From: Haliotis cracherodii
Taxonomy: Eukaryota
Direction: 5' to 3'
NCBI RefSeq assembly: GCF_022045235.1
Contig: NW_027266264.1
Coordinates: 19,716,001 to 19,780,000, forward strand
DNA: 64,000 bases
In this document: positions 1-64,000 of the stretch, one piece after another
How the letters are laid out: every line of letters starts with the position of its first letter
How positions within the stretch are numbered: position 1 is the stretch's first letter
Made by a program: the position numbers and the translations under genes
Notes under the pieces: generated by a model
Seen by the model: only the letters and a program-made list of their open reading frames with translations
What the model was told of the DNA's origin: nothing
The model's database searches: none

Positions 1-13154: not shown

Positions 13155-13305
13155 CGAGTGACTGAGTAGAGTTTTACGCCGCTTTCGGCAATTTTCAGGC
13201 AAAATGACCATGATCATGGAATTCATACATTGTACTATGTGGGGAATCGAACCCGGGCTTTCAGCGTTACAAGCGAGCACTTTAGCCACTAGCCTACTCT
13301 ACGAC
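13155..13305 (-). mobile_element. Family C short tRNA-derived SINE
   Basis: Reverse complement has an A box (tagtggctaaagtg), a B box (gggttcgattcccc) and the shared tail. Confidence 0.75.
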
Positions 13306-13999
13306 CACATAAATACGAAGGATCCGACATTCTTTAAGTAGAGACAAAAACAAAGGTGACTGAACCACAGCAGACTAGTGAACTCAGATCTCGCGGTCGC
13401 TGATAACATTATTAAGTTTTAATGTCGAATAATGTTAGTACTTATTTCAGTAGACCCGTAAACCAGTTACTTGGCAATATTAAGGTACTGGTGTATATTG
13501 ACCGCGGCAGCATAGATAATCCCAGCTTGTGGTAGCGCTAGGTGAGTCAGGTATTGTTTAATCTTCATATGTACATTCAATACGGGAGCTCCCGGCTCAC
13601 ATTGTGCACCTGAGCACGTTTGTGCAGGTGAGATCAAAGTGGTGATTACAGGTATCGATTTTTATCTGTTGACAGGAGTATCCGTAGTCGGGACCAGGAA
13701 GGCAGGAGGCCAGTACTCCAGCAGACGACACGCCGGCAGACGACAGTTCCCTAGTGAGTTCAGCAGGGCTGAAACAGTAGAGACAAGCTAACACTGGACA
13801 GTTAATGTGATTTCATTCGGAGCCTTTTGATTTCGGTGTACATCGAGTACACGGTTTTTTTCAGGTTTCACGAACTTCCAAATATGGTTCATTCATACCA
13901 TAAAAGTACTAGTCTTTGATTTGTGTCGGCTCGATAATGAATTGTGATTCGTCCTGGAAACAGCGTATCTGAAGGCAGACTGATCCCGGCTTCTCTAAC

Positions 14000-14992
14000 A
14001 TGGCTTCTGCACATTTGGGCCCTGAGAGTCCACGCCCTCTGGCGGTAATTTCAGAGAGTTATCAGAACCGCTTCAAAATCCCCGCTATGGAAGAATATGA
14101 TGAATTCAGCTTCGGTGAGGACTACGAGGAAAAGATGTACAAACTCATACACAAATACCTCGAACTGGACACAACAGACAAGCTGTGCTACGTCGGGGAC
14201 AACAAGGGTAGTATGGCCCTCCTTCTGCAGGAGAAGTTCGTCATTCTTGAACCTGTTACAACCGTGCTTCCGGGTACCTTCCATTACGCCGAGACGGAAA
14301 GTCATAAATTAGTCCCTATACGCATCGCTCACGTAGGCGCGGAGGAATATTTCCGTAGCCTCGCTGAACAAAATATTAAGGGTCCAAAGACTCTGTTTAC
14401 AAAAGTGATTTTAGCAGACGTTGTGCGTTATTTCACAATCCCTCACCACGTGTATGAAAATATATTGAAGTGTCTGGCGCCAGGAGGAAAGATTTTGATC
14501 ACCCATCGTGCAGGGAGCTTGAGTACTCTCCCATACTTCAAGGACGCTTTGGACAGACTTCAAGACAACGAGACCCCCTACATGACTATTATCAAGACCC
14601 TGCAGTCGTGTAATCTCGACGTGGAATGGGAGCTAGAATGTCTGCCAATCATCATGCCAAAGAAGAAATGGTTCGCCATGATCAGAGAGAGGTTTCCACC
14701 ACAGATGGATCAACTCAGCGACTACGAGATCATGTCTGGAGTCCGGGAATTGTCAGAGGGCATCATGAAGTACCCCGGCGATGTTGTGGAGTTCACGGAT
14801 CGACTGCTGTTCATCACGGCGTGTAGAACGGAACACACATCGTGTATACCTTCTATTCAAAGGCACGGTGTCTGCGATAGTCTTCCCCCGCCATCTTCCA
14901 CCGACCTCAAACTGTCCATGACCTTGACCCCTGAAGTTAGGAAGTACCTGAAACAAGACAAACGAGAAAAGAAAATGTTCAATTGGAGTTGA
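14000..14992 (+). CDS. Uncharacterised class I SAM-dependent methyltransferase-fold protein (330 aa, single coding exon)
   Basis: Long non-repetitive ORF, Kozak aacATGg, GC-rich third positions. Motif I-like LCYVGDNKG, motif II-like FTKVILADVVRYF, motif III-like LKCLAPGGKILIT. AATAAA at about 15413. Confidence 0.8.
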   Translation: MASAHLGPESPRPLAVISESYQNRFKIPAMEEYDEFSFGEDYEEKMYKLIHKYLELDTTDKLCYVGDNKGSMALLLQEKFVILEPVTTVLPGTFHYAETESHKLVPIRIAHVGAEEYFRSLAEQNIKGPKTLFTKVILADVVRYFTIPHHVYENILKCLAPGGKILITHRAGSLSTLPYFKDALDRLQDNETPYMTIIKTLQSCNLDVEWELECLPIIMPKKKWFAMIRERFPPQMDQLSDYEIMSGVRELSEGIMKYPGDVVEFTDRLLFITACRTEHTSCIPSIQRHGVCDSLPPPSSTDLKLSMTLTPEVRKYLKQDKREKKMFNWS

Positions 14993-17900
14993 AATTGGCA
15001 AGTGAATGAGTCATGTACTGTATACGATGGGATAGATCACAGTTCACGTGGATATATCCCCCGCTAGGAACATCTGCGCACGTGGGTGTAGCGGGAGAGA
15101 TGCCCCTTGTGTAGCCAATCACTGATTGTGCCCTGATAGGTGTGACAACACCCAGACTGTCGTGAGTTATGCGATACCCCCCCACGTAGAGGCCACCAGG
15201 ATGTTAAAAAGATCGTGGCTTCTACTGCTAAATGTGTTGTAGAGTTGAAAGGTCGTTACAGTTAAGATCGCTTTTCTCCATGTCATGGATTATTCTAGAT
15301 AGTTATTTCTTTATAATACATACGCAACGTTTCAGGTCAACTTCTCATCCATCTGGTCTTTTCTTAAATTACTTGCTTAAAGGGTTTTGTTTCCAAAGAC
15401 AAGGTCGGTCGAAATAAAATATATAGAACTTACTAAAATATAGAATATCCGTAAGGTGAAACAGATAAACACAAAAATAGGTCAAAGGGTCACGACATTC
15501 CTTATTATTATTATTATTATTATTATTGTTATAATTATTATCATAGCGATTATACACATGTCGAAACAGTGATAGAAAGCTATATGAGGGCATTTGCCAG
15601 TCTCGTGACAAGTTTGAGCGAGTATTATCGCTGAAATAGCTTTGGAAATACTGCCCCATTTCCTTATGTAAGGGTTTCAACAGTGTTTATTCAGCGTTCA
15701 GTTCATGTAAATATTTAGGTACCATAGCGTGCTTAACATAAATCGATAGTAACTTTTCACTCCTTTTGATTTCAATAAGAACCAAAGTTAAAATATCAGT
15801 CAATCAAAACACTCTTTCATGATATCGGAATTCGATCAACATCAAGGCAGTCGTGTTTAAAACGGCGAATAATAACAACCCTAACAATATTGAGTATTCA
15901 TAATAAGCAGCTATTATTACGTAAGATTATCGATAAACTCAGACTCTGTACACAACTCATGCGAAATGTTATTGTATTCTGTAACAAAGTACTGCTATTG
16001 CTTTGTATTAAATCCAGAGCTGTGGACATTGTTGCGTGGCAGGATACCACCGAGCCAGCTTGCTATTTGTAGCATCCGCGGCTACAGTGGGGCGATTACT
16101 GCCTCCAGATCTATAACTAGAGAGATAATGGACAATTATCCAAAAGCGCTTTGCATTGATTTTACCGTGGTCTTGCCACATTGAATAGTACGCTAATGTA
16201 GACCCGGTGGACGTCATGTTGTGGTTATTTCTAAATGAAATAAGGAAACGTTTATTTCATACACATGTATATAGGTTTCTCCGACTAGTTCCTATAAAAC
16301 TAGCTCCATTGTCTGGTATTCTTTACTATCATTTAGATAGTGTAGATATTTGCCCCCGTGAAACCTGTCTCTGTGTAACCTAGGTAAAGATTTAGTACTA
16401 GACTGCAATACATAATCAGATTTGAGGTGGCAGGGAAAACAAGTAGACAAGCGGTGGTAGAGATTCCTAAATCAGTTTCCCTGGGATTGAGGCGCCTGAA
16501 GTTAACTCGCTTGGATTATCAAGGTCGGAGCCTATAGAGAGTCCTGTTTTACGTGGTTCAAATAAATGGCAATCCAATTATAACTATTCACCCTGGTAAA
16601 TCGGTCATTTGATGTTATTATTGTTAAAATAATCATGTTTCTATTATTCTTGAAAATTTAGTTCCGTTATTCGCAGTGATGGTTGTTTCGTTTTATCGAT
16701 CAGTTCCTGCGTGGACAACTGTGTCTGCGACGTCATCCAGAAGTACTTATGACGCGCCATTTGTAAAGCACTGATATCTAATTAATCGAACAACAGTCGT
16801 TAGAACTGAAGACGTTTGTTTATTTATTCTGTGGGGATGAACTCGATCGATACGACCATTCACTGTGTATTGCTGATATAATACAGATCTGTCAGGCTGG
16901 GAATGGCCTCGGAAGATTATGATCTATGGTTAAATAGGACATCCCACACAATGAAGGCTCTCATTATTCTTTTAAACACGGCTGTATGAACCAGGATTGA
17001 TTTAACCTGAGAACGATAGCTTCACGGTGTTCCTTTATAGAAATACAAATTGACGCAAGTACCGGCCAGTAATGATGTTATTTATCTGGTGTTAGAAACG
17101 ATGTTATTTGTTCCCATGGTGACAGTTATTGTGAAATGAGACATATTTTCGAAAGGGTAGCATTGATCAAATTGTATTGTTAACACTTCCTCCAGTAATT
17201 GTGATCCCGTCACTGGTGGGTACGTGGGTTCGATAATTGATGTAAAGACCCTTAGTGCCTTTTCTTTGCAAATTAAATTAGATGACATGTGCCTAGGATC
17301 ACCTACTTAGTGTGAACGACAAACTGTTTCTAGATTGTAATTAAAAGGATATTGACAAGACCAAGTTTCATGTTCTCTGTCTGTATTTCCGAACGAGTTT
17401 CGTCTACATTTACACCTTTGGTGGTGACCACAAGAACTGACTACCTTTGTTTAGTTGGCAACAACAGAACTATTATGAGAAGAAGACACAGAAAAAGACG
17501 TTTTATTACAGTGTCATATATCGAATACGCATATAAACCATCTTGTTAATAAATCAAGTATGTAATACCCGGCCATAAATGGTCCTAAAGACACAGTTAA
17601 AGATCATACTATCTAAAAATATATTATTTGATAATTTTCTTTTACATATTAGACAACATAACAGTGAAACATTGTGGAAACATCCCATATGAGCGGAGTT
17701 TGTTTCTATTTTGTCTTTATGGTTGTCCTCGAGTTTTCTTCTTTCTGTATGTCTAGGCAGTTTCTGCACTGCAATCATAGTTGTATTATGGGGTGATACA
17801 GACTGAATGGTGTTTAGAAGGTGGCCCAGGTGAGTTATACGCTTGTCCTCTCTTCTGTTCCTAGACTTTGCATGCCTCTTCGATTACCTGTGTATAACGT

Positions 17901-19111
17901 AAGTGAGTTGCTGTTGGTGGGGTCCTTGTATCCAAGGTACTTTTAAGATGTTAATCGACGGTAATTGTTGTTAATTACCAGGGTGGCAATTCGTGTACCT
18001 CTTCACCTGAACTACGGTAATCCCCTCGTTCTTGGTGCTGACAGTCAGGGATGAGCGAGAGGTACAATGTCAGTACCCGAGGGCCTTGGATCTATTACCG
18101 TAGTTCCTCCAACAAGCACAAAGAGTGATCTTTGTTTAACAGCTTTTATTCCCACTTTATGTTGCCGGTCAACCGACTCTATTTGTCACTTAATTATGAG
18201 ACTTCGCCCGCAAAGCTTCAGTCTCAGTCGAAATGCTGGTGCTTAAGTTTGGTTTCTGGTTCGAAAGATCGTGACAGCAAGCCGAGAACGGAGTACCAGT
18301 CCAGATGTCGTCTCCCCAGCCGCTCTCCCGATCGCGAGGCTTTTTGGCCGAGAGCGGAGCACCAGTCCTGATGTAGTCTCCCCAGCCGCTCTCTAGCCGC
18401 TCCCTCGCCGCTCTCTAGCCGCTCTCTCGATCTGGGGCTCTTGTCCCCTTTTTAATCGGTACCTACGTCACAGTTCTACTCATTTTTCAATGTATCATTG
18501 TCAACCACCTTTCCCCCCTACACTAGATCGTTCTGACCCACTCTTGACTAACCTCAAGGTCCTTTTTAGGACTTGTGGTAATGTGACCACCTCATCCCCT
18601 GAATCTGGACTATTCCCCCCCAAAAAACCATATATGAACCCGAGGGCAATTTCCTCTACGTTTCCTCTCCCAATCTATTTTGTCTCTGGCAACCTGCACA
18701 TTCCCTTGCTATGTTACTTTTATTGTTTTGCTCTAGTACTCCGACCCTCGACCCACTATTGTCACCCCTGGTTATTAGTGGCCCAGTATGTTTCCTGTGC
18801 TCTTCAACACCAACATCGCCTGCCCTCAATATATCTTCCCATGTGTTATACCTATATCTTACTGTTTTAGCCCCTCACATTGCCTACTTATATAATTACT
18901 GTAGATGTCTTAATGAGTTGCTAATTACCATTATTTCATGCCTATAATACGACCCCCGTTCTGACGAAGAGTGTGTCCCCACACTCTGAGATGGTGCCAA
19001 TTCTTGTTATAATACCTGGTATACATTCCCTCTTATTTCTATGACTTATTGATTTAACTTCCCTTTAATTATCTAAATATGTATTACACTTTCATGCCTA
19101 TAATACTTGTA

Positions 19112-19565
19112 GAGGGTCGTGGTGGGTTTTAATGCTTAACGTAAAACACCCTTCAAACACTATCTTAAACGTAAAATTCATCTTTTTTATCGTAAATGCC
19201 TATCGTAAAATACCAAAAAATAACTGCTTAACATAAATATATAATTTACTGCTTATCGTAAAATGATTAAAATGGTCAAAAACAGTCTGTCTTTAAGATC
19301 CAAATGCTTCGCCACAGAAAGAAGGCTGCGCAACTGACGCAGGGGACCAGTCTAGAATGTTCAGCGATTTGAGATTTTACCCGGTATTTAAATATGAATT
19401 TTCAGGATGAAACGAAAGCAGAATTAAAAGTCTCATGTCCCGCCATGGCCGATTTAGCAATTTTCGCGACGATTTTATAGAAAAATAAGAAAAAGTACTG
19501 CTTAATGAAAAAGTACCCTAAATTTTACAGCTTACTGCTTATGGGACCCACCCATTAGCACCTTC
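19112..19565. mobile_element. Non-autonomous DNA-transposon-like element
   Basis: Imperfect termini gagggtcgtggtggg and cccacccattagcaccttc, subterminal cttaacgtaaaa repeats, flanking direct repeat cttgta. Confidence 0.45.
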
Positions 19566-19907
19566 CTTGTAGTCTGCACCAGTAATTAGACATGTCCATA
19601 AGACCTGACAGCCAGTCCATTTCTCCTCTTGTTGCGATATTTGATGTGTTCTTCTTCACGCCAAGAAAGAAGCAACATGCCTTGTTTTGCAACACAATTA
19701 TCTCTCCCCCCCCCCCCCACCGTTGCAGCTGCTGGTATTATTATATTTGTTTGTTTGTTGTTTAACGCCGCACCCAGAAATAGGTCTTAGTTACTTCCAT
19801 GGGGCCTGTGACACATAGCCACTGTAGAGATACATGCCTCGTAACTCATGCTCTAAATGGGTGCTGTGATGTAGGGTGTGTTGTCAACACAGGGGAGATA
19901 TAAACAG

Positions 19908-20152
19908 GTTGTTGTTGTTAGTTTTTTCACGTCGCACTCCGCAATATTCCAGCTATGTGACGGCGGTCTGTAAATAATCGAGTCTGGACCAGGCAATCCA
20001 GTGATTGACATCATGAGCATCGATCCAAGCAATTGCGATACGATGACAGTCTTCATGCCTGACCACCCGATCCCGTTAGTCGCCTATTACGACAAGTACA
20101 GTCGCCTTTTACAGCAAGCATGGTTTGCTGAAGACCTATTTTCCCCAGATCC
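19908..20152 (-). mobile_element. Family A retroposon copy
   Basis: Matches consensus on the minus strand. Confidence 0.85.
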
Positions 20153-21640
20153 TCAATCGGTACGATCGCCTTCGCGCTGATCATTTAGTGGAACGGGCCT
20201 TTGGTAATTAGATTTAGAATGGACTGTCTTATTGGAAACGACAGTATAAGTATATAGTGATTTGGAAAAGTAAATATTTTCAACGACGTTCATGCAGTCC
20301 GTATAAGAACACAGCTGCCAGCAAACAGATTGACGTCACTTTCGGTGTGCCTTTTCTAAATCATGTAAATATAATGTCGTCTGCCACGCGAGCGTATACT
20401 TGACATAAACTAACACATCCATCGATTATTTATTGACAGGTGAAGCGTGTCAGTGAACGCTTATAGTTGTGTGTCCTTCCATTGACGTATGTCTCCTCGG
20501 GTAGCGCCGTCCCTTGGGGGTCGTGCACGAAGCCGACGTCAGGAGAACAGGGGTAGTTGTGAATAATAGATTCGAGTCTAACGTGGTTGTGCGGCCTGAT
20601 CACTCGTCTACAGTACTCAGGATATATGTTGGGCTTGTCGCAGAACTGTTTCACTCGAAAAAATCCATATGTGTTTAACAATGTTGATTAGGCCCAAATG
20701 AATTAGTTCACCTTTCCCATCTTAATGAGGATTTCAGGTTTTTCAGGTATAGATAGCAACGGACTGAAGTGTGTGTGTTTTTTGTTTGGTCTTTCTTCCC
20801 CGCCCCCCCCCCCCCCCCCCCCCCTTTTGGGGTGGGTGGGGGTGGTGGGGGTGGGTGGGGCTTTGCAATGAGGTGATACAGGATTTGTATTTTTCAGTGT
20901 AACCGTTCACATTCACGTGTTGTACATTATATAACAGTTAGAATGTAAAGACCGCCCTTTCAGAATCACGGGAGACCTTAATTTTTCACCATGATATAAA
21001 CATTATACCAAACTCACATATACACATGAAACACAATATTAAAAAAAAAAACCACTTACAGACATAATAGAAATTGATCTATCAGGCAATCAAAGTAGTG
21101 TTTAAGTGACTTAAGAGGATTATATGGGCTGGGACTGCCAATTAGGCCGAACTTAGACTCTCTTTAAATGTGTAGTTTGTCAGTGTCCATAGTTACGATT
21201 AGGCTGGTTAGTGCTTTACCCTGCAAGTGTGGATAGTGAGGCATGGAAACACTTCCTACCTCTCCCCTCTCAGTGTTGGTATGAAACAGATCGCCACCGA
21301 GATAACCGACTTTGATGGTGGTGGCGGTGGTGGTGGTGGGGGTCACCACCCGAAATAACGGTCTGTGATGGTGGTGGTGGTGGTGGTGGTTGGGGGGGGG
21401 GGGTGGGGGGGGGTTAACCCGACTCTCCAATAGTGCTACTCCGTCCCTGCCGTGAGTATGCATAATTGAGGCAGTATAACACGCCCACAAGCCGCAACCA
21501 TCTCTGTCACGTCATGATAGGCGGGAGGTCGGAAAGCGGGGATGTAAAATATACAGCTAAACCTTAGAACAGTGTAACCAGATGAGGTCCGACTATCGGA
21601 GTTTCAATGAAATCAAACATAGCTGGTTATGCAGATGTAG

Positions 21641-21719
21641 CAATCTCATTAAAATCAGATCTTAGTTGTCGCTATCGCTCAACAAAGATCTTTGTTTACA
21701 TCTGATTTTAATGAGATTG
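21641..21719. mobile_element. 79-bp MITE with 20-bp perfect TIR and 10-bp TSD
   Basis: TIRs caatctcattaaaatcagat and atctgattttaatgagattg. gcagatgtag at 21631-21640 and 21720-21729. Confidence 0.8.
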
Positions 21720-21889
21720 GCAGATGTAGTTAAAACGTATCTAGTTCATCTCCAAAATCTGCTACACAGAAACCAGTACGCAGTATATGACCAACAGTAT
21801 TTGTTTCATTTTATGACGTATTGTTGTTATATGCAGGAATGTTAGCTACCAAAGTTACTTCTTGTCGGACCATTGACAGTAGCAATGCA

Positions 21890-22092
21890 ACTTAATCAAT
21901 CGTTTGTACCAGTCAATCCAGTGACTGACACCATGAGCACCGATCCTCGCAAATGTCATACGATGACATGCATCAACCAAGTCAGCGAGCCTGACCAACC
22001 GATCCCGTTAGATGCCTCTTACGACAAGCATAGTCGCCTTTTACGGCAAGCAGGGTTTGCTGAAGACCTAAACTGTTTATTTTACGCCGGAT
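21890..22092 (-). mobile_element. Family A retroposon, partial copy
   Basis: Matches consensus (caaccaagtcagcgagcctgacc...cttacgacaagcatagtcgcc). Confidence 0.8.
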
Positions 22093-22424
22093 CCTCAATC
22101 GGTACATCCCTATTTTAGATACATATATTTCTTATTTCAAAAAACCAAAGCGCAAATACTAAATCCTTCTGACACGTACTTCACGTGTAATCTGACAGCA
22201 TTAGATGTATATGCCACAAATAAAATATAGATAACTTTCTGCGTCGTCACTGAGTGAGTTGAGTTTAGATCAGAATTTCTGTCATGTCGCGGTGTGTTAT
22301 GCAGGTCTCCCTCTGGTGAAGCCTCCAGGCATGGACATAGTGTTGACAAACCAAGAATCTTACTCAGGCGAACCTGAGATTCCAACCCACGATCAAATGC
22401 ATGAATAGACCTAAAATTCAAACA

Positions 22425-25400
22425 AATCTGAGCAGGTCTTGAACACCAATACAGCGAACCTGGTCTAGAACACCAACACGCCTGAGCAGGTCTAGAACAC
22501 CAACACAGCTGAGCAGGTCAAGAACACCAACACAGCTGGGCAGGTCTAGAACACCAACACGGCTGAGCAGGTCAAGAACACCAACACAGCTGGGCAGGTC
22601 TAGAACACCAACACGGCTGAGCAGGTCAAGAACACCAACACAGCTGAGCAGGTCTAGAACACCAACACGGCTGAGCAGGTCTAGAACACCAACACAGCTG
22701 AGCAGATCTAGAACACCAACACAGCTGAGCAGGTCTAGAACACCAACACATCTGAGCAGGTCTAGAACACCAACACAGCTGAGCAGGTCTAGAACACCAA
22801 CACGGCTGAGCAGGTCTAGAACACCAACACAGCTGAGCAGATCTAGAACACCAACACAGCTGAGCAGGTCTAGAACACCAACACGGTTGAGCAGGTCTAG
22901 AACACCAACATAGCTGAGCAGGTCTAGAACACCAACACAGCTGAGCAGGTCTAGAACACCAACACAGCTGAGCAAGCCTAGGACACCAACACAGCTGAGC
23001 ATGTCAAGAACACCAACACGGCTGAGCAGGTCTAGAACACCAACACGGCTGAGCAGGTCTAGAACACCAACACGGCTGGGCACGTCAAGAACACCAACAC
23101 AGCTGGGCAGGTCTAGAACACCAACAGAGCTGGGCAGGTCAAGAACACCAACATAGCTGAGCAGGTCAAGAACACCAACACAGCTGAGCAGGTCAAGAAC
23201 ACCAACACAGCTGAGCAGGTCTAGGACACCAACACATCTGAGCAGGTCTAGAACACCAACACAGCTGGGCAGGTCTAGAACACCAACACAGCTGGGCAGG
23301 ACTAGAACACCAACACAGCTGGGCAGGCCTAGGACACCAACACAGCTGGGCAGGTCTAGAACACCAACACAGCTGGGCAGGTCTAGAACACCAACACAGC
23401 TGAGCAGGACTAGAACACCAACACAGTTTCCCATGTCTAGAACACCAACACATCTGAGCAGGTCTAGAACACCAACACAGCTGAGCAGGTCTAGAACACC
23501 AACACAGCTGAGCAGGACTAGAACACCAACACAGCTGAGCAGGTCTAGAACACCAACACAGCTGAGCAGGACTAGAACACCAACACAGCTGAGCAGGTCT
23601 AGAACACCAACACGGCTGAGCAGGTCTAGGACACCAACACAGCTGAGCAGGTCAAGAACACCAACACAGCTGAGCAGGTCAAGAACACCAACACAGCTGA
23701 GCAGGTCAAGAACACCAACACGGCTGAGCAGGTCTAGGACACCAACACAGCTGAGCAGGACTAGAACACCAACACAGCTGAGCAGGTCTAGAACACCAAC
23801 ACAGCTGAGCAGGACTAGAACACCAACACAGCTGAGCAGGTCTAGGACACCAACACGGCTGAGCAGGTCTAGAACACCAACACGGCTGAGCAGGTCTAGA
23901 ACACCAACACAGCTGAGCAGGACTAGAACACCAACACAGCTGAGCAGGTCTAGGATACCAACACGGCTGAGCAGGTCTAGAACACCAACACAGCTGAGCA
24001 GGTCTAGGACACCAACACGGCTGAGCAGGTCTAGAACACCAACACAGCTGAGCAGGACTAGAACACCAACACAGCTGAGCAGGTCTAGAACACCAACACG
24101 GCTGAGCAGGTCTAGGACACCAACACAGCTGAGCAGGTCTAGGACACCAACACAGCTGAGCAGGTCAAGAACACCAACACAGCTGAGCAGGTCAAGAACA
24201 CCAACACGGCTGAGCAGGTCTAGGACACCAACACAGCTGAGCAGGACTAGAACACCAACACAGCTGAGCAGGTCTAGAACACCAACACGGCTGAGCAGGT
24301 CTAGGACACCAACACAGCTGAGCAGGTCTAGGACACCAACACAGCTGAGCAGGTCTAGGACACCAACACGGCTGAGCAGGACTAGAACACCAACACAGCT
24401 GAGCAGGTCTAGAACACCAACACAGCTGAGCAGGTCTAGAACACCAACACGGCTGAGCAGGTCTAGGACACCAACACAGCTGAGCAGGACTAGAACACCA
24501 ACACGGCTGAGCAGGACTAGAACACCAACACAGCTGAGCAGGTCTAGGACACCAACACGGCTGAGCAGGACTAGAACACCAACACAGCTGAGCAGGACTA
24601 GGACACCAACACAGCTGAGCAGGTCTAGGACACCAACACAGCTGAGCAGGTCTAGGACACCAACACGGCTGAGCAGGACTAGAACACCAACACAGCTGAG
24701 CAGGACTAGGACACCAACACAGCTGAGCAGGACTAGAACACCAACACAGCTGAGCAGGTCTAGGACACCAACACAGCTGAGCAGGTCTAGAACACCAACA
24801 CAGCTGAGCAGGACTAGGACACCAACACAGCTGAGCAGGTCTAGGACACCAACACAGCTGAGCAGGACTAGAACACCAACACAGCTGAGCAGGTCTAGAA
24901 CACCAACACAGCTGGGCAGGACTAGAACACCAACACAGCTGAGCAGGACTAGGACACCAACACAGCTGAGCAGGACTAGAACACCAACACAGCTGAGCAG
25001 GACTAGGACACCAACACAGCTGAGCAGGTCTAGGACACCAACACAGCTGAGCAGGACTAGAACACCAACACAGCTGAGCAGGTCTAGGACACCAACACAG
25101 CTGAGCAGGACTAGAACACCAACACAGCTGAGCAGGTCTAGAACACCAACACGGCTGAGCAGGACTAGAACACCAACACAGCTGAGCAGGACTAGGACAC
25201 CAACACAGCTGAGCAGGACTAGAACACCAACACAGCTGAGCAGGACTAGGACACCAACACAGCTGAGCAGGTCAAGAACACCAACACATCTGAGCAGGTC
25301 TAGAACACCAACACGGCTGAGCAGGTCTAGAACACCAACACAGCTGAGCAGGACTAGAACACCAACACAGCTGAGCAGGTCAAGAACACCAACACAGCTG

Positions 25401-26520
25401 AGCAGGTCAAGAACACCAACACGGCTGAGCAGGTCTAGAACACCAACACAGCTGAGCAGGACTAGAACACCAACACAGCTGGGCAGGCCTAGGACACCAA
25501 CACGGCTGAGCAGGTCTAGAACACCAACACAGCTGAGCAGGTCTAGAACACCAACACAGCTGGGCAGGACTAGAACACCAACACAGCTGGGCAGGCCTAG
25601 GACACCAACACGGCTGAGCAGGTCTAGAACACCAACACAGCTGGGCAGGTCTAGAACACCAACACAGCTGGGCAGGTCAAGAACACCAACACAGCTGGGC
25701 AGGTCTAGAACACCAACACAGCTGAGCAGGTCTAGAACACCAACACAGCTGGGCAGGTCTAGAACACCAACACGGCTGAGCAGGTCAAGAACACCAACAC
25801 AGCTGAGCAAGCCTAGAACACCAACACAGCTGAGCAGGTCTAGAACACCAACACGGCTGAGCAGGTCAAGAACACCAACACAGCTGAGCAGGTCAAGAAC
25901 ACCAACACAGCTGAGCAGGTCAAGAACACCAACACAGCTGAGCAGGTCTAGAACACCAACACAGCTGAGCAGGTCTAGAACACCAACACAGCTGAGCAGG
26001 TCAAGAACACCAACACGGCTGAGCAGGTCAAGAACACCAACACAGCTGAGCAGGTCTAGAACACCAACACAGCTGAGCAGGTCAAGAACACCAACACAGC
26101 TGAGCAGGTCTAGAACACCAACACAGCTGAGCAGGTCAAGAACACCAACACAGCTGAGCAGGTCTAGAACACCAACACAGCTGAGCAGGTCTAGAACACC
26201 AACACAGCTGAGCAAGCCTAGAACACCAACACAGCTGAGCAGGTCTAGAACACCAACACAGCTGAGCAGGTCTAGGACACCAACACAGCTGAGCAAGCCT
26301 AGGACACCAACACAGCTGAGCAAGCCTAGGACATCAACACAGCTGAGCAGGTCTAGAACACCAACACAGCTGAGCAAGCCTAGGACACCAACACAGCTGA
26401 GCAAGCCTAGGACATCAACACAGCTGAGCAGGTCTAGAACACCAACACAGCTGGGCAGGTCTAGAACACCAACACGGCTGAGCAGGCAAAGAACACCATC
26501 ATACCTGGGCAGGTCTATCA
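22425..26520. repeat. 27-bp minisatellite, about 150 units (agcaggtctagaacaccaacacagctg)
   Basis: Direct inspection. It produces 9-aa-repeat ORFs on both strands. Confidence 0.98.
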
Positions 26521-29169
26521 CAGAACGCATGTGTTCTGGTGCATATGGTAATGCATATAATAATAAGAAGCACACTAATAATATGTGCGAGAACATGTGT
26601 TCAATACAGAAAACTATTTCCACCGTGGTGATAATATTCCCACCGCCGCCACAGTTGTCTGTGGTTTCATTTTAGTTTTTGACCTTTCCGTTTTGGTTTT
26701 TGACATTTCCATTTTAGTTTTTGACATTTTCGCTTCACGTTTCAGCGACTCAATAGCTACTTGAAAGTACATTTTCCATGTTTTTGGCTGTTTTATACAT
26801 GATTTATCACATATTTGTATGATAAATTGGGTTAATTTGCAAAAGGTTACGATAAAAGTAAGTGCAACATCAAAATATTGAAAAAGACTCCATGACCCAG
26901 AGAACGATAGCTTCACGGTGTTCCTTTATAGAAATACAAATTGACGCAAGTACCGGCCAGTAATGATGTTATTTATCTGGTGTTAGAAACGATGTGTTTT
27001 GTTCCCATGGTGACAGTTATTGTGACATATTTTCGAAAGGGGAGCATTGATCAAATTGTATTTTTAACACTTCCTCCAGTAAGTCTGACGGTACGGTTTC
27101 CTTCAAAAGTAACGTCTTGGAATCCCCAAATCATTCTATTAATTCATGTAGTCCAACTCCAAGGATCTTCTTGGTGATAGATACAGTATACAGGCACAGA
27201 GGTGAATAATGAATTGTTCTTGATGAGAACTATTTTTGTGTTATGAAGAAGTCTGACTCTCATATATAACTGAACTTCTACATGACCATGGAGACATACT
27301 TATGTCGTTATGTGGAACGATAATGGGAGTCATGCGTTACGGCTGACAGATTCAGGCGATATATAAGCCATGGTTACAGTTCAGAATTTCGTCTGTGTGG
27401 TTCTATTCTACCTAAAAGTGTGCATGGTTGTGTAGTCTGTCCAACAAATATATATCAAATACAGCCCATGCAAGTCTATAATGCTTGGCAAGTCTAGATT
27501 ACTGCTTACCCTTATATTAAATTTTTATTAAGATAACTGAAAAAACTTTTTTTTTCTGTACGGTATGTTCATTTCAGAGACTAGATCTTAGCCTCATGGT
27601 TGTGTAGCTATAGTTGATAGAATTGTTTGATAAGACATTACTTAGAAGTTGACGGATGACAAGTAGAGATAATATATGGAAATCAACGTCTTTGTTTACT
27701 GTAAAGGCGACGTTTCAGTATAGATCCTTAACTGTTGTCCACCCTTGCTTGACAAGGGTACAAGGATCTATACCGGGACGTCGCCTTTATAGAAATTCGC
27801 ATATACAGAAGTTGCTATCCATGAATTATCTCTGCTTTGAAAAACAATGTTGGAAAAGCAATTGTCTAAAAGTCAGCCTAGAGCACTTTACACGTGTTCT
27901 AAAAGTGTTACATCGCCAGAAAATGTCGAAAACTAAATATGTTAGTAGAACGTTACTGTTCTGGGTCGAGACGTCAATGTTCTGAATATATCCAGAACAC
28001 ATGAACGCGTTCTAAAAGTGTCTCCCCCCCCTTGGTATTTAGCTGCTTATATTGCTCTGGACTATTGCCGTTTTTATAACGCTAACTCAGCGACATACCA
28101 TGCCGCAGTTTAACATGGGTACCCCACGCAGACACACTCAAATTGTGTGTTGTGAGTGTGTATGAGTGAGCTTTCATATAACAGTTATAACTTGACCCGG
28201 AGGCGGTGTATGCACTGAACACAGGGCACTGATCACATGTTTATATCTCCCCTGTATTGACAACAGACCCTGCAGCATAGCACCCATTTAGTGCGTGAGT
28301 TGGGACGCACGTATCTCTACGGTGGCTATGTGTCACAGGCCCCATGAAAGCAATTAAGACCTAATAGAACCTTTCCTGTACACATTTAGCGGTGACTACC
28401 TTGCATTGATACAAAGGCGATCAATGGAGACAACAGGGCACTGAAACCCCGTTTAGCACACGGCAACAATGTTTGTTATGTTTCTAAACAGCAGTTCATG
28501 GCAACACTATTTTGAACCTCATCACCACTCTGAATATTTCATATTTTGTTGCAGACTAATGTCGTTTCCGTATTCTATTTTGATAAAGGAGCGTTTGAAT
28601 ATCAAGTTCCAGTTTTTTATAAAACCCGCATGTAAACGTTTACATCAGTACCACATTCGTGAGACCTTCATCACTTAGATTACAATATTTCCTTTATGTT
28701 CGAACGGCATTTGAGATTTGCTTAAAATTTATTTTGAGAAGAGTACATGTATTTAATTTTCTTACCGCTGAGTCTAGTTGACCCTTTGGGGAATATCTTT
28801 TCTCTTTATTTCCCAAGACAGACATTATGTCTAAGGAATCACTTCTTAACAAGTTCTTAATTATTTTATCATTCATTTATTGATATCATGAAATAGGAAA
28901 ACTGCCCGAAACTGTAAAATGGAGTCTCCAATACGGCAAACACCTAACCATTTCCCCAATACTCCACACAGTCTCTTAGATATTTTGTGAGAATATTATA
29001 GATATGCCCACAGGGCCACGGATAGCTATACTATACTGACTGTACTGATTACATTAAAAAAATATTTCGATTTTACGACGCTTTAAACAGTATTGCAGCA
29101 AAATAACATCGGGGAAGACAAGGGACACGCTGGGCAATAGGACAGCAATTTGATGCCTTTCAGGTGGAT

Positions 29170-29311
29170 GGGTGAATGAGTGAGTATGGTTTTACGCCGC
29201 TTTTAGCAATATCAAGTAGGGGGACACCATAAATAACCTACACACATTGTACCCATGTGGGGAATCGAACCCGGGCGAACCTTGTAACCACTAGGCTATT
29301 CCAACGCCCCG
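29170..29311 (-). mobile_element. Family C short tRNA-derived SINE
   Basis: gagtgagtatggttttacgccgcttttagcaat...ggggaatcgaacccggg...accactaggcta. Confidence 0.8.
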
Positions 29312-30625
29312 TATGATAAATAGAACAGATACCAGTGCCACGTACAGCATAACCTGGAGATATGTATTCGGGTAAATTTCCATGTATAACAAGTACTTCA
29401 TAGCTTCACAAAAAGTAAGATTCCAATCACGAATGTACGTCCAAGAGTATACAAAATGTACCAGTGACCATAAACAATGTTACTGCGACCTGTGCTAGAT
29501 CGAACCTGGCCCCGAACCACAATGTCGGATACGATAGCAAGTTGCACAATGATTCTGTCCATCACTCGAACAAGGGTCATCGTTGCAGTGAGACGTCCAG
29601 TACGTTTGTACTCGGGGGGATACAATCATTGTCTCAAATCGCGTATGACTGGAATTACACTAGTTCATCTCCAAGGCATATTATAAATACGAACTACCTT
29701 CTAACATGAAATCCCGAGGCTTTTTACTTTAAGTTCTGTTTTCTGAAAAGCGTACCATAATCTTTCGTCCATTATCCAGAGTACCGTATGTCCATTCTAA
29801 TGTCATACACTTAAGATATAGTGCAGATAACGGAGGATGACGAGCTGTCTTAAACAGAGTAATCCGAAGATGGCATATCCCCCCGACGTGGCATGTCTGT
29901 AAACTGTGTGTACCTTCAAATGTATTTAGATTGGCAAGGAAATCTTTTTCCTTGATTCCAAATCCAGAAATATAATGAAGGTTATTAAATATTGGTTCAC
30001 GTAGCTCACTTTCTGATGATCTCATGAAATTGTAATAACAATAACTTCGCAGATTCGCATATGAATACATCTGTAGTAGCCTCATGTCACAAAGGCATAA
30101 AGAGAATGTACTAGGTTATGTAGTTCACATCATATATAGTATATGATATCGGTAAATAGTACACCTTAGAATTATGTGTCGGGGCTACAAATTAAAAAGA
30201 TGAAAATCTATAAATAACAAACTGCACTACTAGTGAACATGATTGAAATGTGCATAAAGTTTGGTGAATCTGTCGCATGGTTTAGAAGATATGCTCCAGA
30301 CGAGGACATTACCCTAAGTTCATCAATTTTCAATCTATATTGAAAAAAGAAAACAAAAGAAAAAATCCTGCTTGATAGGTGTAAAAACTTTTGAGAAGCT
30401 AAGTTGTATGGTTCGGGAGATATGGTCCGGACAAGAGCACTACCCTCAAATTTCCTAAGTTCATCATATTTCCATGGAAACGACAAAAATAAAAAAATCT
30501 CTAAATCTCTAAATAGCAAAAGTCACTACTACTGAGCCTGATTGAGCTAGGTTGTACAGTTTAGAGAATATGCTCCAAATAATGATTACAGACTGACGGA
30601 CAGATGGCTATATCCCGTCATTATA

Positions 30626-30752
30626 TACTACTCAAAAGAAGTTAAGGATCACCCGATTCTTTCATATTGGTAAAGTTAATCTGTTATGGCATGAGAGATT
30701 AACTATACTAATATAAAAGAATCAGGTGATCCTTAACTTCTTTTGAGTAGTA
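30626..30752. mobile_element. 127-bp Tc1-related MITE with TA TSD
   Basis: Perfect 28-bp TIR (tactactcaaaagaagttaaggatcacc and ggtgatccttaacttcttttgagtagta), flanked by TA. Confidence 0.9.
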
Positions 30753-30849
30753 TATGTCGGGCGGGGGGGGGGGGGGGGGGGGAAATGGTTACTTCAAAGG
30801 GACTGAAAGATTAGTGAAAACCTGGTGCTGACCCGTATGAGAAGAGAGC

Positions 30850-31146
30850 GGTGTGTCCTGGTGAGCTGTGTGTGACGGTAGTGGTGCGTGTCCTTGTGAC
30901 CTGTGTGTGACGGTAGCGGTGTGTGTCCTGGTGACCTGTGTGTGAAGGTAGCGGTGTGTGTCTTGGTGACCTGTGTGTGTCCTGGTGACCTGTGTGACGG
31001 TAGCAGTGTGTCCTGGTGACCTGTGTGTGACGGTAGTGGTGTGTGTCCTGGTGACCTGCGTGTGACGGTAGCGGTGTGTGTCCTGGTGACCTGTGACGGT
31101 AGCAGTGTGTGTCCTTGTGACCTGTGTGTGACGGTAGCGGTGTGTG
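30850..31146. repeat. About 35-bp GT-rich minisatellite (gtgacctgtgtgtgacggtagcggtgtgtgtcctg)
   Basis: About 9 imperfect units. Confidence 0.9.
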
Positions 31147-31488
31147 GATGGTATACAGGCACTCTTGTCCATCATAAGAGGTGAGGTGAAATTGGGTTTA
31201 ACGTCGCGTCCAAGATTATTGCACTTATATAGCGACGTTCTATAATAAGACACTGGTTAATGTTATAAGAAAGATGCACAATTCAGTCCTGCACCAAACA
31301 GGTCCACAGCAATTCCCCCAAAAGACCTTTGTCTTGGTGCCCATGTCAAACCAGAATGATGCTAGACACACAAAAACACATTACACCTCCCCCATTTGTG
31401 TCCAAACAATTCTATCTTTGCTCATATAAATTTGAATCCTTTGAGATAATATGAAAAATAAAACAAATACAACACTGTCAGTCCCAAG

Positions 31489-31494
31489 TTTATT
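31489..31494 (-). terminator. Polyadenylation signal of RPLP0
   Basis: AATAAA on the minus strand about 85 nt after the TAA stop. Confidence 0.75.
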
Positions 31495-31577
31495 ATCTTC
31501 AGGCCATATGGCTTGAAGCCGGCACTGAAGACATCAGATGGCTGAGATAGCTGGGAGTCCTGCTGGAGTTATCTCCC

Positions 31578-38892
<7,315 letters not shown>

Positions 38893-39456
38893 CTTTGTGG
38901 ATCAGGGATTGAATCTTCAGTTTAAAGACAGAACTGGAAGAGATGCAACAATTGATATTTCATTTGTGTTTAAAAGCTATAGTAGATGACATGCTCCCAT
39001 TATTCCTAATTGTCCCCCTCCACCCACAAGGCCAGCACTAAATGAAGGATGTAATCACTACTGTATGCATTCCTTGAGTTAACTGCTGGCGAGATCAACC
39101 TTTTTTGTTCCACAGAAATATGAGGGTCCTGTGAAGTTATGATAGTGTAGTGTAAGATTTGATAAAAATCTTAACTACAGGACTTTTATATTTCTTTCAA
39201 GAAATTTGGTACAAAATACTACAACGAATATGATAGTGCATCGTGTAAAACCTGGATATTCTGGGGAGTGGGGTGGTGACGTGTGTGCGTCTGGGTTTTT
39301 TCAGTTGGAATATCAAACTACAACAAATGCCGACCTCGTCCGATTTCATCTGCCTCTTTGGAAAATCAAGAGGCGAGAGAGCACAGATCGCCAAGCGGGG
39401 CAATTATCAAACTGTTGGGCTGTGATGATTATGTCGTGAGGTTGTGCAATATCGGT

Positions 39457-39628
39457 GTTGTTGGTTGTTTGTTTAACGCCGCACTCAGCAATATTCCAGC
39501 TATATGCTGTAAATATTCGAGGATGGACCAGACAGTCCAGCGATTAATATCATGAGCATCGATCCACGCAATATTGGGATAGATGACATGCATCAACCAA
39601 GTCAGCGAGCCTGACCACCCGATCCCGT
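39457..39628 (-). mobile_element. Family A retroposon, partial copy
   Basis: Matches consensus, 5'-truncated. Confidence 0.75.
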
Positions 39629-39804
39629 CATCGGGGAACCACACCATGTAATTCGGAACATGATATTCGAAAGACTCCCTTTATATCATATCTAGACACT
39701 AAACAAAACAATAGAAAAGGAAAGCTGCTAAATGTGATGGACATGTACTCAATAACGGATTCTATTTAAATATTGCCATCCCTATTTCTATCACACGTGC
39801 TCAC

Positions 39805-39871
39805 CAGAAGCAATATGGCGTGCAAAGAAAGACCACGTGACTGGAATCCTGCCACCTGGAAGAAGGAAAAG
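39805..39871 (-). promoter_or_regulatory. RPLP0: RPLP0 5'TOP/TCT start and non-coding leader exon
   Basis: Pyrimidine tracts CTTTCTTT (from 39831) and CTTTTCCTTCTTCC (from 39871), then donor CTG|GTGAG at 39805/39804. The acceptor of exon 2 is at 38933. Confidence 0.65.
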
Positions 39872-40399
39872 ACAACTATTGGTATTATCACCCACTAAAT
39901 ATTTTCATAGTTCGTGTTCTCACAGCAGAGACCGTATAATAGATTATCTCTGCTGAAAGTCAATATTTGAAATTTTCGATTTTGCAAAAATAATTATTTT
40001 AATGAGTACGAATATACCATCGTCAAGACAAAGAATAAAAAGAGATCTTAGCTAAAAAAATATACGGTGTCATGTATTCATGTTCTTCCAACTTCTAAAT
40101 GCATATCCAAGAATTCAGATTTATGTAGCATATGAAATCGTTGACGTAAAGCTTGGGTGACGTTTTAGCCTGCACCTCTTTATGTGACGTCGCTGATGTC
40201 TCACAACGTGATATCGGGGAGCACATAATTTTCCTCATTCTCCTGGGAAAAAAACTATGAGTGATATACAGAATATATAGTAACTCGAAATTACGGGTGA
40301 ACTGTCCAAGGATCGTAAATTAATTTACTAGGGGAAATTAATTCGCAATTCCTAGCTCGGGAAATAAAAAGTCCGACTTTCTTTTCTTAAATTCAGTAT

Positions 40400-40409
40400 T
40401 ACACACACA

Positions 40410-40484
<75 letters not shown>
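40400..40484. repeat. (CA)n microsatellite
   Basis: Direct inspection. Confidence 0.97.
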
Positions 40485-40486
<2 letters not shown>

Positions 40487-40595
40487 ATATAACACTGTCT
40501 GCCGATATTGTACCCATAACTATACAGGAATGAAGATCTTTGCAAGTCTGGTACTCTCTATACTGACCTGCGTCGACCAAATATGGGACTATGAA

Positions 40596-40835
40596 GTTTG
40601 TTTGTATGTTTGTTGTTAAACGCCGCACTCAGCAATATTCCAGCTATGTGACAGCGGTCTGTAAATAATCGGGTCTGGACCAGACAATCCCGTGATTGGT
40701 ATCATGAGGATCGAGCTCATGCATCAACCAAGTCAGCGAGCCTGACCACCTGATCCCGTTAGTGTTCTCTTACGACAAGCATAGTCGCCTTTTTCGGCAA
40801 GCATGGGTTTCTGAAGACCTATTCTACCCCGGATC
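40596..40835 (-). mobile_element. Family A retroposon copy
   Basis: Matches consensus. Confidence 0.85.
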
Positions 40836-40839
40836 AAAT

Positions 40840-41383
40840 CATTTTCCCGAGGCAAGAGAGTTAACTGACTATAAAAGTCCAGTTTCCACCCTTGCCGAAC
40901 TAGGCTGGTATTGTGGAGTTGCATTTGGGCTGGACTAACGAGTCTATGCATAGTCCAATCAAAATCGCGCACCGAAATTGAAATCCGGTTCGTAAACTGT
41001 CGTGCAGATTTCGGTCGATTGCAGGATTTGCAAAGCATGTGCACCACCAACACGTTGTCAGCAGATATTTTCAAAATCTTCTCATGTTTGTAATCAAGGT
41101 GCTCACGTGATTTGATGCATTTCGTGATGTAAGACCAATTTATCACAATATAGATATTGATTATCGATCAGATCGTCCTGACCGGGAGCAACCATTTTGT
41201 GTGAAGCAAACGCATGTGATACGAGAGGTGGAATCTGATTGGTCCTTAGGAGAGGCTTAGAAGGGACATAATTGGTATTAGCCACTGGTTGCGCTACGAT
41301 CGAGCCCAGTAATTCCAGCCTAGTTCGGCAAGGGTGGAAACTGGACTTTTAAAGTCAGTTAACTCTCTTGCCTCGGGAAGATG
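40840..41383. mobile_element. Non-autonomous DNA transposon, about 540 bp, about 68-bp TIRs, CAT...ATG ends
   Basis: cattttcccgaggcaagagagttaactgac...ctaggctgg and its inverse. Near-identical copy at 52392-52923. Confidence 0.88.
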
Positions 41384-41626
41384 ACTGACCTAAGAGTGAA
41401 ATACATTAATCCTAAATACTACCCTAATCCTACATTGGAATCGTTTGCACATAATACGTCTTCAAATTGTAACACTACTAATGTACAGGTATCAAAGTTT
41501 ATATTCAACCCGAGGAAATGATGTGCATAAGTCCCTTCATCAAGAATGTTAGTTAAATCAGTTTGATATTTGGATGAATCGATTGTCGTATTATGTTTTT
41601 GGGGCCCGTGGCCTTTAAATGGATAA

Positions 41627-41907
41627 GGGGGGCACGGGTGGCCCAGTCGTTTAAGGTGCTGCGATTCGCTGTGCAGAGTTGCGTCCCTTGGACACGCCAG
41701 AACCCTATGATTGTGGGTTCGAATCCCGGTACGCCCCGATTATGTTTCTAGGTTTGTCAGCACCATACCCGTGCTCGTGGGTTTCACCGGAGTAGTAAAC
41801 GTCTGAGACCTGCATCACCTCGGGCCTTCCTTCCACATTAAGCTGACACGCCTTGATATAACTGGAATATTGTTAAAAGCGGCGTAAAACCCAACTCACT
41901 CACTCAC
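41627..41907 (+). mobile_element. Family B tRNA-derived SINE (full length)
   Basis: A and B boxes, (ctca)n tail, TSD tttaaatggataa. Confidence 0.92.
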
Positions 41908-42129
41908 TTTAAATGGATAAAAAATATATTGATGGTTTACTTTTACAAATAGTATATATGACGTTACATTGCATTCATCATTATTATCCCGTCGCCTATT
42001 ATAATATTAAAATTACCTCTGCAAACGTTATTTTGCGTCCATCATATCAATTATAACACAGATGTACTGCTATAGTTGAGGTTGGAAATTCACACCCAGG
42101 ATATATATGCAAACAATTCAAAAGATAAA

Positions 42130-42397
42130 GGGCACAGGTGACCCAGTCGTCTAAGGCGCCGCGATTCGCTCTGCAGAGTTGCGTCCCTTGAGCACGCCAG
42201 AAACCTATGATTGTGGGTTCGAATCCCGGTTTGCATCGATTATGTTTCTAGGTTTGTCAGCATCATACCCGTGCTCGTGGGTTTCACCAAAGAGGTAAAC
42301 GTCTAAGACCTGCATCACTGCTTTCCTCCCACATTAAGCTGACACGCCATGATATAACTGGAATAATGTTAAAAGCGGCGTTAAACCCAACTCACTC
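42130..42397 (+). mobile_element. Family B tRNA-derived SINE
   Basis: Matches consensus. Confidence 0.88.
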
Positions 42398-43343
42398 AAA
42401 GGATGAATGAAAACACGTAAGGGTGGATGTACTAACGAGGATTAATGGGTATTGTATAACCCTTGCCTCACACAATTCAGTAATCTGGCACTCCCTCCCT
42501 GTGGTTCATGTCGTGCCCTTAAAGTGGAATTAGTAAGATAATACTAATATCAGCTACACTGTGTGGATAATCAGTGGTATACTCAATAGAATGCTACTGA
42601 TGTTATCAACACCACGTGACGTACGGGCCTTTATTTTCTTGTGTTCTTACCGGTCAGGCCTGAGTTATTGTACTGTTAATGTGATTAATCAAGATATAGA
42701 CGTTATCATGATTAGTATTGTCATTGTAAAATAATGTTAGATTTGTTGATTTTCGAAGTGCATAAAAGCAGAATGGTAAGATCGCATCAAGAAATTACGA
42801 AAAGGTGAGGTAAAAGTAATTTTGTACAAAATTCTTTCTGCGAGCGACGTTTATTTTTTATGGTTCTTTAATATATAAAATTTATCGAACATGGCATACG
42901 TAATACAATAACTGACAGTTATACACACTATATTTAAAGTGCAACGGGTGTAGTGTGCATAATCAACACGATCAGTTTTGCGGTTCCAATTCGCACGTTT
43001 ACGTGATCGAACATACCTATTTCAATAGCGCCTGTTTATTGTGAGTATTTGAACTGCCTCGCCCTGACAGTGTATCTTTGGTCTATTCTTAGTTCATTGA
43101 ACAAGTCCAATAGCCTATATAACACTCGCGCAACTTAACACGTGGTTAGCGAACGACCAAGGGAGATAATCACTGCTTAGCATGCAACACCAGTTTGCAT
43201 GCCTACGGCTGATAAGCCGTGAGTGTTCTCCGGTAGAAATGCAAGGCTTGTGTTGCGGTTGTTTTCCAGTCGGAATTGGCTTTACAGAAAACAGATTTAA
43301 TTTTATTTGAATGTGATGATATATGTGAAGTTGATGTGAAACG

Positions 43344-46300
43344 ATGGGATCTGGATCTAGTAAAGAAAAGACAGGTAGGGTCGATACGAGGGGAGGGGGT
43401 TCAAAACCAGTCGCTGTTGCTAATGTAAATAACAACGTATCCATAAAGTCCACGACGGGTCATTCCAAAAGCGGAACCAATACGGACACCGGAACGACGA
43501 ATCAATCGCCGTCGAAATCACCCGTTAAAGACTCAAATGTTGAAAAAACTACTACGGAGCGTTCTCCAAGTAAGTCAGTTAAAACAGACACAAAACCCGT
43601 CAGTAAACTGGAATGGAATAGTGACTCCGACCTCGACGACGATGACTGGGACGACTTCCTCGGAACGACGACTTCAAAACCAGTGCCCAAACCGCACTCT
43701 AAGGTGTCACATGGGGAACAAGAGCAGAACGCGCATAACGAAATGAAAACTCAGGAACTATACCCAGAGACCTACGCACAACGCCACACGCGGCAACAGT
43801 ACACATTCGGACAGGATAGGTTGATTCGAGAGAAGACGATCTACAGGAACCCAGACGACTGGGGCATTGACGAGGACAAGGAAGAAGAGACGGTAGGGGG
43901 AAGCCTTTCTTTATTCTAACCATTTGTCCAATAAGAAATATATATTAAATAAATTAAAAAAACACACGTTAATATATGATTTATAATTATATTATTTGCT
44001 CATATGTTGGAAAACAACTGACCAAACATCAAACATGTTCTTAAAGGGGCTGTCTTGACGTCAAATGAGTAGCATATGTGAAATAAGAGATTCTCTTCGT
44101 CTACTTTTTCAATATTGTAATTTTTAACTATATATATATTAACTACAAGAATGTTCTTCATAAAATTTGAATTTATAGATTGTAGCAAATAGTGTTTTTG
44201 AGTACTTTGATAAAACTTGCTAGGACTGCCTTTGTGTCTTGCCGTAGCTCACCTTTAAGATAATATGAGGTAATTTACTCTGTTTTAATGATACCATGCA
44301 GCTAGATGTATGGCCGTATTTTGCTTGGGTTCACCACGTGCACTATGTAGTAGAGGTACACATTTAAATCTCCTCCTGTAAGTCATAAGAACATAATTCT
44401 ATAATAGCCGGCTATTCATAATACCCTGCAATCCTATATAACAGACATATAATATATTGGCGATTAGTTAATGAACCTTGAAAACATGTAACTGATTGGG
44501 AATGTCATGTTACTTAACATCCAGAGTGCATAGTTACTGTGAAGTTACCTCTATTCACAGGCGTTGTATGGCGTTTTGTTTATTTATTTTAATCTATGAA
44601 TTTAACTTGACCTGTTCAGACAGTCATGAAATATTTCTTAATATTTCTTATGGTATATTTAGTTTCCATTGTTTAACATTTGTTTAATGTGTTATCAGTG
44701 TAACTTTCTATACGTCGATAAAGGTAACTTGTGTTATGTAAACTACAGCTGACATGGTATGAATGGCTCTGTTTTATTCCCATTGCGACTGGTAGGAGGT
44801 AATTGAGGTATGTATTACTCTACAGCACAGTCAAAACAATACTTCACAAGTCACTACACGCTAATCTGTAACGTGAGCTCCTTGCACTGTCAGCTGATTG
44901 CATGTTCGTTACCACGAATATGAAATTTTGATTGACTTCAGTCAACCGAGGTCACCCCATTTCTAGCAACCAGGGTTGACTAGAATCAACCAGTGTTATG
45001 TAAGGGTCAAAGATAACAAATCACACGTCTAGAATATTTCAATACTGGGCCACAGTTTCCATGTGACTTACACAGTTACATCTAAAACGTGTAAGCACCT
45101 TTTCACTCCTGTCATGTCTTTAGTTTTGAATAACAACCTCTCTAAAACATAACTTTGAACAGAAAGGAAGAACATTTCTTACCCCTTTGGTTGGAGAAAC
45201 TGTGTAAGTTACAGTGTCCACGAAACATGTGAACCCTTGTTTTCTCCTTTGGTATATGTAACACGGTATTTTACATGTAAATTATAACAAGAAGGTTTTC
45301 TGTCAATGCAATAGCAAATATGTGCTCATTAGTTAAATTATCAGTGAATATAAGTGAGTGAGTTGGGTTTAACGCCGCTTTTAACAGTGAGTGAGTATGG
45401 TTTTACGCCGCCTTTAGCAATATTCCAGCAATATCACAGTTGGGGACACCAGAAATGGGCTTCACACATTGTACCTATGTCGGGAATCGAACCCGTGTCT
45501 TCGGCGTGACGAGCGAACGCTTTAACCACTAGGCTCCCCGACCGAACCGCATTTAACAGTAGTCCAGTTATATCAAGGCGTGTCCGCTTAATGTGGGAGG
45601 AAAGCCCGACCTGATGCAGGTCTCAGACGTTTACCACTTTGGTGAAACCCACGAGCACGGTTATGGTGCTGACAAACCTAGAAACATAATCGGGGTGAAC
45701 CGGGATTCGAACCCACAACCGTAGGTTTAATGTCATAATAAAAAGCTGTGTATAGCGCCAACATACCCGTTCATACAATGATTAACAATACGTCTTGATG
45801 TTAGTATATATGCCTTTGGTAATTTCACAGGACCTCTGCCATTACGCCTTGGTAGAAGACTACATTCATCAGCCTACGGTATTGACTGCGTGGGTTCGAA
45901 CCCCGTTGACGATACACTTTTATCTGAAATTGTCCTGGCGTCTTAGTAAATGATAGAGAAAAAAGAAGTTTAACTTACAATTCAATTAGTCAATGTCTGG
46001 TCAAGACAAGGAAGCCATTCTTTAAATACTAGTATAATATATACGCCGTGTAGATATTACCATTAACGTGCGATGTGTATTCGTTCACCAGGTCAAGGAT
46101 ACCACAGCCGATGATTCAATTCGCCAAAGTTTTATCTGTCATTAATTGCATTAGATATTACCGCATGTCTATACATAAAGTGAGTATGCAATTTGAGATT
46201 GAGTGGTATATTTACACCATACAATAGACCACGTGTTACTTAAACTCGTTTATAAAAAAAACGTTCAAACTGAAGAAGCCTAAATTTTTTTTTAGAAATA

Positions 46301-49252
46301 TTATTTTTGGAATTAATCATGTCACTGATCAACGTTACCCTCCGGAACTGTTGTTGGCTGACGAATATTCTACTTAAGGTATCCATGCCAGTTTGAAGTA
46401 ATTCAGCTCGTATATATTAATGTATATCTACAGAATAGTGCCACTGACATTGTTTCGACGGAAGCTGAATTGTAACAAGATCTAAACGAGCCTTTCTTCA
46501 CGTTTCAACTTTTATTGAAAATTTCTTTGCGCTATAAAGACCAGGAGAATCGCCAGAAACGCTGTCCTAGAAAACATGCAGCTGATGTGAGAAATTGGTA
46601 TCACATCGCCTGTGAATATACTACTCAACTTTGGATAGGTATATTTTTTATGTTTCCATGAAACACAAAATTGCACGATTCTCGAGTGTACTTTTGACAT
46701 ATCTCAGTATCCCTTTCAAAAGTTGAGTAGTATGATGTGCTTAACGCGGTTCACTAGAAACTGCACTTTTTATCAGTATTCCTGGAGTAACATATCACGT
46801 TTATAGTATCACGTGGACTACAAACCACAGGTATCCTGATTTACGTGTGGTGTTGAACAATAAAACAGTAGCCTTACCCAACCCACAGAGCCGCAGGTGC
46901 AAGGCGAACACGATACAGCGACAAGACAGGGCTGCATTGTTCAGATTGCTGTGTGAATTACAGAGGAAATGCTACCATGGTAATACCGAATACCATCTGA
47001 TTTTTCACTTCTTACAATTGAGTCTCATTTGCTCACCTCTGATTCCGAATACTTCTTAACACAAATCTCAATAGAACATATTCACTCTTCATACGAAAAA
47101 ACATAAACACTTTAGAATAAATAATGCCACTTTAATGGTGATTTTGCGTTTCTTTTTGATGCTCTACGCGCTATTTTGAACTTTCTTGTCGTTTCACATG
47201 CATTGAATAGAAAAGGTACAATGGCAGCTTTGGCAAGCAATAAAACACTTGTTAACCTCTCGTACATGTCTGTTATAACAATACACATGGCTGCCGTGTT
47301 TCTCCTACTCCCCGCAGCCATAATTGTATTATATTTCGGGTACTGCCAAAAGTTATCCTAAATTAACACTGCATTGTCAACCCTGGTTGCCAGAAATATG
47401 GTAACTTCAGTTGATTCAATTTTTAATAATCGGACCCACGTATGTATTGCCTGTGCTGTCCTGTAAAATATAACTGCTTGTGTATTGCCTCATGTGACCT
47501 TAGCTCATATCCCCGCATATACTGTGTATGGAGTAGAATGCCGATATAACATGCATTGCCTTCGGTATTCTTGGCATATCACTGGCTATTATATATACAT
47601 ATGGTGATTATTGCGCAAGATAATCGCGGTAGGACATCTAGTCGAATCATTTGTGCTGTATTGATTAACGCAATATTGGCCTAATGTTAATACGTAATAC
47701 AGACATCATTGTTGATTTAATGTAAAATGATATCACAACGCAAAAGGCATCTTCGCCATTACAGATAAAGTTTGGATAATAAAGAGATTAGTGTGCGTGC
47801 GTGCGTGCGTGCTCTACACCTTTCACGAAACTTGCATCCAAATCCTAGTTCTCTCAAATGCAAATACTCAGTCACTCGTTTCATGAGCCATTACGACACA
47901 ATCACACACGTGATACTCGCTATGCATTGCATATGGCGTCGTAGGCATATGTCAGCACGTTGGCTGTGCTGTGGCTATCCTTATGACAGTGTCCCCGCCA
48001 GTGTTGTTCTAAGCTGGTCACGGTGTTGCCATTATGTCCTATTGTGACTCGTTGATTCCAAAGTTGAAACATGTAGGAGAACCCAGAAATCGGTACGTAC
48101 AGAACTAAATTGTGAAGTCAGCAAATAACCACACAAGATCAACGAATAATTAACAAATTATTTTTAAATACGCAGGATTATGTTTAGAATCACAAAAACA
48201 ATACGATGGGTCAAATATGTGACAGCAGCAATAAATAACAGGCACTATTACACAAGTCAGTGCACACACGAATGTCGAGTATTAGTCACAGTCAAATGCC
48301 TTGAATGAGACTCGTGTTCCGTTCTTGAGTCCAAGACATAGTGCACAGGCAAGAATTCATTGCTTTGTATCCTGTACTCACTGGGCAAGTTAGGTAACAG
48401 AAGGAAGCCTTGAATCACCTTCGTCTCGTTCCAGAACGTCCTCAGTGTTGTCGAACCTGGACTAACATTTAGTCCCAGAAATAAAGTTATCTTATTTAAC
48501 CAAAAATATCTATAAAATACAATAAACAAAATAGACCCGTGAAGATTCCGGGGTATAGATTGGTCTTCAGCAACCCATGCTTGCCGTAAAAGGTTACTAT
48601 GCTTGTCGTAAAAGGCGACTAACGGGATCGGGTGGTCAGGCTCGCTGACTTGGTTAATGCATGTCATCGATCCCAAATGCGTGGATCGATGCTCTTTATA
48701 TCAATCACTGGTATGTCTGATCCAGACTCGATTATTTACAGACCGCCGTCATATAGCTGGAATATTGCAGAGTGCGGCGTTAAACAACCAACCAACCAAC
48801 AAATAAACAAAATACAAATCGAGCCTTACAATACAATGCTTAATTTCAGAGCTGAGGTCTAGACCTGCCAAAGAATTCTAGGCTTGAGTTGGGTTCCCTT
48901 TTTAATTTATTCGGTACGGTCGAACCATGGGTCGGTAACTGTTTCCAAGCCTGCATGCAAGTCCCTAACAGTGGCGCTCTCTGTATTGCCGGGACAATAA
49001 CAGTCACAATAACTGCCTCCGTAGATGGTGTAGTAGATGAAGCGACTGCCAGGAGGGCGGAAGTTAGTGGTTCGATCCCCGGCCGCGCCATACAAAAAGG
49101 CGTCCAAAAGTTGTTACTTGTTGTTGCCCTGTCTGGTGCTCGGCATTAAGGGGCAAAACAAGAGTCAGTTTACTGTGTCTCTGAGTTGATAAACGGCGGA
49201 ATGGTATCTCATTGGGCTAGCACTAAAAATCGGCGTAAGTCTAGGTAGCTAT

Positions 49253-49300
<48 letters not shown>

Positions 49301-50337
49301 TATACGTGTTGCTATATAGTAATCTCGTTTGTTTGCTGCCATGACACGCCTCGGTAAGTCCTCTCACACAGGCTGAAGTTAGAATCAATGATTATGATGC
49401 ACATACTTCAATAACCGGATGATGCTTGATATAAATTAGTATCGGCTCGGATATCGGTTTCAGATGAACGTCCAAAAAGATTAATTATTTCCCGCGAAGT
49501 CAGCTTTGAAGGAAAATAGGTCTCTTTCGGTTTACTGTTGAGTCAGTCCTGCTGGTTTTCCGGGGAAGGATGTGTCCCGCCCTTCATCTCCTTCTAACCC
49601 GTCGGACCCGTGAGGATCCGGGTTAGAATAGGTCTTCAGCAACCTATGCTTGCCGTAAGAGGTGACTGCTTGTCGGAAGATCCGACTAACGGGATCGCTG
49701 ATTTGGTTGATCTATGTCATCGTATCCCAATTGTGTAGATCGATGCTCATGATGTCAATCACTGGATTGTCTGGTCCATACTGGATTATTTACAGACCGC
49801 CGTCATATAACTGAAATCTTGCGGCGGTAAACAACAAACAAACAAACAAACCTGTCGGGACGGATAGGAACGTGCGTGTTGTTCCACGGGAGGCCATCAT
49901 TCCTGCCTCATCGATCCCCCACTGGGGCTCACACTATTCTCTCTTATAATATGTATTCACTTATTGATGCAGCATGCCTATAATTCTGGCAGGTCATAAT
50001 CCCAAGGCTTAATCAAATATATCCTTGGCGACGTGTGAAGGTCTCACCTAGATCTACGGGAGTGGGCGCTGTTTTCACCTCGGGCGCTGAGTCACGTAGA
50101 GCGCATTGCTAATCACGAAACAAACATCAGGGCGAAAGTATATATACATAAATCTATTCAAACGATACGTGGATCATTTACTAATACCGTTTTAAAATGT
50201 TAAAAACAATTGGTGCCAGTGCCAGATTACCATTCTTCCTAAAAAAGTAGTATTGGTTTTGATTTCTTCTCTAAAGACAGTTTCAAAAAAGACAGTTGAA
50301 GTTGGCAATATTTTGTATAGGGACTATACACATAGAC

Positions 50338-50375
<38 letters not shown>

Positions 50376-53300
50376 TCACACTGTGCATTGTTACTTTGAA
50401 CTCATGACTCTCCTTCAGATTTTGACATTGAGTGATAAGAACCAACATCATACTGAGACTGCTTTCAAAACATATTGTTTATTCTAGGCGAGTTTACGAC
50501 GTTACGATTACTTAAAACGTTTCTTTCACCAAAGCGCGTTCCCCCGACTCGGTTCGGGTAATCTAAATGCAAATAATACAGCGCTACGCTTTGTGCTGTG
50601 AACTTGATTAAGATTTGTGAACGTGTGGTCGTGTTGCCACTTATGTATATACCATGATACACTAGGTGAACTCAACGAAACAGAATACATTGCATTCCGT
50701 TGACAAGTCTTACCATACAAACAATATACATTACCATGATTCAATATTTCAGCAATGCAGAGTCAAAAATTCAATATATCTGCAATACAAAGGAAATATT
50801 ATCCTTCGACATAGACGGCATGTATTGTTATATATCCCTGTCCGCTGGAAGTAAGAGGACATGGATTGTTGGACGGTGGGGTAGCATGGGCGGATACAGC
50901 TTTTTTGAAAAGGGGGTGCACAATTAAGATCTATTTATTGTCTTTGGTGGTAATTTATACAGAAATAAAAAAAAAATATAGAAATAAAAAGGGGGTTGCG
51001 CACCCCCGCACCCCCATCTGTATCCGCCCATGGGTAGCCTTATGGCTACAGCGTTCCCTCGTCACGCCAAAGATTTGGGTTCGAATCAACACAAGGGTAG
51101 AGTGTGTGAAACCCATTTCTAGTGTCCCCCCGACATAATATGGCAGGAATATTGCTAAAAGCGGCGTAAAAACATACTCACTCACTCTCACGTGGCATCT
51201 CCACATTGAACTTTCACAAGACCACGTGACTTCTTCACATTGCACTTTCACAAGACCACGTGACATCATCACATTGTACTTTCACAAGACCACGTGACAT
51301 TTTCACATTGCACTTTAACAAGACCACGTGACATCTTCACATTGCACTTTAACAAGACCACGTGCCATCTTCACATTGCACTTTAACAATATCACGTGGT
51401 ATCTTCATATTTGGGCTCGACCACATAACCTAACATTCGACACTGCTGTCTTCACGTTGCACTCACTACACAACATCCTGTCAGCTGCTGAATGTTAGTT
51501 GAACCTTTACAGTTGAACGGATACGCCATGTTTGATTCATTTCAGACAACCAAGGGGTTTGATGCCTCCAAGTTCCGGGCTGCGAACCAGGGAAAGGTAG
51601 GTTGGTTCTGCCATTGCTGGTCGCTATCACCGCTACTTATATGACTATCACACAAATAACATGCGCTGATTTAGACAGGTTCCGTCGCATCATGATCATC
51701 CAAGCTTGTTCCATCCAGTAACAAATGGGGAATGTTTTGTATTTATAAGTGAGACATGCGAGAACTCCCATAGTAATCAAGTTCTCATTTTGTTACAGCC
51801 TGTTCGAGAAAAGGACATTTTCTCCAATCAAGACGGTAAGTTTAAAAATTAGATAAGCCATTAGTGATCCGACGAAAGTTAAACATAGTTGTTTGTTTCT
51901 TTAATGCCACACTCAGCAGTGTTCCATCCATGTGACAACGGCCTGTAAATAGTCGAGTCTGGACCAGACGATCCTGTGACTGATATCATCATCCACGTTG
52001 TTGGGGTACGATGATACGCTATCAACAAAGTCACCTAGTCTGAATGCTCGATCGCTGTGGACCAATTCTCATCCTGAATCCCCACGGGGCGACAGCTATA
52101 CACCTGTGTAGATGATTTCATTTCAGTGGATGAACTAGCATCTCTCAGCAGACCCACTAAGCCTCGACCACATGGTCGTGAAACAGACATTAAGAATTAT
52201 AATTTGTTTGTTTGTTAGTTGTTTAACGCCGTCCTCGGCAATAGTTTAGCCATATGACGAGGTCTGTAAATAATCGAGACTGGAGCAGACAATCCAGCGA
52301 CTCACATCAACAGCATCGATCCACAGAAATGGGATACGATGACATGCATCAAGCAAGTCAGCGAGCCTGTTCACCCGATCCCTTTAGTCGCCATCTTCCC
52401 GAGGCAAGAGAGTTAACTGACTATAAAAGTCCAGTTTCCACCCTTGCCGAACTAGGCTGGTATTATGGAGATACATTTTGGCTGGACTAACGAGTCTATG
52501 CATAGTCCAATCAAAATCGCGCACCGAAATTGAAATCCGGTTCGTAAACTGTCGTGCAGATTTCGGTCGATTGCAGGATTTGCAAAACACTTGTTGTCAG
52601 CAGATATTTTCAAAATCTTCTCATGTTTTTAATCAAGGTGCTCACGTGATTTGATGCATTTCGCGATGTAAGACCCGTTTTATCACAATATAGATATTGA
52701 TTATCGATCAGATCGTCCTGGCCGGGAGCAACCATTTTGTGTGAAGCAAACGCAAGTGATACGAGAGGTGGAATCAGATTGGTCCTTAGGAGAGGCTTAG
52801 ACGGGACATATTTGGTAATAGCCACTGGTGGCGCTACGATCGAGCCTAGTAATTCCAGCCTAGTTCGGCAAGGGTGGAAACTGGACTTTTAAAGTCAGTT
52901 AACTCTCTTGCCTCGGGAAGATGGTTAGTCGCCTCTTACGACAAGCATGAGGTGCTGAAGAAAGATTTCGAACCTAGCCGGATAATCATTATTAACATGG
53001 GGCGTCGCTGTAGGCAGAGAAACGTTTTTACGTGGAATACAAAATGTCGTAGAAATGGCAGGCATCGTCTAGACAGTAGAACTCCTAGTCTTATTAGTCA
53101 AGTCTAGTAGTTTATCCGGACAGTTTCTAATCCGGACGAATTTACCAGGGCTCACTTGCACAAAGCAATCTTAGCACTACAACTATTGTAAGCCTATGTT
53201 AAAGTATGGGAGTTACGATTATCTTAGTGCTAAGATCGCTTTGTGCAAGTGGGACCAGGAACACTCGCCCAGATTAATGGGGATTCACTGTAATATGTTA

Positions 53301-55279
53301 TCTGTAAGTTGATATAAAATAGTTAATATATTTTCATCATAGTGCGTCCGAGACATGTGTTATGTGTAACTTGTCGTGTTTTGTTTCAGAGTTTGAGACG
53401 CCTCGATATCTCCGGTCCAGTGAGCCAGAGGAAAAACAGACGACCGTCAGCCAAAAGCCAACGTGCGTATTTATACACTGATGACACTTACCATGACTTA
53501 AGCGTTTCTCTGTTCACGTATTCACTTCCAGTGTAAAGGTAGTATGAACTTGGACGGGAGCGAGAGGCCAGTAATCTAAAGGCGCTGCAATTCTCCCTTA
53601 GGTGGTCCAGAAATATATTTTGAATCCCCGATTCGCTTGATTGTGTTTCTAGGTTTGTCAGCACCATACGCGTGTCCGTGTGATTTACCAAAGCGGTAAA
53701 GAAGATCCGGGATAGAATAGGTCTTCAGCAACCCATGCTTGCCGTAACAGGCGACTGTGTTTGTCGTAACAGGCGACTGTGCTTGTCGTAAGAGGCGACT
53801 AACGGGATCGGGTGGTCAGGCTCGCTGACTTGGTTGATGCATGTCATCGTATCCGAATTCCGTGGATTCATGCTCATGATACCAATCACTGGATTGTCTG
53901 GACCAGACTCGATTATTTACAGACCGTCGTCATATAGCTTGAATATTGCTGAGTGCGGCGTTAAACAACAAATAAACAAACAAACCAAAGCGATAAACGT
54001 GTAGGACCTTCATCACTTCGGGCTTTCAAGCTGCACGTCGTACTGTAACTGAAAAACTGTTTAAAGCAGCTTTAACCTCACTCACTCATACTAACGAATC
54101 TGATACGTGTTAACAAACTACATTTTCCCTCGACAGTCGGGTGTCAACCGAACATGTAATTAGTCGGAATCGTACAATCGATTCTGCTCTATACAGAGAT
54201 TTCTATTGGAAATGGAAAGGGTTTAGTCGCTTTATTTACACACGTGAATCAGAAATTGTATTGTACTAACCGATCCTGGCGTGTGATACCTTGGTTATTC
54301 ATCGATTAAACGTTTTCAATAATGTACATCGCCACGGCGACACGACGGTTGAACTAATGGCTAAAACTAAGGTAAATTGCTAGAACTCGTCGACCGTTGC
54401 AGGACTTCAATTAAATGATTGCAGAAACGATTCTCTCCCGTTCTGAATAATACACGAGTGCAGACGACACCGTGGGTGATATATTGTCAATGTTAATACG
54501 TTAATGACGGTCAAATAAAATGTTGAAGGCTATGTTCATATATGACCAACATACAATTCCCTGTGGTACCGTTGAATATGAACCTTTTAAGAATTCACAG
54601 TTTTAGTTACATAGTTTTTAAATTTTTGTCCATTTACGGCTATAAACTCATGAAGATCCGGGGTAGAATAGGTCTTCAGCAACCCATGCTTGCCGTCAAG
54701 GGTGACTGTGCTTGTCGTAAGAGGCGACTATAACGGGATCGGGTGGTCAGGCTCACTGACTTGGTTGATGCGTGTCATCGTATCCCAATTCCGTGGATCG
54801 ATACTCATGCTGTCAATCACTGGATTGTCTTGTCCAGACTCGATTATTTACACACCGCCGTCATATAGCTAAAATCTTGCTGAGTGTGGCGTTAAACAAA
54901 TAAACAATAACAAAAATAACACATGTATATTTTATGACTCACCTAACCTTCCAGCTCAAATGCCGTTGGTCCTAAAAAAAAAGGTTAGTGTATAGCAACG
55001 TAATCCATTACTTGGGACAAGGGGGCGACGGGTAGTGGATTACTGCGATGTTCGTGAGAGGCTAGTTATTGTTTAAGTCACTGTTTTAAAACGTTCAGCC
55101 ATTTTTTCTGGATGGTCACATGGTCCGTCCCTTGTTGTAGATGGGTGGTGTTCTGTTGCAGACCGATGGTGCTCCCCCAATACAATAAGGAGGAGGAAGA
55201 CCTGATGGCCCAGTTGATGGAGGACGATGACTTCTTCCCTCATCAAGCCATGCACCACTCCAACATCATGACGTTCTGA
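43344..55279 (+). CDS. Uncharacterised 275-aa predicted N-myristoylated protein with cystin-1-like termini, 5 coding exons
   Basis: Exons 43344-43892, 51546-51596, 51799-51835, 53390-53462 and 55162-55279, with GT-AG junctions and phases 0/0/1/2 giving one open frame (828 nt). MGSGSS...GFDASKFRAAN...PQYNKEEEDLMAQLMEDDDFF...TF*. Confidence 0.75.
44942..47414. mobile_element. Degenerate DNA transposon relic of about 2.5 kb bounded by about 38-bp inverted repeats
   Basis: tcaaccgaggtcaccccatttctagcaaccagggttgac (44942) versus gtcaaccctggttgccagaaatatggtaacttcagttga (47376-47414). Confidence 0.5.
45353..45727 (-). mobile_element. Family B SINE containing a nested family C SINE (45388-45548)
   Basis: The C copy is flanked by TSD ccgc(t/a)tttaacagt within the B tail. 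Confidence 0.85.
48534..48800 (+). mobile_element. Family A retroposon (full length)
   Basis: Starts gacccgtgaag, has a (caac)n tail and a 13-bp TSD aataaacaaaata. Confidence 0.92.
49013..49297 (+). mobile_element. tRNA-derived SINE with Nin/Deu-like central domain and (CA)n tail
   Basis: A box tggtgtagtag, B box ggttcgatccc, central tacttgttgttgccctgtctggtgctcggcattaaggg. Confidence 0.65.
49605..49850 (+). mobile_element. Family A retroposon copy
   Basis: Starts gacccgtgag, has a (caaa)n tail and TSD aacc(c/t)gtcg. Confidence 0.88.
50871..51188 (+). mobile_element. Family C SINE containing a nested MITE (50885-51032)
   Basis: MITE TIR catgggcggatacag/ctgtatccgcccatg with 5-bp TSD ggtag, inside the SINE head. 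Confidence 0.8.
51189..51410. repeat. 34-bp minisatellite (ttcacattgcactttcacaagaccacgtgacatc), about 6 units
   Basis: Direct inspection. Confidence 0.9.
52204..52960 (-). mobile_element. Family A retroposon interrupted by a DNA transposon
   Basis: The consensus resumes (ttagtcgcctcttacgacaagcat) after the insert. Confidence 0.8.
52392..52923. mobile_element. Non-autonomous long-TIR DNA transposon (second copy)
   Basis: Homologous to 40840-41383, with duplicated target (t/g)ttagtcgc. Confidence 0.88.
53149..53255. mobile_element. Palindromic MITE, PIF/Harbinger-like
   Basis: cacttgcacaaagcaatcttagcacta and tagtgctaagatcgctttgtgcaagtg, flanked by CAG/CAG. Confidence 0.7.
53552..54089 (+). 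mobile_element. Diverged family B SINE containing a nested family A copy (53701-53985)
   Basis: TSD accaaagcg(g/a)taaa around the A copy. Confidence 0.82.
54650..54910 (+). mobile_element. Family A retroposon copy
   Basis: Matches consensus. Confidence 0.88.
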
Positions 55280-55635
55280 GTTCCAATCTGTCAACAGTCT
55301 ATCTGGCTGGGAATCCTGAGACAGTTCACTCTACACACTAAGGAGTACATTCGAGCAGAGGGGTTGATGCACTTTGGTTATCGGCATCAAATTTATGTAT
55401 GCTGAAAAACAACTTTGGTGCGTTTCAGATTCAGTTGTGATTGCTGCTAAACAAACATTCAATCATAGATTCTACTGTAACATATTTACTGTCAACATGT
55501 TGAGAACAATGTCCACTAACTCTGTGCTGAGGACAACCCTCTCAATGCACATTGCATGTGTGGCGGCCATTTTGAATTTTCAAGATACATCAAACATTCT
55601 TTGCTGCACATGGGGGATATGTTCCAAACAAATAA

Positions 55636-55790
55636 CAGAGGTAGAAACCAACATTTTTAGTCCACTAGTCCTCACAATAACATATAGCAAAACCCTTAAA
55701 ATGGCAAATGTCTACTTGTCCTTATGTCCTTGTCCTTTAACACATTGGCTTTTCCAAGGACTACAATACTAGTGCCAATTTCTAACACTG
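55636..55790. mobile_element. MITE with CAG...CTG termini (third copy, inverted)
   Basis: Reverse complement is homologous to 34861 and 37084. Flanks aataa/aatta. Confidence 0.65.
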
Positions 55791-56927
55791 AATTAAACTG
55801 TTCTCAGTATTTCAGCTGTCACCCAAGTAGTTGTTTTGAGAAACCAGTCAGTTTGAGTTACAACTAGATGACAAATCTACAACTACTACACACCAATGAC
55901 CATGATGACAGTACCACCCATCTAGCCCTGGTGAAAACATTTTTATGAGACCCTATTGGGTTTATTTGTTATTTTCATGCCTACTCAGTTTGAAAAATGC
56001 TGTGATTTGTATCTCTGTTTTATCATCAATTAATGAAAGACATATATACAGACATTGTCTACCATCACTTTTGTTTCTTAACTTGGTCAGTTAGGTAAGT
56101 TTTATTTTCAGTTTTATAGGACAAGATGCATGAGCAACAATCACAAGTCCATTACAAATAACTGAACAAGTTTAACAAACTAATAACTTATATTACAAAT
56201 GCCTGTTGGTCATATGTTCTTTTGTTTTAATTTTATGATGTAATGATATGTCAAACTATATATTATTTATCATCCACAAATAATCTTCCACAGGAGATAT
56301 CAGCCATATCTGATGAAACAGCAGACCATTGTGACACCATCAGTTACCATGACAACACTATCAAATGACAGCACTAATGTGTCTGCCACTGGTTAGGTGT
56401 TCTTGTTACACTCATGACACTGGTTATTACTAAAATAAAATTAGAAGAATGTTTTGGATGATAAATAGGATCTTTCCATAGTGTCTTTTGATATAAAACA
56501 TATCACCACTTGTCGTTAAAATTTAAAACTCTGAGGCATAACCTGTTCTGTTATGTTTTATATCAAATGACACTTGGGCGAGATTCTCTGTTTCCCCACC
56601 CCTGCTGGACACAAGCACAGTGCCTGAGAGAATGTTGAATTACAGAGCAATATTCCAGACAAATGTTGGGCATCTGATCTTACATTAGGACTTTCCAACA
56701 TTGAGAGGATTTTTTCAGTCAGGGTATTTTCAGCTGGTAACAAAATCAATTTTGTCATCTTCATTCCTCCTCGTAACCATGACGATCTCATGATCAGATA
56801 ACTATCTGATGTTGCACCTATACTTGTAACATAATCTAGTATATATATACATATATGGTGCTATGAACAGCACTTTGATGGGAAAAGCACTGACTGACTG
56901 AGGAACATTGTACATACATTATCACTG

Positions 56928-57218
56928 TACCCGTGAAGATCCGGGTTAGAATAGGTCTTCAGTAACCCATGCTTGCCGTAAAAGGCAACTATGCTTGTCG
57001 TAAGAGGCGACTATGCTTGTCGTAAGAGGCGACTAATGGGATCAGATGGTCAGGCTTGTTGACTTGGTTGATGCATGTCATTGATCCCAATTGCGTGGAT
57101 CAATGCTCATTATATTAATCACTGAATTGTCTGGTCCAGACTCGATTAATTACAGACGCCGTCATACAGCTGGGATATTGCTGTGTGTGGCGTTAAACAA
57201 CAAACCAACCAACCAACC
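56928..57218 (+). mobile_element. Family A retroposon (three internal hairpin modules)
   Basis: Matches consensus, TSD cat(t/c)atcactg. Confidence 0.9.
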
Positions 57219-57224
57219 ATCATC

Positions 57225-57755
57225 ACTGACTGACAGAGGAACATTGTATATACATTATCCTGACTGACACAGGAATATTGCATGTACATTATCCTGACTG
57301 AGGAGCATTGTAAATACATGATCCTGACTGACAGAGGGACTGACAGAGGAACATTGTATATACATTATCCTGACTGACTGAGGAACATTGTATATACATT
57401 ATCCTGACTGACAGAGGAACATTGTATATACATTATCCTGACTGACAGAGGAACATTGTATATACATTATCCTGACTGACTGAGGAACATTGTATATACA
57501 TTATCCTGACTGACTGAGGAACGTTGTATATACATTATCCTGACTGACTGAGGAACATTGTATATACATTATCCTGACTGACTGAGGAACATTGCATATA
57601 CATTATCCTGACTGACTGTGGAACATTGTACATACATTATCCTGACTGACTGACTGAGGAACATTGTATATACATTATCCTGACTGACTGACTGAGGAAC
57701 ATTGTATATACATTATCTTGACTGACTGACTGAGGAACATTGTATATACGTTATA
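57225..57755. repeat. 34-38-bp minisatellite (ctgactgactgaggaacattgtatatacattatc), about 15 units
   Basis: Direct inspection. Confidence 0.95.
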
Positions 57756-57765
57756 TCATAACTCG

Positions 57766-57873
57766 TAATAGCCACTGGTGGCAACACGATTGAGCCCAGA
57801 AATTCCAGCCTAGTTCGGCAAGGGTGGAAAATGGACTTTTACAGTCAGTTAACCCCCTTGCCTCGTGAAGATG
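57766..57873. mobile_element. Right-end fragment of the long-TIR DNA transposon
   Basis: taatagccactggtggc...ccagcctagttcggcaagggtggaaa...gcctcgtgaagatg. Confidence 0.8.
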
Positions 57874-59325
57874 GAGACTGTCATACTTATCTCCATTTTG
57901 AACCTAACTAAGACTCTCTAGTCTGTGATATTCTGATGATATGCAATAGTTTTACCTCCAAGTGTCACATCCTCTGAACTACTCCCTTGTACACAGACAA
58001 CCAGTGAGGCTGAAACGATACACCTGCATTAATCTGAACAATATCCTATCCGTATGTAGGCTACTCTTTACAAATTATTTATCTTGTTTGAATATTTGAT
58101 GGTCTGAAAGCAAATAGTGTTTGACATTCATATATAGTCTGTTCAGTCTCATCCTGTTTTGGTGGTGTCCTGACATAAACACAGGACATCACATAGTGAA
58201 ATAGTGCATCGTGAAGTATTAGGCTATATATCTTACTGTGTATCGTTTTTGACCCCAGACTTTCATAGGTAGTGTGTTTCTCATCTTCTGTCAGTCCTAA
58301 TGTTCTACATCCACCCATTCTTGAAATCATCCTGCTCAGATACAAAGTAAGACATTTCCCATTTCTTAAAACAATTTGCGCTGTATTTTATTGAAATAGA
58401 GCTGCATTTTAGTCTGTGATTAAAGCTCTCAATAGTGTTGTACTTTGAATACAGCACAGTAAATATGTTGAGAGTTTGGGAGGGCTTCTCGAAAATGATA
58501 CCTTTTAAGTTTTATAACCAGGTGAAGACTTTTGCACATATCAAACCATATGTCCTTCATATTCTCAACTGAAGGCAATTTATATACTGTATTCGATGTA
58601 ATAAGCGCCCTGGGCAGTCTCAAAATTAGAAATAGGGGGCTCCTGTTAGAATATTATTTTGGTGAAAAAACAGAGTTGAAACATAAATTTTGTGGTTTAT
58701 GCTGACAGCCTGAAATATGTATATATAACAGATATATTTTTCCAGAATTTAATTGCCCATAATTAAGGGTGCATACAACACATGAGTGCGTATTATACGA
58801 GAATAAATAAGTCTTGTGTACATCGATCAATCGGAAGGGGTGCTAATTGGGATTGTTCACTAGCCAATATATTACCAAATATCGCCGTACACGCTTATTA
58901 GAGCGGGGCGCTTATTACGTCGAATACGGTATTTTATGTTTGCTCGCCAGTCACACAGATCAGCACGGGGATGAGAAACACAGCTTAACGTGGATGGGCG
59001 TACAGCCAAGCCCAGGTGCCCAGTGTCCGTAGAGAACTCATGTATGTTGGACATTAATAAACAATACTTGCCAAGTGTATACAAACGTACCTGTATGTAC
59101 ATAATTATACATTTTGGTAGTTGCAACAATTACAGCTGTGTTATTGACTAAATAAAATATACTTTCTATAGTCCGATTCTTGTGTTTATTTCAGATGTTA
59201 ACCATGTTAACCACAATTTTCATCATATTCTACTGAAACACAAGAAGCTACCTGCTGCCAATACATTGTACCTGGCATTTGGGATGTCATAACACTCTTG
59301 CCTCCTATACTGATACATGTCACAG

Positions 59326-59852
59326 GACCCGTGAAGATCCGGGCTACAATACGTCTTCAGCAACCCATGCTTGACGTAAAAGGCGACTATGCTTGTCGTA
59401 AGAGATGACTAACAGGTTCGGATGGTCAGGCTCTCTGTTTGTTTGTTGTTTAACGCTGCACTCAGCAATATTCCAGCTAAATGACGGCGGTCTGTAAATA
59501 ATCGAGTCTGGACCAGACAATCCAGTGATTGACATCACGAGCATCGATCCACGCATTTGGGATCGATGACATGTATCAACCAAGTCAGCGAGCCTGACCA
59601 CCCGATCCCGTTAATCGCCTTTTACAACAAGCATAGTCGCCTTTTACGGCAAGTATGGGTTGCTGAAGACCTATTCTACCCCGGAATCTTCACGGGTCTC
59701 AGGCTCCCTGACTTGGTTGATGCATGTCATTGTATCCCAATTGCGTGGATCGATGCTCATGATGTCAGTCACTAGATTGTGTGGCCCAGACTGCCGTCAT
59801 ATAGCTGGAATATTGCTGAGTGCGGCGTCAAACAACAAACAAACAAACAAAC
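59326..59852 (+). mobile_element. Family A copy containing a second family A copy in opposite orientation (about 59435-59698)
   Basis: Outer TSD tgtcacag, inner TSD tcaggctc. Confidence 0.88.
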
Positions 59853-61002
59853 CTGTCACAGTACTTGAGGCATGATAGATTTGTGCCATTTCAGCACTGA
59901 ACCCTCTATGTTCATGTGTCCCAGCTACAAGAGTTTGTGCATAACGCGCATGGTTGCATCTGAGATTGTTAACTTGCATTGCGAATGTGGCCTGGTTAAC
60001 AAGAGGTCAACCAGTTTGTGCTCAACTTAGTGCCTTCTGGTTAATTTAGGTTCATTCTGATGAGGTAACACTAGGTAAGACCCAGTAGATATCAGGCCGG
60101 GTTATTGCACACTCTGTAAACATTCCTTTCTGAAAACTGATACAGAATTCATGCATGAATTGATACATTGGTATTATTCAGTGATGTCTCAGTGTTATCA
60201 TGACAGCCTTACTTGGCTGAATAAAATGATACTCACCAAAACATTTGTGAAAATTTGACCACTAACCTGCACCACCAATCAATAGAATGAAAATCATGAA
60301 AATCAAGAAATCCAAGCATTGTAGGTGATTTATTCTCAGAAGGTCTACTCTACACCTAAGTACACAATTATTCTCAAACATACACAGAACAATAACACAT
60401 CATTCAGGTTACCTGTACATTCAGGGTTTGAAAGAAAGGGCAAAGCTCTGCGATCACACCTTATGCCGTTCATGTTTGGGTGGTGTTATCACCAACCATT
60501 ATGAAGCAGGACATCTGTCAATCTTCTTGTGCCATGATCTTAAGTAGTACTTCCACCTATCATCTCATGAACACCTCGGGTCTTGACATTTCTCGGATTG
60601 GTTTCAGGCTGGAGAAAATAGTCATCCACAGAATAATAATAGAGCTGAGATCTTGGAGATGTGACACAGAATTTAAACTCAATATTGTCCACTGAATGCA
60701 TACAAGGAACCTTGGTCACTGTCAGTGAGCCACAAGCTGCTGCTGCTGCTGGACATGGACTGAATGCTGTAGCAGAATCCCATAACACGGCACTACTAGG
60801 GTTCTCTATAATGAGCAAAAAGGACATGTAGTCATCTCCATCGGTCATGATCCAGATGCCATGGTTACTGGATACCTCCAACAAGCTGGAATCTGAATGT
60901 AGGAGGTATTACAAATCTGTTGGCTGACCATGGCCTTGCTAGTTCCTTCAGCTCCTGTCCCAGAACGTACCAAGAATGTCTCTGTTCTGACTGATTGGAC
61001 CA

Positions 61003-63266
61003 TCATGTATCCACTTCACTATCTCCATTCTTCATCATTTGGAAATACTCTTTTGCCTTTATCTTCCGTGGGATGATGTCTGTATACAAACAAGTTAGAG
61101 GTTTAGGCTGATATACACCTGTATAAACTGTTCTGAGATCGTAAATGATTACTGTAGTATATACATGATATATGACTATTGCTGCCCTGAAACATACAGA
61201 GGTACATGAAGAGACCTTTGTGTTACATTGACAGTCTGCAGCCATGCAGCTAGTCACAAGTCTGGATCTAGTAAAATGTCTTTTGGTTAAGCCTAGCTTG
61301 TTAAAAGTCCAGAAAAATCTGAGATTTACATGTAATAATTTACAAATAAATCATCATGAGTCAAATATGTGAGGTGATCTGCTGTTTTAAACTGTATTTC
61401 AGGCATATCATAGCACAACCAGTCACCATCAGACCATGCCAGTGTAAATCAAATCTGGGATTCCTACCCTAAACAGTCACCATGACTATGGTTTCCACAG
61501 ACCTAGAAATCATTGCTGGGCAAATCATTATGTGGGATTGTGTTCTACCTTGTAAGAACTGCAATGTTTCTTCAGTGTTGACAATTTCTGCTAAGTCTTT
61601 GTAATCAACTAAGCTCTGATCCTTGCTCTGTTCCAAGGAGAATCTTGCCAGGGCCTGGATGAACAGTTCCTGTAACCATAGAAACATTATAAAGGTTGAT
61701 TCATCTCTGTTACCTGAATGCCACAACAAAATAGAGTTCCACTACATACTAAAACAAACAATATACCCCAATATACCAGAGGTAAAACAGTGTTACATGT
61801 CACTGGCAGGTTATCCAAACCATGCTGTCTCAATGTTAACAATACAAATTTTGCTAAGTTCTTTTTGGCATGTTTATATACCCTACACTATGTAAACCAA
61901 TTTGCACTTTACAGAACATTAAGAAAATTAAAATAGGGACCTGCAAACATTATAAACCAGTGTACATCTTCAGAGTACAAACTATGCATTCATCTTATCA
62001 GTCTGGGACAATAGCCAAAAGCCCGAGTCTAGTAAAAGTCTGGTTAGTCTAGTAAGCTCAACTAGTAACTGTCCACATAATTACAGGTGGATAGTACAAC
62101 CATGGTGATTGAATTAATTAGTATCACACATCTGAGTACTGAAGAATATTACTGTCTTGACTCATTGAGTGATTTTAATACTTTACTTCTGTAAATTAGA
62201 ACTAAACATGCTAAACTGCACATCTAAAAAGGTTAATTAGATAGTGACCAAAGGAAAAGGAACATTGACTGAATTCAACAAGAAATGTGGCCCCTTAATC
62301 AAATTTCTAGCTTTATCTTATTGATCCCAGCAGCCAGTACGTAATGGGAGTGTGGCCAGTCAAACCAGTGTTAATAATGTTGATACTATGAGCAACATTC
62401 TATGACCTCGGGAACATGGACACACAATCGTCCAGACCTCAGGGAAAGTTTTCTTTGTTTGTTTGTTTAAAACAACACTCAACAATATTCCAGTTATATC
62501 ACGGTCTGTAACTAATTGAGTCTGGACCAGACAATCCAGTGATTGATGTCATGAGCATTGATCCATGTAATTGGGATACAATGACATGCATCAACCAACT
62601 CAGCGAGCTTGACCACCTGATCCTGTTAGTCACCTCTTATGACTAGCGTAGTTGCCTCTTATGGCAAGCATGCGTTGCTGAAGTCCTATTCTAACACGAA
62701 TCTTCACGGGGGGTAGGGAACGTGATAGACACACAATCAGCTAGATCGTGGAGAATGTGGACACACAATCAGCCATGTAAACAAAACTGACCACCCGTTC
62801 CATTCAGTTGCCACGTAAGACAAGCAGAGATTGTAGGGGACACTTCTAATCCGGGTTCCTAGAGTGGAGCCTTGCAAGATAAGAGAGCAGTGGTCCATAA
62901 CGATTACTTAGTACAACAGATGCCTTATACCAGTGCTATGTAGTGTGCAGCACTGCATTAAAGCGTAAACGTTCCCCTGTGTCTGCTTACAGATCATTAA
63001 GCAGTGAAATGGGGGCAGTCACAGATAACTGCACCTGCACAGGTTCTCGGTGTGTTTTTTACGATTATTTGGAGGCCATGCTCTGGGAAAATCTTTCAGG
63101 AACAAGTTTGTTTGTTTATTACCAATCAAATAACCATACACACCGTTGCCTTGCCCGTAATGAAAAGTGCCTCTTGACTTATACTTGAGACATCTGGTGA
63201 ACTTTTCATGATTGTTTTAACCCGCGAAAGGGGAAGTATGCTTGTAGATTTGTCTTTGTCCGCCAT
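61003..63266 (-). CDS. CHRAC1: Chromatin accessibility complex protein 1 (histone fold), 106 aa, 3 coding exons
   Basis: Exons 63266-63144, 61669-61549 and 61079-61003 (GT-AG, 321 nt). LPLSRVKTIMKSSPDVSSISQEALFITGKATELFIQ...YKDLAEIVNTEETLQFLQDIIPRKIKAKEY. AATAAA (minus strand) at 60329-60334. Confidence 0.92.
62455..62710 (-). mobile_element. Family A retroposon copy (CHRAC1 intron 1)
   Basis: Matches consensus. Confidence 0.82.
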
Positions 63267-63850
63267 ATTTACAGGAAATGTATTTCTTGTAGTACCGCAG
63301 CAAATATAATAAATCAAAACATAATTTGTGACTTTTATGTAAGTCTTCTTAGAATTTAAGGATTAGGCTAAAGAATTTATATAGTCAATATATTTGTTAC
63401 ATTAAATATGTGTTATTCACCCCGAGTCTGTTTGCACGTGTAAGTAACTTCCTTTTCAATTTTCCCCACGGAAGCACTTGTCGGCTCAGGAGAACTTCTA
63501 AGGTATTCGACCTCAAATCGCCTCAAAGAATAAAGCTTTTGGACAATTTAATTGTTTCAAGTATTTGATGGATACACGCACTGTTTAGTTTTGGAGAAAA
63601 CCAACTCAGAATTGATAAATCAACACAAATATGAAAAAAGAAGTACGATAGCCGTACCGGCTTGTCGAACAGTAACATCGGCAATCAAAACTCTAGCCTA
63701 AGTAACTTGTTGATAGCTAAACGCTACCGTGATGGCAGATTCTCATAGATTTCCGAGAGGTTCTATCCGCCTTATCACTCGCATCTTTACCTATTATGAA
63801 ACGTGGGACTGAAACTCCCAAGTTCCGAATCCTAATGGCAGGAACTTGTG

Positions 63851-64000
63851 AATCTGTACATGAACGTAGGCGACTTCATATTTTCATAAACAATCATGTT
63901 ATTGTCCTAATACTGGTTACTATCATGATATCAATCTGTACATGAACGTAGGCGACTTCATATTTTCATAAACAATCATGTTATTGTCCTAGTACTGGTT
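63851..64000. repeat. About 82-bp tandem repeat running off the window edge
   Basis: aatctgtacatgaacgtaggcgacttcatattttcataaacaatcatgttattgtccta occurs twice. Confidence 0.85.

Follow-up and report, generated by a model that had tools for sequence, protein, structure and literature searches.

SINEs are defined by their Pol III heads. The LP-SINEs of Haliotis (Hdi_LP and Hmi_LP, ~255 bp), as described in the parts of Matetovici et al. (2016; PMC4758252) used here, have a LINE-derived sequence as their first ~70 bp, and the same ~70 bp stands at the 5' ends of Nimb-17_LMi, I-3_DR and RTE-9_CPB, LINEs from locust, zebrafish and turtle. This head was proposed there, from its position, to be a promoter, and the ribozyme of ingi/L1Tc was mentioned only as an analogy. 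The expression of LP-SINEs has been an open question since 2016. HDV-like ribozymes are described at the 5' ends of the retrotransposons R1, R2, R4, RTE, Ingi as well as LOA in the sections of PMC5786205 consulted. Viral xrRNAs (flavivirus classes 1a, 1b and 2, the Tombusviridae/Luteoviridae type, and coremin) are, in the sections consulted of PMC8374639, PMC12397905 and PMC10520033, compact pseudoknotted elements in viral 3' UTRs, sometimes in tandem; those of plant viruses halt Xrn1 at the base of P1 (PMC12397905), and the consulted part of an xrRNA review anticipates cellular xrRNAs and names none. The exonuclease roadblock is so far known only from viruses.

The head of the SINE analysed here resembles the viral xrRNAs in being a compact pseudoknotted element that also occurs in viral 3' UTRs, and in having an RNA boundary at the base of its first stem. 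It differs from them, as far as they are described in the sources above, in having no three-way junction, no stem-loop with a downstream pseudoknot and no coremin sequence; moreover, it also occurs in retroposons, and its resistance is a predicted one. We tentatively suggest, with slightly less than even confidence, that the head blocks 5'-to-3' exoribonucleases (Xrn1/Xrn2) by means of a new xrRNA-like fold.

The SINE and its copies in the window

The window (the whole 64-kb stretch of DNA analysed) contains 24 matches of at least 60 nt to the SINE, some of them old fragments, in agreement with the abundant SINE-like element of about 20 copies in the original prediction. Position 1 of the element (±3 nt) is the start of 11 of these 24 matches, and all the starts named in that prediction as sharing one base are present, with the first G replaced by T at 9279 and 56928. 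Target-site duplications (TSDs), predicted to vary in length, reach 10 nt or more in 6 of the 24. The SINE is 245-267 bp long here, varying with the number of 22-nt modules (the published Haliotis LP-SINE is 255 bp), and its copies carry a terminal tandem repeat, CAAC/CAAA; in the majority line AATATT lies ~20 nt upstream of the repeat, and the hexamer AATATA, which precedes the repeat in Haliotis LP-SINEs, is absent there. The first 15 nt of the SINE match exactly at 16,297 places in the 1.18-Gb genome (control pattern, 0). The copy at 48534 and the other copies considered are listed below.

48520..48533, + strand: 5' target-site duplication, 14 nt, with one mismatch to 48801-48814
48534..48800, + strand: whole SINE copy, very likely of the LP-SINE type, ~265 bp, with head, body, LINE-like tail and CAAC/CAAA repeat
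48534..48534, + strand: 5' edge of the SINE, lying six bases ahead of the loop U; the majority base reaches 0.79 at -6 and 0.38 at -7
48578..48598, + strand: first 22-nt module copy of a duplicated pair, decayed
48627..48750, + strand: family-specific body including the gtcag/ctgac hairpin (48635-48649), absent from other families
48751..48785, + strand: tail similar to the final ~35 nt of the LINE in this genome, at marginal scores
48801..48814, + strand: 3' target-site duplication
49605..49850, + strand: second SINE copy, with a U.G to G-C change in P4
9279..9537, + strand: SINE copy reaching the 5' edge
10708..10933, - strand: SINE copy reaching the 5' edge
32560..32798, - strand: SINE copy with its start intact at position 1 and an internal deletion in the pseudoknot
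56928..57213, + strand: SINE copy with three modules and a long TSD
59326..59848, no single strand: plus-strand SINE copy split by a complete minus-strand copy (59437-59698)

The conservation step at the 5' edge (0.38 at -7 and 0.79 at -6, numbered from the loop U at 48540) was determined with 47 anchored copies from the window and from fetched loci; since the head was the query for the fetched loci, this set is biased to full-length copies. As had been noticed, Pol III boxes and an ORF are lacking: no B box was found, the only A-box-like match is a loose one in the body, ORFs started by ATG do not exceed 44 aa, and ARAGORN found no tRNA in any copy. In the Rfam search nothing in the window reached the gathering score, and the head had no match at E up to 10. 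An origin of the head from tRNA, 5S, 7SL or snRNA was rejected, the Rfam, ARAGORN and box searches having given no evidence for it. For six of seven SINE tails the best match was at the LINE terminus, but the scores exceeded the highest of 100 shuffles by no more than 0-5.

Judged from its sequence and architecture, the SINE is very likely the published LP-SINE (Matetovici 2016, PMC4758252). Both are TSD-flanked elements of ~255 bp with a LINE-derived head and a tandem-repeat end, and the absence of a small-RNA head and of Pol III boxes, the variable TSDs, the terminal repeat and the length all agree with LP-SINE. The scallop head labelled 'Nimb-17 homology' (Fig. S2 in the consulted supplement of PMC4758252) has the block TCGTAAGAGGCGACTAA and the following GGGATC in common with this SINE, and by eye against the scallop rows the head is homologous to the ~70-bp 5' sequence of Nimb-17_LMi-type LINEs; the start of the head had no match in the searched supplements of that paper (those other than file 1). 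A Meta/MESC domain was also considered as the identity of the head and was dropped, the literature pointing to the LP head instead. On this identification, the SINE family and the sequence of its head are already known and not new. The head as an already described SINE domain is one of the outcomes that the original prediction had named as refuting it; this applies by half, for in the parts of PMC4758252 consulted the head is described only as a sequence, and the fold, its covariation and its viral occurrence are absent from the text there.

These three features, together with the position behind an HDV-like ribozyme (see below), are apparently new. No fold or function of the head, and none of the sequence strings of the motif, was found in the literature searched; Repbase, SINEBase, subscription journals and bioRxiv supplements lay outside this search and may describe the motif. 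The virome papers examined mention only frameshift pseudoknots, and no family in Rfam 15 matches the motif.

Predicted RNA fold of the head

The head is a conserved RNA structure, differing from the fold originally proposed. Its fold, a prediction from covariation, comprises a motif of ~75 nt within the first 90 bases of the SINE and consists of an H-type pseudoknot (S1, a single-U loop, a 7-bp S2, and a loop ending in AGAAUA) followed by a stem/internal-loop/hairpin domain. The strands are arranged in the order S1a, U, S2a, S1b, the loop ending in AGAAUA, S2b, and a linker with P3a; after P3a come an internal-loop strand of four to six bases and the P4 hairpin, and then P3b, preceded by a short strand rich in A. 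The positions in the 48534 copy are as follows.

48536..48539, + strand: S1 5' strand, CCCG; predicted partner 48549-48552
48540..48540, + strand: loop 1, single U; 19 of the 21 representatives carry U, for which they had not been selected
48541..48547, + strand: S2 5' strand, 7 bp; predicted partner 48562-48568; two-sided changes in 5 of 7 pairs
48549..48552, + strand: S1 3' strand, CGGG
48553..48561, + strand: loop 3, ending in AGAATA in the family's majority sequence; this ending has decayed here
48562..48568, + strand: S2 3' strand
48574..48576, + strand: P3 5' strand, CCC; predicted partner 48624-48626; support weaker than for S1 and S2
48600..48623, + strand: internal-loop strands and P4 hairpin (48605-48609 with 48615-48619, 5-nt loop)
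48624..48626, + strand: P3 3' strand, end of the shared motif

In this copy both the AGAATA loop and the first module have decayed.

Covariation was evaluated with 25 representatives, of which the 21 with at least 6 of the 7 S2 pairs were kept; the four left out (L195, L274, MAG439 and LINE442) are decayed copies with fewer than 6/7, and two of the kept rows (L234 and v430) are probably mis-registered. In these 21 of 25 representatives, S1 and S2 paired better with their own partners than across families (0/10,000 permutations), and the outcome was the same for 15 lineages. With the register fixed by S2, S1 formed on average 4.05 bp with its own partner and 2.74 bp across families (0/10,000), and in a control with equal search freedom using all 25 representatives S2 formed 6.28 of 7 bp with its own partner and 5.24 across families (0/10,000). 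Covariation of P3 was weak (265/10,000 permutations; 128 with one sequence per lineage), and P3 was not evident in two or three viruses. In the tool alignment of 15 retroposon sequences, two-sided changes were found in 12 of 21 pairs (0/500 shuffles), namely 5/7 pairs of S2, 2/4 of S1 and 5/5 of P3, counts which are inflated by relatedness among the 15 sequences. The loop sequences are strongly conserved; the near-invariance of AGAAT and P4 is partly built in, because AGAAT and most of P4 were fixed by the search patterns. Ordinary folding, with a program that cannot form pseudoknots, indicated no unusual stability (z from -0.08 to -1.64).

In this SINE alone both the present and the original fold are possible because each uses the CCC and GGG runs, and the choice between them is decided only by the sequences of other families. 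There, the closing stem cccgt/acggg of the original prediction paired at the background level (6,024-6,992/10,000 permutations) and in 45% of cells of the tool alignment, compared with 78% for S1. The pseudoknot between the hairpin loop and a downstream accc was also at the background level (1,802-2,583/10,000 permutations) and paired in 71% of cells, so that it is unsupported rather than excluded, and the gtcag/ctgac hairpin, which had been included in the head, is outside the shared motif. The 22-nt module, said to be present two or three times, is real in this SINE (32 matches in the window and 0 in 100 shuffles), but it is a SINE-specific duplication and is present once in the other 24 representatives parsed. 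Likewise, the pairing-preserving change at 49605 exists (U.G to G-C), but in one decayed copy. What survives of the proposed uncharacterised RNA is a conserved, pseudoknotted head matching no Rfam family; two of the pairings proposed for it were wrong.

Occurrence in other retroposons, a LINE and viruses

By pattern scan the motif was found in at least 122 stretches of metagenome contigs, which represent several repeat families with unrelated bodies; some of these families keep only the 3' half of the motif, and in scallop and in metagenome family 3 the motif is fused ahead of tRNA-type heads. The prokaryote collection gave only seven pattern hits, one of which was not scored by the covariance model; all three hits inspected lie in eukaryote-like DNA, and one of them is the 5' end of a LINE. 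The sequence L445 continues into a probably RTE-like stretch. In the scallop head, by eye in the consulted supplement of PMC4758252, S1, S2 and P3 are kept with different sequence. Three related metagenome families start at -6, as this SINE does, and the scallop rows of that supplement suggest the same start by eye; the edge of a fourth metagenome family (6 copies) is fuzzy. Between the edge and AGAATA there are ~20 to 35 nt, depending on the family, so that it is the beginning of the pseudoknot, not the conserved blocks, that fixes the edge. All sharp SINE edges begin with a purine (G, A, G, G), and of the 7 full-length scallop rows consulted, 6 by eye begin with A. The base at this position in the viruses and the LINE is not such a purine, so initiation and cleavage stay in play. 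Small-RNA reads from a related species (135 and 5) were too few to be informative and did not pile up at the edge; no information about 5' ends came from three small-RNA runs or one contig run.

The original prediction had advised looking for the same head in the 5' UTR of an autonomous LINE, and it was found in a LINE of this genome. Full-length copies of this LINE have ORF1 and an endonuclease-RT-RNase H ORF2, and in the 5' UTR an HDV-like ribozyme at the 5' end is directly followed by the motif and then by ORF1. The upstream module matches Rfam RF02682 (E 0.003, below the gathering score), and two more HDV families match the same site. It can be read as a 7-bp P1, P2, a 3-bp P3 with a UCCUCG-type loop, GG, and CUAA, with the LINE starting at its first base; we therefore regard the module as HDV-like on its predicted structure. 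The last strand of the ribozyme was found within 2-5 nt upstream in 707 of 760 exact LINE-type motif matches, and point changes can account for the remainder. The first 30 LINE loci inspected (26 distinct flanks) all start at the first base of the ribozyme, ~60 nt upstream of the motif, and none starts at the motif. Among LINE subfamilies the P4 loop varies and a U.U next to P4 is changed to G-C, a change also seen in one viral copy; these differences suggest that the motif is maintained in the LINE. A search for the LINE with a one-base variant returned 30/30 SINE copies, and a second pattern gave one lead among 30, from which the full-length copies were reached. The SINE resembles the bipartite non-autonomous LINEs in the consulted part of Kojima (2018; PMC5786205) in having LINE-end-related 5' and 3' pieces around an unrelated middle; unlike them, it starts at the second module of the LINE 5' UTR and not at the first base of the LINE. 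The terminal repeats also differ (CAAA/CAAC in the SINE, TCAC in this LINE), so the true partner of the SINE may be another family.

A covariance model built only from retroposon-type sequences scored eight viral loci from seven viruses at 37-74 bits and the other 74 loci at 26 bits or less; a further 65 loci scored gave no additional virus. The viral pattern scans had yielded mostly chance phage matches, which the model sorted out. In all seven viruses the motif lies on the strand of the upstream ORF, behind its stop codon, with AGAAT 25-221 nt after the stop. RdRP_3 and RdRP_4 hits were obtained in L037 and L081, respectively, and RNA-virus-type capsid hits in L033/L036 (Peptidase_A21), L035 (Capsid-VNN) and L430 (Viral_coat, which is also used by some DNA viruses). 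L031 had no Pfam hit and contains RdRp-like motifs by eye. In the six small viral records the motif ends 17-122 nt from the end of the record, and in a record of 212,482 bp, which we take to be of the same length as an insect iridovirus, it is internal, between two same-strand ORFs. A second copy in L031, cut by the end of the record, has compensatory changes in S2, and in L430 inspection by eye, and nothing further, showed a weaker second copy. Chimeric assembly could account for viral hits close to the end of a record; against this, the two independent records L033 and L036 have the same junction, one site is internal in the 212-kb record, and the orientation is uniform.

Possible function of the motif

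The motif is a member of no described xrRNA or ribozyme class. It shares with xrRNAs at least one pseudoknot and the 3' UTR placement in viruses, in tandem in L031; none of the described xrRNA classes (1a, 1b, 2, plant type, coremin) gave an Rfam hit, and the fold differs from their descriptions in the sources consulted. A block to 5'-3' decay is one function that fits the SINE, LINE and viral settings. A SINE copy would be transcribed within a longer host transcript, 5'-3' decay would strip the upstream RNA and stall at the base of S1, and a LINE enzyme recognising the LINE-like tail would copy the trimmed RNA, so that new copies start at S1; the block would thereby give a promoter-less SINE a fixed 5' end. 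For the LINE, the role of the fold would be to shield the uncapped RNA that the HDV-like ribozyme upstream of it leaves behind, but not to define the end of this RNA, since a 5' monophosphate is required by Xrn1 and the products of ribozymes bear a 5'-OH. In viruses, the fold would yield a decay-resistant 3' fragment, as the xrRNAs of flaviviruses and plant viruses do. According to the part of PMC10321173 consulted, Xrn1 was not stalled by any of four plain H-type frameshift pseudoknots, and for two of these the addition of a hairpin made no difference; resistance would thus depend on contacts made by the 3' domain. We give an even chance to the wider proposal, that RNAs with this motif form a structural class of exonuclease blockers that is new and the first to be known from cellular genomes, and that the motif has been exchanged among animal retroposons, RNA viruses and a large DNA virus; SINEs that lack a promoter could then multiply because the decay of host RNA would serve to mature their 5' ends. 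Whichever reading wins, an RNA module that retroposons share with viruses and that Rfam lacks deserves a description. For this one the covarying structure has been worked out, one genome alone holds no fewer than 16,297 copies, and retroposons as well as viruses provide natural variants.

Exonuclease blocking was not among the readings of the original prediction, which had included a ribozyme. If the motif proved to cleave itself, it would be a new ribozyme class, cutting six bases before the loop U and freeing SINE RNA from read-through transcripts; we consider this unlikely. The sharp purine edge of the SINEs and the strong conservation of the loops count in its favour, and purine-started edges suit cleavage or transcription initiation at least as well as a decay block. 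The motif also sits in the 5' slot of elements in which ribozymes are known (PMC5786205, in part), and linear RNA viruses are known to carry ribozymes, for the most part in their 5' UTRs, by way of exception in 3' UTRs, and as pairs in totiviruses (PMC13725137, in part), so the viral occurrence alone is compatible with cleavage. The pseudoknot has the P1/P2 strand order of the HDV ribozyme and resembles its frame without P3; however, P3/L3, P1.1 and the catalytic C are missing, the place of P3/L3 (between P2 and the P1 3' strand) being 0-1 nt. In HDV-like ribozymes the catalytic C belongs to the strand that precedes the last strand of P2; here that strand reads AGAAT(A/T) and holds no such C. 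On the head there was no Rfam ribozyme match, HDV included, and no match to the curated models of hammerhead, twister, twister-sister, pistol, hatchet or hairpin at E up to 10. A cut in the small viruses would remove their 3' end, and several ribozyme classes are common in bacteria, whereas the prokaryote collection gave only the few hits described above. If the motif cut itself, LINE copies starting at it would be expected to be common; SINEs start at the motif edge but the LINE does not (0/30), and an intact-looking motif follows an upstream sequence that is kept in 30/30 inspected and at least 707/760 LINE copies, which disfavours self-cleavage.

A role in translation appears to us about as improbable as cleavage: the motif would bind ribosomes or initiation factors as an enhancer for uncapped LINE and viral RNA, and SINEs would borrow it to reach the ribosomes making the LINE protein, as Alu does through SRP9/14. 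Its place between ribozyme and ORF1 in the LINE 5' UTR, its presence in viral 3' UTRs, where cap-independent enhancers occur, its confinement to eukaryote-type DNA and their viruses, and its fusion ahead of tRNA-type heads in scallop and metagenome family 3 all agree with this; by itself, however, it leaves the fixed 5' edge of several independent SINE families and the RNA source of a SINE without a Pol III promoter unexplained, and no known enhancer in Rfam resembles the motif. Least probable, and to our mind quite doubtful, is the published proposal that the head is an internal DNA promoter taken from a LINE, the purine being the start of transcription. Selection at the RNA level is indicated by the covariation and by the occurrence in RNA viruses, and the latter is one for which a DNA promoter cannot account; in addition, the distance from the edge to the conserved blocks varies by ~15 nt, and the 5' end of the LINE is ~60 nt further upstream, at the ribozyme. 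Nevertheless, a purine begins each sharp edge, the bases that follow it are alike across SINE families, and a promoter role could stand on top of an RNA role.

The HDV-like ribozyme of the LINE and the SINE head

The LINE family represented by locus L347 and its relatives is abundant and young, and bears an RNase H domain. On the basis of sequence, these LINEs are predicted to start with an HDV-like ribozyme, directly behind which the motif is located.

L347:395-452 (contig position G000:C45:10554294) and relatives: LINE 5' ribozyme module, HDV-like, at the element start

Six ribozyme-bearing clades are listed in PMC5786205, and Nimb and I are not among them. LINE copies were densely clustered at G000:C2:20.90-21.66 Mb, where 69 of the first 100 LINE-type heads listed fell within 0.76 Mb. 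In the LINE copy L346, a deletion near 1870-1900 (G000:C6:4569832-4569991) had fused the front portion of the HDV-like module with the rear of the pseudoknot, and the product was a head resembling the SINE start. A deletion of this type is a possible route by which the SINE head arose.

The motif in metagenome and bacterial records

In metagenome family 3 (loci L233, L223, L278 and L290), a tRNA-like head was located behind the fused motif; the same fusion of the motif and a tRNA-like head is reported for the scallop MESC SINEs. Other metagenome loci, including L196, L241, L211, L214 and L246, represented families that retained the AGAATA loop and the 3' domain but in which the pseudoknot had lost its 5' half, and their P3 stem was a compensatory mirror of the P3 of related families. 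Eukaryote-type DNA, LINE-like or microsatellite-rich, was also found within bacterial genome records (L442 and L444 [Genbank: NZ_JRAA01000003.1], L437 and L441), and is likely to be contamination.

Module arrays, small RNAs and other features of the window

A tandem array with a unit based on the P4 hairpin module and a spacing of about 34 nt was present at G000:C23:27097893-27100530, and arrays of the 22-nt module of the SINE head were present in loci L025 and L027 as well. At window positions 59326-59848, one SINE copy was nested in reverse within another (TSD, 12 nt). In reads from a related species, small RNAs of about 30 nt, mostly antisense, began at two sites of the SINE body (L316:1939-1981), with U at both starts; these look like piRNAs. 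Further features of the window were as follows.

41849-41895, 42345-42391 and 45400-45437: other repeats with a SINE-like tail type but TCAC-repeat ends
872-947: tRNA-Trp (ARAGORN call)

A B-box-like sequence was located upstream in the repeat that ends at 45437. The region 22001-26000, with strong AT skew (0.4-0.6) and raised GC content, is probably a simple-repeat array.
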